A DNA stretch of 64,000 nt, taken from the NCBI GenBank assembly GCA_019358915.1, contig JAHHIM010000073.1, forward strand, positions 224,001-288,000, in the 5' to 3' direction. How positions within the stretch are numbered: the stretch's first letter is position 1; each line of letters starts with the position of its first letter. The DNA is from Trichormus sp. ATA11-4-KO1 (GTDB taxonomy: Bacteria > Cyanobacteriota > Cyanobacteriia > Cyanobacteriales > Nostocaceae). The translations under genes were made by a program, and so were the position numbers. Of this stretch, positions 1-64,000 are shown piece after piece. Under the pieces are notes generated by a model. That model did not search any database, was not told the DNA's origin, and saw only the letters and a program-made list of their open reading frames with translations.

Positions 1-28
1 GAATGCAGAGATAGGTAACATCCAATTA

Positions 29-853
29 TCAATTTTTTTTCGCAATATGAAAAGCAGAAATAAATGAAAGTTGCAAACTACCTCCCAAGTCATCTTTTAT
101 CTGTTGTCGTAGTTCTGCAAATAACGCTTCTTTACTATGTGTAGCTAACTTTAGATATGGTGAATAAGTGTTTAAAAGTGATATATATTCATCGACTGTA
201 TAAACCACGTCAGATTTGACTTGCCCAAACTTTAATTCTTGGAATTGCTCCGAATCAATAACCATACTCCCTAATTCCCTCAATATCTTTTGTTGAGTTT
301 CATCATCCTCATATCGATTCAGAGATGGCGCATGTAGTTGATAGACTTTAGATAGACTTTGGTAAACTTCGTAACTAGGTTGCAATTCCTTATTCCACAA
401 AAGAATTAAATAACCATTTTCTTTTAAAGCACTTGCCACTTTTGGATAGCCTACTTCTGGCGATATCCAGTGAAAAGAACTTGCTGCTAAAACAGCATCA
501 AACTTATTCGCCTCTAACGTCCACTCTTCAAAAGATGTATTTTGAATAACTACATTTGGATAAGCTTGACAATTCTGTTGTGCTAACTCAAAAAAATTTG
601 GATTTGGTTCTAAACAAATCATTGGGTAACCCAATTGAGCAAATGCTAACGTTGCAGTTGCAGGGCCACATCCTATTTCCAGAATTTTTGACTCTGTGGA
701 GAGTTGAGCAACCTCTACAACTTGCTCAATTAATTTTTGAGGATAACGAGGTCTGGTCTTATTGTAAGCTTCCGCCGCCGGAGAGTACCAATTTTTTCGT
801 ACTTCGAGGTCTTTACTAGAAAAGCTAGTTATTATTTGTTTTAAATTATCCAT
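29..853 (-). CDS. Class I SAM-dependent methyltransferase
   Basis: SAM-binding motif ILEIGCGPATAT; FDAVLAASSFHWI motif; 274 aa. Confidence 0.85.
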   Translation of the reverse strand: MDNLKQIITSFSSKDLEVRKNWYSPAAEAYNKTRPRYPQKLIEQVVEVAQLSTESKILEIGCGPATATLAFAQLGYPMICLEPNPNFFELAQQNCQAYPNVVIQNTSFEEWTLEANKFDAVLAASSFHWISPEVGYPKVASALKENGYLILLWNKELQPSYEVYQSLSKVYQLHAPSLNRYEDDETQQKILRELGSMVIDSEQFQELKFGQVKSDVVYTVDEYISLLNTYSPYLKLATHSKEALFAELRQQIKDDLGGSLQLSFISAFHIAKKN

Positions 854-867
854 AATCTACTCAGATA

Positions 868-942
868 GGTAGGTTGAGTTAAACACAGTAAAACCCAACA
901 AAATCTAGGTTTTTGCCATTAAGTTGAGGAACGAAACCCAAA
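868..942. repeat. Degenerate cyanobacterial REP-like repeats (GTAGGTTG..AAACCCAAC / GTTGAGGAACGAAACCCAA)
   Basis: Two related units ending AAACCCAA in the gap between the methyltransferase and glcD. Confidence 0.4.
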
Positions 943-991
943 AATTCTATGAATTGGTATTAGATAAGTCAGAGAAAGAAATTATACAAAA

Positions 992-2461
992 CTAAAATTT
1001 CTCCACACCTGCAAACTGCTTCATGCTTGTATTGGCTGCTTCACCACAAGTGCGGGGTGTAGGAAATATCTTATTGGGATTTGCCAAACCTTTGGGATTA
1101 AATACTTGCCTTACCCATTGCATAGTTTCTAAATCAGCCTCACTAAACATATCTGGCATATAGCATTTTTTATCTGCACCAATGCCATGTTCACCGGAAA
1201 TACTACCACCGACTTTAACGCAGAGCTTGAGAATTTCTCCGCCAACTTCTTCTACTTTCTCTAATGCTCCTGGAATAGAATTATCAAATAAAATTAATGG
1301 GTGTAAATTACCATCTCCAGCGTGAAATACATTAGCAATTCTATAACCAAATTTTTCACTTAATGCCTCAATTTCTTGCAGAACATAAGGCAACTGAGTC
1401 CGGGGAATTACCCCATCTTGAACATAATAATCTGGACTTAAATGTCCGGCGGCGGCAAAAGCTGCTTTACGTCCTTTCCAAAGTTTTAATCGAGTTTCTG
1501 GGTCACTAGCAGAAGTGACATTACGCGCCCCATTCTTTTTACAAATTTCCGCCACCCGTTGTTTATTTACCGCAACTTCTACATCCAAACCATCAATTTC
1601 TACTAATAAAATAGCCGTAGCGTCGCGAGGATAACAATTTGTTGCCACAACATCCTCAACTGCATTGATGCTAATGTTATCCATCATTTCCATACCACCG
1701 GGAATAATTCCCGCGCTGATGATATCAGAAACACTTGCCCCAGCCGCTTCCACACTAGTAAAATCTGCTAATAAAACACAAATTGATTCAGCACTTTTGA
1801 GAATCCGCAAAGTAATTTCTGTAGCAATACCCAAAGTACCTTCAGAACCCACAAATACACCCGTTAAATCATAACCAGGCATTTCCGGTACTTGTCCACC
1901 TAAATCGAGAATATCCCCTTCAGGCGTGACAATTCTTAAGCCCAAAACATGGTTAGTGGTAACACCGTACTTGAGACAATGCACCCCACCAGAGTTTTCG
2001 GCAACGTTACCCCCAATTGAGCAGATAATTTGGCTAGAAGGGTCTGGTGCATAATAAAATCCAGCACCACTAACGGTTTGTGTTACCCAACTATTAATTA
2101 CTCCTGGCTGGACAACAATACGCTGATTATCTAAATCAACATTAAGGATTTGCCGCATTAATGAAGTGACAATTAACACTGAATTTGCTGAAGGTAAAGC
2201 GCCACCAGATAAACCAGTCCCAGAACCGCGTGCGATAAAGGTTACAGAGTATTTGTTGCATATCTTCACCACTTCGGCAATTTGTTCTGTAGTTCTGGGC
2301 AAAATTACTACAGCCGGACGTTGACGATAACTAGTTAAACCATCGCACTCATAGGTAATGAGTTCTTCACGACGTTGCACTACACCATTTTTACCAACTA
2401 CAGCCTCAAATGCTTTAATAATAGGTTTCCAGTTGTATTGCTTTTTATCTTGGGTAAGCAT
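992..2461 (-). CDS. glcD: Glycolate oxidase/dehydrogenase FAD subunit GlcD
   Basis: ARGSGTGLSGGA, PDPSSQIICSIGGNVAENSGG, HAGDGNLHP and GEHGIG motifs. Confidence 0.92.
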   Translation of the reverse strand: MLTQDKKQYNWKPIIKAFEAVVGKNGVVQRREELITYECDGLTSYRQRPAVVILPRTTEQIAEVVKICNKYSVTFIARGSGTGLSGGALPSANSVLIVTSLMRQILNVDLDNQRIVVQPGVINSWVTQTVSGAGFYYAPDPSSQIICSIGGNVAENSGGVHCLKYGVTTNHVLGLRIVTPEGDILDLGGQVPEMPGYDLTGVFVGSEGTLGIATEITLRILKSAESICVLLADFTSVEAAGASVSDIISAGIIPGGMEMMDNISINAVEDVVATNCYPRDATAILLVEIDGLDVEVAVNKQRVAEICKKNGARNVTSASDPETRLKLWKGRKAAFAAAGHLSPDYYVQDGVIPRTQLPYVLQEIEALSEKFGYRIANVFHAGDGNLHPLILFDNSIPGALEKVEEVGGEILKLCVKVGGSISGEHGIGADKKCYMPDMFSEADLETMQWVRQVFNPKGLANPNKIFPTPRTCGEAANTSMKQFAGVEKF

Positions 2462-2615
2462 AGTTTTTTATAGCTAAAGGTGGATATATCACCATTGTGA
2501 CAAGAATAGCGCTTTAGGGGGAGTAACAAGCAATTAATCTGACAGCATGGCTACACTTACCGCACTTATTTGCATGAGTTATATTCATTCTTGTACTGCT
2601 AGGTAACATAGCAAG

Positions 2616-3302
2616 ATGAATGAGAGCCTAACTCAAAAGATCCGAAATGATTTTGATCAGATTGCTTTGCATGACCAAGAAGGATGGAATCATAACAATC
2701 ACTATCATCCTTTTCTGCTGAAACAATTACCAAATAAATGCAAAACAGTCTTAGATATTGGTTGTGGAACAGGTGAATTTGCCCGACGTCTGGCTCAATG
2801 TGCTGACCAAGTTATTGCCATAGATTTATCCCCCAATATGATTGAGGTTGCCAAGCAGCGTTCAACACAATATACAAATATTAATTTTCAAGTGGCTGAT
2901 GTTTTACAGTGGGAATTTCCTGTTGAGCAATTTGATGCGATCGCTTCCATTGCCACAGTTCATCATTTATCATTAGAAAACTTGCTGCCCAAACTGAAAG
3001 CTGCTTTAAAACCTGGTGGCAAACTGATAATTTTGGATTTATTAGAACCCGAAAATAGGCAAGATGTCTTCAGCGATTTTGTGGCTATTCCGCTTAACTG
3101 GTTACTGCAAATAAGTAAAAATAGACATATTCAATCAACACCAGCAGCAGCCGCAGCAATGAAAGAACATCTTCTTACAGATAGATATCTCACCCTATCA
3201 CAAGCACGAAAAATTTATACAAATTCATTGGTGAAAATGCAGGTAAAAAAGCACTTATTTTGGCGTTATTCAGTAGTTTGGGAAAGGTCAGTAGTAGCAT
3301 GA
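2616..3302 (+). CDS. Class I SAM-dependent methyltransferase
   Basis: VLDIGCGTG motif I, IDLSPNMI, LKPGGKL. Confidence 0.88.
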   Translation: MNESLTQKIRNDFDQIALHDQEGWNHNNHYHPFLLKQLPNKCKTVLDIGCGTGEFARRLAQCADQVIAIDLSPNMIEVAKQRSTQYTNINFQVADVLQWEFPVEQFDAIASIATVHHLSLENLLPKLKAALKPGGKLIILDLLEPENRQDVFSDFVAIPLNWLLQISKNRHIQSTPAAAAAMKEHLLTDRYLTLSQARKIYTNSLVKMQVKKHLFWRYSVVWERSVVA

Positions 3303-3349
3303 CAAATCAAGTAAACTAGAAATAATGCTCTTAAATAGTAGATAAAATT

Positions 3350-4057
3350 ATGGTTGAGCAAATTCTTATCAATGAAGATGATTTCTATGTGCCAGATGCC
3401 AACCAGCTAATCACTGAAGATGATACACCTGTGGACAATTTTGCATCTGAAAAACAACAACGCCTCTTGGTTGGCTCTCTTTACAGTTCTTTACAAAATC
3501 AGAATTTTTTAGCCGCAGCTAATGTTGGTATTTACTATACAGACCTCCAGCCTGCAATTGTACCTGATATTTTTCTTAGTTTAGATGCCCAAGTTCCAGA
3601 AAAATGGTGGGAAAAACAAAATCGTTGTTATATGGTTTGGCGTTTTGGTAAACCTCCAGAAGTAGTGGTGGAGATTGTTTCTAACAAAGAAGGTAATGAA
3701 CTAGGCAAAAAATTAAGAATTTATGAGCAAATGCGAGCGAGTTATTACATCGTATATGACCCAACACAGCAATTAGGAGAGCAAATACTACGGGTGTATG
3801 AACTTAGAGGAAGGCGCTATTTTGAAACTTCAGCGACTTGGCTAGAACAAGTAGGTTTAGGTATCACTCTATGGTCAGGAGAATTTGAAGGTAGACAAGA
3901 TACCTGGTTACGCTGGTGCTACCAAGATTTAACTATTCTACCTACTGGAGATGAACGGGCTGAACAGGAACGCCAACGGGCCGAACAAGCAGAAAAACGC
4001 GCCCAATCACTAGCAGAAAGACTCAGGGCTATAGGCATAGATCCTGATACTTTGTAA
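3350..4057 (+). CDS. Uma2 family (PD-(D/E)XK-fold) endonuclease
   Basis: VPDIFLS..PPEVVVEIVS, YYIVYDP, C-terminal ERAEQERQRAEQ coiled tail typical of cyanobacterial Uma2 proteins. Confidence 0.88.
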   Translation: MVEQILINEDDFYVPDANQLITEDDTPVDNFASEKQQRLLVGSLYSSLQNQNFLAAANVGIYYTDLQPAIVPDIFLSLDAQVPEKWWEKQNRCYMVWRFGKPPEVVVEIVSNKEGNELGKKLRIYEQMRASYYIVYDPTQQLGEQILRVYELRGRRYFETSATWLEQVGLGITLWSGEFEGRQDTWLRWCYQDLTILPTGDERAEQERQRAEQAEKRAQSLAERLRAIGIDPDTL

Positions 4058-4077
4058 AGGCATTTCATCAAACTTGT

Positions 4078-4977
4078 CTACACATTCTTGAAAAACTCCT
4101 CCACTCGCCGCCAAACCTTCTCTAACAAATCAGGATCATCTGCATCAAACCACTCAATTTGGGGATATGCCTTAAACCAAGTACGCTGTCGCTTGGCAAA
4201 TTGTCTTGTATGTAAAACCGTTAATTCCTTTGCTGACTCCAAAGAAATTTCACCAGCTAAATATTGCTTAATTTCTTGATACCCCAAAGTATTCAACAAA
4301 GGTAAATCAGCACCATATTTTTGACAAAGATATTCCACCTCAGTCACCAAACCATCAGCTATCATTTGCTCAGTGCGTTTTTGAATGCGTAGCCTTAAAT
4401 TTTCCACTTCGCAATCTAAACCAATTTGTAAAATCGGATAATTTGGTGGGTTTTCTCCTTGCTGCTGGGAAATTGGATAACCAGTAATATAAAATACTTC
4501 TACTGCTCGTAAAGTCCGCACAGTATCATGAGGATGAATCTTCTGTGCGGCGATCGCATCTACTTGTTGTAATATTTCATATAGCATAGTTTGTCCCAAA
4601 GATTCGAGTTGCGATCGCAATTCCTTTTGTGGTGAAACTCTGGGTATTTTCATGCCTCGGACAATAGAACGGATGTATAAACCTGTGCCTCCAACTAACA
4701 GGAGTGGTGAAATAGAAAGAGAAGCAATTAAGTTTTGTGCTTGCTCTTGATAGTCTGCTACCGTCATTGTGTCTGTTGGATCGCAGATATCTATTAAATA
4801 ATGTGGTACTAATTTTTGTTCTGCCAATGTTGGCTTAGCCGTACCAATATCAAACTCACGATACACCTGACGGGAATCTGCACTGAGAATTACAGAACCT
4901 AATCGTCTAGCTAAATTTAATGCCAAACCTGACTTACCAGTCGCTGTTGCACCACAAATTACAATCAATTTAGTCAT
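4078..4977 (-). CDS. miaA: tRNA dimethylallyltransferase MiaA
   Basis: GATATGKS, SADSRQVY, DIGTAKP, VGGTGLY, FAKRQRTWF. Confidence 0.97.
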   Translation of the reverse strand: MTKLIVICGATATGKSGLALNLARRLGSVILSADSRQVYREFDIGTAKPTLAEQKLVPHYLIDICDPTDTMTVADYQEQAQNLIASLSISPLLLVGGTGLYIRSIVRGMKIPRVSPQKELRSQLESLGQTMLYEILQQVDAIAAQKIHPHDTVRTLRAVEVFYITGYPISQQQGENPPNYPILQIGLDCEVENLRLRIQKRTEQMIADGLVTEVEYLCQKYGADLPLLNTLGYQEIKQYLAGEISLESAKELTVLHTRQFAKRQRTWFKAYPQIEWFDADDPDLLEKVWRRVEEFFKNV

Positions 4978-5035
4978 TGCTCATTGGTCATTGGTCACTA
5001 GGTAAACTACCTCCCCTTCTCCCCTTGGCCCCCAC

Positions 5036-5453
5036 CTGACAGGTGTAGGTTTTTACAAGGGAGTGAGTATTCAGTATTTTCGTCAGAAAATCAAAGAAGA
5101 AAACCAGAACATGGATGAGACTCAAATGCTAAAAAATGAGTATCTCAAACAATGGACAAGGATAGTATCAGAGAAGATGCCGCATCTGTCGATACCCCAA
5201 GTAGTGGAGTTACGGCATAGTGATGACGCAATCAAGTAGCCTGAGCAAAGTATCGCAATTCATTGCCAAAGTGAATGGCGAAAAAGCTTCGACAGTACGT
5301 CAAAGGTTAAGAAAATGGTATGAGGAAGCACAAGCCAAAAAAGGGAGTCATCGTCGCAGCCTGGATGTTAAGAGTTGTTTTGCGCCATTGCTGAAGTGGG
5401 TGTTAAGTTTACTGCCCAGAGATTTGACACAAATAGCCTTTTCCATATATTAA
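5036..5453 (+). mobile_element. Truncated, frameshifted IS transposase remnant (IS4-like DDE family, N-terminal part only)
   Basis: ATG at 5111 gives MDETQMLKNEYLKQWTRIVSEKMPHLSIPQVVEL; frameshift near 5213 into GIVMTQSSSLSKVS..TVRQRLRKWY..KKG..LDVKSCFAPLLKWVL; ends before any catalytic Asp; candidate left end CTGACAGGTGTAGGTTTTT at ~5036. Confidence 0.65.
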
Positions 5454-5459
5454 GTTCTT

Positions 5460-5495
5460 CCCCCATCTCCCCATCCCCCCATCTCCCCATTCCCC
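5460..5495. repeat. Short tandem repeat (CCCCATCT-like octamer)
   Basis: ccccatct ccccatcc ccccatct ccccattcccc. Confidence 0.8.
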
Positions 5496-5541
5496 TGGAA
5501 ATATACTAAAATCAATGACCTGAGTCACAAAGAGAGCAATC

Positions 5542-6999
5542 ATGGCATCCATCCGCGAGTTGCACGAACAGCTAATTAAAAAAGAACGTTCTGCTGTCGA
5601 AATTACCCAAGAAGCTTTAGACCGTATTCAAGCATTAGAGCCGAAATTACACAGTTTCTTACACGTAACGGCACAACAGGCGTTAGAACAGGCTCGTGCT
5701 GTGGATACCAAAATCGCTGCTGGAGAAGAAATTGGACTGCTGGCAGGTATTCCCATTGGCATTAAGGACAATATGTGTACCAAGGGGATTCCCACCACTT
5801 GCGCCTCCAAGATTTTGGCAAATTTTGTGCCACCTTATGAATCAACAGTGACACAAAAATTGGCTGATGCCGGGGCAGTGATTGTTGGTAAAACCAATTT
5901 AGATGAGTTTGCAATGGGCAGTTCTACAGAAAACTCTGCCTACCAAGTTACGGCTAATCCTTGGGATTTATCACGAGTTCCGGGTGGTTCTTCTGGAGGT
6001 TCGGCGGCGGCTGTGGCGGCGGAAGAATGTGTGGTTGCGCTTGGTTCTGATACTGGCGGTTCGATTCGACAACCTGCGTCGTTTTGTGGTGTAGTGGGGA
6101 TGAAACCGACTTACGGTTTGGTTTCCCGTTACGGCTTGGTAGCTTTTGCTTCGTCTTTGGATCAAATTGGCCCATTTGGACGCTCAGTAGAAGATACCGC
6201 AATTTTATTAAATGCGATCGCAGGTTACGATCCCCAAGACTCTACCAGCTTGAACGTAGAAATCCCTAACTACGCCGCCAGTTTAAAACCAGACTTTAAA
6301 GCTAGAGGAAAACTGCGAATTGGGGTAATCAAAGAAACTTTTGGTGAAGGGTTGGACTCTGTTGTTGAACAAGCTGTTACTAAAGCAATAGACCAACTAC
6401 AAAGTTTGGGTGCAGAAGTTCATATAGTTTCCTGCCCCAACTTCCGCTATGGCGTACCTAGTTACTACATCATCGCCCCATCAGAAGCATCCGCTAACCT
6501 TGCTCGTTACGATGGTGTGAAATATGGCTTGCGTGCTGATAACGCAGATAATCTGCTATCTATGTATACTCGTACCCGTTCCACGGGTTTTGGTGCAGAA
6601 GTCAAACGCCGGATTATGATTGGCACATACGCCCTTTCTGCTGGCTATTACGATGCTTATTATCTGAAAGCGCAAAAAGTCCGCACCCTGATTAAACAAG
6701 ATTTTGAAAGAGCGTTTAAAAAAGTTGATGTATTAGTTTGTCCTACTGTTCCCACCACAGCATTCAAAGCAGGGGAGAAAAATACTGATCCCTTAAGTAT
6801 GTACTTACTAGACCTCATGACAATTCCCGTAAATCTTGCAGGTTTACCGGGTATAAGTGTACCTTGTGGTTTTGATGACCAAGGGTTACCAATTGGATTG
6901 CAGCTAATTGGCAAGGTGCTACGAGAAGACCAGTTACTTCAAGTAGCCTACGCTTACGAGCAATCAACTACTTGGCATCTGAAACAGCCGGCGTTGTGA
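5542..6999 (+). CDS. gatA: Asp-tRNA(Asn)/Glu-tRNA(Gln) amidotransferase subunit A
   Basis: Amidase signature [46 protein letters not shown]. Confidence 0.97.
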
Positions 7000-7073
7000 G
7001 TGGGGAGTCAGGGAGTGAGGGAGTATTTTTGTTCTTGTCCCCTTGTCCCCTTGTTCTCTCCAAATTACAAGAA

Positions 7074-7874
7074 CTACTGACTGACACTTTCAGGAGTGAA
7101 AGTCACTTCTTTGACATCACCGTCACTCCCGAAAGGTTTTGCTGGTTGCTGATTAACAGAAATCAACACAGCACCTGCATTACCAGAGCGTATAGTCAAC
7201 TGTTCTTTTGCTGTCCAAGTTCTCCGTTCTCCATTTGTTAAATTACCCATAAATTCAGTTTTGCCATCTACTGTCACCTGTAACCACGATTTATCTTGAA
7301 GTTCTAAACTGACTTCGATATTTTCGCTGACAGTCGGTTTGGGAGATGCTACTGGCAAAGCTGTGATTTCGGGAGTAGCCAAAGATTCGGGTTCGGGTGA
7401 TGCAGGAACAGGTAATGGTGTAATTTTTGCTTCTTGAGTCGATACTGAGTCTTGTTTTTTCGCTAGGGATTCGGCTGTTAGTTTTGGATTGAGTACATAA
7501 ATCAGTCCGACAGAAGCAAGTACTAATAAGAGAACGTATGGTACATACAAGGGTATGTGTATATCTGGTCGTTTGTCTAAAATTTGATTATCATGATGAG
7601 AGTCTTGAGGTAAATCGTTAATTACAAAGGTATTTGCTAAAGCCGTACCATCCAACCCTATGGCATCACCATAGCGGCGGATAAATCCTTGAACGTAAAC
7701 AGGTTCAGGCAATTCTGCAAATTGCCCTGCATCTAGAGCTTTCAAAAAAGCGAGTCGAATATTTGTTGTAGCAGCTATTGCCTCTATACGTATGGATTTT
7801 TCTTGTCTTACTTGTAGTAAATGTTGAGTTATTTCCTTTAATTGCTCTTTTTGAGCTTCATTTAAGAGCGTCAC
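7074..7874 (-). CDS. RodZ-like protein (XRE-type HTH, TM helix, DUF4115-like C-terminal domain)
   Basis: LPEPVYVQGFIRRYGDAIGLDG HTH motif, one TM helix, SWLQVTVDGK..GNAGAV C-domain. Confidence 0.85.
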   Translation of the reverse strand: MTLLNEAQKEQLKEITQHLLQVRQEKSIRIEAIAATTNIRLAFLKALDAGQFAELPEPVYVQGFIRRYGDAIGLDGTALANTFVINDLPQDSHHDNQILDKRPDIHIPLYVPYVLLLVLASVGLIYVLNPKLTAESLAKKQDSVSTQEAKITPLPVPASPEPESLATPEITALPVASPKPTVSENIEVSLELQDKSWLQVTVDGKTEFMGNLTNGERRTWTAKEQLTIRSGNAGAVLISVNQQPAKPFGSDGDVKEVTFTPESVSQ

Positions 7875-8056
7875 AATCTTCTCCTAAGAATGACTAAATT
7901 TTACTATTTAACAGTGGGATTGCTTAATTAAAGTAATTATTTTTACTATTCAAAATGTTTGAATTAGTTTAATTTTAATGGGAAAGTACCCACCTTGCTT
8001 AGTTAGTAAATCTTTATTTTATTTATCAATATTTGTTAAAGTATAAAGTCTAGAGC

Positions 8057-8947
8057 ATGAATATAAACAAACTGCAATTTTCAATGCAATTGTGTTTTAA
8101 GCTGCTGCTTATAGTAGAAATAGTTGTGGTTATTGCCTACTTTGCCATCTGTCTATTTCTGTTTGTTCGGCAGCCTCGGTTCATCTTCTTTCCCTCTAGT
8201 ACTGTGGAAATTACACCAGAGTTTTTCCATCTCCCATACGAGGAGGTGTGGCTGCCTGTACCAGCTAGCTCTGGTAAAGTGGAACGCATTCATGGTTGGT
8301 GGATCGAAGCCACCCAAACCGATGCCAAGGTTTTGTTATATCTGCACGGGAATGGGATCAATATTAGCGCCAATATTGGTCATGCCAATCGATTTTATCA
8401 ACTAGGATTTTCCGTGCTGCTGATTGATTATCGCGGGTATGGTCGCAGTGAAGGTGTTTTTCCCAATGAAATGCGAGTTTATCAGGATGCAGCCGTCGCG
8501 TGGAATTACCTGGTACAGGAGAAGCAGATTCCACCTAGCCAAATTTTTATTTATGGACATTCTATGGGGGGAGCAATAGCTATTGATTTGGCAGTCAAAC
8601 ACCCAAATGCTGCTGGATTGATTGTGGAAAGCTCGTTTACCTCTATTCGGGATGTAGTGGCTTACAGAAACTTATTTCGGCTGTTTCCTGTAGATTTAAT
8701 CTTGACACAGAGATTTGATTCTCTTAAAAAAATACCACAGTTAAAAGTGCCTGTTTTATTCATTCACGGTACTGCTGATACAACCGTACCGTCTTTTATG
8801 AGCCAACAACTGTATAACGCTGCTCCCCAACCGAAAAAACTGCTTTTGATTCCAGCCGCAGACCACAATGACACGGCTTCAGTGGCTGGAGGAGAATATC
8901 TGCAATGGGTAAAGTCTTTTACCCAACAAGTAAAGGTTAGCAACTAG
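8057..8947 (+). CDS. Alpha/beta hydrolase (ABHD-like)
   Basis: LYLHGNG, DYRGYGRSEG, nucleophile GHSMGG, HGTAD, DHND; start may be 8084. Confidence 0.9.
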   Translation: MNINKLQFSMQLCFKLLLIVEIVVVIAYFAICLFLFVRQPRFIFFPSSTVEITPEFFHLPYEEVWLPVPASSGKVERIHGWWIEATQTDAKVLLYLHGNGINISANIGHANRFYQLGFSVLLIDYRGYGRSEGVFPNEMRVYQDAAVAWNYLVQEKQIPPSQIFIYGHSMGGAIAIDLAVKHPNAAGLIVESSFTSIRDVVAYRNLFRLFPVDLILTQRFDSLKKIPQLKVPVLFIHGTADTTVPSFMSQQLYNAAPQPKKLLLIPAADHNDTASVAGGEYLQWVKSFTQQVKVSN

Positions 8948-9312
8948 GGGATTAAGGTAATTCAACGTGCGCCTCCGTTGGAGACTCACGTTAATACTGA
9001 AATTTATGTAATTGATAATTTGGTAAAAAATTAAACTAATAATAACGTAAATTTACTAAAAGAATCTAGTAACTATGAAGCATATTTCTTTTCTGAGCGA
9101 TCGCTTGATAAATACTAGCTTTATGAGATGTTTTTACTTGCTAAATCAGAGTCTTGGAGACTTAGTAAATTTAATCGAATCTAGGTAATTTTGCTATTTT
9201 TTACAAAAATCTGTAAAAATAATACAAATGCCTCCGGATATGCCAAAAAAGTATGCGAGAAATTATACAGATTTAATCACTCCTTGCCTGAATATCAGAA
9301 GCAACTTCAATC

Positions 9313-10359
9313 ATGACTACGACACCTGTGTATTTGCTAACTATTCCGGGAAATCCCAGTATTAAAATTTCTCAAGATGAATTGCGATCGCTGTTAGGTG
9401 AAATTGAAGCTGAACTTCATCGCAGTAAAGTTTATCTTCGGGCTATGGCTACTTTACAAAAGTTGCTTGGTGCTTCAGGGGAACAAGCCAAGATGTTGTT
9501 TAAAGCTGTGGGTAGAGAGGCAATTGGTTTAGCCTTCCAGCAATTCGCGCAACATCAAAAGGTTGCCGATATTCATGAACAGACAAATACTGACAGTATT
9601 GAGCTAGAAAATACTTGTGACTTATCAGATATTCAAGTAAACACACAAAAAACCAGCACAAATGCTAGCCCAGACAACGTATCATCAACAGCCACAGTAA
9701 ACTCAATGAGCAATTCACAAATCAACTCTCCAGGTGTAGAACTGATGAAGCGGCTGAGGCTCAATAAAAAACTTTCCCAAGCTGAACTAGCCAAGCAAAT
9801 GGCAGCCGAACAGCGCTTAAAAACTATGTGCCAAATCGGTCAGCAATTAAAGCAATCTCGTGAGTTTCAAGGTCTCTCTCTGAGCCAACTTAATATTTAC
9901 ACTCACGTACCCATCCATCAGATGGAAGCTATAGAAAATGGCAAATTGGAGTTATTACCAGAAGATACTTTGGTACGTGGATTTATTCGCGTGATGGGGA
10001 ATGCCTTGGGGCTAAATGGCACAATTTTAGCTGCTTCTTTACCAGCAGCCGATATGGTGAAATCAGTCATACCTTCTTGGTCTCAATCAAAACAGAATAC
10101 CGGGGCTTTGGGAATAGAAATACGTCCTATGCATCTGTATTTAGGCTATACAGCCCTTGTGGTTGGGGCGGTAGGAGGATTGTCCCTGATTTCTCAGTCA
10201 GCAAACACTGGCAAAATGTTGAATTCAGAGGTGATAATTCCCCCATCTGCTTCTTTGTCTTCATCATCCCAGGAGTCTGAAGTAACTGCTAAACCAGGGT
10301 TGAAGTCTACCACTAGTATCAGTGCAGGAGCGGGTATTGCTCCGCCAGAGGCACTGTAA
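9313..10359 (+). CDS. HTH domain protein (RodZ-type XRE HTH, C-terminal TM segment, unknown N-domain)
   Basis: IGQQLKQSRE..LS..IENGKLELLPEDTLVRGFIRVMGNALGLNG; hydrophobic YLGYTALVVGAVGGLSLI. Confidence 0.75.
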   Translation: MTTTPVYLLTIPGNPSIKISQDELRSLLGEIEAELHRSKVYLRAMATLQKLLGASGEQAKMLFKAVGREAIGLAFQQFAQHQKVADIHEQTNTDSIELENTCDLSDIQVNTQKTSTNASPDNVSSTATVNSMSNSQINSPGVELMKRLRLNKKLSQAELAKQMAAEQRLKTMCQIGQQLKQSREFQGLSLSQLNIYTHVPIHQMEAIENGKLELLPEDTLVRGFIRVMGNALGLNGTILAASLPAADMVKSVIPSWSQSKQNTGALGIEIRPMHLYLGYTALVVGAVGGLSLISQSANTGKMLNSEVIIPPSASLSSSSQESEVTAKPGLKSTTSISAGAGIAPPEAL

Positions 10360-10379
10360 CCAAGAATACTGAGTTGAAT

Positions 10380-10442
10380 AAGAAGGAAGAAGGACGAAGG
10401 AAGGAGGAAGGAGGACGAAGGAAGAAGGACGAAGGAAGAAGG
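10380..10442. repeat. Heptamer tandem repeat (AAGAAGG/ACGAAGG/AAGGAGG) x9, STRR type
   Basis: Directly visible, nine 7-nt units. Confidence 0.9.
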
Positions 10443-10598
10443 AAGGACTTTCGCACTCGGTACAAGCCCCGTCCCTTGTGGTCACTGAGCCTTGCCGAAG
10501 TGTGGGGAGAATCTTATTACTGTCAGAAGGTTGATACCCCGCCCCTTGTGGGCGGTTTTTTAACTCAGCACTCAGCACTTTTAACTCAGCACTCTTCA

Positions 10599-11378
10599 TT
10601 AAGCTGGTTTGAGCAGGTTTTTTGATGATTGAGAACTGATATTTTCCAGATGTGCCACGATTTCTACAGTGGCAATTTGTTGCTGTAACCAATTAGTAAA
10701 GAAATCTCCCATAATTTGCAGACGCAGATTCTCATCTAATTGTGGTTTAATGATTTCCTCAACTGCAATTATATGCACTCCTTTTGGTGTAATTATTGGC
10801 TTGAGAATTTGTGGTGGAGTAGCGGCAAAAACTGCGGCGGCAATCTCCGGTCTAAAATCTGTACGACGGCGGATTCCCTGATAGCCACCAGCACGGCGAA
10901 TTTCTGGATTTTGGATGTATTGACGAGCGACTTCTTGGAAACTGATTTCGCCTTCTTGTAGGGCATAAAATAGTTCTAGAGCTAAATCCTCATCATCTAA
11001 GACAACTTCATAAGTTACTGCACCAGAATAGTTGAGTTGATGAGCATAGAAAAATGGTTCAATTTTATCTGCAAATAAATGATTTGCTAATTTTGAAGAT
11101 ATCAGGTTGATTTTGGCTATTTCTTCTAAATCATCTAGAGAAAGATGATGTTTTTCTAACCAAGACCATGTATCTTCTGCTTTGAATAAGCGGTTAGCTA
11201 GACGGAGGTTATCTGCTGCTTTTTGTAGTTCTTCTGTTTCCACTTCAATTCCGGCTTTATCGGCTGCATCAGCAATAATTTTCTGAGTAGCGATCGCCTC
11301 TAATATACTAGGGATTTGGCAAGCTAATTTTATATAGTAAATAATATCTTCAGTAGAAACTTTTAAAATATTTGACAT
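10599..11378 (-). CDS. Parvulin-type peptidylprolyl isomerase/foldase associated with peptide exporter
   Basis: ISFQEVARQY..GGYQG..FRPEIAAAVF..PIITPKGVHII; GGAGG RBS precedes ATG at 11378 (ORF track start 11411). Confidence 0.85.
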   Translation of the reverse strand: MSNILKVSTEDIIYYIKLACQIPSILEAIATQKIIADAADKAGIEVETEELQKAADNLRLANRLFKAEDTWSWLEKHHLSLDDLEEIAKINLISSKLANHLFADKIEPFFYAHQLNYSGAVTYEVVLDDEDLALELFYALQEGEISFQEVARQYIQNPEIRRAGGYQGIRRRTDFRPEIAAAVFAATPPQILKPIITPKGVHIIAVEEIIKPQLDENLRLQIMGDFFTNWLQQQIATVEIVAHLENISSQSSKNLLKPA

Positions 11379-11706
11379 AATTAAATTCCTCCAATTATCA
11401 ACTAAATACAAATTAGTTTTTGACAGGTTTCAGATAAATTTGTATCGTATATATCATAATTACTTGATATGTCATTTATTGTCTCTATCTGATGATAGTT
11501 TTAATATTTTGATTAATAATTATCATTTAATTTTTAAAATATATCAATTAGAAAGTAACCTCTTTTATGACTTTTTAAATCAGCAATACAAGAGGGATAA
11601 TATTTAACAATTAAAAGCAAACAAGCAACAGAGAAGAGGCAGAGGGGAAAGGACTCATATCATACTCTCCCCTGCTCTCCTGCTGGGATGCTGACCGTGA
11701 GCTAAT

Positions 11707-13254
11707 CTAAAGCTCCAGACCGCCTTTTTGCAATTTCTTAAACGGATCTAAAACAAAGTCAATCACTCGGCGCTGGCGGATAATTACCTCTGCGGTTGCT
11801 GTCTGACCGGGCGTTAAGGCGATGCGTTGGTTACCAGCTTGCATATAAGGCTCATCCAGAGTGATATCCAAGTCATAGGTATCTACACTACCTTGATTGT
11901 TAGACTGGACTTTTGAGCTAGGTGAAATCCAACTGACACGCCCTTCCATCACTCCATAATCTTGGTAGGGATAGGCATCAAACTTGATTTTGACTGGCAT
12001 TCCCACTTCTAAGAAACCACTGTTTTGGCTCGGTATCTGCGCTTTCAGGATCAATTTACTATTCTTGGGCGCAATTTGAGCAATAATCTGTCCTGGTTCT
12101 ACTACAGGCCCTGGTTTTTGGATGGGCATCTCAAAAATTATGCCATCAACAGGCGATCGCACGACTCGTTGCTGTAACTGAATCTGCAAGGACTGAATCC
12201 GGCTCTTGGTTTGAGCTATTTCTGATTCCAGGCTAGTAATTTGCGTTTGCATGTCTTTGAGTTGTTCCTGGCTTCTCAGCAGAGCCAGTTTACCTGCTTG
12301 GACAACGCTTTGATAACTGCTTTGCTGCTCTTGCAGACGTAATTTTGCCTGCTCAATCTCCGCTACAGCTTGACTCATGGTCGCCTGATAGCGGCTCATT
12401 TCTTCTCGTAAACGCAGCTGGGCTTGTGTAATATCAGATTGTGCTTGCACAAGCAACCGTTGGCTTTCTTCTGCCGTCTTTTCTAGTTCCACAACTTGGA
12501 TTTGGGGAATTGCTCCTTGTTCCCACAGTTGACGATAGCGAGCAACTTCGGCGACATCTCGATTAAAACGACTGTTGACTAACTTCTCAGCAGTCTGGGT
12601 TGAAATAATATTCTGTCTAGCCTGTTCAACTAAAGCCTGTCTTTCCAATCGTTGTAAGTTATAAGCACTGCGTCTTGCATCAAGGTTTTGCTGCGCCTGA
12701 TTAACTTGAGACATTTTTTCCAATTCTTGGGCTTGGTTTTGTTGCTCTTGAATATTAATCGCCAGCATCAATTGGTTTTTGAGTAACTTCAGTTGTGCTT
12801 CGCGATCTATTAGCCCTTTTAGTTGTGTCTGTGTCTGTTGCAACTCTGTTTGCTGTACATCAGACTCCAACTCGAGCAAAACCTGTCCGGCTCTGACCAT
12901 TGCGCCTTCTTGAACATTGACAGCTTTAACACTACCAGGAACGGGAATTCCTAATTGGTGCGTTGCTCCTTTGGGTTCTAAACGCCCTCTAGCACTTCCT
13001 GTTTCATCAATTTTGGTGAGCATCGACCAAGGTAAGATAATGGCTGCAAATGCTACCAAGAAGTACAGTAGTGAACGTGTCCAGAGCTTTGGTAAAGCAT
13101 CTAACAGTTCTTCGGTGCCGTAAGACCAATCATTGGCCTCAGTTTCTATCTGTCTTTGATAATCAACAACAGCACTAGAGTCTTCAACCTGGTTATGCTG
13201 ATCTTGCTTTGGTTTTGCAAGTACGGATGATAAATGTTGAGATGGGTTTGGCAT
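11707..13254 (-). CDS. HlyD family secretion adaptor (membrane fusion protein)
   Basis: N-terminal TM, long coiled coil, VRSPVDG, KFDAYPYQDYG, LTPGQTATAEV. Confidence 0.93.
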   Translation of the reverse strand: MPNPSQHLSSVLAKPKQDQHNQVEDSSAVVDYQRQIETEANDWSYGTEELLDALPKLWTRSLLYFLVAFAAIILPWSMLTKIDETGSARGRLEPKGATHQLGIPVPGSVKAVNVQEGAMVRAGQVLLELESDVQQTELQQTQTQLKGLIDREAQLKLLKNQLMLAINIQEQQNQAQELEKMSQVNQAQQNLDARRSAYNLQRLERQALVEQARQNIISTQTAEKLVNSRFNRDVAEVARYRQLWEQGAIPQIQVVELEKTAEESQRLLVQAQSDITQAQLRLREEMSRYQATMSQAVAEIEQAKLRLQEQQSSYQSVVQAGKLALLRSQEQLKDMQTQITSLESEIAQTKSRIQSLQIQLQQRVVRSPVDGIIFEMPIQKPGPVVEPGQIIAQIAPKNSKLILKAQIPSQNSGFLEVGMPVKIKFDAYPYQDYGVMEGRVSWISPSSKVQSNNQGSVDTYDLDITLDEPYMQAGNQRIALTPGQTATAEVIIRQRRVIDFVLDPFKKLQKGGLEL

Positions 13255-13388
13255 AAGTAATTTAACAGTTTACTGTTAACTGTTCACCACAAAAGTAATG
13301 AGTTGAAGGTGTTAAGTGCTGAGGAGGGAAGAAGTAAATACTGTTGACTCAGCATTATGGTTCTGAAGCCTCCGAATTTATTTGTACA

Positions 13389-13447
13389 CAATCCCCTAGC
13401 TTGAGTTACGGGGTACTACTCAGCACTCAGCACTCAGCACTCAGCAC
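13389..13447 (+). repeat. Imperfect palindrome CAATCCCCTAG..GGGG followed by (TCAGCAC)n STRR
   Basis: Homologous inverted copy at 27804-27849. Confidence 0.7.
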
Positions 13448-13464
13448 TAAAAACTTCCCAGGTT

Positions 13465-16400
13465 TTAAGCTGTTTGCGCCAGTTGTTGCTGGTTGAGATA
13501 GAAGTAATGACCTCTTCTGGCAATTAATTCATCGTGAGTCCCGCTTTCGACGAGTAAGCCGCGATCTAAAACCAGGATTAGGTCAGCATGACGCACTGTG
13601 GACAGGCGATGGGCAATAATCAAACTTGTGCGCCCTTTAAGAATTGTTTTCAGGTTATTTTGGATAATCCGCTCAGATTCGGCGTCGAGGTGGCTGGTTG
13701 CTTCGTCTAAAAGTAATAAGCGGGGATTTCCGAGTAAAGCACGGGCGATCGCTAGGCGTTGGCGTTGTCCTCCAGATAACATCCCGCCACCTTCGCCAAT
13801 TTGAGTTTCGTAGCCGGTTGGTAGTAGCTTGATGAATTCATCTGCTCCTGCTAAACTTGCGGCTTCAATAATTTCTGCTAAAGTGGCTTCTGGGTGAGCA
13901 ATACTGATATTTTCACGGATTGTACCGCCAAACAAAAAGGTATCTTGATCGACAACACCAATTTGTGAACGCAGCGATCGCAAGGAAATACTAGTCACAT
14001 CTTGAGCGTCAATTAATACTTTGCCATCTGTCGGCAGATATAGTCCCAAAATCAACTTGGCGAGGGTTGTTTTACCAGAACCGCTACGCCCGACAACGGC
14101 GACAGTTTGCTCAGGTTGGATTTCAAAACTGAGATTTTCGAGGACATTAATATCACTTTCTGGATGATAACGAAAAGTGACATTATCAAAGATAATACTT
14201 CCTTCTAATCTAGGTAAGAATTGCCGGGGTTGATGATGTAAGTCTTCTTCTGGTTCGGCTTCTAAAACATCATTAATCCGCTCACTAGAAATAACTACTT
14301 CCTGGAATTGATTCCACAAAACAACTAGCCTTTGAAACGGACGAATAATATTGCCCAATAACATATTAAAAGCAACTAATTGACCAATGGTAAGTTCATT
14401 TTGAATCACGAGCCATGCCCCAAACCACAGCAATCCTGTACTTACCAAAGTCTCAATTATGGAGCTAAAAATTTGCATTTTGTTACTAATTATCTGCCCC
14501 GCAAAGGTTTTTTTAATCACTTGATTCAATAGCTCTTCCCAATGCCAGCGCACTGTTTGTTCAATTGCCATTGAGCGAATCGAGCTAATACCTGTGAGGG
14601 ATTGAATCAGATAACTGTTTTCGTTAGCTGAAGCGTTAAAAGCCTCGCGGTTAATGCGGCGAAAGAATGGTGTGGCTACGAGTGCCAGAATAAAAAAGGG
14701 TGGGATAATGGCTAAACTGATTAATGCCATGGAAGCGCTGTACCAAAACATCAATCCCACATAGATAAACACTGTCAATAAATCTAAAGTGATTGATAGA
14801 GCTTCTCCGGTGAGGAATCGCTGAATTTTATAATTCTCTTGGACGCGAGAAATAATATCACCAACGTAACGTGACTCAAAAAATGCTAGCGGCAACCGAA
14901 AGGTATGTTTGATAAAACCTACTAACAGCGCTACACTGATGCGATTGGCTGTGTGATCTAGCAGATATTGCCGCAGTCCGTTGATCACGACACTGAACAA
15001 TCCAAAAATCAGTAATCCTAAACCTATGGCGTTTAATGTCAGGGCGCTACGCTGTACAACTACTCGGTCTAAGATCAACTGAGTAAATAAAGGCGTAACT
15101 AGTCCAAATACCTGAATCAACACCGAAGCCATAAAGACCTCTAGCAGCACCTTGGAATGAGGTTTGACTAAATCAAACAACTGCCAGAATTGTGTACTCG
15201 CTTCATCGGTTTCTTTGAGGAGGGCTGTAGGTTGCAATAACAACGCGTAACCAGTCCAACTAGCTTTAAATTCATCATGGGTGAGGGTGCGCTGGCCAAC
15301 TGCGGGGTCACCGATAATTACATGCTTTTTGTTGACTTCATAAACGACGATGTAGTGTCTGCCTTCCCAATGGGCGATCGCGGGGAGGGTTTGTTGTGCC
15401 AATTTATCCAGGCTGGCTTTGACAGGACGGGTAGTAAAACCAATACTTTCTGCTGCTGTGGTTAAACCCCGCAGTGATGCACCGGTGCGATTAATATTGG
15501 CTAAATCCCGCAATCGATTGACACTCAAGCGCTTACCCCAATAGCGACTAATCATCACTAAGCAAGCTGCTCCACAGTCGGCGGCGCTTTGTTGTTCAAA
15601 GAAGGGATACCGCCTGGTTAAGCGTCCCCACCATTGCCCGGCTCTGACTGTAGGACTGGGAAAATAAGCTCGTTTTTGCTTTTTTTTGGGTTCTGGATCT
15701 GGTGGCAGTAGTTGTGTGACGATTCGACTGGGGGTAATTACTTCTACAGGTCGGTTGTCTGTAGCATCTTGGCGTTCTTGAAAGTTAAGCAACTCGGCTA
15801 ATTGTGGCCAGGATTCTAGTGCTATGGGCCAATGAGCATTTTTGAGACTGTAAACAGTGGTGGGTTGCGTCGCTTGCCAATTTCCCTGTTGCGGATACGC
15901 ATAGATATTTCCCGGTGTTAATGTGTGTCCGTCAGTATGTAGTAGTTCCCCTCGATGTAATAGCCAGAGCTTGGTATCTGCAAATAGCTCTGCTGGGGGT
16001 AGGCCACTATTCAACGTGTGCCGCTCAAATAAAGATAGTGCTTTGAGTACGCCTTCTACAGAGCCATTGTGAGGAATTAGGGCGCTTTGGCAACATAACA
16101 ACAGCAAATCCCACAGTTGGGCACGTTCTTTGAGGCGATCGCGAATGCTCGCATGTTTGCGGATCACTTCTTGTAACGCTGCTTGCGGGAAATAAGCAAG
16201 TTTTAAATTTACAGATGCTCTGGCGACATAAGGACTGAATTCTGCTTCGGGAAATAAAGTCAATTCGCCAAATGATCCTCCTGTTGTCAGGGTAGTGATT
16301 AAGTTGTTAGAGCTATCTAAAAGTCTGACTTTACCCCTCAGCACAAGATAAATTCCGTTAGGCGCAGTTGCTGCTTGCCAGAATTGTTTGGCGACTGGTG

Positions 16401-16515
16401 GCTCGACAATTTCCACCCCAATTAAGCATCTTTCAATTTCTGCCTCTGAGAGTGGCTCACCTAAGGTTTTGATGAGTTGTTGAGCTAAGTGTTCCTGGGA
16501 AAACGCTGATGCCAT
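13465..16515 (-). CDS. Peptidase C39-containing ABC transporter with N-terminal cNMP-binding-like domain (HetC/HlyB-like)
   Basis: cNMP-like GKVRLL..SFGEL; C39 QQSAADCGAACL..HWEGRHY..IGDP; Walker A GRSGSGKT, LSGGQRQR, LLLDEATS. Confidence 0.93.
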   Translation of the reverse strand: MASAFSQEHLAQQLIKTLGEPLSEAEIERCLIGVEIVEPPVAKQFWQAATAPNGIYLVLRGKVRLLDSSNNLITTLTTGGSFGELTLFPEAEFSPYVARASVNLKLAYFPQAALQEVIRKHASIRDRLKERAQLWDLLLLCCQSALIPHNGSVEGVLKALSLFERHTLNSGLPPAELFADTKLWLLHRGELLHTDGHTLTPGNIYAYPQQGNWQATQPTTVYSLKNAHWPIALESWPQLAELLNFQERQDATDNRPVEVITPSRIVTQLLPPDPEPKKKQKRAYFPSPTVRAGQWWGRLTRRYPFFEQQSAADCGAACLVMISRYWGKRLSVNRLRDLANINRTGASLRGLTTAAESIGFTTRPVKASLDKLAQQTLPAIAHWEGRHYIVVYEVNKKHVIIGDPAVGQRTLTHDEFKASWTGYALLLQPTALLKETDEASTQFWQLFDLVKPHSKVLLEVFMASVLIQVFGLVTPLFTQLILDRVVVQRSALTLNAIGLGLLIFGLFSVVINGLRQYLLDHTANRISVALLVGFIKHTFRLPLAFFESRYVGDIISRVQENYKIQRFLTGEALSITLDLLTVFIYVGLMFWYSASMALISLAIIPPFFILALVATPFFRRINREAFNASANENSYLIQSLTGISSIRSMAIEQTVRWHWEELLNQVIKKTFAGQIISNKMQIFSSIIETLVSTGLLWFGAWLVIQNELTIGQLVAFNMLLGNIIRPFQRLVVLWNQFQEVVISSERINDVLEAEPEEDLHHQPRQFLPRLEGSIIFDNVTFRYHPESDINVLENLSFEIQPEQTVAVVGRSGSGKTTLAKLILGLYLPTDGKVLIDAQDVTSISLRSLRSQIGVVDQDTFLFGGTIRENISIAHPEATLAEIIEAASLAGADEFIKLLPTGYETQIGEGGGMLSGGQRQRLAIARALLGNPRLLLLDEATSHLDAESERIIQNNLKTILKGRTSLIIAHRLSTVRHADLILVLDRGLLVESGTHDELIARRGHYFYLNQQQLAQTA

Positions 16516-16535
16516 TTCCTGACCTCCAAGAAAGA

Positions 16536-17135
16536 TTATTTATTGGTCTGAATCAGATTTAATGACCAATGGAAATTAGGTGCGGAGTTAGATTGCAAGT
16601 CGCTAATCGTAATTCCCGCATCCTTGGTTGGGTTATTTTCTGGTGGGCAGGAACTTTTGCGTTTGGTAGAAAGTCCCATTTGTTTGAGTAGGCGATTAAT
16701 ATGGCGATCGCTAATCACAATGTCAAATTCATTTGCTAGATGCTTGCTTAACCATTGGGCTGTCCAGTAGCTAAAAGCATAACCATAATCACGAGGGCTA
16801 TGGCTTACCAATTCTTTTAAGCGTTCCAGATATTGATCATTAACAATCTTGGGTCTACCGATTGGCCGCTCATTCCATTTGTGTGCTAAACCTGCTTGTG
16901 CTAAACCAATCCAGTACCGTGCCATTTCTTGAGAACAACCTAATATTTCACAGATTTGGCTTTGGGATTTACCCACATCTGCTAGTAACATAATCTCAAT
17001 TCGTCGCCGATATTCTGGTTGTAAATTAGCTTGCAAGCTTTTCAGCAAAGCCTTCCTTTGAAAAGGCGTTAAAAACTTACTTTCTTGCATTTCGTAGTTT
17101 TCCAAGGTATTGCCTTGACTAAAAGAGTGTGACAT
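16536..17135 (-). CDS. HTH protein resembling the IS630 transposase DNA-binding region, no DDE domain
   Basis: RRRIEIMLL..KSQSQICEILGCS..ARYWI, GRPK, WTAQWLSKHL..FDIVIS..INRLLKQMGLS; ends 20 bp before the ABC start. Confidence 0.75.
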   Translation of the reverse strand: MSHSFSQGNTLENYEMQESKFLTPFQRKALLKSLQANLQPEYRRRIEIMLLADVGKSQSQICEILGCSQEMARYWIGLAQAGLAHKWNERPIGRPKIVNDQYLERLKELVSHSPRDYGYAFSYWTAQWLSKHLANEFDIVISDRHINRLLKQMGLSTKRKSSCPPENNPTKDAGITISDLQSNSAPNFHWSLNLIQTNK

Positions 17136-17430
17136 ATTGATTACCAGTTGCCATTTACTGAAAATGTGGGTAATTTTATCCGTTGCAGCTATGGCAAAAA
17201 CCTGCCTGAATCAGGTTTTGCCATTACAAAATTAATCAGCCTTGTTCAGCTAATTAAGTATTTACGTAATGTGCGACTAATGCTTGGTGTTTTCCCCTAG
17301 TATTGTGACGATCTAGGGAATATGTACCCGTTTTATCTTGGCTTTTTCTCCCTCTCATTTCACCATATTAATAGGCTGCGCGAAAATGAAAAGAGTAATT
17401 AAAAAGCTTTTGATACATCACGGGATTTTG

Positions 17431-17694
17431 CTATTTTTCCCAGTTAGCAAATTCTTCGTTAAAGATGACGCTCCCAAAGTGCGAGCGTAGATAGTCAGTA
17501 AGTAGTAGTAAGCAAACCTGACAAAATATGCAGCAAGCATAGCTGTTGTCTACTCTAAATAAACAGCAATTTCTGGTAAGACACCTAAAACCAGTGAATT
17601 CCTCACTGGCTAACCCTAATAATTGAACAGACTTCCCTGAAGCCTGGTGTGATGTTGGTAGTGCTTTCAACCAAGGTAATTGGTTGATGATCAT
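17431..17694 (-). CDS. Hypothetical Cys-rich 87-aa protein (uncertain)
   Basis: Open frame co-oriented with the exporter cluster, 7 Cys; no recognised domain. Confidence 0.3.
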   Translation of the reverse strand: MIINQLPWLKALPTSHQASGKSVQLLGLASEEFTGFRCLTRNCCLFRVDNSYACCIFCQVCLLLLTDYLRSHFGSVIFNEEFANWEK

Positions 17695-18412
17695 AGGGAA
17701 GTAATTTAGAGTCTTTTGGCGACTCCTATTTTGAGGATGTTACTGATAGCTTGTATGGCGCAGCCATACTCTGTAATACAGGTTAATAAGTCACCCTCAA
17801 AATATTTAAATTGGTTATGTTTTGATTACCAAAAAGTGGTTGAAATGTGTTCCGCAATAAATCGGAACTTAGAGGCAGCTAAGGTCAGGTATGAATACAA
17901 ATCTACTTCCTAGACTATTCTAGGACTAGATATTAACTCATTAACAGATTTTGATAAATCTGAAATAATTTGGAAAATAAGTTCAACGAAAAAGCGACAG
18001 TTTTTCACTCTAGTGTCTTAACCTACTGTTATCCTTTTAGAAATTTTCCGACATCTAGTCAATAGTTTTGCGAAAAAAGCCGAAATCTTTACTCAATATT
18101 GATTATATCTTTACTTGAAATTAATAATTAAATTTATTTGTAAAAATTGGTATAGTTATTAATTTTACTTTTACACAAACCATTGGCATTAAACTTTGCT
18201 TATTAAACCAAAATTATCTACATCAAAATCAGGAGTTATCGCAAAACTTTTAACTATAAAAAAATAAGCTTAAAAAAGAATTAGAAATTATTCATCTATC
18301 TTCAGCAGTAAAAGAATACATTTATGAATCTCTCTATTTTTTATCAATCAAGTATCTATCTCTAGGATGAAATTTATATAAGTTGGCACTAAAGATAAGC
18401 AATGAGAGGCTC

Positions 18413-18445
18413 AGATCCCCGACTTCTACAAGAAGTCGGGGATCT
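18413..18445. repeat. REP-like perfect palindrome AGATCCCCGACTTCT-aca-AGAAGTCGGGGATCT
   Basis: 15-bp perfect inverted repeat with 3-nt loop. Confidence 0.85.
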
Positions 18446-18537
18446 TTTTATTCATGACTCATTAAGGGTTGGTCGTAGTACCAAGAATCAATTTTTACCC
18501 CAACTTATGGGATTGCTACCAAAAATTTCCTGACTTT

Positions 18538-18571
18538 AAAAATAAGCCGGAGATTTGACTCTCCGGCTTAT
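18538..18571 (-). terminator. Probable rho-independent terminator downstream of hli
   Basis: TAAGCCGGAGA-tttgac-TCTCCGGCTTA stem with T-run on the minus strand. Confidence 0.55.
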
Positions 18572-18712
18572 ACAGTTTACAAAAGTAAAAAGGCATAAAT
18601 CAGGGAGTTTTGATTCCCTGAGTTGATCACTATCGCCTAAACTAAATAAACAGCACTAGCTTTTTGAAAGCATTACTCTTCATCCAGTGCAGGCAAAAAA
18701 GCCTGTTTCAAT

Positions 18713-18892
18713 CTATAGAATGCCCCAAAAATGAAGAAAGCCTTGTCCAGTGAAAACTTCCAGTAGAACAGCTGATAAAAAACCAATCATTGCAAAACGG
18801 CCGTTCCAGTTTTCACTTTGAGGAGTGAATCCCCAACGCAAAGCATTAGGGTCTTCAGTCACTGAGGAGGTAGTTTTCTTGATATCTGACAT
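18713..18892 (-). CDS. High-light-inducible protein (HLIP/SCP, one-helix CAB-like)
   Basis: [19 protein letters not shown] chlorophyll-binding motif; AGGAG RBS before ATG at 18892. Confidence 0.93.
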
Positions 18893-18933
18893 AATTAGCA
18901 CTCCTAGATTTTACGTGGCAAAAATTGCGTCTG

Positions 18934-18951
18934 TATGTAAATTAATGTAAC
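18934..18951 (-). promoter_or_regulatory. HLR1 (RpaB-binding) direct repeat
   Basis: Minus strand GTTACATT-aa-TTTACATA matches (G/T)TTACA(T/A)(T/A)-N2-(G/T)TTACA(T/A)(T/A), just upstream of hli. Confidence 0.8.
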
Positions 18952-19026
18952 AGATGTTTACGAAATTGCAACATTACATGCAACATTGGCTGAGGTAATT
19001 TCTGTATTTTGGATCAAGCCTCTCAC

Positions 19027-20550
19027 CTACGACCTGCGTGTATAACGATGTTTCACCCCAATAGGGAAATATTGGGCATCACCCATTTGGGTTAATGTAA
19101 CTTGTGGCATTTGATATTCTGGTGGGACATAGTTAGCAAACTCGCTGTTGAGGCGCAAAAGTTGTGAAAGGATGGAAGATGCGATCGCTTGTCTTTTGTC
19201 TTCACTACCTTCTACCCCTGGTGCTAACTCTACAACCACGGATAAAAATCGATTCTTGTCTGCATCTTCTTGCACCTGCAACACAAACTTACCCGTCACC
19301 CATGCGGGAATTCCTGATTGCTCTAATCCCACTGTCACATTTTCTGGATAGATATTCGCTCCAAAGTAGGAAACTGTGAAGTTAGAACGTCCGAAAACAT
19401 AGACGAAAGGTAGTGGATGAATGCCTCTAGGTAAGTGCTGAGTATCAGACTTTGTTAGTTCTTGGACAGGATCAAATCCCCATGCTGCTAAGAACTGAAG
19501 CATGGAATTATAACTAATAATCCCGCCAGTATCCAGGATGTCATAACGCACCAAAGGTATACCATTATCGCCAGAAAAGAGTAAGGTGCCATCCTGAACT
19601 TCAAAAAAGCGACTTATGGGATCATATTGCACCAAAGTCGGTAGCCGAGATTCGCCAAATAAAGCTTTAGCTGCATCTGGATGTACTGCCAAAAAACGAC
19701 GAATGCAGATACTCAAAGGCGTTTCATTGCCCAACACACCTGCATCCGCAGTACCATAGAGTGAGGCAAAGTCATAACAGGGATTTTGCGAACCAACTCT
19801 TTCACCAACTAAACTTCGCCATTCTTCGCTGAATACTTCTCCCGCCATGACTAATTTAATGTGATATTGTTGCCACTCCACACCACTGGCAAGGCCAGTA
19901 TCAATCACATCTTTGAGGAATGGTGGATATCCTAGCAGCACCACTTGCTCAAAATCTGAACCCAGTTCCCCCACAACCCGCAAGATTTCTGCTTTGTTGT
20001 TACCGGGAGTAATTACGGTGATAGGATACCCTTTACTAGCAAGATAGCGACAGCAATTGGTGGTGAACATCCCACCAACCCAAGTCCCCAAGGTGAAACA
20101 AATCACAGCTAAGGTGCGTCTAGTGTCTGCGTAAAAACTATGATGAAAAATTTGCTCAAAGCGTGTAGCAATTTGCAGTTCATCAGTGAAAAAACGCGGC
20201 CAAAATGTGGGTTTACCTGTGGAACCAGAAGAAGCAGCTATCATATCGCAGGCTTCTAACTGCCCGTAGCGGCACAAGTCAGCCAAAGGATAACGCGTTA
20301 TATAATTTTCTTTGTTAATAGCTGGAAGTTTCTGAAAATCCTCTAAGCTTTGGATAGCAGTGGGGTCAATCTCTTGCGCTGCTAAAAAAGCCTTGTAAGC
20401 TGGTACATTGGCAGCCACATCGTAAAATAAATTTAAAGCTGCTAATGGGCTGGGAGTTGTGAGATGTCGTTGTAGTAACGTTTCTAAGGGGGTAGACAAA
20501 AAATCTTCAAATGCCCTAATTGCTCGCTGATTTTTTGATTTGCAGTTCAT
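19027..20550 (-). CDS. Phenylacetate--CoA ligase family (ANL superfamily) protein
   Basis: SSGSTGKPTFW, LYGTAD, PLVRYDILDTG, FGRS. Confidence 0.85.
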   Translation of the reverse strand: MNCKSKNQRAIRAFEDFLSTPLETLLQRHLTTPSPLAALNLFYDVAANVPAYKAFLAAQEIDPTAIQSLEDFQKLPAINKENYITRYPLADLCRYGQLEACDMIAASSGSTGKPTFWPRFFTDELQIATRFEQIFHHSFYADTRRTLAVICFTLGTWVGGMFTTNCCRYLASKGYPITVITPGNNKAEILRVVGELGSDFEQVVLLGYPPFLKDVIDTGLASGVEWQQYHIKLVMAGEVFSEEWRSLVGERVGSQNPCYDFASLYGTADAGVLGNETPLSICIRRFLAVHPDAAKALFGESRLPTLVQYDPISRFFEVQDGTLLFSGDNGIPLVRYDILDTGGIISYNSMLQFLAAWGFDPVQELTKSDTQHLPRGIHPLPFVYVFGRSNFTVSYFGANIYPENVTVGLEQSGIPAWVTGKFVLQVQEDADKNRFLSVVVELAPGVEGSEDKRQAIASSILSQLLRLNSEFANYVPPEYQMPQVTLTQMGDAQYFPIGVKHRYTRRS

Positions 20551-20752
20551 GACGCTTGTTACTTAATCTAAAATCGCACCAACACCATCGTTACTTGCTG
20601 TCAGTATTTTAGTCATTGTCCGATTTCTGCAAATAACTTGAGCTAGTAAATTTTGCTCTGAGTTTTTATCAGGGAGTATCGGTAAGATGTCTGTAAATGG
20701 AACTGCATTTGTTGTAGTAAGTCAATAAAACCTTAATTTATCCTTCAACATC

Positions 20753-22444
20753 ATGCAGGTCTTTTGCACTAAACAACACGCAAATAGTGATGGTAACCGT
20801 TTTTGTATCCACTGCGGTGAGCCATTACCTCTTGGTGTTGGGTTAGTTGTAGATAATCGTTATCGCATTATCCGTCAACTAGGTCAGGGTGGTTTTGGGC
20901 GCACTTACTTGGCGGAGGATAGAAATAAGTCTCATCAAACATGCGTATTGAAGGAATTTGCACCCCAAGTCCAAGAACAGCAGGATTTACAAAAAGCCAA
21001 AGAATTATTTGAGCGAGAAGCAAGTGTTCTCAAAACACTGCAACATCCCCAAATTCCCCGTTTTCACGCTTCGCTACAAGTGAAAATTGGGAGTAAAGAT
21101 TTTTTCTTTTTAGTGCAAGATTATATAGATGGTGAGAATTTTGACCAGTTGTTAGAACAACGCCAAAGTCAAGGTAAGGCTTTTAGTGAACAAGAAATCA
21201 TTACTTTATTGCAACAAATTTTACCTGTTTTGTCCTACATCCACTCACGAGATGTCGTTCACCGCGATATCTCTCCTGATAATTTGATTTGGCGGCGTTC
21301 TGATAATATGCCTGTACTGATTGACTTTGGTGGTGTGAAACAATTGCCTGCTTCTCAAGGGTTTTGGTTCACCAAGTTGGCGGTGAATCACACCTTGTTA
21401 GGTAAAAAAGGCTACGCACCAGAAGAACAGTTACGACAAGGTAAAGTATTTTACAATAGCGATTTATACTCTTTGGCAGTCACAGCTTTAGTGTTGCTCA
21501 CAGGTAAGGAACCACAAAAACTGTACGACAGCTATCAGGGGATTTGGTATTGGGGCAAGGAAATTAATGTCAGCATTCAACTGGAAACTGTGTTAAAAAA
21601 GATGCTGGCTTATAAACCAAGCGATCGCTATGAAAGAGCTGAACAAATCCTCAAAGATTTACCATCGTCGATGGCGACAAAACCACCCAGTACATATATT
21701 ACTAAGCTCAAGACAATGGTAGTTGCTCCTGGACGAAAACGCGCCAATGCTCTTGTCAGTAAATTCCACAGCAAAACGCAAGCGGTTAATCAAGCGATCG
21801 CCTTACCGGTTTGGATGCGTCCTTTTGCTGTGAGTCTGGGAGGAACAGCCTTAGTTGTCTTAACTGGCGCAGGTACTTGGGCGGTAGTAAATTCTGTGAT
21901 TCGTACTATTACTGAATTTACTGTACCAGCAATTTCTTTACCACCAATCCCCGGTTTACCAAATCCTCTCAGTAGCCCAGTTAGCGATCAAGGTTCTAAT
22001 GACATCAGCCAAATTTTAAGGCGTCGCCAACAGCTAGAAATACCTGAAGTATTTTTTACACAGTTTGTAGATAATTTATTTTATACTAAAAACCCTGAAC
22101 TACAGGGACGTAGTCTCACTTCTAACCCAGCAGATACAGCTTTACGAAATGAATGGTACGGTATTGCTGAAAACTTGTTAAATCAAATAGAACAGGCTAA
22201 TCTCAGTACAGCAGCTCGGCAAAAACTGGGACGCTATAGTTTACAAGACGAAGCAATCTGGAGACGACAAGCGCGATCAGGAGAATTAGGTAATTATACA
22301 ATTGACCAACTCAACAAAGACACAAATGAAAAATTTGATCGGTTGTTTCCTGGTCAACAGCGTGGGAAACTGAATCAACGAACTTTCGGTCAAATTTGGT
22401 ATGCGATCGCGGCTGATCAAGTCAGTAAGGTGAAAAGAAGATGA
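20753..22444 (+). CDS. Hanks-type Ser/Thr protein kinase with N-terminal zinc ribbon and TM
   Basis: FCIHCG, LGQGGFGRTY, VLKEF, HRDISPDN, IDFG, GYAPEEQ. Confidence 0.93.
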   Translation: MQVFCTKQHANSDGNRFCIHCGEPLPLGVGLVVDNRYRIIRQLGQGGFGRTYLAEDRNKSHQTCVLKEFAPQVQEQQDLQKAKELFEREASVLKTLQHPQIPRFHASLQVKIGSKDFFFLVQDYIDGENFDQLLEQRQSQGKAFSEQEIITLLQQILPVLSYIHSRDVVHRDISPDNLIWRRSDNMPVLIDFGGVKQLPASQGFWFTKLAVNHTLLGKKGYAPEEQLRQGKVFYNSDLYSLAVTALVLLTGKEPQKLYDSYQGIWYWGKEINVSIQLETVLKKMLAYKPSDRYERAEQILKDLPSSMATKPPSTYITKLKTMVVAPGRKRANALVSKFHSKTQAVNQAIALPVWMRPFAVSLGGTALVVLTGAGTWAVVNSVIRTITEFTVPAISLPPIPGLPNPLSSPVSDQGSNDISQILRRRQQLEIPEVFFTQFVDNLFYTKNPELQGRSLTSNPADTALRNEWYGIAENLLNQIEQANLSTAARQKLGRYSLQDEAIWRRQARSGELGNYTIDQLNKDTNEKFDRLFPGQQRGKLNQRTFGQIWYAIAADQVSKVKRR

Positions 22445-22553
22445 GGATATTGGGCAGGGCTGATTCTTTCCCTAAAAGGGTTAAAATTGCAAGGGCAAAT
22501 CCACAATTAAGACCGAAAATTTTGGCATCTTCAGTCCGAAATACCTGATTTTT

Positions 22554-22580
22554 CTTTGCGTCTTTGCGCCTTTGCGTGAG
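22554..22580 (-). repeat. Periodic CGCAAAG repeat (minus strand CTCACGCAAAGGCGCAAAGACGCAAAG)
   Basis: Three 8-nt units, same family as the GxxExxY-flanking repeats. Confidence 0.75.
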
Positions 22581-22681
22581 ATTATCCTCTTGACAAATCT
22601 CCAACACAAGCGAATGAAACAGCCCTGGGATATTGGGGGAGTGAGGAAGTAATTTTTTTCATGACTAAATGACTATAAATA

Positions 22682-24727
22682 ATGACTATAAGTAATGGTA
22701 TTCAACCGGGTCTCACTTTGGGCGATCGCTATGTGATTGTCCGTCAAATTGGTCAAGGTGGTTTTGGACGTACTTATTTAGCTGAAGACATTAACCGCTT
22801 CCGCGAACTTTGTGTTTTAAAAGAATTTTCTCCTCAAGTTCAAACTTCCTACGTTGTCCAAAAAGCTGAAGAATTGTTTGAGCGAGAAGCAAGTGTTCTC
22901 TATAAACTGCAACATCCCCAAATTCCTCGCTTTCGAGAACTGCTTCGCATCAATTTAAAAGGCAAAGAATACCTGTTTTTGGTGCAAGATTATGTAGAAG
23001 GGCAAACTTACAGTTCTTTATTAAATGCCCGGACACAGCAGGGTTTACGATTTACAGAGTTGGAAGTCCGCCAACTGTTGCAACAAATTTTACCAGTGTT
23101 GGAGTATATCCACTCCATAGGTGTAATTCACCGGGATATTTCTCCAGATAATTTAATTCTGCGTACTATTGACCAACTACCAGTACTAATTGACTTTGGT
23201 GGAGTTAAACAAGTAGCCGCCACCGTCGCCTCTGAATATTACCAACCAGGTGAATTTGCCTCTCCCCCGTCACCTACATTACTAGGTAAAGTAGGATTCG
23301 CTCCCCCAGAACAAATGCAAACGGGTTTAGTATCGCCCCACTCTGACTTGTATGCTTTGGCAGTAACAGCGTTGGTTTTATTGACAGGTAAACAGCCACA
23401 AGAACTGATTGATAATTACAACTTAACTTGGCAATGGCGGAGAGAAATTAGTCTGAGTCCGGTTTTGGGACAGGTATTAGATAAAATGCTATACCCAAGA
23501 CCAAGCGATCGCTTCCAATCAGCGCGTCAAGTACTACAAGCCCTCAACCCACCATCAGTTAGCTATCCCCAAACTCAATATCCCGCCACTCCAGAGCCTA
23601 CATCTGCCACTGTTGCAGTTTCTCCGTCCCCGCCATCTTCTCCATCTCCCCCATCCCCTCAACCAACAACCTGGTGGACACCAGCAAAAGCCTTGCTCGT
23701 AGTATTGGTCTTGGCTAGTACGGCGGGAGCAGTTTGGTGGGGAGTGACTAGCAGCGATCGCGATCCTGGGGAAGTCCAACCAACACCCACCCCCTCCGTT
23801 GAGCAACCCACTGACCCCTTAGCGAAATTTTCCCCAGCAGAACGACAGCGCAAACAAAGATTAAATGCTCGTCGTCAACAATTGGGTATTGATTTTAACT
23901 TTTATGTCAGCTTAGTCAATCAAGTCTTTTGGGACAGCAACCCCAGTTTAAGAGGGCGCACACTCAGCGATGAACCCGAAGATGAAAGTTTGCGGGCAGA
24001 ATGGGATAAAACAGCCGCCCAATTACTAGAAAAACTGGCCCCATTGAGTGCTAGGGCGCGACGACAACTAGGTACATATACAGCAGCCGAACGCGATCGC
24101 TGGAAAGTTGACATCAACCAAATCAATGTTGGTAGTCGTGCTTTATATGATTTAGGGGATGCTGCCTTTTTAAGTACATTTCCTGAGCAGCGTGGTAAAG
24201 ATTTTATTAATCAGCCCATCGGGCAAGTTTGGCACGGATTTGTTAGCGATAAACTTAATGCGATTCTCTCCGGTAGTGCTTTCCAAAAACTGGTATTTGA
24301 CCCAGGTGCTACGAGTAAAATAGTTAGCGGCACTCTCCAGCCTGCTGGTGGCAGAGTTTTCATTGCTGACCTGGCCAAGGATCAATCTATAGAATTGAAG
24401 CTACAAGCCAATTCCCAAGTATTGCTCTCAGTATATTCCCCCTCTGGCAAAATCACCTTTTTAGAAGATTCCACAGAACGCAGTTTGTCAACTAAATTAC
24501 CAGAATCGGGATTTTATGAGTTTGTACTTGTCTCCACAGCATCGGAATCACTAGATTATCGACTCAGCATCACGGCGGAAACACCGACACCGACACCTAC
24601 TCCCACAGAAACACCCACCCCTACGCCAACACCCACACCTACCCCTACCCCTACCCCTACTCCCACAGAAACCCCGATGGAAACTCCTCAAGAAACACCC
24701 ACACCTGCACCTACTCAGTCCAACTAA
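22682..24727 (+). CDS. Hanks-type Ser/Thr protein kinase, TM, C-terminal Pro-Thr repeat tail
   Basis: IGQGGFGRTY, HRDISPDN, IDFG, GFAPPEQ; (TP)n tail. Confidence 0.93.
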   Translation: MTISNGIQPGLTLGDRYVIVRQIGQGGFGRTYLAEDINRFRELCVLKEFSPQVQTSYVVQKAEELFEREASVLYKLQHPQIPRFRELLRINLKGKEYLFLVQDYVEGQTYSSLLNARTQQGLRFTELEVRQLLQQILPVLEYIHSIGVIHRDISPDNLILRTIDQLPVLIDFGGVKQVAATVASEYYQPGEFASPPSPTLLGKVGFAPPEQMQTGLVSPHSDLYALAVTALVLLTGKQPQELIDNYNLTWQWRREISLSPVLGQVLDKMLYPRPSDRFQSARQVLQALNPPSVSYPQTQYPATPEPTSATVAVSPSPPSSPSPPSPQPTTWWTPAKALLVVLVLASTAGAVWWGVTSSDRDPGEVQPTPTPSVEQPTDPLAKFSPAERQRKQRLNARRQQLGIDFNFYVSLVNQVFWDSNPSLRGRTLSDEPEDESLRAEWDKTAAQLLEKLAPLSARARRQLGTYTAAERDRWKVDINQINVGSRALYDLGDAAFLSTFPEQRGKDFINQPIGQVWHGFVSDKLNAILSGSAFQKLVFDPGATSKIVSGTLQPAGGRVFIADLAKDQSIELKLQANSQVLLSVYSPSGKITFLEDSTERSLSTKLPESGFYEFVLVSTASESLDYRLSITAETPTPTPTPTETPTPTPTPTPTPTPTPTPTETPMETPQETPTPAPTQSN

Positions 24728-26085
24728 GTATTTTTATCCAACTTTATGCCTTGAATCGAATAGTCTAATAACTCCATCGGGTGCATTACGGAAATTGTTT
24801 TACCTTGCAACTGTAAATGCTTAGTAATTTGCAAAGTACAACCAGGATTAGCAGAAGCAATTAACTCAGCACCAGTATTTAACAAATTCTGGACTTTTTG
24901 CTGACCCAATTCCTCAGCTACTTCCGGTTGCAGCATATTATAAACACCAGCACTGCCACAACACAAAGCCGCGTCTATTGGTTCCCTTAACTTCACTCCA
25001 GGAATTTGCCGTAACAGCTGACGCGGTTGCACACTAATCTTTTGTCCATGCAATAAATGACAAGCATCTTGATAAACCAAATTTAGAGGCTGATCAGTTA
25101 ATGGTAATAGCTTCGCCGTTAACCCCACAGTTACCAAAAATTCCTGAGCATCCTTTACCTTAGCAGCAAACTCCTGAGCCTTTTCCCGATATTTTGGGTC
25201 ATCTTCTAAGATATGACCGTATTCTTTCAACGTATGACCGCAACCAGCCGCATTGATAATCACAAAATCTACATCGGTATTAGCAAAACTATCAATCATT
25301 TGCCTAGCTAAAGCCTGGGCCTGTGCCGTTTGTCCTTGGTGTTCCGGAAGCGCCGCACAACAACCTTGAGACTTGGGAATCACAACTTCACAACCATTAG
25401 CCGTTAACACCCTCACAGTAGCTTCATTAATAGGGGAGAAAAATAGCCGTTGCACACATCCCAAAATCACCCCAACGCGGTAACGCTTCTCACCTTGTGA
25501 GGGAATCACATCCGGCAAATTATCTTGAAAAGATTGCAGAGTAATTTTTGGCAGAATTGACTCCATTGCTGCCAAACGGGGCGAGATTTTTTTAAGTAAC
25601 CCTGTAGAACGCAATAGTTTAGGCAAACCCAACTTTTGGTAAACCAACAACGGCATCAGAAAAAATCTTAATAAATCAGGATTAGGAAACAGAGAAAATA
25701 TCAATTGACGAATTAATTTATCTGGCAAACTGCGTGCATAATTCCGTTCAACTTGATGACGAGTTGCAGAAATCAACTTGTCATACTGCACACCAGAAGG
25801 ACAAGTACTCACACAAGCCAAACAACCCAAACAAGAATCAAAATGTTCTACCGTTGCTGTATTTAAAGCAATCTCACCCTGATTAATCGCATCCATTAAA
25901 TAGATCCGTCCCCTAGGAGAATCCATTTCCTTACCAATCACCCGATAACTCGGACAAGTCGCCAGACAAAACCCGCAATGCACACAACTATCAATCAACT
26001 TCGGGTCAGGTGGATGATTAACATCAAACCCCTTTAAATTCTTGATACTAGCAATATTATTCACAGAATTATCAGAAACTTGCAT
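24724..26085 (-). CDS. glcF: Glycolate oxidase iron-sulfur subunit GlcF
   Basis: CVHCGFCLATCP, CLGCLACVSTCP, CCG-type motifs; likely start MQVSDN at 26085. Confidence 0.9.
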   Translation of the reverse strand: MQVSDNSVNNIASIKNLKGFDVNHPPDPKLIDSCVHCGFCLATCPSYRVIGKEMDSPRGRIYLMDAINQGEIALNTATVEHFDSCLGCLACVSTCPSGVQYDKLISATRHQVERNYARSLPDKLIRQLIFSLFPNPDLLRFFLMPLLVYQKLGLPKLLRSTGLLKKISPRLAAMESILPKITLQSFQDNLPDVIPSQGEKRYRVGVILGCVQRLFFSPINEATVRVLTANGCEVVIPKSQGCCAALPEHQGQTAQAQALARQMIDSFANTDVDFVIINAAGCGHTLKEYGHILEDDPKYREKAQEFAAKVKDAQEFLVTVGLTAKLLPLTDQPLNLVYQDACHLLHGQKISVQPRQLLRQIPGVKLREPIDAALCCGSAGVYNMLQPEVAEELGQQKVQNLLNTGAELIASANPGCTLQITKHLQLQGKTISVMHPMELLDYSIQGIKLDKNT

Positions 26086-26106
26086 ATTTATTCTCTTCCC
26101 CTCTTC

Positions 26107-26158
26107 CTTCGTGTCCTTCTCTTCGAGACGCTTCGCGAACGTGCCTTTGTGGTTCGTT
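26107..26158 (-). repeat. Periodic AACCACAAAGG-type repeat with nested 21-bp SDR-like insertion (26120-26140)
   Basis: Removing TCTTCGAGACGCTTCGCGAAC restores a periodic cttcgtgtc-cttcgtgcc-tttgtggtt array. Confidence 0.7.
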
Positions 26159-26161
26159 AAA

Positions 26162-27493
26162 TTAAATTCCACCCACAAAGCGACCAGGACTCAAAACATT
26201 CTGACTATCAAACTGCGCCTTAATTTGACGCATCACCTGCAAAGCATTACCTGTATATCCCCAAACATCAATTTCTTGTTTCACCTGATTTGATGCTACC
26301 AAAACACTCAAAAAACCTTTATTAGCTTGACAGCGTTCGCTTGCGTGGCGTAGCCATTCGCGCATTCTTAAAACTTGATTTTGATTCTCAAACTGCAACC
26401 ATCCCAAACCACTAGTAACATGAATCAAACCTAATTCCGCCTCAGCTAAAATTTCCACAGCCGCAGTAGGTAACACTCCTATTTTGCATTTAATTACAGA
26501 CTCTGTGACAGAATGATTCATTAATTCTGACAATCTCTGCCATAGATAACCTTCATCTTCATCAAAATAAATTGTTCCATCTAATCCCAACTTTTGCCCT
26601 ACCGCCAACAGCCGATTTGACTGTTCCTTAACACTCTCACTAATACTTTGAAAACGAGCAATTAATCCCAACCCTTGACCCAAGCCTAACCCAGAAATTA
26701 GTTGAGTAGATAGCAAATCAGCCTGAGTTGGTGTTAACGCCGAACCTCGCAAGGTAGCAGCAGCTTGAGATATAGCCTCTGCTGTACCAGTCAACACCAC
26801 CGTACCCGATGCTTCTGGTAGTGGATAGACACGAAAAGTTACTTGACTAATAATTCCTAATGTGCTGTAAGAGCCAGTAAATAACTTCATTAAATCGTAT
26901 CCGGCTACATTTTTAACTACACGTCCTCCAGCTTTGGCAATTTGTCCATCAGCACGGACAAAGGTCATACCTAATAGCTGGTCGCGCACACTACCATAAC
27001 GTTGCCGTAGGGAATTTGTATCAGATGTAGCGACAATACCGCCAATAGTTGCTAATTCTGGTGTGGTGGGGTCAAGGGCAAGAAATTGGCGTGATTTGGC
27101 TAAAATTTTCTGGAGATGGGAGAATTGCATCCCGGCTTCTACTGTGACAGTTAAATCACCAACGGCGTGTTCAATTAGTTGATTGATGCGTTCTGTACTG
27201 ACTACGATGTCAACACTTTTAACTAAACCACCCCAGTTGATTTTACTACCACTACCGCAGGGGAGGACGCGCCAGTTATTGCGGTGAGCCTCGGCGATGA
27301 CTGCGGCTAGTTGTGCTTGAGTGCGGGGATAGACGATACAACTGGGGGGATTTACAGAAGCGATCGCCTGTTTAATTTGTGTTTGCTGGCTGAGTTCAAG
27401 GTTTTCCCAAAGACAGATGGCTTCTTCTTCGATGATAGATGCAAGGCTTGAGGCGTAGACGCTAGGCGGCTTGTCGTTAGACATCGCGTTCAT
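26162..27493 (-). CDS. glcE: Glycolate oxidase FAD-binding subunit GlcE
   Basis: GDLTVTVEAG, ATIGGIVAT, GGRVVKNVAGYDLMKLF; adjacent to glcF. Confidence 0.88.
   Translation of the reverse strand: MNAMSNDKPPSVYASSLASIIEEEAICLWENLELSQQTQIKQAIASVNPPSCIVYPRTQAQLAAVIAEAHRNNWRVLPCGSGSKINWGGLVKSVDIVVSTERINQLIEHAVGDLTVTVEAGMQFSHLQKILAKSRQFLALDPTTPELATIGGIVATSDTNSLRQRYGSVRDQLLGMTFVRADGQIAKAGGRVVKNVAGYDLMKLFTGSYSTLGIISQVTFRVYPLPEASGTVVLTGTAEAISQAAATLRGSALTPTQADLLSTQLISGLGLGQGLGLIARFQSISESVKEQSNRLLAVGQKLGLDGTIYFDEDEGYLWQRLSELMNHSVTESVIKCKIGVLPTAAVEILAEAELGLIHVTSGLGWLQFENQNQVLRMREWLRHASERCQANKGFLSVLVASNQVKQEIDVWGYTGNALQVMRQIKAQFDSQNVLSPGRFVGGI
26337..26357. mobile_element. 21-bp SDR-like element inserted in frame in glcE
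   Basis: TCGCTTGCGTGGCGTAGCCAT; related copy TAGCTTGCGTGGCGTAGCTAT at 44757-44777. Confidence 0.7.
27456..27482. mobile_element. 27-bp SDR-like element inserted in frame into a HIP1 site in glcE
   Basis: GCG|TAGACGCTAGGCGGCTTGTCGTTAGAC|ATCGC; removal restores GCGATCGC and MNAIASSL. Confidence 0.8.
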
Positions 27494-27536
27494 CAGTTTC
27501 TTTTTTGAGTCTCTATATTTAATTTAAGAGAAAATG

Positions 27537-27563
27537 AACCACAGAGGCGCAGAGGTCACAGAG
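27537..27563 (+). repeat. Periodic repeat AACCACAGAGGCGCAGAGGTCACAGAG
   Basis: Same family as 63553-63583 (inverted) and 26107-26158. Confidence 0.8.
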
Positions 27564-27803
27564 TTGGAGAAAGGGAGAAGATGGTTGACCTGACAAAGTG
27601 TTAGTTTTTTGCTAAAAATTCTTGCCGTCTTTCTAAGGTAATATATCTCTCAAATTTGGGACGAAATAAAACATCTTTTAATTCTGAAAAGACAGAGTTT
27701 GATAATAGGATAATGCCGATATCCTGTGCTTTATCAAGAAAGTCAGAGGGCAGGAGGCAGAAGGAATACTGTCCTCTGTGTTTTTCAGTAGTGCTGAGTT
27801 GAA

Positions 27804-27849
27804 AGTGCTGAGTGCTGAGTACAACCCCATAGTTAAAACTAGGGGATTG
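27804..27849 (-). repeat. Palindrome + (TCAGCAC)n composite, inverted copy of 13389-13447
   Basis: Minus strand CAATCCCCTAGTTTTAACTATGGGGTTGTACTCAGCACTCAGCAC. Confidence 0.7.
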
Positions 27850-28004
27850 AAACAAGAACACATTTTTTCTGGCACTGTGTGTCTCGAAAAAAATGTTTTT
27901 ACTTATCTTCATAAATAAATTTAGGGGCTTCAAACCCTATATGCTGAGTGCAGTTAATTTTACTTTTTACTTTTTACTCAGCACTCAGCACTATTTTGGT
28001 GATT

Positions 28005-30203
28005 TTAAATTAATTTATCTGGTGTGATTGGCAGGTCACGAATTCGTTTACCTGTGGCATGATACACAGCATTGGCGATCGCAGCTGCTACTCCGACTAT
28101 GGGTAGTTCTCCTAGGCTTTTGGTTCCGAGTGTGTTTACATGAGGGTCGTGTTCTGCAATGAATTGCACTTCGATGTTGGGGATATCAGTATGAACAGGA
28201 ATTAGGTAATCAGAAAGGTTTGCACCAACGATTCTACCTTGATGAGGATCAATGACGGTTTTTTCCATTAATGCCATACCGATTCCCCAAGTGATCCCAC
28301 CGATCACCTGACTGCGTGCTGTTTTGCAGTTGAGAATTTTCCCCACACTATAAACGCCTACGCAACGTCTAATTTTGATTTGTCCTAACAATTCATCAAT
28401 AGCTACTTCGATAAAGATGGCACCAAATGAGTGTTTGGAATATTTTTGGCTTTCTGGGTTGGGTGCATTTTCTTCTGTGACTTCTAAGCTAGCTAACCCG
28501 TGGCGGCGCAAAATTTCACTGTAGCTGTCTTGCTTAGAGGGGTCTTGTTGGGAAAACATTTTTCCTGACTCTACGGTAATATCTGCTACTGGAAAACCGT
28601 AAATAGGGGAATTGGGATCAGCTACTGCCATTTGCATCATTCTTTGTTTGGCGGCGCTGGCTGCTTGATGCACGGCTGGGGAAACACTACCCACAGTGAT
28701 GGAGTTACCTGTGATGGGGGCGTTGGGGAGATTGCTATCACCTAATTCAAACTGTACCTGCTGACTGGACAAGCCTAATGCTTCAGCCGCGACTTGAGTC
28801 ATGACTGTATATGTACCAGTACCGAGGTCTTGAGTACCAGTTTTGACTTGCGCCTCTCCGTTGGCAAAAATTTCTACCTTCACAGACGCTTTACCAGAGT
28901 TACTAGGAAATGTAGCACTGGCCATTCCCCACCCAATGAGGAAATCACCATCTCTCATGGAACGAGGAATTGGATTGCGTAGCGACCAACCAAACAGTTC
29001 TGCGCCTTGTTGGTAACATTGTTTGAGAGATTTACTTGACCAAGGTAATTGTGTATGTGGATCGATATCAGCATGATTTCGTAGTCGCAGTTCTATCGGG
29101 TCAATATTTAAAGCTGCTGCTAGTTCATCCATGGCCGATTCTAAGGCAAACATGCCTGGTGCTTCTCCTGGTGCCCGCATGAAGGTAGGCGTGATTGTAT
29201 TGATGCGGGCTAGACGGTATTTTACTTGCAGATGGGCACAGGCATACATCATGGTGGTGGGCGCACCTACGGGTTCCACAAAGTCATCGAAGATGGAAGT
29301 TAAGGATGTGCCAATATGATTAATTACACTCAGTTTTCCGTCTTGAGTTGCGCCTAAAGTCAGGTGTTGTTGAGTTGGTGATCTGTAGCCGCAAGATGTG
29401 TACATTTGCGATCGCGTTAACACAACTTTTACCGGACGCTTAACTTGACGAGCTGCGATCGCTGCCAAGATTGTATGTGACCGTAGTAAGGCTTTGCAAC
29501 CAAATCCACCGCCTAAATACTGGGAAATAACACGGACTTTTTCTTGAGGAATACGCAAAACTGCGGCGATTCCTCTTTGAGTTGCAAAAATACCTTGAGT
29601 AGTTTCATAGAGTGTCAAGTTATCCCCTGTCCACATCGCTAAAGTGGCAGCAGGTTCTAGGGGATTATGATGTTCCATTGGGGTGGTATAAATTTCTTCC
29701 ACCAATACTTCCGCTTGGGTTTTTCCAGATTCAATATCTCCTCTGGTAATTTTGCCAGGCATAATGCCAAAAAAGATAGATTCTGGCTCAAATATCTCAG
29801 CTTGGGCGATTGTAATTGTTGGTTCTGCGGCTTCGTAGCTAATTTTTATCAGTGAAGCAGCATATTCAGCCTGTTCTAAAGTTTCCGCAATGACAATACC
29901 CAAATGTTGACCACTATAGTAAATGTTGTCATCTTGTGTGGTGGGTAGATTTTCTGGAGTGGGAAAGAAGGGGATTTTTACTAAATTGGGAGTTTGCTGA
30001 TAAGTAATAATATCTATCACACCAGGGGCGGCGGCGGCGGTGCTTGTCTCTATTTGAATAACTTTACCTTTAGCGATCGCACTTTGGAAAATCACTCCAT
30101 GAGCCAAATTTTCTCTGGGTACATCGGCTGTGTAAGGTGCTTCTCCAGTAACTTTGAGTTTGCCATCAACGCGATCTAATGGTTTACCAATAATTTTACT
30201 CAT
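28005..30203 (-). CDS. Xanthine dehydrogenase family molybdopterin-binding subunit (PaoC/YagR-like)
   Basis: LGGGFGCK, FMRAPG, DLGTGTYT, QVIGGITWGIG, KSLGEL. Confidence 0.92.
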   Translation of the reverse strand: MSKIIGKPLDRVDGKLKVTGEAPYTADVPRENLAHGVIFQSAIAKGKVIQIETSTAAAAPGVIDIITYQQTPNLVKIPFFPTPENLPTTQDDNIYYSGQHLGIVIAETLEQAEYAASLIKISYEAAEPTITIAQAEIFEPESIFFGIMPGKITRGDIESGKTQAEVLVEEIYTTPMEHHNPLEPAATLAMWTGDNLTLYETTQGIFATQRGIAAVLRIPQEKVRVISQYLGGGFGCKALLRSHTILAAIAARQVKRPVKVVLTRSQMYTSCGYRSPTQQHLTLGATQDGKLSVINHIGTSLTSIFDDFVEPVGAPTTMMYACAHLQVKYRLARINTITPTFMRAPGEAPGMFALESAMDELAAALNIDPIELRLRNHADIDPHTQLPWSSKSLKQCYQQGAELFGWSLRNPIPRSMRDGDFLIGWGMASATFPSNSGKASVKVEIFANGEAQVKTGTQDLGTGTYTVMTQVAAEALGLSSQQVQFELGDSNLPNAPITGNSITVGSVSPAVHQAASAAKQRMMQMAVADPNSPIYGFPVADITVESGKMFSQQDPSKQDSYSEILRRHGLASLEVTEENAPNPESQKYSKHSFGAIFIEVAIDELLGQIKIRRCVGVYSVGKILNCKTARSQVIGGITWGIGMALMEKTVIDPHQGRIVGANLSDYLIPVHTDIPNIEVQFIAEHDPHVNTLGTKSLGELPIVGVAAAIANAVYHATGKRIRDLPITPDKLI

Positions 30204-31177
30204 GATTCTGTTGCCACAACTGAAAGTGCGCGGATCAAAGCCCGTTTAACTAATTCAATTTTGAATTCGTTGTGTTGTTGCGGTTGCGCTTCTCTGACAG
30301 CAGCAACAGCAGCATCTGTAAACGTAGTTGCATTAATTGGTTTACCCTGAAGCAAGTTTTCTGCTTCCCAAGCCCGCCAGGGTTTAGGCGCTACTCCCCC
30401 CAAAGCTATCTTTGCTGATTTGATCATGTCCTGTTCTACGTCCAGCGCAATGGCAACAGAAACCAAAGCAAATTCATAGCTGGCGCGGTCTCTAATTTTT
30501 AGATAATACGATTGATAAATATAATGGGGTATTTCAATTGCAACAATTAGTTCTCCATCCTGTAAGATTGTCTCTGTTTCTGGTGTTTCGCCTGGTAAGA
30601 GATAAAAATCATGAATAGAAATTCGCCGTTCTGCTTCCATTCCTTGAACACAAATTACCGCATCTAATGCCGTCAGTGCCACAGCTAAATCCGAGGGATG
30701 TACGGCAATACAATGTTCACTAGTACCAAAAATGGCGTGCATCCGGTTGTAACCTGTAATTGCTGAACAACCGACACCGGGGTTACGTTTATTACAAGGA
30801 AAAACTGGATCACGAAAATAACCACAGCGCACTCGTTGCAGCAAATTTCCCCCCACCGTTGCCATGTTTCGCAGTTGGGGCGAAGCACTTTGTTGTAATG
30901 CTTGGGAAATTACTGGATAGCATTCCTGAATTTGGGGATGAAAAGCTACATCACTCAATTTAGCTACTGCACCAATGCGAATATTATTAGTTAATAATTC
31001 AATATTTGCTAAAGGCAAAGTATTAATATCAACTAATTTATTTGCTGTTGCTACTCCATCTTTCATCAAGCCGAGCAAATCTGTGCCACCAGCAATAAAT
31101 ACAGCATTTTTATCTTGTTCTACTGTAGCGATCGCAGCTTCTTTGGAAGTAGCTTGAGCATAACTAAACGGCTGCAT
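30200..31177 (-). CDS. Xanthine dehydrogenase family FAD-binding subunit (PaoB/YagS-like)
   Basis: IAGGTDL, ASPQLRNMATVGGNL, RCGYFRD..CNKR..GC, HPSD. Confidence 0.92.
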   Translation of the reverse strand: MQPFSYAQATSKEAAIATVEQDKNAVFIAGGTDLLGLMKDGVATANKLVDINTLPLANIELLTNNIRIGAVAKLSDVAFHPQIQECYPVISQALQQSASPQLRNMATVGGNLLQRVRCGYFRDPVFPCNKRNPGVGCSAITGYNRMHAIFGTSEHCIAVHPSDLAVALTALDAVICVQGMEAERRISIHDFYLLPGETPETETILQDGELIVAIEIPHYIYQSYYLKIRDRASYEFALVSVAIALDVEQDMIKSAKIALGGVAPKPWRAWEAENLLQGKPINATTFTDAAVAAVREAQPQQHNEFKIELVKRALIRALSVVATES

Positions 31178-31709
31178 CTTCCCTACCTTTTAATACATCA
31201 CAAATTGCCGCAATTATCTGAGGATAAGCCCCACAACGACACAGATTGCCACTCATTTTTTCTCGAATTTCCGCCTCAGATTTCGGTGTCTCTTCCAATA
31301 TCATCCCTAAGGCAGATACAATTTGCCCTGATGTACAGTAACCACATTGAAAAGCATCATAGGTGAGAAAAGCTGTTTGCAGAGGGTGGAGTTGGCCATC
31401 TGTTGCCAAACCTTCAATCGTAGTAATTGATGCACCAACATGCATGATAGCTAAAGTCATACAAGAGTTAATCCGCCGATTATTCACCAATACAGTACAA
31501 GCCCCACATTCGCCGCGATCGCAAGCTTTTTTAGTACCCATCAGACCTAGCTTTTCCCGCAGGGCATCAAGTAAAGTAACGCGGGGTTCTATTTTCAAAG
31601 AATAGGAGACCTGATTGACATTCAGCGATAAATCAACTTCCTCTGGCCCCAATATTTGCAATTCCTGGTTAAAAGAGTGGGAACTTATCGAATTTTCTGA
31701 CATTTTCAA
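31164..31709 (-). CDS. Xanthine dehydrogenase family [2Fe-2S] subunit (PaoA/YagT-like)
   Basis: KKACDRGECGACTV, QCGYCTSG, GNLCRCGAY. Confidence 0.92.
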   Translation of the reverse strand: MKMSENSISSHSFNQELQILGPEEVDLSLNVNQVSYSLKIEPRVTLLDALREKLGLMGTKKACDRGECGACTVLVNNRRINSCMTLAIMHVGASITTIEGLATDGQLHPLQTAFLTYDAFQCGYCTSGQIVSALGMILEETPKSEAEIREKMSGNLCRCGAYPQIIAAICDVLKGREDAAV

Positions 31710-31848
31710 TACATTTGCTGTTATTACATATATTATCCCTCTTCAGGCTGTGAAACTTCACACAATTGTTGATTAACTTAGTAAATACAGCACTTAAGGA
31801 TATCATTTAGCTATAACAATCCTAAATCATTCATGAAATCTTTCTTCT

Positions 31849-31878
31849 CTTGGCGTATTTGGCGACTTGGCGGTGCGT
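31849..31878 (-). repeat. Periodic CGCCAAG repeat within a degenerate MITE-like end (CTATAACAATCCTAAATCATTC at 31811)
   Basis: Minus strand CACCGCCAAGTCGCCAAATACGCCAAG; related to 50041-50066. Confidence 0.6.
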
Positions 31879-32014
31879 AATTTTTTTAAACTTAATATAT
31901 TTACTAAAACTTTTATAACTTACGCAATAACTCTCTAAAACTTTTATTTCTTAGTATCCTTTGCAGTTTATTTCCTGCTTTTTTTATACACTATATTTCA
32001 ACCAAAAAACAAAT

Positions 32015-33217
32015 ATGTCAGATAAAACTTCAACTCAAAAATCACCCAGATTAAAACTAGATAAAATTGCCATCATCGGTGCCGGCCCTGGTGGTTTAGC
32101 TGCTGCCATAGCATTGCAAAACATAGGGTTTAACGTGCAAGTATACGAAAAAGCCAAAGAATTTCGCCCGGCTGGTACAGGTTTAGGATTAGCTCCCAAC
32201 GGCTTAAACTGCCTAGAGGCGATCGCACCGGGAATAGTTGCAGCACTTAAAAGTTCAGGATGCCAAGTTAACCAAACAGTTTTAAAAAATATTCATGGCG
32301 AAACTATTCGAGCTAATACAAGCCAGTTTTTAGAGAAATATGGACAACCATTACTAACTGTTTGGTGGTGGCGCTTGCAGCAAACTCTAGCATCCCGATT
32401 ACCATCTGACATCATCCACCTCAATCATCATTGCATCGGCTTTAAACAAAATGACAATGGTGTAGAAATCTATTTTGATGGTGGTAAAACAGTATATGCA
32501 GATTTGCTCATCGGTGCTGATGGCGTTAACTCAGTAATCAGAGAAACTTTAACTGGAGAAGGTAAACCAAAATATATAGGTAGTATGTGTTGGCGTGCCG
32601 TCATCGAATATCATCATGAATTATTTAATTCCCACGATTTAATTTTTATCCAAGGCAATCAACAATTCATGTATCTGCTGAATGTGGGTAAGGGATATAC
32701 CAGTTGGATTACTCGCAAGTTATCGCCTAATTACTCTCTTTCTCAGACTGCTGATGAAGTCAAGTCTCGCATCCTTGATGAATTAACTGGCTGGGCAGAA
32801 ACTTTTCGGACAGTTGTAGCCGCGACACCAGCCGAGCAAATTTGGGAAGGGCCGATTTGCGATCGCCCACCATTAAATTCTTGGAGCCAAAGCAGAGTCA
32901 CCCTTTTAGGCGATGCTGCTCATCCCATGGCACCGGCGATGGGACAGGGAGCCAATACCACTTTTGAAGATGCATATGAATTACAAGCATCTTTTTCTCG
33001 CGCATCTAGTTTGACAGCAGCGCTAACTAGCTATGAAAAGAGCCGCATAGAGCGTACACAAATCATCCAAACCCGTAGTGCTGTAAGTGAAATGCGCTAC
33101 TACGAACCCAACAGGCAAACAACGAATAACGATGATTTTCAGAATTGGCTTTATGGGTACAAGCCATCGGTAGATAGAAAGGGAACAGGTGACAGTATGG
33201 GAATACAAGGTATTTAA
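32015..33217 (+). CDS. FAD-dependent monooxygenase (UbiH/salicylate hydroxylase-like)
   Basis: IIGAGPGGL, LLIGADGVNS, LLGDAAHPMAP..GQGAN; likely ATG at 32015. Confidence 0.9.
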   Translation: MSDKTSTQKSPRLKLDKIAIIGAGPGGLAAAIALQNIGFNVQVYEKAKEFRPAGTGLGLAPNGLNCLEAIAPGIVAALKSSGCQVNQTVLKNIHGETIRANTSQFLEKYGQPLLTVWWWRLQQTLASRLPSDIIHLNHHCIGFKQNDNGVEIYFDGGKTVYADLLIGADGVNSVIRETLTGEGKPKYIGSMCWRAVIEYHHELFNSHDLIFIQGNQQFMYLLNVGKGYTSWITRKLSPNYSLSQTADEVKSRILDELTGWAETFRTVVAATPAEQIWEGPICDRPPLNSWSQSRVTLLGDAAHPMAPAMGQGANTTFEDAYELQASFSRASSLTAALTSYEKSRIERTQIIQTRSAVSEMRYYEPNRQTTNNDDFQNWLYGYKPSVDRKGTGDSMGIQGI

Positions 33218-33226
33218 TGGCATGAC

Positions 33227-33357
33227 TAAGTAGGTAGGCACAAATAAAATCAACTATGTAAAGAAAAATGAATCAGCTTAAAACCCTCTTCCCTTCTGCC
33301 TCCTGCCTTCTGCCTTCTGCCTTATCCTAGCGATAAATTTTCTCACCCACCTACTTA
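33227..33357. mobile_element. MITE copy 1 (127 bp plus flanking TA on both sides)
   Basis: TA-AGTAGGTAGG...CCCACCTACT-TA terminal inverted repeats; differs from copies 2 and 3 by one base. Confidence 0.9.
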
Positions 33358-33437
33358 AGGGGCAAGTTTTGACCTTTAAGCTGCTACATCTAGCCTACCT
33401 TTTTTTAGCAACGCAACTATCAGATAAGGGTTCATGA

Positions 33438-34064
33438 ATGAATAAATTAATTAATGAAACACGAGTGATTTTAATTGGCGGCTCCTCTCATGCAGGCAAA
33501 TCGACCCTTGGCCGAGCTTTAGCGGCAAAGCTTGGTTGGAGTTATCGTTCTACGGACAAACTCGCTCGGCATCCCGGACGTCCTTGGGTAGGTGCAAATG
33601 GAAAGGCTATTCCAGCACACGTAATGGAATATTATAGGAAGCTGTCTGTTGAAGCTCTTTTTTTAGACGTATTGTCGCATTATGAGAAAAATGTGGTGCC
33701 ACAGGTCGAGGTTATTGTTCATTCTCATGCCTCTGATTTATCAACGGAATGCCTCACATTTGAAGGATCTGCGTTATGGCCAGGATTTGTAGCGAATTTA
33801 GTTGGCGAAAATGGTGTTAAAGCAATTTGGCTAACGGCTAGGGAGCAACTCTTCCGAAACCGAATTTTTAGTGAAAGTAATTTTTGTCATGTATGTAAGG
33901 ATGAAAAACACTTAATTCAAAAGTTTCTAGACCGTACCCTACTCTACAATAAACATATGAGGGAAGAGGTTGAGCGTCTAGGATTTATGTGTATTGATGT
34001 AGAATCTATTGCAACAGCAGACGAACTTTCAAAGAAATGTATGGAATTGATGGAGGCTTCGTAA
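33438..34064 (+). CDS. P-loop kinase-like protein (2-phosphoglycerate kinase-like)
   Basis: Walker A GGSSHAGKST followed by STDKL; FEGSALWP. Confidence 0.7.
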   Translation: MNKLINETRVILIGGSSHAGKSTLGRALAAKLGWSYRSTDKLARHPGRPWVGANGKAIPAHVMEYYRKLSVEALFLDVLSHYEKNVVPQVEVIVHSHASDLSTECLTFEGSALWPGFVANLVGENGVKAIWLTAREQLFRNRIFSESNFCHVCKDEKHLIQKFLDRTLLYNKHMREEVERLGFMCIDVESIATADELSKKCMELMEAS

Positions 34065-34122
34065 ATGGGTAGTGTTGACGATGTTTGTGCCTATCTACGT
34101 TTCTTCATAAGGAAAGCCATAT

Positions 34123-34530
34123 ATGAAATTATCCTTAATCACAGCAACACATAAAAGACCAAATCAATTACAACAAATTTTACTTCCTAGTATTCTGGCA
34201 CAAACAAGCCATGACTTTGAATGGATTGTGATCAATGATGGTAGCGAGCAAGAAACTAAAGAAATTATTACCTCAATCAACTCGAATATAGAAATTAAAT
34301 ATTGGGAAACACCACACATAGGATTATGTGCATCTAGAAATTTAGGGTTAGAAAAGGCAATAGGTAAACTTGTAGGATTCATTGATAACGAATTAGAATA
34401 TATTTGGAAAAATAGATTTGAATATAAAATATTCGCAATTGTTGAACCAACTACATGGCTACCTGAAAAAATAGAAAAGTTAAAGATAAAAATTAAAAAT
34501 AATGAAAAATTAGCGGGCTTTTTAATTTAA
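34123..34530 (+). pseudogene. Truncated/chimeric glycosyltransferase family 2
   Basis: GT2 N-terminus (SLITATHKR, WIVINDGS, CASRNLGL) breaks off at the DxD position (FIDNE); only 135 aa. Confidence 0.6.
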
Positions 34531-34550
34531 ACAATTAAGCTTAAAGTCTA

Positions 34551-34578
34551 CATTCCCAGACAGTAGCCTGGGAACGAG
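34551..34578. repeat. REP-like palindrome CATTCCCAG..CTGGGAACGAG
   Basis: TTCCCAG/CTGGGAA stem between convergent genes. Confidence 0.6.
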
Positions 34579-34594
34579 AGAGTTCAGGGCTTAG

Positions 34595-36247
34595 TTACCC
34601 TTTACCTTTAAAAGAATCAAGCCAACCTTGAACTTGTTCACGGGCGATATCACGACTACCGAGGCCAAAAGATAGGGCAATAGCCACAGCGATCGCACCT
34701 AGCAAAAGTCCAAAGGCTAAATTCACAATGTCACTAGCAACGCCAATTTGTTGCAACGCCATTGCTGAAACTAGGGCAATGATTGAGATCCGCGCTACCT
34801 GGCCCAAAATGCGGGCTTGGCGCTCGCCGGAACTGGTAATGAGGTGAAACGCCAAATTTGCTAAGAATAAACCAATGGCAAATACAATCATTCCTGCCAA
34901 AATTCGCCCCAAGACTACGAGGATGCCTGTTACCAATGCTGTCAAAGCAGGAATATTGAGAATATTCACTGCTGCAACTGTGGCAAACAGCATAATCCCA
35001 ACTAAGGCGATAATACCTGCAAATTCTGATGGCGTGCGGACTGGTGGTCTTGGTGCTGTTTCGTCTTGGGGAACCGCAGTTACCCTGGTCAGTGATGGTA
35101 GACCCAGTACTGTGAAAATGTTGTTAAAGCCTAAACTAGTGAGAATACTAGTGACTAGATCCGCGACAAACCTACCTAAGAAGAAGGCCACAATTAAAAT
35201 TGCAACAGCTGTAAAGATGGCAGGTAATGTATTGAGTATCTGTTGCAACATGGCGATCGCAGGCACAGATATTGCATCAATTCTCAAGGCATTGAGTGCG
35301 GCGATCGCTACAGGAATCAAAATCAAAATATAGACGATGGTGCCTATAATAATCGATAAAGATTGCACTCCTGAAGATGAGGAAAGTCCCAAACGACTTC
35401 CTAAATGATCCATGCCAGTGCTGGCTAGTAAGTTGGTCACAATCCGCCGCACTACATTAGCTATAAACCAACCAACTGTAGCAATTAACGTCGCCGCTAG
35501 AATGTTGGGCAGAATTGACAGAATATCTGTAATCAGACCTTGTACTGGTAGTAGTGCCTGTCTGAGCGCCAGAGTATCCAAAACAGGTACGAGAAATAGT
35601 AAGAAGATAAACCAATACAGAGCATTACCAATTGTCTCACTCAAAGATAATCGGTTGAGATTGAGTGTATCGTCTTGCGCTTCTTGATTCAAACGCTCAT
35701 CTAATCTCAGCGCTTGTAATCCGCGTACTGTCACCAGTTTGACAATGGTTGCTAATAACCAAGCGACTCCTAAAAGGATTCCTGCACCAACCAACTTAGG
35801 CAAAAAGCCAATGAGTTGGTCAAGAAAATTATTCAGGGGTCGAGAAGCTACCTCCAGTTCCAGGGTCTGTAAAACAGCTACTACTGTGATTAAAATAATG
35901 CTCCAGAAAACTAACCCAGAGATTAATTTCTCTACCTGAGGAACGTCCCCAGAACCCGTTACCCCTGCGGCAATCCGGTTATCTATCTTGGTGCGATTCA
36001 GGATTCCTTTAGTGACCGCGGCCGCGATCGCCGCAATCAGCCAACCAACTAATAACAGTGCCGCCGCCCCCAATAAACGCGGGGTAAAGGCAATCACCTG
36101 TTGGACAATTCCTTGTACTTCAGCGATGCCTTCATTCACTCTTTGTTGATCTAGTGGTAGACTTGGCGATTGTGCCAAAAAATGCTGTACCCTCATCGAC
36201 AAACCACTGTCTATCAACTGGGTTATTCCTTGCCAAGTTGTGTGCAT
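34595..36247 (-). CDS. TM-helix repeat membrane protein (mechanosensitive channel/CmpX-like)
   Basis: Repeated P.L.GA..LL.VGW.IA TM units; C-terminal AIALSFGLGSR. Confidence 0.8.
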   Translation of the reverse strand: MHTTWQGITQLIDSGLSMRVQHFLAQSPSLPLDQQRVNEGIAEVQGIVQQVIAFTPRLLGAAALLLVGWLIAAIAAAVTKGILNRTKIDNRIAAGVTGSGDVPQVEKLISGLVFWSIILITVVAVLQTLELEVASRPLNNFLDQLIGFLPKLVGAGILLGVAWLLATIVKLVTVRGLQALRLDERLNQEAQDDTLNLNRLSLSETIGNALYWFIFLLFLVPVLDTLALRQALLPVQGLITDILSILPNILAATLIATVGWFIANVVRRIVTNLLASTGMDHLGSRLGLSSSSGVQSLSIIIGTIVYILILIPVAIAALNALRIDAISVPAIAMLQQILNTLPAIFTAVAILIVAFFLGRFVADLVTSILTSLGFNNIFTVLGLPSLTRVTAVPQDETAPRPPVRTPSEFAGIIALVGIMLFATVAAVNILNIPALTALVTGILVVLGRILAGMIVFAIGLFLANLAFHLITSSGERQARILGQVARISIIALVSAMALQQIGVASDIVNLAFGLLLGAIAVAIALSFGLGSRDIAREQVQGWLDSFKGKG

Positions 36248-36540
36248 GGTTTTCCGGTATTAAGGTGAGATGTTTGCTAAAAACACTTGTGATACTTATG
36301 GTTTGGCTGGATATGAAACAATCCTGTATCCCAGTAAGTTCACTAGTATTTTGCCTATCAATTTACCAGTAAATTGGCAGCAAACTCATATATGCAGTTA
36401 ATATCAATGATATTTTTTTTACTTTGTTATTTATTTTCTCGTTTTGTCAACGAATAACGCCAAACATATATATTTGTTGCAGCAATCCAGTGATTGATTT
36501 TGCGTTACTCTAGGTGCAGCAACAGCATAAAAAATGTGGA

Positions 36541-36990
36541 ATGTCCCAAGTTTTTACCCAATCGATTCAAATTAATGCCACAGCCACAGTGGTAGAGCGC
36601 TGCATTACCGACTTAACACTCATGCACCGTTGGCTGAATCCTGCCCTATGTTGCGAACCTGTGGGCGAAACTTGGAGTACTGATGTTGGTAGTCAAAGTC
36701 GGTTTGTCATTCAAATTCCTTTACTTAAACCCAGCCTAAATAGCGTTGTTGTAGAACGGCGACCGGGTTTAGTTGTTTGGGAATTTCAAGGATTTTTCCG
36801 AGGACGCGATCGCTGGGAATGTCAACCGTTAGCACAGGGAACCCTCCTACTCAACCGCTTTGAATTCGATATTCCCAACCCCATAGTCAGTTGGGGGTTC
36901 AAAAATTTCGCCGCCTCTTGGACTCAAGAAGATATGCAAGCTCAACTGCGTCGCCTCAAGCAAGTTGCAGAACAAGTACAAATTAATTAA
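36541..36990 (+). CDS. SRPBCC (polyketide cyclase-like) family protein
   Basis: FTQSIQINAT..MHRWLNP..VVWEFQGFF; C-terminal helix DMQAQLRRLK; likely ATG 36541. Confidence 0.75.
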   Translation: MSQVFTQSIQINATATVVERCITDLTLMHRWLNPALCCEPVGETWSTDVGSQSRFVIQIPLLKPSLNSVVVERRPGLVVWEFQGFFRGRDRWECQPLAQGTLLLNRFEFDIPNPIVSWGFKNFAASWTQEDMQAQLRRLKQVAEQVQIN

Positions 36991-37014
36991 GGTAATTCTT
37001 AATTCTGATCTCCT

Positions 37015-37833
37015 TCATTTCCCTAACTCAGCCAATAACCGCCGAATCACTACGGCATCTTCAGCATCCGGAACCTTTGCTAGATAATTTTCCAAGTCAT
37101 CAGCCGCTTGGGAATATTGACCAAGTTGATAGTAAAGTAAACCGCGATCGCGAACTTCTAAAATTACCTCAGGAAACAGCAGTACAAGTCTTTCAACCGC
37201 AGCTAAAGTTTTTTCTAACTTTTGTTGTTTGAGATAAATATATTTCAAATTCGTCAAGATTCTTGCTAAAAATTGTCGATTAGTTACCGGAGCTAAAAAG
37301 TCTGGTTGTAAACTCACAGGTTGCTGAAACATTTGAGATAATTGGTCTTCACAATCTTGGGCAAACATCACTTCACCGCGATTAAAAGCATCCACAAAAA
37401 TTTCCATATCTGGAATATCTGGGCGAATCAGGAAATGCCCTGGCATCCCCACCCCCACCATAGGAAAGTCAATTCTGCGAGCAATTTCCAGGTAAACCAG
37501 TGCCAAAGTAATAGGAATCCCCATGCGACGGTCAATCACATCATTTAAAAAGCTATTACAGGGGTCGTAGTAGTCTGTTTGATTACCAGCAAATCCTAAA
37601 TCAACGTAGAGATACTGGTTGAGAGTTTGAATCAGCCGCAAAGGATATCGTGAAGCAGGCAAGCATTCTTGAACTTCATCTGCCATTGTGTCCAGAGCGT
37701 TGAGATATTCCGCAGTATCAAGGTCAGGATATTCTTCCTGAGCAATATACAAAGCTGCCTTTGCTAGGTCAATCTGCTCGTCAGGTTGTTGAATTTCCTG
37801 GTAAAAATATAATCGTGCTGACGAGAAATTCAT
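37015..37833 (-). CDS. SirB1/YchA family transglutaminase-like TPR protein
   Basis: GFAGNQTDYYDPCNSFLNDVIDRRMGIPITL, GMPGHF, EVRDRGL. Confidence 0.9.
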   Translation of the reverse strand: MNFSSARLYFYQEIQQPDEQIDLAKAALYIAQEEYPDLDTAEYLNALDTMADEVQECLPASRYPLRLIQTLNQYLYVDLGFAGNQTDYYDPCNSFLNDVIDRRMGIPITLALVYLEIARRIDFPMVGVGMPGHFLIRPDIPDMEIFVDAFNRGEVMFAQDCEDQLSQMFQQPVSLQPDFLAPVTNRQFLARILTNLKYIYLKQQKLEKTLAAVERLVLLFPEVILEVRDRGLLYYQLGQYSQAADDLENYLAKVPDAEDAVVIRRLLAELGK

Positions 37834-38185
37834 AAGTAAATCCTGGGTGGAGGTATATGGAATGAACAGAAGCGATTAAAGCTAAATTTATAATGTATTT
37901 TTTTATAAGTACATATATAAACTTTAGCTAACAAATAAATTAATCATTAACCTACATAGATAGATATACAAATAAAAAAAATACGGTAAACCTAACTCAT
38001 AACTGAAAGGGCATTGGGCATACACAAGAGGCAGAAGGGCAGAAGAGTTAGGGAAATTATACTTAGTAATTTCCCTAACTCCCCACTCCCCACCTTCCCC
38101 ACTTCCCATTCCCGGAATTTGCTAGAGTTAACTCACCAGGATTTTTCGGTCAAATCTCTGATAACGCCAGCAGACGAGGCTATCC

Positions 38186-39658
38186 ATGCTTACAAGTACG
38201 CTACTTCTCTCGAACCAAATCCCCACCCTACAATACTCCTCTACACCAGAGCGATTCGATGAAACCTGGGAAGCCCCCCTGGCTACCCTCTTAGGATTAG
38301 GACGCGCCGCCGGCGCTGACTTCATCGAATTATTCTTAGAACGTCGCAATTACATCAGTTGTCTTGCAGAAGACGACGCTATTACCAGTATTTCACCCAG
38401 TCTAGCCACAGGTGCGGGAGTCAGAGTATTTCGCGGCAAAGCCGACTGCTACGTCAGCACCAACGACCTTTCGTTTTCTGGTTTGAAAGCAGCCTTAGAA
38501 AAAGGTCTATCTATTCTCGGATTACATCTACCTATACCTAACGCTTTTATCCCAGAAATCAACCTAGAATTACTCAGAGACTACGCCACAAAAAGAGGTA
38601 AAGATGCGTGGTTACCTGTGTGTAGTTCCATCCGGGAAATGGGAGAAGTCCTCCTTGATGGTACAGCCCAACTCCAGCGCAAGGCTAGCCATGTGCAATC
38701 CCGCCGGGCTTCTTATTTCCGGGATTGGCAAGAAGTATTAGTTGCTGCCAGTGATGGCACATTTGCTCGTGATATTCGCCTCACTCAATCGGTAGGCTTT
38801 AACCTCTTGTGTGCTGATGGTGCTAATCGCGCCTCCATCGGTGAACGCGCTGGTAACACTAGTGATGCTAACTTCCTGAGAACTTGGGATTATCAACAAG
38901 CATCTGAGCAAATTGCCGAATCTGCCGGGAAAATGCTCTATGCAGATTATGTCGAATCAGGCACTTACCCCATCATCATGGCAAATCACTTCGGTGGAGT
39001 CATTTTCCATGAAGCTTGCGGACACCTACTAGAAACAACTCAAATTGAACGCAAAACTACTCCCTTTGCAGACAAAAAAGGCGAAAAAATTGCCCATGAA
39101 AGTCTGACAGCCTGGGATGAAGGACGAGCAGAAAATGCCTTCGGTACAATTGATATGGACGACGAAGGTATGCCTGCTCAAAGAACACTATTAATAGAAA
39201 AAGGTGTTCTGAAAAACTTCTTAGCAGACAGAACAGGTTCTTCTCGCACCGGACATCCTAGAACTGGGAGTGGCCGCCGCCAGAATTATACTTTTGCCGC
39301 AGCTAGCCGGATGCGGAACACTTATATTGCTCCTGGCGAATACAGCATTGATGATTTATTTAACTCTGTTGATAAAGGCATTTACTGTAAGAAAATGGGT
39401 GGCGGTAGCGTTGGCGCTACAGGTCAATTTAACTTTGGTGTAGATGAAGCTTATTTGATTGAAAACGGCAAAATTACTAAACCGCTCAAGGGTGCCATCC
39501 TCATCGGCGAAGCTAAGGAAATTATGAACAAAATTTCCATGTGTTCCCAAGATTTGGAACTTGCGCCTGGGTTCTGTGGTTCCGTCAGTGGCAGTATCTA
39601 CACTACAGTAGGACAGCCCCACATCAAAGTTGATTCTATTACCGTAGGCGGACGATAA
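38186..39658 (+). CDS. tldD: Metalloprotease TldD
   Basis: FHEACGH, DDEG, TGSGRRQ..SRMRNTY, GFCGS..VGQP. Confidence 0.88.
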
Positions 39659-39664
39659 AGAGTT

Positions 39665-39745
39665 CTTCGTGTCTTGGTGTCTTTGTGGTTTATCACTACG
39701 AAGACACAAAGTCACCAAGGAAATCCAAAATCCAAAATCCAAAAT
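39665..39745. repeat. Back-to-back inverted pair of periodic CACAAAG/CACCAAG repeats plus (AAATCCA)n
   Basis: cttcgtgtcttggtgtctttgtggtt / cactacgaagacacaaagtcaccaagg, then aaatcca x3. Confidence 0.7.
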
Positions 39746-39750
39746 TGACT

Positions 39751-41091
39751 ATGCCGAATATCACAGAAATTGCGAATAATGCCAAGGAAAATGCTAGTAA
39801 ACTTGGGATTAAGAAATTTGACATTTATGGCTCAACAATAGATGAAACTAGTGTCCAAGTAGATCAAGGTGAGCCGAAACAAGTTAAGGCTTCTAATCGC
39901 TCTGGGGTGACTGTTCGTGTCTGGAATGAAGACAATACAATGGGTGTTACCAGCACAACAGATGTAGATCCCCAGGGACTAGAATTAGCTTTAAAAACTG
40001 CCTACGAAGCTAGTTTTTTTGGTGTTAAGGAAAATGTTCCTGATTTTAGTCCAGAAGCAACTATGCCTATCCCCAATACACCTCAAGAAAAAGCACCCCA
40101 AGCACCTGTTTCTGAACTCATAAATAGTCTCCTTGGCGCTGAAAAAGAACTTTTAGCGGCGCATCAGGCCATCAAAGGAGTACCATATAATGGTTTAGCT
40201 CAAAGAGATATTGATAGATTCTATCTCAATAGCGATGGTGCAACCAGAATTGAATCTCATTCTTTAGCGTCGATTTATCTTTACAGCAAAACCGAAGAAG
40301 ACGGAAAAAAACCGCGTAGTGGTAGCGCTTTTAGAATTAACCGGAGTTTAAATAATTTAGATATTAATGGTTGTATTCAGGAAACAGCAGAAAAAACTAT
40401 CAGTCACTTGAATTATGAAAAAATCAAGTCTGGTAAATATCGAGTTGTTTTCTCTCCTGATGCTTTTTTAAGTTTGTTGGGTGCTTTTTCTAACTTATTT
40501 AATGCTCAAAGTATTTTGGATCATCAAAGTTTATCTAATCCTGAGGATTTAGGAAAGCAAATTGCTTCACCTCTGCTTTCAGTTTATGATGATGCACTGC
40601 ACCCTGCTAACGTGGCGGCGGAAACTTTTGATGGTGAAGGAACTCCTACTCGTCAGGTTTCACTGATTGAAAATGGCATTTTAAAAGGATTTCTACACAG
40701 TGCAGGAACTGCTAAAAGAATGAATGCTCAGCCAACAGGTAATGCCAGTATTGGTGCAAAAGTTAGTGTTAGTCCCAACTTCTATCATGTTTTTGCAGCA
40801 AGCTCACCTGAGGAAGAGTTAAGCTTAGACACTGCTGAAAATGTGATTTTTATCGATGATTTACAAGCTCTCCATGCAGGAGTTAAATCTTTACAAGGCT
40901 CGTTTTCTTTACCTTTTGATGGTTGGCTAGTTAACAAAGGTGTCAGGACGAGCGTTGAGTCAGCAACTGTTGCTGGTGATTTCTTAGAACTCCTGAAGTC
41001 GATTATTTATGTGGAAAAAGAAGTAGAGCTAACTCCTGGTGGAGTATGTCCTAAAGTTTGGGTTGACCAACTCTCGATTACTGGTGAGTAA
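39751..41091 (+). CDS. pmbA: TldE/PmbA family protein
   Basis: FDGEG, TGNA, GSFSL, VAGDFLELL; lacks HExxH; follows tldD; ATG at 39751. Confidence 0.82.
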   Translation: MPNITEIANNAKENASKLGIKKFDIYGSTIDETSVQVDQGEPKQVKASNRSGVTVRVWNEDNTMGVTSTTDVDPQGLELALKTAYEASFFGVKENVPDFSPEATMPIPNTPQEKAPQAPVSELINSLLGAEKELLAAHQAIKGVPYNGLAQRDIDRFYLNSDGATRIESHSLASIYLYSKTEEDGKKPRSGSAFRINRSLNNLDINGCIQETAEKTISHLNYEKIKSGKYRVVFSPDAFLSLLGAFSNLFNAQSILDHQSLSNPEDLGKQIASPLLSVYDDALHPANVAAETFDGEGTPTRQVSLIENGILKGFLHSAGTAKRMNAQPTGNASIGAKVSVSPNFYHVFAASSPEEELSLDTAENVIFIDDLQALHAGVKSLQGSFSLPFDGWLVNKGVRTSVESATVAGDFLELLKSIIYVEKEVELTPGGVCPKVWVDQLSITGE

Positions 41092-41129
41092 AATTTAAGA
41101 GTTAGGAGTGATTGATTAACTCTTAACTC

Positions 41130-41570
41130 TTATTCTTCACCGCCAACACCAAGATTGATATTAAATCCATCAGCACCATTTAAATTAGTACCAATCATCA
41201 CTGCACCATCTACTTGAGCATTATATAAGTGAGTATCGCTCAAGTCGGCATTCGTCAGATTAGCCTGGTTGAAGGTAGTACCACCAGCGAAAGCTTCTGA
41301 GAGATTAGCAGACATCAAATTAGCACCAGTTAAATCTGCGCCTTCTAAGTTAGCATGTTCTAAATTTGCACCTTTTAAATTTGCATTCCGTAAATCAACA
41401 CCAATTAGGTGAGCGCCTTTGAGGTTAGCATTTGTTAAATCACAGCCGTAACATTCTCTAGTCTCTAGTAACTGCTGTACCAGAGCAGATTTCTCGGTTG
41501 TAGCAGAAACAGGAGCAGCTAAAGATAGCGCACTGAATAACGCTGCTGCCGTTAAAAATATTGGTTTCAT
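41130..41570 (-). CDS. Secreted pentapeptide repeat protein
   Basis: Signal peptide, LLETRECYGCDL, A(N/D)LxG repeats. Confidence 0.92.
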   Translation of the reverse strand: MKPIFLTAAALFSALSLAAPVSATTEKSALVQQLLETRECYGCDLTNANLKGAHLIGVDLRNANLKGANLEHANLEGADLTGANLMSANLSEAFAGGTTFNQANLTNADLSDTHLYNAQVDGAVMIGTNLNGADGFNINLGVGGEE

Positions 41571-42016
41571 ATTTATTCACCTGCGATACTTCTAAAAGTT
41601 AATTCAATAACTTCTATAGTTCCATTGTCCCAAATTATTGAATTTTGTCCTCTGGCGATCGGAGGAATTTACTGATTAAACTGGGTCAAAAACTAGATTC
41701 AGTATATTACCTGAGTTAGAGAAGCGATACCCAAAGTTGTATCTTATACCACCATCAAAAACTACTTGATATTTCTCACGTCAGGCTAATTGCAATGGTC
41801 ACCTAAAAGATCAATACTGTTTGATAAGGCTAAAACTCAATATTCCCGTAGTGGCGTGGCAAGCCTAAAATAGCAGAAATTGTCATGAGGTCATGCGGTA
41901 ACAAATAAACCTAATCGTAAAGTAATATTACAAAGCTTGCAAAAATATTGAGAAATTGTCGGTCAGCCACACATGGCTCTAACGTAGAACCTAATAGGAG
42001 AGACTTGAGGCAAATC

Positions 42017-42147
42017 TAAGTAGGTAGGCACAAATAAAATCAACTATGTAAAGAAAAATGAATCAGCTTAAAACCCTCTTCCCTTCTGCCTCCTGCCTTC
42101 TGCCTTCTGCCTTATCCTAGCGATAAATTTTCCCACCCACCTACTTA
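42017..42147. mobile_element. MITE copy 2, inserted between RBS and start codon
   Basis: Identical to copy 3; right-hand TA supplies the A of ATG 42147. Confidence 0.9.
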
Positions 42148-42467
42148 TGATGAACAAGAATAATATTCAAAAATATCGGTTTGTCTGTACCCTGACTTTT
42201 GGTGATATCTACGGTCAAATTATTGTTTGGTTGATTACAATTACTATCAGTTTGGCATCAGCCTTGGCTTTAATGGGTGCTAGACGACCAGTGTATGCTT
42301 TAGCAACGGTAGGTCTCGTCGTTCTCCTTTCGCTGCCTTTCTTGCTGTTTGCATTTGTCACTACATTGTTAAATCATATTGAAGTAATGCCTGTGGAATC
42401 AGGAACCAAGACCGAACCCATACCCGGTAATGTTTCCCAGCAACAACCAGTACAAGCAACTAGCTAG
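42147..42467 (+). CDS. Hypothetical two-TM membrane protein
   Basis: CTLTFGDIYGQII..two hydrophobic helices..FVTTLLNHI. Confidence 0.75.
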   Translation: MMNKNNIQKYRFVCTLTFGDIYGQIIVWLITITISLASALALMGARRPVYALATVGLVVLLSLPFLLFAFVTTLLNHIEVMPVESGTKTEPIPGNVSQQQPVQATS

Positions 42468-42569
42468 AAAATAGGGGACAGGGTAAGAGATTTTTCCAAT
42501 CGTGGCTAAATTTAAATTTTGAGATGAAGGCAACTTCATCAATATCCAAAATTAATATTTGAAGTGACA

Positions 42570-42596
42570 TCCCTGTCGATGGCAGGGAATTTTTTT
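42570..42596 (+). terminator. Probable rho-independent terminator
   Basis: TCCCTGTC-gat-GGCAGGGA followed by T7. Confidence 0.6.
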
Positions 42597-42682
42597 GTAC
42601 GCACTCAACGGCAGTCCAAGGTGCTGTCTGAGGAATTGCATTTCTACAATAGAACAGCAGCTTATTGCAGTTGGGGCTAATT

Positions 42683-44410
42683 ATGCTGGAACATGATGTG
42701 ATTATTGTCGGTGGTGGATTGGCGGGATGTCGCGCTGCTGTGGAAATTGCGCGAACTGATCCTAGTTTAAATATTGCTGTGGTTGCTAAAACCCACCCAA
42801 TACGTTCTCATTCGGTCGCAGCCCAAGGTGGTATGGCAGCGTCATTAAAAAATGTTGATTCAGCAGATAGTTGGGAATCACATGCTTTTGATACTGTCAA
42901 GGGTTCTGACTACTTGGCAGACCAAGATGCCGTGGCAATTCTCGCCCAGGAAGCCCCGGATGTGGTGATAGATCTGGAACACATGGGTGTTTTGTTCTCT
43001 CGTTTGCCTGATGGTCGTATTGCCCAACGGGCTTTTGGGGGACATTCTCACAACCGCACCTGTTACGCTGCTGATAAGACTGGTCACGCGATTTTACACG
43101 AATTGGTGAATAACTTGCGGCGTTACGGTGTGCAAATTTATCAGGAGTGGTACGTAATGCGCCTGATTTTAGAATCAGGTCAGGCGAAGGGTGTAGTGAT
43201 GTTCCATCTTTTGGATGGGCATATTGAGGTGCTACGGGCGAAGGCAGTCATGTTTGCGACTGGCGGCTATGGTCGCGTTTATAATACTACCTCTAATGAT
43301 TATGCTTCTACTGGTGATGGTCTAGCAATGACTGCGATCGCGGGTTTGCCTTTAGAAGATATGGAATTTGTCCAATTTCATCCCACTGGCTTGTATCCAG
43401 TAGGGGTGCTGATTTCCGAAGCAGTACGAGGAGAAGGGGCGTATCTAATTAATAGTGCAGGCGATCGCTTTATGGCCAATTACGCACCTAGTCGCATGGA
43501 ACTAGCTCCTCGTGATATTACCTCACGGGCGATCGCTTACGAAATTCGTGCTGGTCGGGGGATTCATCCCGATGGAAGTGCAGGCGGCCCCTTTGTTTAT
43601 CTTGACCTGCGCCACATGGGCAAAGAAAAAATTATGAGCCGTGTCCCTTTCTGTTGGGAAGAAGCCCATCGCCTCGTCGGTGTAGATGCAGTAACTCAAC
43701 CAATGCCAGTCCGCCCCACAAATCACTATTGTATGGGTGGTATCCCTGTGAACACTAATGGTCAAGTCCGCAGCAGTGGCGATAGTTTAGTTGATGGCTT
43801 CTTTGCGGCTGGGGAAACTGCTTGCGTGTCTGTACACGGTGCCAATCGCCTCGGTAGTAACTCGCTACTCGAATGTGTAGTTTATGGTAAGCGCACTGGG
43901 GCAGCGATCGCTCAATATGTGCAAAAACGGAAGTTACCTGCTGTAGACGCGCAACGTTACATTAACGAAGCACAGCAACAAATCCGACTCTTACTAGAAC
44001 AGCCAGGAAAATATCGTATTAACCAAGTTCGTCAAGCCTTTCAAGATTGCATGACAGAGTATTGTGGTGTTTTTCGCACCGAAGAATTAATGCGTGAAGG
44101 CTGGCAAAAAATAGCCCAATTGCAACAGCAATATTCTGATATTTTTTTAGATGATAAAGGTAGTTGTTGGAATACAGAACTTGTGGAAGCCTTAGAACTG
44201 CGGAGTTTGATCGTAGTAGGACAAACAATTATGGCATCAGCCCTAAATCGCCAAGAAAGTCGGGGCGCACATTTCCGCGAAGATTATCCCCAGCGAGATG
44301 ATGCTAATTTCCTGCAACACACAATGGCTTACTATTCACCAGCAGGAATTGATATTCAATATCGCCCAGTAGCAATTACTATGTTTGAGCCAAAAGAGCG
44401 CAAGTATTAA
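42683..44410 (+). CDS. sdhA: Succinate dehydrogenase/fumarate reductase flavoprotein subunit
   Basis: IVGGGLAG, RSHSVAAQGG, QFHPTG, HGANRLGSNSL, ESRGAH. Confidence 0.95.
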   Translation: MLEHDVIIVGGGLAGCRAAVEIARTDPSLNIAVVAKTHPIRSHSVAAQGGMAASLKNVDSADSWESHAFDTVKGSDYLADQDAVAILAQEAPDVVIDLEHMGVLFSRLPDGRIAQRAFGGHSHNRTCYAADKTGHAILHELVNNLRRYGVQIYQEWYVMRLILESGQAKGVVMFHLLDGHIEVLRAKAVMFATGGYGRVYNTTSNDYASTGDGLAMTAIAGLPLEDMEFVQFHPTGLYPVGVLISEAVRGEGAYLINSAGDRFMANYAPSRMELAPRDITSRAIAYEIRAGRGIHPDGSAGGPFVYLDLRHMGKEKIMSRVPFCWEEAHRLVGVDAVTQPMPVRPTNHYCMGGIPVNTNGQVRSSGDSLVDGFFAAGETACVSVHGANRLGSNSLLECVVYGKRTGAAIAQYVQKRKLPAVDAQRYINEAQQQIRLLLEQPGKYRINQVRQAFQDCMTEYCGVFRTEELMREGWQKIAQLQQQYSDIFLDDKGSCWNTELVEALELRSLIVVGQTIMASALNRQESRGAHFREDYPQRDDANFLQHTMAYYSPAGIDIQYRPVAITMFEPKERKY

Positions 44411-44432
44411 ATTCAGAACATTATAGGGGATA

Positions 44433-44563
44433 TAAGTAGGTAGGCACAAATAAAATCAACTATGTAAAGAAAAATGAATCAGCTTAAAACCCTCTTCCCT
44501 TCTGCCTCCTGCCTTCTGCCTTCTGCCTTATCCTAGCGATAAATTTTCCCACCCACCTACTTA
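44433..44563. mobile_element. MITE copy 3, inserted in the loop of a hairpin downstream of sdhA
   Basis: Flanks ATAGGGGATA / TATTCCCTAT form a stem around the TA target. Confidence 0.9.
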
Positions 44564-44756
44564 ATTATTCCCTATCTTATGACCAGACGTTAACTTTTAG
44601 ACCCAATTGCACTTGAACTAAGAAATAGCATAATTATATCAGTCAAATAGATAGGCAATCATCATGATTATTGATGATGTAGATTGATATTTTTTTATTT
44701 ACTAAAAGAATTTATGTGTGAAAATCTTGACATATAGCAATTCATCTTAGTTGTGA

Positions 44757-44777
44757 TAGCTTGCGTGGCGTAGCTAT
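44757..44777. repeat. 21-bp SDR-like element
   Basis: TAGCTTGCGTGGCGTAGCTAT, 19/21 identical to the glcE insert at 26337. Confidence 0.65.
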
Positions 44778-44918
44778 AAATCATCTTTACAAACCTGCCA
44801 AGTACGCCAATAAAAGCCAGCTAAAAAATGAACTTTCATGAATCATTTGGGATTGCTATATGAATCAAAAGTTAGGTTCAGTTACTCAAAATTTACTGTC
44901 TGGGAAAGCTCAAAAGTT

Positions 44919-45422
44919 ATGAGAAGAATGCTCGCTCAATCTGTCCTATCATCAGTTTTTGGAACCACACTTGCTTTTTCAAATATCGTGCCAATTCCTG
45001 CCCAAGCCCAAACTAGCTGTCCTACAGTCACGAGGCCAGAAATTGCCGACCTTTTCAACCGATGGAACAACTCTTTAAAAACGGGTGATCCAAATGCAGT
45101 CGTCCGCAACTATGCCAGAAATGGAGTTTTGTTGCCGACAGTTTCCAACAAAGTGCGACGAAATCATGATGAAATTAAAGACTACTTTGTGCAATTCTTG
45201 GCACTTAAACCCGTAGGGAAAATTAATTACCGCAACATTCGCCTTTATTGTGGTGTCGCTATTGATTCAGGAACTTATACATTTACCCTGACAAACAACG
45301 GACGAACTGAGCAAGTTGCAGCACGATACACATTTGTGTATAACAAAGTCGGCGATAGATGGCTAATAGCAGAACACCACTCTTCAGCTATGCCAGAAAG
45401 CATTGCTGCCAGCCCTCAATAA
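44919..45422 (+). CDS. Secreted NTF2-like (SgcJ/EcaC, DUF4440) protein; putative iota-class carbonic anhydrase
   Basis: Signal peptide ending AQA; LLPTVS, DYF..FL, GTYTF, ARYTFVY, C-terminal HHSS motif. Confidence 0.75.
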   Translation: MRRMLAQSVLSSVFGTTLAFSNIVPIPAQAQTSCPTVTRPEIADLFNRWNNSLKTGDPNAVVRNYARNGVLLPTVSNKVRRNHDEIKDYFVQFLALKPVGKINYRNIRLYCGVAIDSGTYTFTLTNNGRTEQVAARYTFVYNKVGDRWLIAEHHSSAMPESIAASPQ

Positions 45423-45539
45423 GTATTGTGCTACTTTTTTGCGAGAGTCAGATGGGATTAAATATAGCCGTAGTCACATAGATTAGGTTATTATTGATTG
45501 CTCAAAGCACTGAAGCGATTGGGTTTATACTCAGCACTC

Positions 45540-45560
45540 CCCTTCGACTTCGCTCAGGGC
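45540..45560. repeat. 21-bp SDR-like element CCCTTCGACTTCGCTCAGGGC inside a TCAGCAC array
   Basis: Interrupts heptamer repeats; related inverted sequence at ~10481-10501. Confidence 0.6.
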
Positions 45561-45598
45561 CAGCGCACTCAGCACTTTGCTATAACAGCGAATCGAGC

Positions 45599-45627
45599 TT
45601 GACTTCTGTCTGTCCGAGATGTATGAT
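45599..45627 (+). promoter_or_regulatory. Sigma70-type promoter
   Basis: TTGACT-17 bp-TATGAT directly upstream of the riboswitch. Confidence 0.7.
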
Positions 45628-45639
45628 TCCAATCACATA

Positions 45640-45757
45640 GAAGGGGAGTAGCTACTGGCAACAAATCAGAATTGAAATGCCAGTGCATCTGAATCAACAT
45701 ACTGGCAATAAGCCTGGTTCAGTTGACAAGTAATTAACATTTGGAAGCGAGACCTTC
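45640..45757 (+). ncRNA. yybP-ykoY manganese riboswitch
   Basis: GAAGGGGAGTAGC...ATCAACATACT...GCGAGACCTTC conserved blocks; upstream of a TMEM165/GDT1 transporter. Confidence 0.85.
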
Positions 45758-45855
45758 ACTGACTTCACACCAAAAACGTGTGTGAGTTTCAGTGAGGTAT
45801 TGTTTGTCTCCTTGAAGCTCCACACAGGAAAAAATCTTTCAGGAGCTTTGAGACA

Positions 45856-46476
45856 GTGCTAACAGCATTTACCGCAGGTTTATTACTAATTACAGTTTCA
45901 GAATTAGGCGATAAAACATTTTTTATCGCTGTAATATTGGCAATGCGTCACTCGCGACGGCTAGTATTCACTGGTGTAACACTGGCTTTAGCGGCGATGA
46001 CAATCCTTTCGGTAATATTTGGGAAAGTAGTATCTTTATTGCCAAAAGTTTATATTCATTACGCTGCAATAGCTTTATTTATTATTTTTGGTTTTAAGCT
46101 GCTGTATGAAGCCAGTCAGATGCCTTCCTCTAGTTGTGATACAGAAGTTGTCGATGAGGCAAAAGAAGCAGTAGAAAAAGCTGATGCACAGCTACCAAAG
46201 CAAAAAACTTCCTTAGCAATTTTAATAGAAGCCTTCGTACTCACATTTTTAGCAGAGTGGGGCGATCGCACACAAATTGCCACCATCGCCCTAGCAGCAA
46301 GATATAACGCCATTGGCGTAGCTGTCGGTGCTGTGTTAGGACACGCAATTTGTACAGCGATCGCCGTGATTGGTGGCAGAATCATTGCTGGACGCATTTC
46401 TGAGCGTCAACTCACCCTCGCTGGTGGATGTCTGTTTCTGATTTTTGGTATCCTTGCTGCCGTAGAAGGAGCTTAA
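45856..46476 (+). CDS. TMEM165/GDT1 (UPF0016) Mn2+/Ca2+ transporter, Mnx-like
   Basis: Two ExGD(K/R)T motifs (ELGDKT, EWGDRT); AGGAG RBS. Confidence 0.92.
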   Translation: MLTAFTAGLLLITVSELGDKTFFIAVILAMRHSRRLVFTGVTLALAAMTILSVIFGKVVSLLPKVYIHYAAIALFIIFGFKLLYEASQMPSSSCDTEVVDEAKEAVEKADAQLPKQKTSLAILIEAFVLTFLAEWGDRTQIATIALAARYNAIGVAVGAVLGHAICTAIAVIGGRIIAGRISERQLTLAGGCLFLIFGILAAVEGA

Positions 46477-46539
46477 TGGAGTGGGGGATGGGGGGAGAAG
46501 AACTTAATATTAGTAATCTTCCCTTGTCCCCTTGTCCCC

Positions 46540-47394
46540 TCACTCCTTATCAGGTGAAGCCGCAGGACTAGGAGTCGGTGAGGTCGCCGCTTTGTTAATT
46601 TCGTCTTTGTACTGAGCAGGTGCTAAAGCCAAGGCGCTATCAAACAAAGGTTTTGCTTCTGTGACTTTACCCTGTTCCTTGAGCAGCATGGCTTTGGCTA
46701 AAACTGGGCGAAAGTCCTTCGGGTCTTTCTTGATGGCTTGGTCATATACAGAGGTCGCTTGCGGATAGCGTTTTTGAGAAGCGTGAACAGTACCTAATAG
46801 CACCTGTACAGCCACCGTATCCACACTTCCAGGCTGAATTGTATTGATCTGGGCTGCATTAGAGAGGGTTTCTTGCAGCAAACCAATAGCTGCTTCTGGA
46901 CGTTGTTGATTTAACAACAAAGCTACCATTCCCTGCAAAGCCTTCAAGTCACCAGGTTTCGTATCTAAAATCGAGCGATAAGCTTGAGCAGCTCCTTCAT
47001 TGTCACCAATTTGCTGCTTTGCTTGAGCTAGTAAAACTCCATATTCCGACTGTTCTGGATTGAGTTTAGCTAGCTTTTCTAAAGGTTCAATTACCCCATT
47101 AATATTGCCTTGTTTTAAACTTAGGAGTTGTAACCGCGCCTGCAATAAACCTTTGAGCGCAGTTTGATTTTCTGGTTCCCGTTGCAAAACCAGTTCATAA
47201 CCCCGTACTTCATCTTCTAGTTTTGATTTTTGCTCAGAGGAAGGTACGCCACTCCTAGTGCTAGCGGCCTCCTGATTTGAGGGTGACGTATTATTCAAGG
47301 CGCCAATAATAGGAATCACCGAAACGCCCACAAAAGCAAGAACTGCCAGCGCTAAAATGATCCTAACTATCCAACGATTGCGCGGTTGAGACAC
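46540..47394 (-). CDS. Membrane-anchored tetratricopeptide repeat protein
   Basis: N-terminal TM; repeated TPR helices. Confidence 0.85.
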   Translation of the reverse strand: MSQPRNRWIVRIILALAVLAFVGVSVIPIIGALNNTSPSNQEAASTRSGVPSSEQKSKLEDEVRGYELVLQREPENQTALKGLLQARLQLLSLKQGNINGVIEPLEKLAKLNPEQSEYGVLLAQAKQQIGDNEGAAQAYRSILDTKPGDLKALQGMVALLLNQQRPEAAIGLLQETLSNAAQINTIQPGSVDTVAVQVLLGTVHASQKRYPQATSVYDQAIKKDPKDFRPVLAKAMLLKEQGKVTEAKPLFDSALALAPAQYKDEINKAATSPTPSPAASPDKE

Positions 47395-47768
47395 AGTTTT
47401 GTCTTACTCCAGAATTCTAACGACATGATAATTTACATCTATCGGAAAGCTAAAAATTTCCAAAACTTTGCGGAATACCGCCAATTGCCTGTGAATTTTA
47501 TAACAAATAACTATTCACACTGCTAAAGTAAGTGATGACTTTAGGAGGAGCCGTCAGAATTGTACTTATGATATGCTTCCGAAACTAGTGTAAAGGCGCT
47601 AGATTACATTAGCGTATAAATGGAAATTTAGCGTCTTTACCATTGTATTGGGCGCTCTGGTGTAGGTTTGTGAAAAGCAAATATACTTTCATCAACCACA
47701 CAAACGCTCTTTCGAGCTACCTTCGTAAAATCCCACAATGGGATGTGTCTCCGCCGCAAGGAGTTTTT

Positions 47769-48782
47769 ATGAATTCCGACCTGATGCCTTCGCCTGAATC
47801 GTCCAACTCTCCTGCCGACCATCAGCCTCAAGCCAATAAAGAGGCATCTGCTAATGTTCATACAGTAGCAGCCCAGTCCTCTAAAATTGAAAATTCGTCC
47901 GTTAACCCTAGCGAGACTGGCTCAAACGGGAATTTAGCTAATCGGCAACAACCGATTCCGCCTCCCAGTGAACCAATGCAGTATCGAGCAATCGGCTTAG
48001 TCCGTGGTCGCTACTGTGCTAGCAGCGAACAATTTACTCAAGGTACGCTGCTCACCGCAGATGGTGTAGAACTCAACGCCGTCCTCCTCGGCCGGATTAT
48101 GAGCTTAGTCAAGAATCACCTAGATTTAGAAAAAGATCATTTGTGGGTAGTTTATCCACGCACACGCCAAGAAAACGACACCTTGCACATCCAAATTGTT
48201 GGGGTTTGGGAGCCAGAAAATCTGGCTAAACAGCCAACAGATGAGGATGAGCAAGATTCGGGATCACAACAGTTGCAGACAACCGATGATGACGTACCCG
48301 AAAACCAAGAAGAATCAACAAATGAACTGATATCTTCCTCCGAACTGCCTGATGGTAGTTTTTCCGTGCGTGGCGAGGTAGTTTATCAGTCTTTTGACGC
48401 TAAAAGTTTAGTTGTCAAGATTAAGCAGGCTCCGCGCAAACCAACTGATAAACCCAAATATTTTAAGTTGAAACTGCGCGGTGTCCTCACCACCAAAGCC
48501 GTCGGCAAGTTTTGGGACTTTAAAGCCAAACGAGAAGCTGACGTATTGGTAGTAGAAAATGCCGAAGCGATCGCTGATTTGCCTAAAAAACGCAGACCAC
48601 CGTTCAAAGGTGGCCCTCGTAGTGGCGGTGGCTCTGGGAGGAAACCCTTTCCCCCCAGACGCAGTGGGGAAACACCAAAACCAATCAAGAAAACAGCCGG
48701 CGATTCCTCGGTGGTATCAAAACCCATACCAAAAACGCCTGCGCCTAAGCCGATTAAACGGCCAAAGCCAACCCAGGAGTAG
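47769..48782 (+). CDS. Hypothetical protein with basic, Pro-rich C-terminus
   Basis: QYRAIGLVRGRY..WVVYPRT..IVGVWEP core; AAGGAG RBS before ATG 47769. Confidence 0.75.
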   Translation: MNSDLMPSPESSNSPADHQPQANKEASANVHTVAAQSSKIENSSVNPSETGSNGNLANRQQPIPPPSEPMQYRAIGLVRGRYCASSEQFTQGTLLTADGVELNAVLLGRIMSLVKNHLDLEKDHLWVVYPRTRQENDTLHIQIVGVWEPENLAKQPTDEDEQDSGSQQLQTTDDDVPENQEESTNELISSSELPDGSFSVRGEVVYQSFDAKSLVVKIKQAPRKPTDKPKYFKLKLRGVLTTKAVGKFWDFKAKREADVLVVENAEAIADLPKKRRPPFKGGPRSGGGSGRKPFPPRRSGETPKPIKKTAGDSSVVSKPIPKTPAPKPIKRPKPTQE

Positions 48783-48817
48783 TGCTGAGTGCTGAGTGCT
48801 GAGTGCTGAGTGCTGAG
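48781..48817. repeat. STRR heptamer (AGTGCTG)x5
   Basis: Directly visible; same family at 10563, 13419, 27790, 27977, 45530, 50180. Confidence 0.9.
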
Positions 48818-48850
48818 TAAAAGAAAAACTCAGGACTCTACACTCAGAGC

Positions 48851-50020
48851 TTAAAAATCCGTCCAGCGATCTTGGGGTAAAAACGATCGCTCCAGCGAAA
48901 TTGGCGCAACTGGTTCTGTCAGGGTAAAAGTACCTGCTTCAATCCATTGTTTTAACTCTATGGCGATTTGCCGAGAAAAAAACAAACTGGCTAGGGGAGC
49001 AGTTCTCACGGTTTTGCCCTCAATGGTGACACGCCCAGACTTGAGTTGGGCGTAACTCACCAAACCAAAGGTAGGTCGGACGCGTCGAGGAATAGAAAAG
49101 TCCACTATTGGCGCTACTAAATCTTTGTCTTGGACTCCACAGCATTTAACTACTTCTTCGTTTAATACCGGGAGTGGGACTCCTACGCCCAACATCAACG
49201 AAGGTCCATAACTTTTAAAGTAACAACCCCGCACCCAACGCGCATCCATTTGTTTAGCATCACCGATTAAGGCTAAAGTGGCAGCCGGCCCAATGGGTGT
49301 ACGATTGGGCAAACGCTTTTGTAAGGGGAAGTGCTGAGTGCCTTCCCAAGCGACATAGCCAATACCGCCACCTAAAAAAATCCGCGTGCCAATGCCAATA
49401 AGTTGTAGATCGGGGTCGTTAAGTAAAGGGGAAACCGCACCAGGGTTAGAGTAAACGGCATTTGCCAAACTAGGTTGTAAGGGGCCAAGATAAGTAAAAA
49501 GCGGGCGATCGCCTCCGTTCACACCTACGATAAAATTTTGATAAAGATTGCGCGGATTGAATAAATAAAACTGATTAATTGTGTCACGGGTGATAGTAGT
49601 TTCAAAAGTCGCCCGTGGGTAACAATCTGTTACTTGTCCTTGCGCTCTGACGTGTACAGGTTTACCTGCGATTAAATCTTCTATGACATGACCGCCGCCA
49701 CGTTCCCGAATCTCTTCCCCATCTATGACATCTACAGGACAACTAACACCCAAATATAAATCTACTGCCCCAAATCCAGAGTATGTTGGCACGCCATCAA
49801 TCCAGCAGCGCCGAATTTTGATTGGTGGGTCAGTGTGTCCCAGGTTAATGATGGCACCACTTGATTCCATCGGCTCAAATGTGCCAGTAGTAATTACATC
49901 AACTTCTTTGGCAACTTTGCTGACACCGAGTTCGGCAACTCGTGCTTTTAATTCTTCAATCGTCAACACCACCGCACGTTGACAACTGATTTTCTCATTA
50001 ATTTCGGCAATTGTTCGCAT
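48851..50020 (-). CDS. Homocysteine biosynthesis protein (DUF39 family)
   Basis: VDVITTGTF, GGGHVIEDL, TDCYPR, FNPRNLYQN, TRIFLGG. Confidence 0.85.
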   Translation of the reverse strand: MRTIAEINEKISCQRAVVLTIEELKARVAELGVSKVAKEVDVITTGTFEPMESSGAIINLGHTDPPIKIRRCWIDGVPTYSGFGAVDLYLGVSCPVDVIDGEEIRERGGGHVIEDLIAGKPVHVRAQGQVTDCYPRATFETTITRDTINQFYLFNPRNLYQNFIVGVNGGDRPLFTYLGPLQPSLANAVYSNPGAVSPLLNDPDLQLIGIGTRIFLGGGIGYVAWEGTQHFPLQKRLPNRTPIGPAATLALIGDAKQMDARWVRGCYFKSYGPSLMLGVGVPLPVLNEEVVKCCGVQDKDLVAPIVDFSIPRRVRPTFGLVSYAQLKSGRVTIEGKTVRTAPLASLFFSRQIAIELKQWIEAGTFTLTEPVAPISLERSFLPQDRWTDF

Positions 50021-50040
50021 TTAATAATTTTTTCATAAAA

Positions 50041-50066
50041 AACCGCCAAGATGCCAAGACGCCAAG
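50041..50066 (+). repeat. Periodic repeat AACCGCCAAGATGCCAAGACGCCAAG
   Basis: Three 8-nt units. Confidence 0.75.
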
Positions 50067-50217
50067 AAAAGAAAAGCTAGTAAGAAAGATTGTTCTACAA
50101 TTTCAACGTAGTAGGATTATTCAAGATGCATAAAGAGGCTAGGGGCTAAAGGCTAGATACTAGATACTAGTATTCTCACTCAGCACTCAGCACTATTTCA
50201 ACAAGTAAACACACTCC

Positions 50218-52656
50218 ATGCGTATTTCTCTAAATTGGCTGCGGGAACTGGTAGAAATTAAACTTAGTCCGGAAGAATTAGCCGAAACTCTGACAATGGC
50301 TGGTTTTGAAGTAGAAGATATTGAAGACCGGCGCACTTGGGCAAATGGTGTTGTTGTGGGGAAAGTGCTGGAGCGTCAACCCCACCCCAACGCTGATAAA
50401 TTAAGTGTTTGCCAAGTGGATGTTGGTGTATCTGAGACTTTGAATATTGTCTGTGGTGCTACCAATGTCCGGGCGGATATTTATGTACCGGTGGCAACTA
50501 CGGGCACTTATTTACCAAATATTGATTTAAAAATTAAGCCTGCAAAGCTACGTGGTGTACCATCTCAAGGCATGATTTGTTCTTTAAAGGAACTGGGTTT
50601 GCCTACTGATGTAGACGGAATTCATATTTTTTCTCAGGAAAATTTGCCATTGGGTAGTGATGTCCGTCCATTGTTGGGTTTAGATGACGTAATTTTAGAT
50701 GTTACCGCAACTGCTAACCGTGCTGATGCTCTGAGTATGGTGGGGATAGCGCGGGAAGTCGCAGCTTTGACGGGTGGTAAGTTGAGTATTCCTGAATTAG
50801 GTGAAATCCCAATTCCCCAAGGTGGCGGAAATTTAGCTTTAAGCATTGCCAATCAGCAAGCTTGCCCAGCTTACATTGGTACGGTAATTTCACAGGTGAA
50901 AATTGCCCCGTCTCCTGATTGGTTGCAACAGCGTTTACGGGCGGCTGGGGTAAGACCTATCAATAATGTGGTGGATATTACTAACTATGTGTTATTGGAA
51001 TGGGGACAACCACTACACGCCTTTGACAAAGAACGTCTACAATCTGTTGCTGGTAGTGATGAAGATTTAACTATCGGTGTTCGCTTCGCTGTTTCTGGGG
51101 AATCTTTTAAAACCCTGGATGGACAAACTCGTACTCTGACAACCCAAAATTTGTTAATCACTGCGAATGAAAAACCTGTGGCCCTAGCAGGAGTTATGGG
51201 GGGAGAAGAAACGGAAGTTCATGCAGGGACTCAAAGCATAGTTTTAGAAGCAGCGTTATTTGATTCTGTAGCAATTCGTCGTTCTTCCCGGAGTGTGGGT
51301 TTAAGAAGCGAGTCTTCTGGGAGATACGAACGGGGAGTGAACCGGGCTGAGTTGGAAGTCGCCTGTAATCGCGCTTTATCACTCCTGAGCGAACTGGCTG
51401 ATGGGGTAATTGTCCAGCAGGAAATAGCTGATACTCGCCCAGATCCAGCTACTTGGAGTCGTTCTATCGCCCTGCGTTTAGATAGAGTGAATCAGGTGTT
51501 AGGGCCAGTGGATTTGGGAGAGGAAACAGGAGAAATCACACAAGCAGATGTTGAGCGCATTTTAACTGCACTGGGATGTCGGGTGACTCCGTCAGGAGAG
51601 AGGACTTGGACGGTGACTGCGCCGCCTTATCGTTACCGCGATTTAGAACGGGAAATTGACTTGATTGAAGAACTAGCCCGTCTCTATGGCTATGACAATT
51701 TTTGTGATACTCTCCCAGAAAAGTCGGAAGCTGGTTATTTACCTTTAGATCAAGAACTAATCCGCAAGTTACGCGCCTTTCTGCGGGCAGAAGGATTAAC
51801 AGAAGTCATCCATTATTCTTTGGTCAAACCAGGGGATGACAGACAAATCGTATTGAGCAACCCCTTATTTGTAGAATATTCGGCACTGCGAACCGATTTG
51901 ATATCTGGGTTAATTGATGCTTTTCAATATAACTTAGAGCAAGGAAACGGTTCGCTCAATGGTTTCGACCTGGGGCGAATTTTCTGGCAAGAGGAAGACG
52001 GTTTGCAAGAAACAGATGCGATCGCGGGGATTATGGGAGGCGATCGCACCGTTGGTAAATGGTCAAAAGGCAGTCGTGAACAGCCGATGACCTGGTTTGA
52101 AGCCAAAGGTATTTTAGAAAGTGTCTTTCTGCAACTAGGGTTACAAGTAGAATATCAACCCGATCGCCGCGATGAGCGCTTACATCCAGGACGCAGCGCC
52201 TCCTTGTGGGTGGGGGGTAACAGACTGGGTATTTTTGGTCAACTTCATCCCCAACTGCGACAGGATAAGGGTTTACCAGATTACGTCTACGTGTTCCAGT
52301 TAGACGTAAATGTACTTTTGGATGCTCTTGATCAAGATGAAATTCTCGTTCGCACATTTCATCCTTATTCCACCTACCCAGCAAGCGATCGCGATATTGC
52401 CTTTTTTGCACCTGTGAATGTCTTAGTTGCCGACATCGAAAAAGCCATCAATAAAGCTGGCAAAGGTCTGCTGGAATCTGTGGAATTGTTTGATGAATAT
52501 CGCGGTGAAAATGTGCCCCAAGGACAACGCAGTTTAGCATTTCGCTTAATCTATCGAGCAAGCGATCGCACTCTCACTGATGCGGAAGTCGAACCAGTCC
52601 ACAATAAAGTCCGTGAAGCCTTAGTGGAAAAATTTGGCGTTAACTTGAGAAGTTAA
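50218..52656 (+). CDS. pheT: Phenylalanine--tRNA ligase beta subunit
   Basis: [36 protein letters not shown]. Confidence 0.97.
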
Positions 52657-52737
52657 TTATCAAGATTTTGGGGTTTGGGATTTAATCTAAAATCCCAAAT
52701 TTCAAACTCAGAGTACAAAGTTTTGTGGTTAATTTAA

Positions 52738-52890
52738 ACGTGAATTCGATGAACCTCACCCCAACCCCTCTCCGTGTCGGAGAGGGGCAAAAATCTCCCT
52801 GGTTTTAAACTAAAAATCAAGGTTTCAAAGCCTCTCCCCTTCCAGGGGAGAGGTTTGGAGAGGGGTTTTTTCCACTTGTCGAACTCACGT
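52738..52890. mobile_element. 153-bp MITE with ACGTGA(A/G)TTCGA termini and AT-rich direct repeat
   Basis: Left ACGTGAATTCGA, right TCGAACTCACGT; TAATTTAA at 52730-52737 and 52891-52898; internal CCCCTCTCC/GGAGAGGGG hairpins. Confidence 0.8.
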
Positions 52891-52980
52891 TAATTTAAAC
52901 TCAACTACTGCTACGGGATAAATAGCCAACCCACCCCTAAATAAATCTCAATTATCAAGCTCATTTATTTTAAAAGCATT

Positions 52981-53283
52981 TTATGAAATAAGCTTCTTCC
53001 TAAAGAAACTATTTTTTTTAATCAGAATATCTTTATTTAAAGTTATTTCTACTCCATCAGAAGCAAAAATCAATAAAGGCAGAATTGAAACAATAAACAA
53101 TACGCTTGATATTTTTAAAGAAATGCTATTTTTTGTTTTAATTTTTTCACTTATAAACCCTCCTTCCAATAGTTCATCTATTGGTAAAACGTCTGAATAG
53201 TCTATTTCTTCATCAGACATCTCAAGCAATTTTTTATGTCTTTCTTGTATTGGCATTTCAACTGAAAACCTATTGTTTTTCAT
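52981..53283 (-). CDS. BrnA-like antitoxin with atypical C-terminus
   Basis: MSDEEIDYSDVLPID motif; overlaps brnT end by 14 nt; start likely 53283. Confidence 0.55.
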   Translation of the reverse strand: MKNNRFSVEMPIQERHKKLLEMSDEEIDYSDVLPIDELLEGGFISEKIKTKNSISLKISSVLFIVSILPLLIFASDGVEITLNKDILIKKNSFFRKKLIS

Positions 53284-53560
53284 AAAGAAAACGCTCATTT
53301 TTGTTAGCTTTTCTTGCAGAAATAATTCTGATAAAGCCATCCCTTTCTGTATGAACAACTACTACAATAATAATTGAGTTAATTGAACTTAAATTAATTT
53401 GACTAATAGAAATTTCTCTTATTTCTCCATAATCCTTTCTATTGTCTAGGAAATTCCGCCTACTTTCATCATCGAAAACCTGTGATGCTTCATTAAAATC
53501 AATCCCATGTTTTTCTATATTAATTTTATTTTTATTTTCATCCCACTGAAAACGAGCCAT
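53270..53560 (-). CDS. BrnT family ribonuclease toxin
   Basis: FQWDENKNKINIEKHGIDF..DYGE.R..IRIISARKA..ER. Confidence 0.9.
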   Translation of the reverse strand: MARFQWDENKNKINIEKHGIDFNEASQVFDDESRRNFLDNRKDYGEIREISISQINLSSINSIIIVVVVHTERDGFIRIISARKANKNERFLYEKQ

Positions 53561-53812
53561 TACGATAAATTAATTTATATTTTTTCATATAAAGCAAAAT
53601 GTATCACATTTAACATACTCAATTTTCCTGAGATTCTTTCAAGAAGGTGATTACATTGTGTCCCCCACTTTTCCCGAATTAAATCTCACTGCAAACCAGA
53701 TTTTTCAAGCTGGTGTGGTATAGTTTTCAATTAAAAATATGATTTGAGAAGGGGTAAACTGAAAATTATGGCAGATCAGGTTCTTTTGAATCAATAGGAG
53801 TAACAAGTAATC

Positions 53813-54082
53813 GTGCCTAAATACATTATGTGGGGAACTTACTGTGAAAACGTTCTGGAAAAACGCGACCCCTACCGTCAAGCACATTTAGACGGATTAG
53901 CAAAACAGAAAGAATCCGGTGTACTAATTACTATTGGCCCCACCAAGGATGTCACGAAAGTTTTTGGCATTTATGAAGCTGAAAATGAAGCGACTGTGCA
54001 TCAGTTGATTGAAAATGACCCATACTGGAAAAATGGCATCTGGACTGAATATTTTGTCAAAGAGTGGATACAAGCTTTTTAA
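53813..54082 (+). CDS. YciI family protein
   Basis: RQAHL, IGPT, NDPYW; AGGAG RBS before GTG. Confidence 0.88.
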   Translation: MPKYIMWGTYCENVLEKRDPYRQAHLDGLAKQKESGVLITIGPTKDVTKVFGIYEAENEATVHQLIENDPYWKNGIWTEYFVKEWIQAF

Positions 54083-54313
54083 ATACCTAGAGATTTTAAT
54101 GCATATTTAACATTTTTTGTCAATATGCCAATTTAATTACTGTCCACTAAATCAGCTAAATCATCTCAAAAATCACATCTTCAATTCCTGCTTTTAGTAG
54201 ATGCGATGAGAATTTTGTTAGTGTAAATAATAAAATGTCTCCGTTATTGCATAAACTAAAACAGCAATTCATTTGCGACTGCAAAAAATTTAATTGCTCA
54301 ACAAGGTACTACC

Positions 54314-54709
54314 ATGAATCGAATCTTAAAACGTACACTTTTACCTGGCCTCATGGCTGCAAGTTTAACTAGTGTCACTTTAATTCCTGCTCAACCAGCT
54401 GCTGCGGACACATTACTTAGGGATGCGGGGGCTGGAGCTGCTACTAGTGCGGCATCGGGAGCTATTAGAGGATGTGGTTCTTTGCTCAACAATGCGGTTA
54501 AAGGTGCTGCTGCTGGGGCTGCTGTCAATGCGGCTAATAGTAGTAGACGCAACCGCAGAAACCCTAGCTTAGTTCGCAACGTTGCAGTTGGGGGAACTGC
54601 GGGTGCAGTAGCTGGTGCAATTACTCGTGGTTGCAGAGATCCCCTGGGAAATGCTGTTGATGGTGCAGCTGCGGGTGCAGTTATCCATCTTTTGAACAAC
54701 AGAAAATAA
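54314..54709 (+). CDS. Secreted Ala/Gly-rich glycine-zipper-like protein with internal duplication
   Basis: Signal peptide; two copies of GA..GAI.(R)GC....NAV.GAAAGA. Confidence 0.7.
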   Translation: MNRILKRTLLPGLMAASLTSVTLIPAQPAAADTLLRDAGAGAATSAASGAIRGCGSLLNNAVKGAAAGAAVNAANSSRRNRRNPSLVRNVAVGGTAGAVAGAITRGCRDPLGNAVDGAAAGAVIHLLNNRK

Positions 54710-54870
54710 GTGGCAATTTGTGTTTTTTAATCGAGTTTTAGATTTGAAATTTTGGATTTTGAATTATTCATCGAAATCCAAAATTGTGTAATTTCTGTCT
54801 TAATATCTGGCAGATTCATCTGAAGTTATTAGTAGGTGATATATCAACCTACTAATTCTCCGACATTAAG

Positions 54871-55119
54871 ATGGGTATTTCAATGTTTTCAAGGAATTCA
54901 TCTTTTGCCTTTAAATTATTTGATGAGCCTTTAGCTACAGAACACGGTGGACTGATGCGGCTCGTAGTACCTCACCTCTACGCCTGGAAAAGTGCCAAGT
55001 GGATCAATGGTTTAGAATTTCTCAGTCGGGAAGAACTTGGTTTTTGGGAACGTAACGGCTACCTCCGCCGTAGTGAACCTTGGGCGGAGGAACGTTACAG
55101 CAGTGCTTTTGGGTTTTAA
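54871..55119 (+). pseudogene. C-terminal fragment of sulfite-oxidase-like molybdopterin oxidoreductase
   Basis: EHGGLMRLVVPHLYAWKSAKW..GFWERNGY; N-terminal two-thirds absent. Confidence 0.75.
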
Positions 55120-55134
55120 AAATTTTTACTTAAA

Positions 55135-56517
55135 TTATCTAATCATCCGCTTAAGTGCGGCCAACTTGTCTTTGTAAGGAGCATATCGCCAGTTTAAATC
55201 TAGCCAGAAAGAATTTTTTAACACACTTTTGTAATGAGAAAAGGTGTCAAAACTGGCTTTGCCGTGATAGCTACCAATACCACTGTCACCTATTCCACCA
55301 AATGGTAAAGATGGGACACCAATGTGCATCAGTGTGTCATTGAGACAAACTCCACCAGATGAGGTTTCCTGTAAAACTCGCTTTTGCAGGTTTTTATTTC
55401 GAGTGAATAAATATAAAGCCAAGGGTTTTGGTCGGGAGTTAATTAAGGCGATCGCCTCTGTGATATCACTGTATTCAACTATGGGTAAGATGGGGCCAAA
55501 AATTTCTTCCTGCATTACAGGGTCTGCCAAAGATACATGATCAATTACGGTAGGAGCAATATAACGTTCCGCAGGGTTGGTTTCTCCACCAATAATAATT
55601 TCGCCATCTTTGATTAATTTAGCCAACCTATCAAAATGTTTTTGACTGATAATTCTAGCATAATCTGGACTATTGGCTGGATGATCTCCATAAAATTCGG
55701 TGAGGCATTTTTTCATGCCATCTAAGAAGTTTTTCTTGATTTTTCGATCTATTAAAAGATAATCAGGCGCAATACAAGTTTGTCCAGCATTAATAAATTT
55801 GCCCCAAGTAATGCGTCTAACAGTGTGCTCAAGATTGATATCAGTATCGACAATACAAGGACTTTTGCCGCCTAATTCTAAGGTGACTGGTGTGAGATGT
55901 TTAGCGGCTGCTTCCATAATGATTTTGCCAACGGCTGTACCACCAGTAAAAAAGATATGGTCAAACTTTTCTGCCAGGAGTTTTTGACTTATTCCTACCC
56001 CCCCTTCTACTACTGCAAGATACTTTGGTTCAAAATATTTGCCAATGATTTGAGCTAATAAATTGGAAGTATGAGGCGCCAGCTCTGAAGGTTTGGTGAT
56101 TGTACAATTTCCCGCCGCGATCGCACCTACTAAAGGTGAAGTAATTAAACTAAAAGGATAGTTCCAAGGGCCAATAATTAAAACAACTCCTAGCGGTTCT
56201 GGATAAATTCGGGCTGAGTAGGAAAAAAAGTCCCATGAAACGGCTGCTTTTTTGGGCTTACTCCAAGTGTTGAGATGTTTAATAGCGTAATCAATTTCCT
56301 TGGTGACACTGATTTCGGAAATATAAGTTTCAAATTCTGGTTTCTGTAAATCGGTTTGTAGTGCTTGAATTATTGCTTGTTCATTTTCCAGTATTGCTTG
56401 CTTAAGAATTTTGAGTTGTTCGATGCGAAAAACCACATCTTTAGTTTTACCAGTTTGAAAAAATTCACGCTGCTTATGGATAATTTCAGCAATATTTGCT
56501 AGTTCATTCGCAATCAT
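55135..56517 (-). CDS. Aldehyde dehydrogenase (ALDH3-like)
   Basis: PWNYP, FTGG, LELGGKSP, NAGQTC, EEIFGP, FGGIGDSG. Confidence 0.93.
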   Translation of the reverse strand: MIANELANIAEIIHKQREFFQTGKTKDVVFRIEQLKILKQAILENEQAIIQALQTDLQKPEFETYISEISVTKEIDYAIKHLNTWSKPKKAAVSWDFFSYSARIYPEPLGVVLIIGPWNYPFSLITSPLVGAIAAGNCTITKPSELAPHTSNLLAQIIGKYFEPKYLAVVEGGVGISQKLLAEKFDHIFFTGGTAVGKIIMEAAAKHLTPVTLELGGKSPCIVDTDINLEHTVRRITWGKFINAGQTCIAPDYLLIDRKIKKNFLDGMKKCLTEFYGDHPANSPDYARIISQKHFDRLAKLIKDGEIIIGGETNPAERYIAPTVIDHVSLADPVMQEEIFGPILPIVEYSDITEAIALINSRPKPLALYLFTRNKNLQKRVLQETSSGGVCLNDTLMHIGVPSLPFGGIGDSGIGSYHGKASFDTFSHYKSVLKNSFWLDLNWRYAPYKDKLAALKRMIR

Positions 56518-56630
56518 ATTTTTCTCCTGATATAATAAATTATGAAAATGGTAGTAGGGTTATATTAAGTTTTAAAATTTTACTAATTAACTAAACAGAA
56601 AAATCATAAATTTATATTTAATTGAGAAAT

Positions 56631-56681
56631 GATAAATTATGACTTATCTAGCTGATAAATTGACATAAGTCATAATTTATC
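56631..56681. terminator. 17-bp perfect inverted repeat just downstream of the histidine kinase gene (terminator or operator)
   Basis: GATAAATTATGACTTAT ... ATAAGTCATAATTTATC. Confidence 0.5.
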
Positions 56682-56694
56682 CTTAATAATCATC

Positions 56695-57810
56695 TCATTG
56701 TTTGATAGGTAGGCTGACAATGAAAACACTACCTTTACCTAGTTGAGAATTTGCTAGGATGTTACCGTGATGTGCTTCGACAATTCGGCGAGAAAGATAC
56801 AATCCTAAACCACTACCAGAACTTTTGTGGTTTCCCTGACGAAATCTTTCAAATAAGGTGGCTTGTTCTTCAGGTGGAATACCTATACCTGTATCCGCTA
56901 CTTTTATATTAATGTAGTTATCGTAAATTTTACTACTTTCAAGCCCAGTGTTAACACAGATATTGACTGAGCCAGATTCAGTAAATTTGATCGCATTACC
57001 TATGAGATTGGTAAATAGACGATGCAGTTCCAAGCGATCGCCCATCACTATAGTGGTGGTTGACTCATCAGACACATTCAAATTGATAGATAGTGCTTTA
57101 TGCTGTGCTAAGGGTGTCAGCTCTCCAACCACCTCTTCTAGCAACTGAATGAGATCAACTTGCTGAAATGCCAGGGTTTTACGACCTGCTTCAAAGCGAT
57201 AAACTTCCAATAAGGTATTCACCATAGATAGCAAGTTGAGATTACTGCGAGCCATAATGGTGATGACTTCTTGCATTTGCGGTGATAAACTACCAAGTGC
57301 CCCCTGTTGAAACAGCATCAACATGCGATCGGCAGCCACCAAAGGAGTGCGTAAATCATGGGTAAGACGGGAGACAAAATCTTCTCGCTGGCGGGCAATT
57401 TCATCACGTTCATCTATACTGCGCTTCAAACGCAATAGCGATCGCACCCTTGCCAGCAATTCATCTACTGTTACAGGTTTGCGGATAAAATCATCAGCAC
57501 CCAAGTCTAATCCTTGAGCCACATTGGGCGCGTCGTGGGCAGTAATCAGCAGAATAGGGATGTATGGCTGCAACTTCATATTTCCACGAATACGCTTAGT
57601 TACTTCGTATCCATCCATTCCTGGCATCATTAGATCCAGCAACACCAAGTCGCAGGGCGATGCTTCCAGTTGTGCTAATGCCGAAATGCCATTTTCTGCG
57701 GTGCTAATTGTGTAGCCTTCTTCCTCCAAAATAGTTTTGATCAAAAACACATTATCAGGAGAGTCATCGACAACAAGAATTTTGTCAGAGCGAGAAGATA
57801 GGGAACTCAT
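56695..57810 (-). CDS. Hybrid response regulator/histidine kinase (REC-HisKA-HATPase)
   Basis: VVDD..DLMMP, THDLRTPL, NLIGNAIKF, DTGIG, GLGL. Confidence 0.93.
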   Translation of the reverse strand: MSSLSSRSDKILVVDDSPDNVFLIKTILEEEGYTISTAENGISALAQLEASPCDLVLLDLMMPGMDGYEVTKRIRGNMKLQPYIPILLITAHDAPNVAQGLDLGADDFIRKPVTVDELLARVRSLLRLKRSIDERDEIARQREDFVSRLTHDLRTPLVAADRMLMLFQQGALGSLSPQMQEVITIMARSNLNLLSMVNTLLEVYRFEAGRKTLAFQQVDLIQLLEEVVGELTPLAQHKALSINLNVSDESTTTIVMGDRLELHRLFTNLIGNAIKFTESGSVNICVNTGLESSKIYDNYINIKVADTGIGIPPEEQATLFERFRQGNHKSSGSGLGLYLSRRIVEAHHGNILANSQLGKGSVFIVSLPIKQ

Positions 57811-58132
57811 GTGGTATTGAGGTGTAGGGTAAAAGTAAATGTTGGTAATATTGACTATATTTGGAGCAATTTTTTACGCCATATTTGCTTGACCTTTGAA
57901 TCAGTTTACTCAAAGTCAGTGATCCTAGGGCAATGATATTATGCCTTTGTATAACTTTTATCGTCAAAATTTTGGCGATCGCCAGCAGTTCACTGCTGAA
58001 CGCAGCACTAAAGCCAGCTTACGCATCCCAAGTTAGGGATAGTTTACTTCTTAATTCCCTCATTTATATACAGGGTTGAAATCAGGTGAGTTCTGTTATC
58101 TGCTGAACTCCCGAAAGATGGGCAAGTCTAGC

Positions 58133-58318
58133 CCTTTTAATATGGGTCAAGCGATCGCACTCACGGGCTTTTGATTAGATGAAGCGGAACCATTAGCCCA
58201 AAGTTTGGTAGGGCGAGTCAGCCATCACCAGGCTGTTATACCAGAGATTTTGTCTGAGACTGGTGGACAACAGTTTCTAACTTTGAAACTATGTCAACTT
58301 GCCGTTACAACAAAGTGA
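58133..58318 (+). pseudogene. Fragment of an AAA-like (AAA_35-type) domain gene
   Basis: Hand translation PFNMGQAIALTGF*LDEAEPLAQSL..EILSETGGQQFLTLKLCQL resembles PFNIG..IEL.GF..WTGGQPFLTQKLC; internal TGA at 58172. Confidence 0.65.
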
Positions 58319-58349
58319 TGTTTGAAAACAATGTCCTACAAGTCTACAT

Positions 58350-58826
58350 TTATTCCCCAGAAGGGATACTATCCAAAACCTGCTGAAATTCTGTTGTAGA
58401 AGAAAGAGCGATCGCTCTTTTCAGTAAAGTTTTCAGTACAGATGCATCTGTTTGTTCATAGTCCAAAAGCTTGGCCACAGGAAACTCTAAACTCACCCGA
58501 CATCCCCCCAATTGATACCTGTAGCTGGAAGGTCGCCAATTTGCCTGTTCATCTGCTAACACGGCTAAACTAATGACTCGCTTTTTATGGCGGTCAAACA
58601 AGCGGTAATTGTAGGTATACATCCGTTCGGCAAATTGGCTGTCATATTGTCCTTGGACTTCTACATGCACCAATACCCAAGCTTCTTCGCCATCCAGTAA
58701 CCAAACTTTTGCGACTTTATCAACCAAACGCCGACCAATTTCGGCATCAGGTTCTAGTTGTTGTAATTCTGTGTCCAGAAATTCATAAGGGCGTGTCCAG
58801 TCGATTGCAGCAGATTGCTCAGTCAT
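58350..58826 (-). CDS. Shortened Rpn/transposase_31-like PD-(D/E)XK protein (probable internal deletions)
   Basis: EFLDTEL..VDK..HVEVQ..FAERMYTYNYR; only 158 aa. Confidence 0.65.
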   Translation of the reverse strand: MTEQSAAIDWTRPYEFLDTELQQLEPDAEIGRRLVDKVAKVWLLDGEEAWVLVHVEVQGQYDSQFAERMYTYNYRLFDRHKKRVISLAVLADEQANWRPSSYRYQLGGCRVSLEFPVAKLLDYEQTDASVLKTLLKRAIALSSTTEFQQVLDSIPSGE

Positions 58827-58829
58827 GAA

Positions 58830-60536
58830 CTAAAACAAAAAGTATCTTTGCGCCATTGGTAACACTGTCGCCGGTTCACAAATCAGTAATTCACCATTTG
58901 CCCTGACTTCATAAGTTTCTGGATCAACTTCAATGTGAGGTAAGGCATCATTTAGCTTCATATCCCGTTTACTCACTTGGCGTGTCCCGGAAACGGCAAC
59001 GGCTGTCTTTTGTAAATTCAATTGACTGGGAATTTCTCTTTCTAATGCTGCTTGGGAAACAAACGTTAAAGATGTGGCGTGACGCGCCCCGGCAAAACTA
59101 CCAAACATCGGTCGTGTATGCACTGGTTGGGGTGTGGGGATACTGGCGTTAGCGTCACCCATTTGTGACCAAGCAATCATGCCGCCTTTAATCACGATCT
59201 CTGGTTTCACGCCAAAAAATGCAGGTCGCCATAAGCATAAGTCTGCAAGTTTCCCTGCTTCCACTGAACCCACATACTGGGCAATACCGTGAGTAATCGC
59301 TGAATTTATGGTATATTTAGCAACATATCTTTTAGCTCGAAAATTATCTGCTTGACCATCTTCAGCAAGACTTCCGCGCTGCACCTTCATTTTGTGGGAT
59401 GTCTGCCATGTGCGAATTATTACCTCACCAACTCGCCCCATTGCCTGGGAATCAGAAGCAATCATACTAAACGCGCCTAAGTCATGCAAAATATCTTCCG
59501 CCGCAATAGTTTCCCGGCGAATCCGAGACTCGGCAAAGGCGACATCTTCGGGAATTCCAGAATCGAGGTGATGACATACCATCAACATATCCAGGTGTTC
59601 TTCTAGGGTGTTAACGGTGTAAGGACGGGTGGGGTTGGTGGAAGATGGTAAAACGTTGGCTTGGCTGCAAACTTTGATAATATCTGGTGCATGTCCACCA
59701 CCTGCGCCTTCTGTATGGTAGGTGTGAATGGCACGATGTTTGAAAGCAGCAATGGTGTCTTCGACAAATCCGGCTTCATTTAAAGTATCAGTATGAATTG
59801 CTACTTGTACATCATATTCATCTGCAACACTGAGACAAGTATCTATAGTCGCGGGTGTGGTTCCCCAGTCTTCATGTAGCTTTAATCCCATTGCACCCGC
59901 TAAGACTTGTTCAACAATTCCTTGGGGTTGACTGGTGTTACCTTTACCCAAAAATCCTAAGTTCACAGGGAAAGCATCAGCAGCTTGTAACATGCGGTGA
60001 ATATTCCACGGGCCGGGGGTGCAGGTAGTGGCGTTTGTCCCTGTGGCGGGGCCAGTACCACCGCCAATCATCGTAGTAATTCCAGAGGCGATCGCCACTT
60101 CAATTTGTTGGGGGCAAATAAAATGAATATGACTATCAATACCGCCAGCCGTGAGAATCATCCCTTCTCCAGCTAAGGCTTCGGTTCCAGGGCCAATAAT
60201 AATATCTATATTGTCTTGAATATAAGGATTGCCGGCTTTACCAATTTTGCATATTTTGCCGTCTTTAATACCAATATCGGCTTTGACAATTCCCCACCAA
60301 TCGAGAATTAAGGCGTTGGTAATGACTAAATCTACTGCACCATCAGCGTTAGAAATGGGGGATTGTCCCATTCCGTCACGGATGACTTTACCGCCACCAA
60401 ACTTCACTTCATCACCGTAGGTTGTGAAATCTTGTTCTACTTCGATGAATAATTCTGTGTCTGCAAGACGGATGCGATCGCCTACTGTGGGACCATAGGT
60501 TTCTGCGTAGGCTTGGCGTGAGATTTTGTAAGGCAT
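58830..60536 (-). CDS. ureC: Urease subunit alpha
   Basis: [45 protein letters not shown]. Confidence 0.98.
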
Positions 60537-60572
60537 TATACAGTCCTGGATTTTGAGGTTAGAATTGTTTTG

Positions 60573-60592
60573 AAACGCAAAGGGACGCGAAG
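60573..60592 (+). repeat. Left inverted repeat of the GxxExxY cassette (AAACGCAAAGGGACGCGAAG)
   Basis: Reverse complement matches 60979-60995 over 17 nt and 61001-61020 at 18/20. Confidence 0.85.
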
Positions 60593-60593
60593 T

Positions 60594-60971
60594 ATGGATG
60601 AGAATGATTTAAGTTGGGCGATTATTGGTTGTGGAATGAGGGTGCATACGGTGTTGGGGCCTGGTTTGTTGGAGTCTGTGTATGAGGAGTGTTTGGATTA
60701 TGAATTAAGGCAGCAGGGATTTAAGGTTGGTAGGCAAATTCCCTTACATCTTGTGTATAAAGATGTGGAATTAGATTGTGTTTATCGATTGGATTTGATT
60801 GTAGAAAATAAAGTAGTGATTGAAGTTAAATCTGTAGAATCTCTTAAACCCATCCACGCAGTACAACTCTCAACCTACCTAAAACTCACTCACTGTAAAC
60901 TCGGCCTCCTCCTCAACTTCAACGTCCTCCACCTCAAACAAGGAATCAAACGCGTCGCCAACAACCTCTAA
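60594..60971 (+). CDS. GxxExxY family PD-(D/E)XK-like protein
   Basis: [37 protein letters not shown]; likely ATG at 60594. Confidence 0.92.
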
Positions 60972-60978
60972 ATCCTCT

Positions 60979-61020
60979 CTTCGCGTCCCTTTGCGCTCAC
61001 CTCCGCGTACCTTTGCGTTT
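60979..61020 (-). repeat. Right inverted repeats (two units) of the GxxExxY cassette
   Basis: cttcgcgtccctttgcg and ctccgcgtacctttgcgttt; abuts the ureB stop codon. Confidence 0.85.
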
Positions 61021-61324
61021 AAATCTTCCCATTAACCTTGCCATTAAAACCATAAACCTCACGACTTCCAACCAGAGGAACAAGAGTCACCGCCTTTTCA
61101 TCCCCTGGCTCAAACCGCACCGCCGTACCCGCAGGAATATCAAGCCTCATCCCCCGCGCTTGTTCCCGATCAAAATTCAAAGCCTGATTGACCTCATAAA
61201 AATGAAAATGGGAACCCACCTGAATCGGGCGATCGCCTGTATTAGCCACCTGTAACTTAATAGTAGAACGACCAGCATTTAACTCAATTTCACCATCTGG
61301 TGTAATAATTTCCCCTGGAATCAT
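61019..61324 (-). CDS. ureB: Urease subunit beta
   Basis: [35 protein letters not shown]. Confidence 0.98.
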
Positions 61325-61341
61325 AACAGAATTTTCCTAAT

Positions 61342-61998
61342 TTATAGATTTTCCAAAAATTGTACAAATGGCTTGAAAGCTTGAGGACATAATTCGGCAA
61401 TATCCTGATATCTAGCACTTCCTAATATAATTGGTGCATCTGTTTTGCCATCATATTTTTTGCCAAATTGCTTAAAAAGTTGCTCTACAATTTTTTTCGG
61501 TGGTTGATTATGATTTTGGTCTTCAACTGGTTTTGTCCATGTTATTGGTAAAGCATTAACACCAAGTATGCTGGTTAATTTTGATTCAGCAGCTAAAATT
61601 AAGGCTTCTAAATCATGTTTAAAGCAAAAAACCTTAAACCGACCTCTTAATCGACTATCATTAATTCCTTTAGAATTTAATACTTGATTAAAATTATTTA
61701 AAATACCATTTTCCAATTCTTGAATTGTTTCATGAGCAAAACCTTTGTTTTTGGGATATAAATCTGGCACTACTACCACAATCGAATCTGGCTGATTGCA
61801 GATAATATTGACTGCTTTAATTGGTGTCTTTGTCAGTAAATCTTTTTTAGCATCTCCTCCTTTATCATTATCCTTTCCCTTAACAGGAAAAAAATTGATG
61901 CTAATGCCCTGCTGTAATTTAGTTTCAATTAAACTTCCTAATAATGCTTCCATTGCGAATTTATCAGATGTGCCTTCAACATAAATATCAACTTTCAT
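61342..61998 (-). CDS. DUF4276-like (TOPRIM-related) protein
   Basis: IYVEGTSD, PDLYP, HDLEALILA, VEDQNH..PKK, Y..KTDAP.IL, CP..F..F. Confidence 0.75.
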   Translation of the reverse strand: MKVDIYVEGTSDKFAMEALLGSLIETKLQQGISINFFPVKGKDNDKGGDAKKDLLTKTPIKAVNIICNQPDSIVVVVPDLYPKNKGFAHETIQELENGILNNFNQVLNSKGINDSRLRGRFKVFCFKHDLEALILAAESKLTSILGVNALPITWTKPVEDQNHNQPPKKIVEQLFKQFGKKYDGKTDAPIILGSARYQDIAELCPQAFKPFVQFLENL

Positions 61999-63188
61999 GG
62001 AAGCCTCTCTAATTCATCGCTACGGTGTAACTGTTCTATTTCATCTGAGCCAAAATCGTCAAGCATATCAATTAAAACTTGAGAATTCCCAGGTTTAATA
62101 AACTTTGCTTCTCCATTCTCTTTTCTGAGTACAGCAATTTGAGCAATATCGAACTGTGTGAGAAAGTAGGAAGCATGAGTAGCTAAGAGAATTTGAGTTC
62201 GTTCAGAAGCTTTTTCAAATAAAGCAGCAAGAACAGGTAGTGTGCGAGGGTGTACACCTTGATCTGGTTCATCAATACAAATTAAAGAAGGCGGATTTGG
62301 CTGTACACAAAGACAAATCCAACAAATTAAACGCAAAATTCCATCTGATAAATCAGCAAGACTTAAATCTTCATCAATACCTGATTCCTGCCAAAAAGCT
62401 ATGACTTCTCCTGGTCCACCACGAGCTTTCACTGTTAAGCCTTTAAAACCAGGAATTACCGAACGTAAGTGTTGTTGTAGTTCGTCAAAAGCTGATTTAT
62501 GTTCAGTCATTAAGGAATATATAATTGAACTTAAATTACCTGCATCTTCCCGTAATACTGGTTCTTGTTCCAGGACAACTGATTTACGAATTTTATCATT
62601 TGCTATATTAAAAGAGCTATAAAATCTCCAATTACGAATATATTCACGTAAGTTATATAATGCTTCTAGTGATGGATTTATCATTGCACTCAGCGTTAGT
62701 TGATTATGACGCTTTAAAGCAATATCTTGTGCTATTTCTACTGGTGTAAATCGTGTTTCTCCAGGTTCTTTAATAACACCTTGATTACCTTGAATATCCA
62801 TATATATATATGGATTACTGTATCTATCACTAAAAGGTCTAGAAGACTCTACACGCTCATAGGATACTTGAGTTCGACCAACTGGACCCATCAGTTCTCC
62901 TAAATATCTCATACCAATAGGACGACCCGTATCAATTTCTATATCCCATTGAAATTTTTCCGGGCCAGGAATATGAAAAATTTTTTGACCAATAGAACCA
63001 GGAACAATTTCAGGAGGTATATCTTGATAAAGACTATCTCGTAAAAACTTCAGAAATTCAAACAAACTTGATTTACCAGCACCATTAGCACCAACAATAA
63101 TTTCTAGTGGTTGCAATGACGCTGCAAAATTCCTGAAGGGTCGATAACCTTGAATATTGACATTAGTCAATCTATATGGAGATAGCAT
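61995..63188 (-). CDS. ABC/AAA_21-type ATPase
   Basis: Walker A GANGAGKS, signature LSDG, Walker B CIDEPD, HP, ATH; 4-nt ATGA overlap with the next gene. Confidence 0.9.
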   Translation of the reverse strand: MLSPYRLTNVNIQGYRPFRNFAASLQPLEIIVGANGAGKSSLFEFLKFLRDSLYQDIPPEIVPGSIGQKIFHIPGPEKFQWDIEIDTGRPIGMRYLGELMGPVGRTQVSYERVESSRPFSDRYSNPYIYMDIQGNQGVIKEPGETRFTPVEIAQDIALKRHNQLTLSAMINPSLEALYNLREYIRNWRFYSSFNIANDKIRKSVVLEQEPVLREDAGNLSSIIYSLMTEHKSAFDELQQHLRSVIPGFKGLTVKARGGPGEVIAFWQESGIDEDLSLADLSDGILRLICWICLCVQPNPPSLICIDEPDQGVHPRTLPVLAALFEKASERTQILLATHASYFLTQFDIAQIAVLRKENGEAKFIKPGNSQVLIDMLDDFGSDEIEQLHRSDELERLP

Positions 63189-63240
63189 CTTTTTCCTCTA
63201 TTTCGCTGACCTTCTATTTCTCATATTAAGTATTTTTTTC

Positions 63241-63543
63241 CTAACGAATCGGATGATGCACAGTTACCAACTTCGTACCATCAGGAAAAGTTGCCTCCAC
63301 CTGTACCTCATGAACCATTTCCGAGACACCCTCCATCACATCATCCCGCGTTAACAGCGTCGTCCCATAACTCATCAATTCCGCCACCGTTTGTCCATCC
63401 CTCGCACCCTCCAAAATAGCAGCCGAAATATAAGCCACCGCCTCTGGATAATTCAACTTCAAACCCCTATGCTTACGTCTCTCAGCCACTAAAGCAGCCG
63501 TAAAAATCAATAACTTATCCTTCTCTTGCGGCGTAAGTTGCAT
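63241..63543 (-). CDS. ureA: Urease subunit gamma
   Basis: [31 protein letters not shown]. Confidence 0.98.
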
Positions 63544-63552
63544 TCTTCCCTC

Positions 63553-63583
63553 CTCCGTGTTCTCTGCGCCTCTGTGGTTCGTT
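63553..63583 (-). repeat. Periodic repeat (minus strand AACGAACCACAGAGGCGCAGAGAACACGGAG) between ureD and ureA
   Basis: Shares AACCACAGAGGCGCAGAG with 27537-27563. Confidence 0.8.
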
Positions 63584-64000
63584 CAAACCTGCCATACTCT
63601 AGGTACACAGCCACCACGTTGTAAAAAAGACACCCGTAGCAACTGCCAAACAACCGTAAACAAGTTTCTCACCTCAGACGTAGAAGCACCACGGTATCGA
63701 CACAAAAATCCATTTTGTAACTGCGTCACCCCAACTTCCCCTACCCCGTCCCATAAACTCCGCGCTTTTGCCAAGATTTCCCCAGAAACCGCACCTCCCA
63801 CCCAAACCAGACTACCCACTATTGGTTGTCCAGCCAAACCATGAGGACTGTGAAACACTTCTTCATTACCGGGTAACCACTGACGATCCATCCATAAAGG
63901 CACACCTTCCTGCCAAATTTCGGTATGCGATCGCCATTCTCCCTGTAAAAACTTTTCTCCTCTAGCACTGCGACCAAATCGAGTAATTTCCCAACCTAGG
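63583..64000 (-). CDS. ureD: Urease accessory protein UreD (3' part; runs off the window)
   Basis: Frame open to the window edge: LGWEITRFGRSARGEKF..CRYRG..PRVW. Confidence 0.92.
   Translation of the reverse strand, partial: LGWEITRFGRSARGEKFLQGEWRSHTEIWQEGVPLWMDRQWLPGNEEVFHSPHGLAGQPIVGSLVWVGGAVSGEILAKARSLWDGVGEVGVTQLQNGFLCRYRGASTSEVRNLFTVVWQLLRVSFLQRGGCVPRVWQV

What the first reader, a model, noticed from the sequence alone, without database searches (positions are those of the whole stretch)
60417..63900. Repeat-oriented, strand-specific G/T vs C/A skew: candidate repeat-directed local mutagenesis system
Seen, from hand counts of third codon positions. In the GxxExxY gene, 36 of the first 40 codons end in G/T and none in C, while 39 of the last 41 sense codons end in C/A and none in G. 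The flip lies between its two opposed flanking repeats. In ureA, 86 of 101 codons end in G/T and only 1 in C, but 32 of the first 40 ureC codons (same operon, same strand) end in C/A. In each case the strand that reads the periodic repeat AAC(G/C)CA(A/G)AGG.. (60573 on +; 60979-61020 and 63553-63583 on -) is the G/T-rich strand on both sides of the repeat, whatever the gene direction. Transcription direction, replication skew or codon preference therefore do not explain it. Established: C->T and A->G changes on one strand are the signature of ssDNA deamination, and GxxExxY proteins have a PD-(D/E)XK-like fold. Inference: the repeats are oriented nicking or strand-displacement sites, possibly for the GxxExxY protein, leaving a mutational footprint of hundreds of bp. 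I know of no description of this. Caveat: a similar C/A-rich patch near 3950-4400 has no obvious repeat.
Basis: partly seen in the sequence, partly recalled or inferred. Interest (0 to 1): 0.88.

Follow-up and report, generated by a model that had tools for sequence, protein, structure and literature searches.

The report
Repeat-anchored one-strand G/T mutation halos
In this filamentous cyanobacterium and its relatives, the silent DNA letters for several hundred bases on both sides of a short one-directional repeat are shifted to G and T on one strand, and the repeats go together with a tiny nuclease gene, which points to an undescribed process that slowly rewrites DNA around a fixed address.

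Summary
The counts are exact and the pattern holds genome-wide. Around 194 oriented copies of a CRCVRAG tandem repeat, third codon positions lean G/T on the repeat-reading strand. The lean is on both sides, for genes on either strand, and fades over about 600-900 bp. Of about 129,000 9-mers, the top three predictors are the repeat's own; other repeat families show nothing. Skew follows repeat integrity in ureA, metH, chlH and mutS orthologues. All 31 readable Nostocaceae GxxExxY genes show the G/T-to-C/A flip. Repeats are abundant in 60 of 63 genomes with the gene and 3 of 18 without.

Deamination fits poorly: A>G shifts as much as C>T, GC rises, and C/T divergence is not raised. Best reading: host machinery rewrites DNA with fixed strand polarity around nuclease-addressed repeats. 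Nicking and the direction of change are unshown. The halo is not established outside Nostocaceae. It is neither GRINS nor REP/RAYT by definition. The scan noted similar cassettes and halos on other DNA; ten paper searches found no description.

The parts
60417..60536 (-). 5' end of ureC (first 40 codons); C/A-rich on its sense strand, so G/T-rich on the + strand read by repeat array A
   Evidence: 32 of 40 C/A; orthologues without the repeat also lean C/A, so only a small part is due to the repeat
60573..60592 (+). repeat array A: two CRCVRAG units 10 bp apart, pointing into the GxxExxY gene; not a hairpin
   Evidence: folding z -0.62
60594..60971 (+). GxxExxY gene (PF13366 PDDEXK_3, TIGR04256), 125 aa, antisense inside the urease operon; D67, E77 and K79 intact; third positions flip from G/T to C/A near 60801
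60979..61020 (-). repeat array B: four units, pointing into the GxxExxY gene; forms 23-24 bp inverted arms with array A
   Evidence: folding z -0.88
61019..61324 (-). ureB; G/T-rich on the - strand read by array B
   Evidence: 83 of 102 codons end in G/T; Pfam PF00699
61342..63188 (-). AT-rich DUF4276 and AAA_21 ATPase gene pair between ureA and ureB; little or no halo (108 of 219 and 225 of 398 G/T)
63241..63543 (-). ureA; G/T-rich on the - strand, 3' of repeat array C
   Evidence: 86 of 101 G/T, 1 C; 29 orthologues range from 40 to 85 of 100 and follow the number of flanking units, Spearman 0.64
63553..63583 (-). repeat array C: solo array of three units between ureD and ureA
   Evidence: folding z -0.85
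63583..63999 (-). 3' part of ureD, 5' of array C, G/T-rich on the same strand
   Evidence: 55 of the last 80 codons end in G/T; Pfam PF01774
26113..26160 (-). further solo array at the glcE/glcF junction, with its own two-sided halo
27536..27563 (+). further solo array of three units
   Evidence: flank skew +0.36 and +0.17 (C73:251539)

Best explanation
The CRCVRAG arrays are the target sites of a selfish repeat-and-nuclease system. The small PD-(D/E)XK protein GxxExxY sits between two inward-facing arrays and maintains dozens to hundreds of solo arrays in the genome (association shown, activity inferred). When an array is engaged, probably by a nick on a fixed strand (inferred), host repair or recombination rewrites a patch of several hundred bases on both sides with a fixed strand polarity (inferred from the two-sided, same-strand, decaying halo, which is shown). 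Transition mispairs made or met in that patch are settled towards G and T on the repeat-reading strand, A>G as much as C>T (composition shown; direction inferred). The process is slow, of the order of neutral divergence: young copies have no halo, old ones a strong one, and opposed neighbours cancel. The halo is most likely a by-product of repeat maintenance and not an adaptive diversifier.
For: Two-sided and symmetric: 5' +0.078, 3' +0.083 (274 and 261 sites), for both gene strands. Specific: the three top 9-mers of about 129,000 belong to the repeat and are themselves A/C-rich; six heptamer or similar tandem families and four other dispersed motifs give -0.03 to +0.02. Age and geometry: single copies inside ORFs +0.198 (25), in short gaps +0.172 (49), multi-copy young elements +0.010 (67), opposed pairs +0.002 (33). 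Natural experiment: near-minus-far G/T rises with unit number in 30 orthologues each of metH, chlH and mutS (Spearman 0.63, 0.52, 0.59). Link to the nuclease: 100 or more pattern matches in 60 of 63 genomes with PF13366 and 3 of 18 without; 31 of 31 readable genes (of 34) show the flip; unit variants are more alike between loci of one genome (0.43, 27 pairs) than between genomes (0.26; permutation P 0.011). Spectrum: equal log-odds shifts, 0.96 and 0.95, at 59 sites chosen for skew. This resembles the paired 2.44- and 2.34-fold strand bias of uncorrected replication errors in MMR-defective E. coli, while MMR-proficient cells show it for C only (10.1101/346874, passages).
Against: No nick or binding was shown. 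The skew persists, with decayed repeats, in genomes without an intact gene (G019, G057, G007, G078). Outside Nostocaceae the same cassettes show at most a weak halo: 37 of 64 loci positive, P 0.08; 12/18, 8/12 and 3/9 loci positive in three test genomes. Repeats found in only one of two sister genomes show no directional excess of differences. Orthologues with no intact unit still carry +0.10 to +0.23. The rate data are mixed: with the sister species A/G differences match added forward mutation (75 seen, 75 expected at twofold sites) while C/T match a fixation bias (27 seen; 45 against 25); with the next genus they lie at or below the fixation-bias value (89 seen against 145/86/52; 41 against 78/54/37). 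The E. coli A>G hotspot context (3' C) is the weakest here (0.55, against 1.39 for 3' G). Genomes are kin, so the cross-genome P values overstate.
Confidence: 0.45

Rival explanations
1. GxxExxY only spreads the repeats. The halo is made by a host replication, repair or recombination factor of Nostocaceae that treats the array as a polar landmark, without the nuclease.
For: The halo is strong in Nostocaceae and weak or absent in other phyla with the same cassettes. A second host motif, HIP1, carries its own small keto-skew step: +0.034 before and -0.023 after it in 1875 in-gene sites, while two control palindromes are flat. Three genomes keep 100 or more matches without a detected gene (G037, G061 at 72% completeness, G070).
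Against: Repeat abundance and integrity depend on the gene. One of the three cassettes in this genome has a different unit type on both of its flanks and still shows the flip, which suits a cognate enzyme better than one host factor.
Confidence: 0.25
2. One reading: the repeat-reading strand is left single-stranded and deaminated (C>U, A>I), adding C>T and A>G mutations.
For: The shift is mainly within purines and within pyrimidines; the purine share changes little (+0.22 and -0.06 log units). Divergence near shared repeats is 0.096, against 0.066-0.070 in intergenic and other-repeat controls. A/G differences are raised, 145 seen against about 99 at background rate (computed by hand).
Against: Deamination should act mostly on C (general knowledge), but the G/A shift equals or exceeds the T/C shift and GC content rises. 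C/T differences are below background, 63 against 117 predicted. Transversions rise as much as transitions, and mid-gene controls are as divergent (0.094).
Confidence: 0.15
3. Reverse causation: repeats insert into, or survive better in, patches that were already skewed for another reason.
For: 332 of 405 extreme patches have no repeat nearby. Orthologues without intact units remain skewed. Lineage-specific repeats sit in DNA that is equally skewed in both sister genomes.
Against: Young multi-copy elements lie in unskewed DNA (+0.010, 67 copies). The peak is at the array and decays on both sides. Most unit-less metH and chlH orthologues show recognisable remnants of the repeat at the same loop.
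Confidence: 0.1
4. Selection on codons, mRNA structure or protein sequence near gene ends or loops.
For: Many arrays lie at gene boundaries or in variable loops; first and second codon positions shift slightly too.
Against: The sign reverses on the mRNA when the gene lies on the other strand. Gene ends in general show only +0.03 to +0.06. Other repeats in like positions have no halo.
Confidence: 0.05

Closest known systems
[quoted passage not shown] 2021, PMC8256042; parts 1-4 of 5 read, supplement not seen)
   Same: Local, correlated G>C and T>A skews, strongest at third codon positions, that switch sign within 1 kb; cause unknown; tied by the authors to gene conversion and error-prone synthesis.
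   Different: GRINS are duplicated regions over 500 bp with no anchoring motif in the parts read. These patches are single-copy host genes, and their sign and position are set by an oriented tandem repeat with 8-12 bp spacing that goes with a nuclease gene.
REP/REPIN repeats and RAYT transposases (Bertels and Rainey 2011, PMC3116915; passages read)
   Same: A small enzyme gene framed by its own repeat family; many solo or doublet copies in the genome; different enzyme copies with different repeat types; inverted doublets common in one Gemmataceae genome.
   Different: The units are direct, non-palindromic tandem repeats that do not fold; the enzyme has a PD-(D/E)XK fold, not the IS200-like tyrosine transposase fold. 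No flanking halo is described in the passages seen, and REP-like motifs of this genome show none.
Strand bias of uncorrected replication errors in MMR-defective E. coli (Foster et al., 10.1101/346874; passages read)
   Same: A>G and C>T favoured together on the same strand, by similar factors (2.44 and 2.34).
   Different: That bias is chromosome-wide and set by the origin. Here it is local, on the same strand on both sides of a site, and the sequence context differs.
Small dispersed repeats (SDR) of Nostoc (Elhai et al. 2008; recalled; the paper is not held, and was seen only as cited in PMC5861425 and PMC3116915)
   Same: Very short mobile repeats of Nostocaceae, in gaps and inside ORFs, nested in one another. 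Some of these arrays may be among the catalogued SDR families; this could not be checked.
   Different: No link to GxxExxY or to a flanking strand skew is recalled or seen in the citing passages.
PDDEXK_3 / GxxExxY family (PF13366, TIGR04256; one table row of PMC3424549 read)
   Same: The protein is a member.
   Different: Its function is listed as unknown; no link to repeats was found in the searches.

Membership tests
GxxExxY / PDDEXK_3 | profile score above the curated cut-off | tested here: met
   PF13366 145.6 bits, cut-off 22; TIGR04256 147.1 bits, cut-off 35
GxxExxY / PDDEXK_3 | PD-(D/E)XK catalytic residues and fold | tested here: met
   D67 and K79 invariant, E77 in at least 90% of 52 sequences. 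Model pLDDT 95.2. Best structural matches are PD-(D/E)XK nucleases at middling scores: BpuSI Z 7.8, rmsd 2.6, 91 aligned; Cas4 SSO0001 Z 7.8, rmsd 4.3, 101 aligned
GxxExxY / PDDEXK_3 | nuclease or nickase activity on the repeat | not testable with these tools
   needs purified protein
REP/REPIN-RAYT | repeat is a palindrome that folds into a hairpin | tested here: not met
   the three arrays fold no better than shuffles, z -0.62 to -0.88
REP/REPIN-RAYT | cognate enzyme is an IS200-like tyrosine transposase | tested here: not met
   the framed gene is PF13366 with a PD-(D/E)XK fold
REP/REPIN-RAYT | enzyme gene framed by its repeats, and repeats abundant where the gene is present | tested here: met
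   3 of 3 genes in this genome; 100 or more matches in 60 of 63 genomes with the gene, 3 of 18 without
REP/REPIN-RAYT | repeats mostly in inverted doublets | tested here: inconclusive
   33 of 261 scored copies in this genome lie in close opposed pairs; many of 98 matches in a Gemmataceae genome are inward doublets
GRINS | duplicated region over 500 bp, over 80% identical to another region | tested here: not met
   the window patches hit only themselves; 0 of 66 repeat-bearing patches are duplicated
GRINS | [quoted passage not shown] | tested here: not met
   GC 0.43-0.51 but TA 0.12-0.15 in the three patches
GRINS | correlated G and T excess, strongest at third codon positions | tested here: met
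   log-odds shifts 0.94-1.46 at third positions, under 0.3 at first and second
Diversity-generating retroelement | template repeat and variable repeat pair with adenine-specific changes | tested here: not met
   patches are single-copy; C/T sites shift as much as A/G sites
Nostoc SDR families | match to a published SDR consensus | not testable with these tools
   paper not held; no Rfam match in 60300-64000

The most novel reading that the evidence does not exclude
GxxExxY proteins are the enzymes of a widespread, undescribed class of selfish repeat-nuclease elements. Their strand-specific nicks at short oriented repeats make the host rewrite hundreds of bases on both sides with fixed polarity, recoding core genes such as metH, chlH, mutS, ileS and urease. 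This would give GRINS-type skews their first defined address and candidate trigger, and the HIP1 step would be the same host process acting at a palindrome.
Probability: 0.4. Interest if true: 0.92.

Novelty: categorically new. Interest (0 to 1): 0.82.

Why it matters
Intense local G+T skews (GRINS) are described but unexplained. Here the skew has a sequence address, an orientation rule, a decay length, a cancellation rule and a candidate enzyme of a family listed as of unknown function. That makes the cause testable by deleting one small gene or moving one 30-bp array. It also means that codon usage, GC3 and synonymous rates in core cyanobacterial genes can be set by a neighbouring repeat and not by selection, which matters for phylogenetic and codon-bias work. 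The HIP1 side result bears on the open question of what HIP1 does.

Tried and rejected
A loose first pattern (371 hits) diluted the signal and was replaced.

The direction of substitutions was not polarised on a tree; only present-day sequences were compared in pairs, so forward and back rates rest on an equilibrium assumption.

Repeats present in only one of the two sister genomes gave no directional excess. For G011-only copies within 300 bp: C/T 31 against T/C 37, A/G 35 against G/A 46.

The variance of local divergence near repeats is not raised (Levene P 0.54), so no sign of extra allele exchange.

The miaA patch near 3950-4400 is not explained by a lost copy: 1 of 30 orthologues has a detected same-strand repeat, and a few others have remnants by eye.

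Mirror-type skew around REP-like motifs of this genome: none. Cross-phylum halo tests were weak or negative.

No solved relative by sequence; Foldseek gave nothing at E 0.001 or below. No Rfam match. No complex prediction was run.

Paper searches without a description of this system; the library lacks most subscription papers. PMC9001825 (abstract seen) concerns mouse cells and was not used.

Rows left out: 8 of 80 cross-phylum loci and 3 of 34 cyanobacterial GxxExxY loci could not be parsed; 1 of 30 ureA loci; 49 of the 80 cross-phylum proteins went into the alignment.
Full report
Setting. The window is G000:C73:224001-288000 of a 5.97-Mb genome. The region is the urease operon on the minus strand: ureD, ureA, an AAA_21 and DUF4276 pair, ureB and ureC (ureC by position and recall). 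A 125-aa GxxExxY gene lies antisense between ureB and ureC. Gene calls for the genome came from a simple ORF caller (4995 ORFs), so some are wrong; that adds noise but no orientation bias.

Observation. The flip in GxxExxY lies near 60801, midway between two inward-facing arrays of a unit CRCVRAG spaced 8-12 bp. A third array lies between ureD and ureA. The arrays do not fold.

Genome-wide test. 40-codon windows with skew of 0.6 or more number 196 of 34,294, against 6 expected. Around 194 oriented repeat clusters (239 less 45 of one MITE-like family) mean third-position skew within 500 bp is +0.115, against an orientation-flip null of sd 0.018; 128 copies are positive and 63 negative. The profile peaks at the repeat, on both sides and for both gene strands, and fades by about 600-900 bp. 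It is symmetric: 5' +0.078, 3' +0.083. In an unbiased scan of about 129,000 9-mers the three best predictors of oriented flank skew are words of the repeat (z 10.1, 7.6 and 7.2, ranks 1, 2 and 6 overall; ranks 1-3 among words with at most four G/T), though they are A/C-rich. The z values are not corrected for overlapping windows. Ten other repeat motifs give -0.03 to +0.02. Single copies inside ORFs give +0.198 (25) and in short gaps +0.172 (49), in long gaps +0.040 (87); young multi-copy elements give +0.010 (67) and close opposed pairs +0.002 (33). Of the 30 strongest patches 22 have a same-strand copy within 300 bp and none has only an opposite one; 16 of 400 random windows have a plus-strand site. 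But 332 of all 405 patches have no copy, so the repeat explains the strongest patches and not all of them.

Orthologues. The repeat also sits in frame in variable loops of metH, chlH and mutS. In the 30 closest orthologues of each (of 77-80 genomes with a match), near-minus-far G/T is 0.28, 0.33 and 0.24 with two or more units and 0.14, 0.23 and 0.10 with none (Spearman 0.63, 0.52, 0.59). In mutS, most lineages whose loop holds heptamer repeats or nothing have little skew. In 29 ureA orthologues G/T runs from a mean of 48 of 100 (9 without units) to 65 (12 with two or more). Against this: unit-less orthologues keep part of the skew, often beside visible remnants; there are exceptions in both directions (L008, L028, L223, L226); these loci were chosen for their skew in G000; the genomes are kin; and the ureC effect is small (13.1 against 15.3 of 40).

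The nuclease link. G000 has three GxxExxY genes, each framed by inward-facing arrays, one with a different unit type, and all three show the flip. So do 31 of 31 readable genes among 34 family loci. PF13366 was found in 63 of 81 family genomes. The tandem pattern has a median of 289 matches with the gene and 32 without; 100 or more in 60 of 63 against 3 of 18. In four genomes without an intact gene the loop repeats are decayed while skew remains. Unit variants are shared between loci within a genome more than between genomes (0.43 against 0.26, permutation P 0.011), which suggests concerted turnover. The protein has D67, E77 and K79 conserved, a confident model and only generic PD-(D/E)XK matches, Z 7.8 at best. 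In 80 loci mostly from other phyla, 60 of 72 readable genes have such arrays beside them, but the flip is weak: +4.2 of 45 codons in 24 loci with simple inward arrays. Host-gene halos are not established there: 37 of 64 loci positive, P 0.08; three test genomes gave 12/18, 8/12 and 3/9, where many copies are paired and would cancel.

Chemistry and rate. At 34 strongly skewed sites the log-odds shift is 1.20-1.46 for G over A and 0.94-1.24 for T over C; it reverses on the mRNA when the gene is antisense, and fourfold-site GC rises from 0.377 to 0.43. Pooled over contexts at 59 sites the two shifts are 0.96 and 0.95. Against the sister species G011 (about 890 kb aligned, 95.7% identity), 16 strong shared loci show 145 A/G differences (expected 182 for added forward mutation, 92 for a fixation or conversion bias, 54 for suppressed back mutation) and 63 C/T differences (117, 62, 37). 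Against G029 (9 loci), corrected for saturation at twofold sites, A/G is 89 (145, 86, 52) and C/T 41 (78, 54, 37). Total divergence near shared repeats is 0.096, above intergenic (0.066) and other-repeat controls (0.070) but equal to mid-gene controls (0.094), with transversions raised alike. So this is not hypermutation, and C>T is not the dominant change, as deamination would predict (general knowledge). The paired, equal bias resembles that of uncorrected polymerase errors in MMR-defective E. coli (2.44 and 2.34; 10.1101/346874, passages), although the context preference differs. The direction of change was not polarised, so these readings assume equilibrium; a relic skew decaying at background rates also fits the G011 numbers roughly (my hand estimate: 195 expected, 208 seen).

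Mechanism. Shown: address, orientation, symmetry, decay, cancellation, age dependence and co-occurrence with the gene. Inferred: a fixed-strand nick, two-sided patch rewriting by host repair or recombination, and settlement of transition mispairs towards G/T on the repeat-reading strand (0.45). Rivals: a host landmark without the nuclease (0.25), supported by the confinement to Nostocaceae and by a small step at HIP1; deamination (0.15); reverse causation (0.10); selection (0.05).

Comparison. It resembles GRINS in composition but fails both defining tests (PMC8256042, parts 1-4 of 5 read, supplement not seen). It works like REP/RAYT in the tie between repeat and enzyme but has neither hairpins nor a tyrosine transposase. 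PDDEXK_3 is listed as of unknown function (PMC3424549, one row). GxxExxY occurs in 3 held papers (2 listed), neither on this subject by title and abstract start. Nine further searches found no description. The SDR paper on Nostoc repeats could not be read and may already list the repeat itself. Earlier notes of this scan describe the cassette and similar halos in other genomes; they are unchecked and gave me the GRINS lead.

Verdict. The feature is real, general in this family and undescribed in the papers searched. Its trigger and chemistry are open but directly testable. Interest 0.82.

Noticed in passing
genome G000, HIP1 (GCGATCGC) sites, e.g. window 60474-60481: HIP1 carries a small mirror skew step: within genes, third-position G/T skew is +0.034 in the codons before and -0.023 after it (1875 sites, se 0.005); left minus right is about +0.045 out to 300 bp and +0.015 at 600-1200 bp, while most control palindromes are flat. 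The HIP1 paper PMC5861425 has no occurrence of 'skew' in its main text.
   Followed up: partly
L232 (G033:C19): The GxxExxY cassette upstream of ureC lies in the operon's direction here and antisense in 10 other genomes: an inversion between the arms or a separate insertion.
   Followed up: no
window 3950-4400 (3' end of a miaA-like gene, 4078-4977 -): G/T 0.71 in the last 80 codons with no CRCVRAG repeat; a decayed GTAGA..TCTAC palindrome follows the stop, better kept in four relatives. Gene name recalled.
   Followed up: partly
G000 C41:29984-32425 and C36:407300-409300: The two strongest patches of the genome (skew up to 1.0) have no repeat and are 87-94% identical to each other over 1245 and 672 bp: a likely true GRINS pair.
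   Followed up: partly
G000 C28:20025-20640, C67:6464-6776, C34:28366-28933, C45:15748-16672, C56:11106-12429: Repeat-less strong patches lie in two group II intron-like reverse transcriptase genes (G/T on the antisense, cDNA-like strand), psbA, an integrase-like gene and a primase-like gene (names from the translations by recall).
   Followed up: no
L139, L160, L169, L179, L198, L199, L204, L227: A short palindromic element is repeatedly nested right after the first bases of the repeat array in metH, chlH and mutS loops of different genera, as recalled for Nostoc SDR elements.
   Followed up: no
G081 (genome behind L108, Gemmataceae): Many of 98 matches come as inward-facing doublets about 95-105 bp apart, like gene-less mini-cassettes; in G082 pairs mostly face outwards.
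   Followed up: partly
window 61342-63188: An AT-rich DUF4276 and AAA_21 gene pair interrupts ureA-ureB here but not in the sister species, where ureB follows ureA directly; a probable mobile toxin-antitoxin or defence pair (inference).
   Followed up: no
window 58350-58826: A 158-aa ORF downstream of ureC with no Pfam or NCBIfam match at the thresholds used; it resembles the N-terminal part of Rpn-like transposase proteins by recall.
   Followed up: no
G000 C27:57351-60351 (ileS): ileS, which bears a repeat with a strong halo, is 88% identical to the sister species and 89% to another genus, against a 95.7% average: a possible allele exchange.
   Followed up: no
G000, AGGATAATCTC family, 45 copies: A young MITE-like element carries the repeat units at one end and shows almost no halo.
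   Followed up: partly
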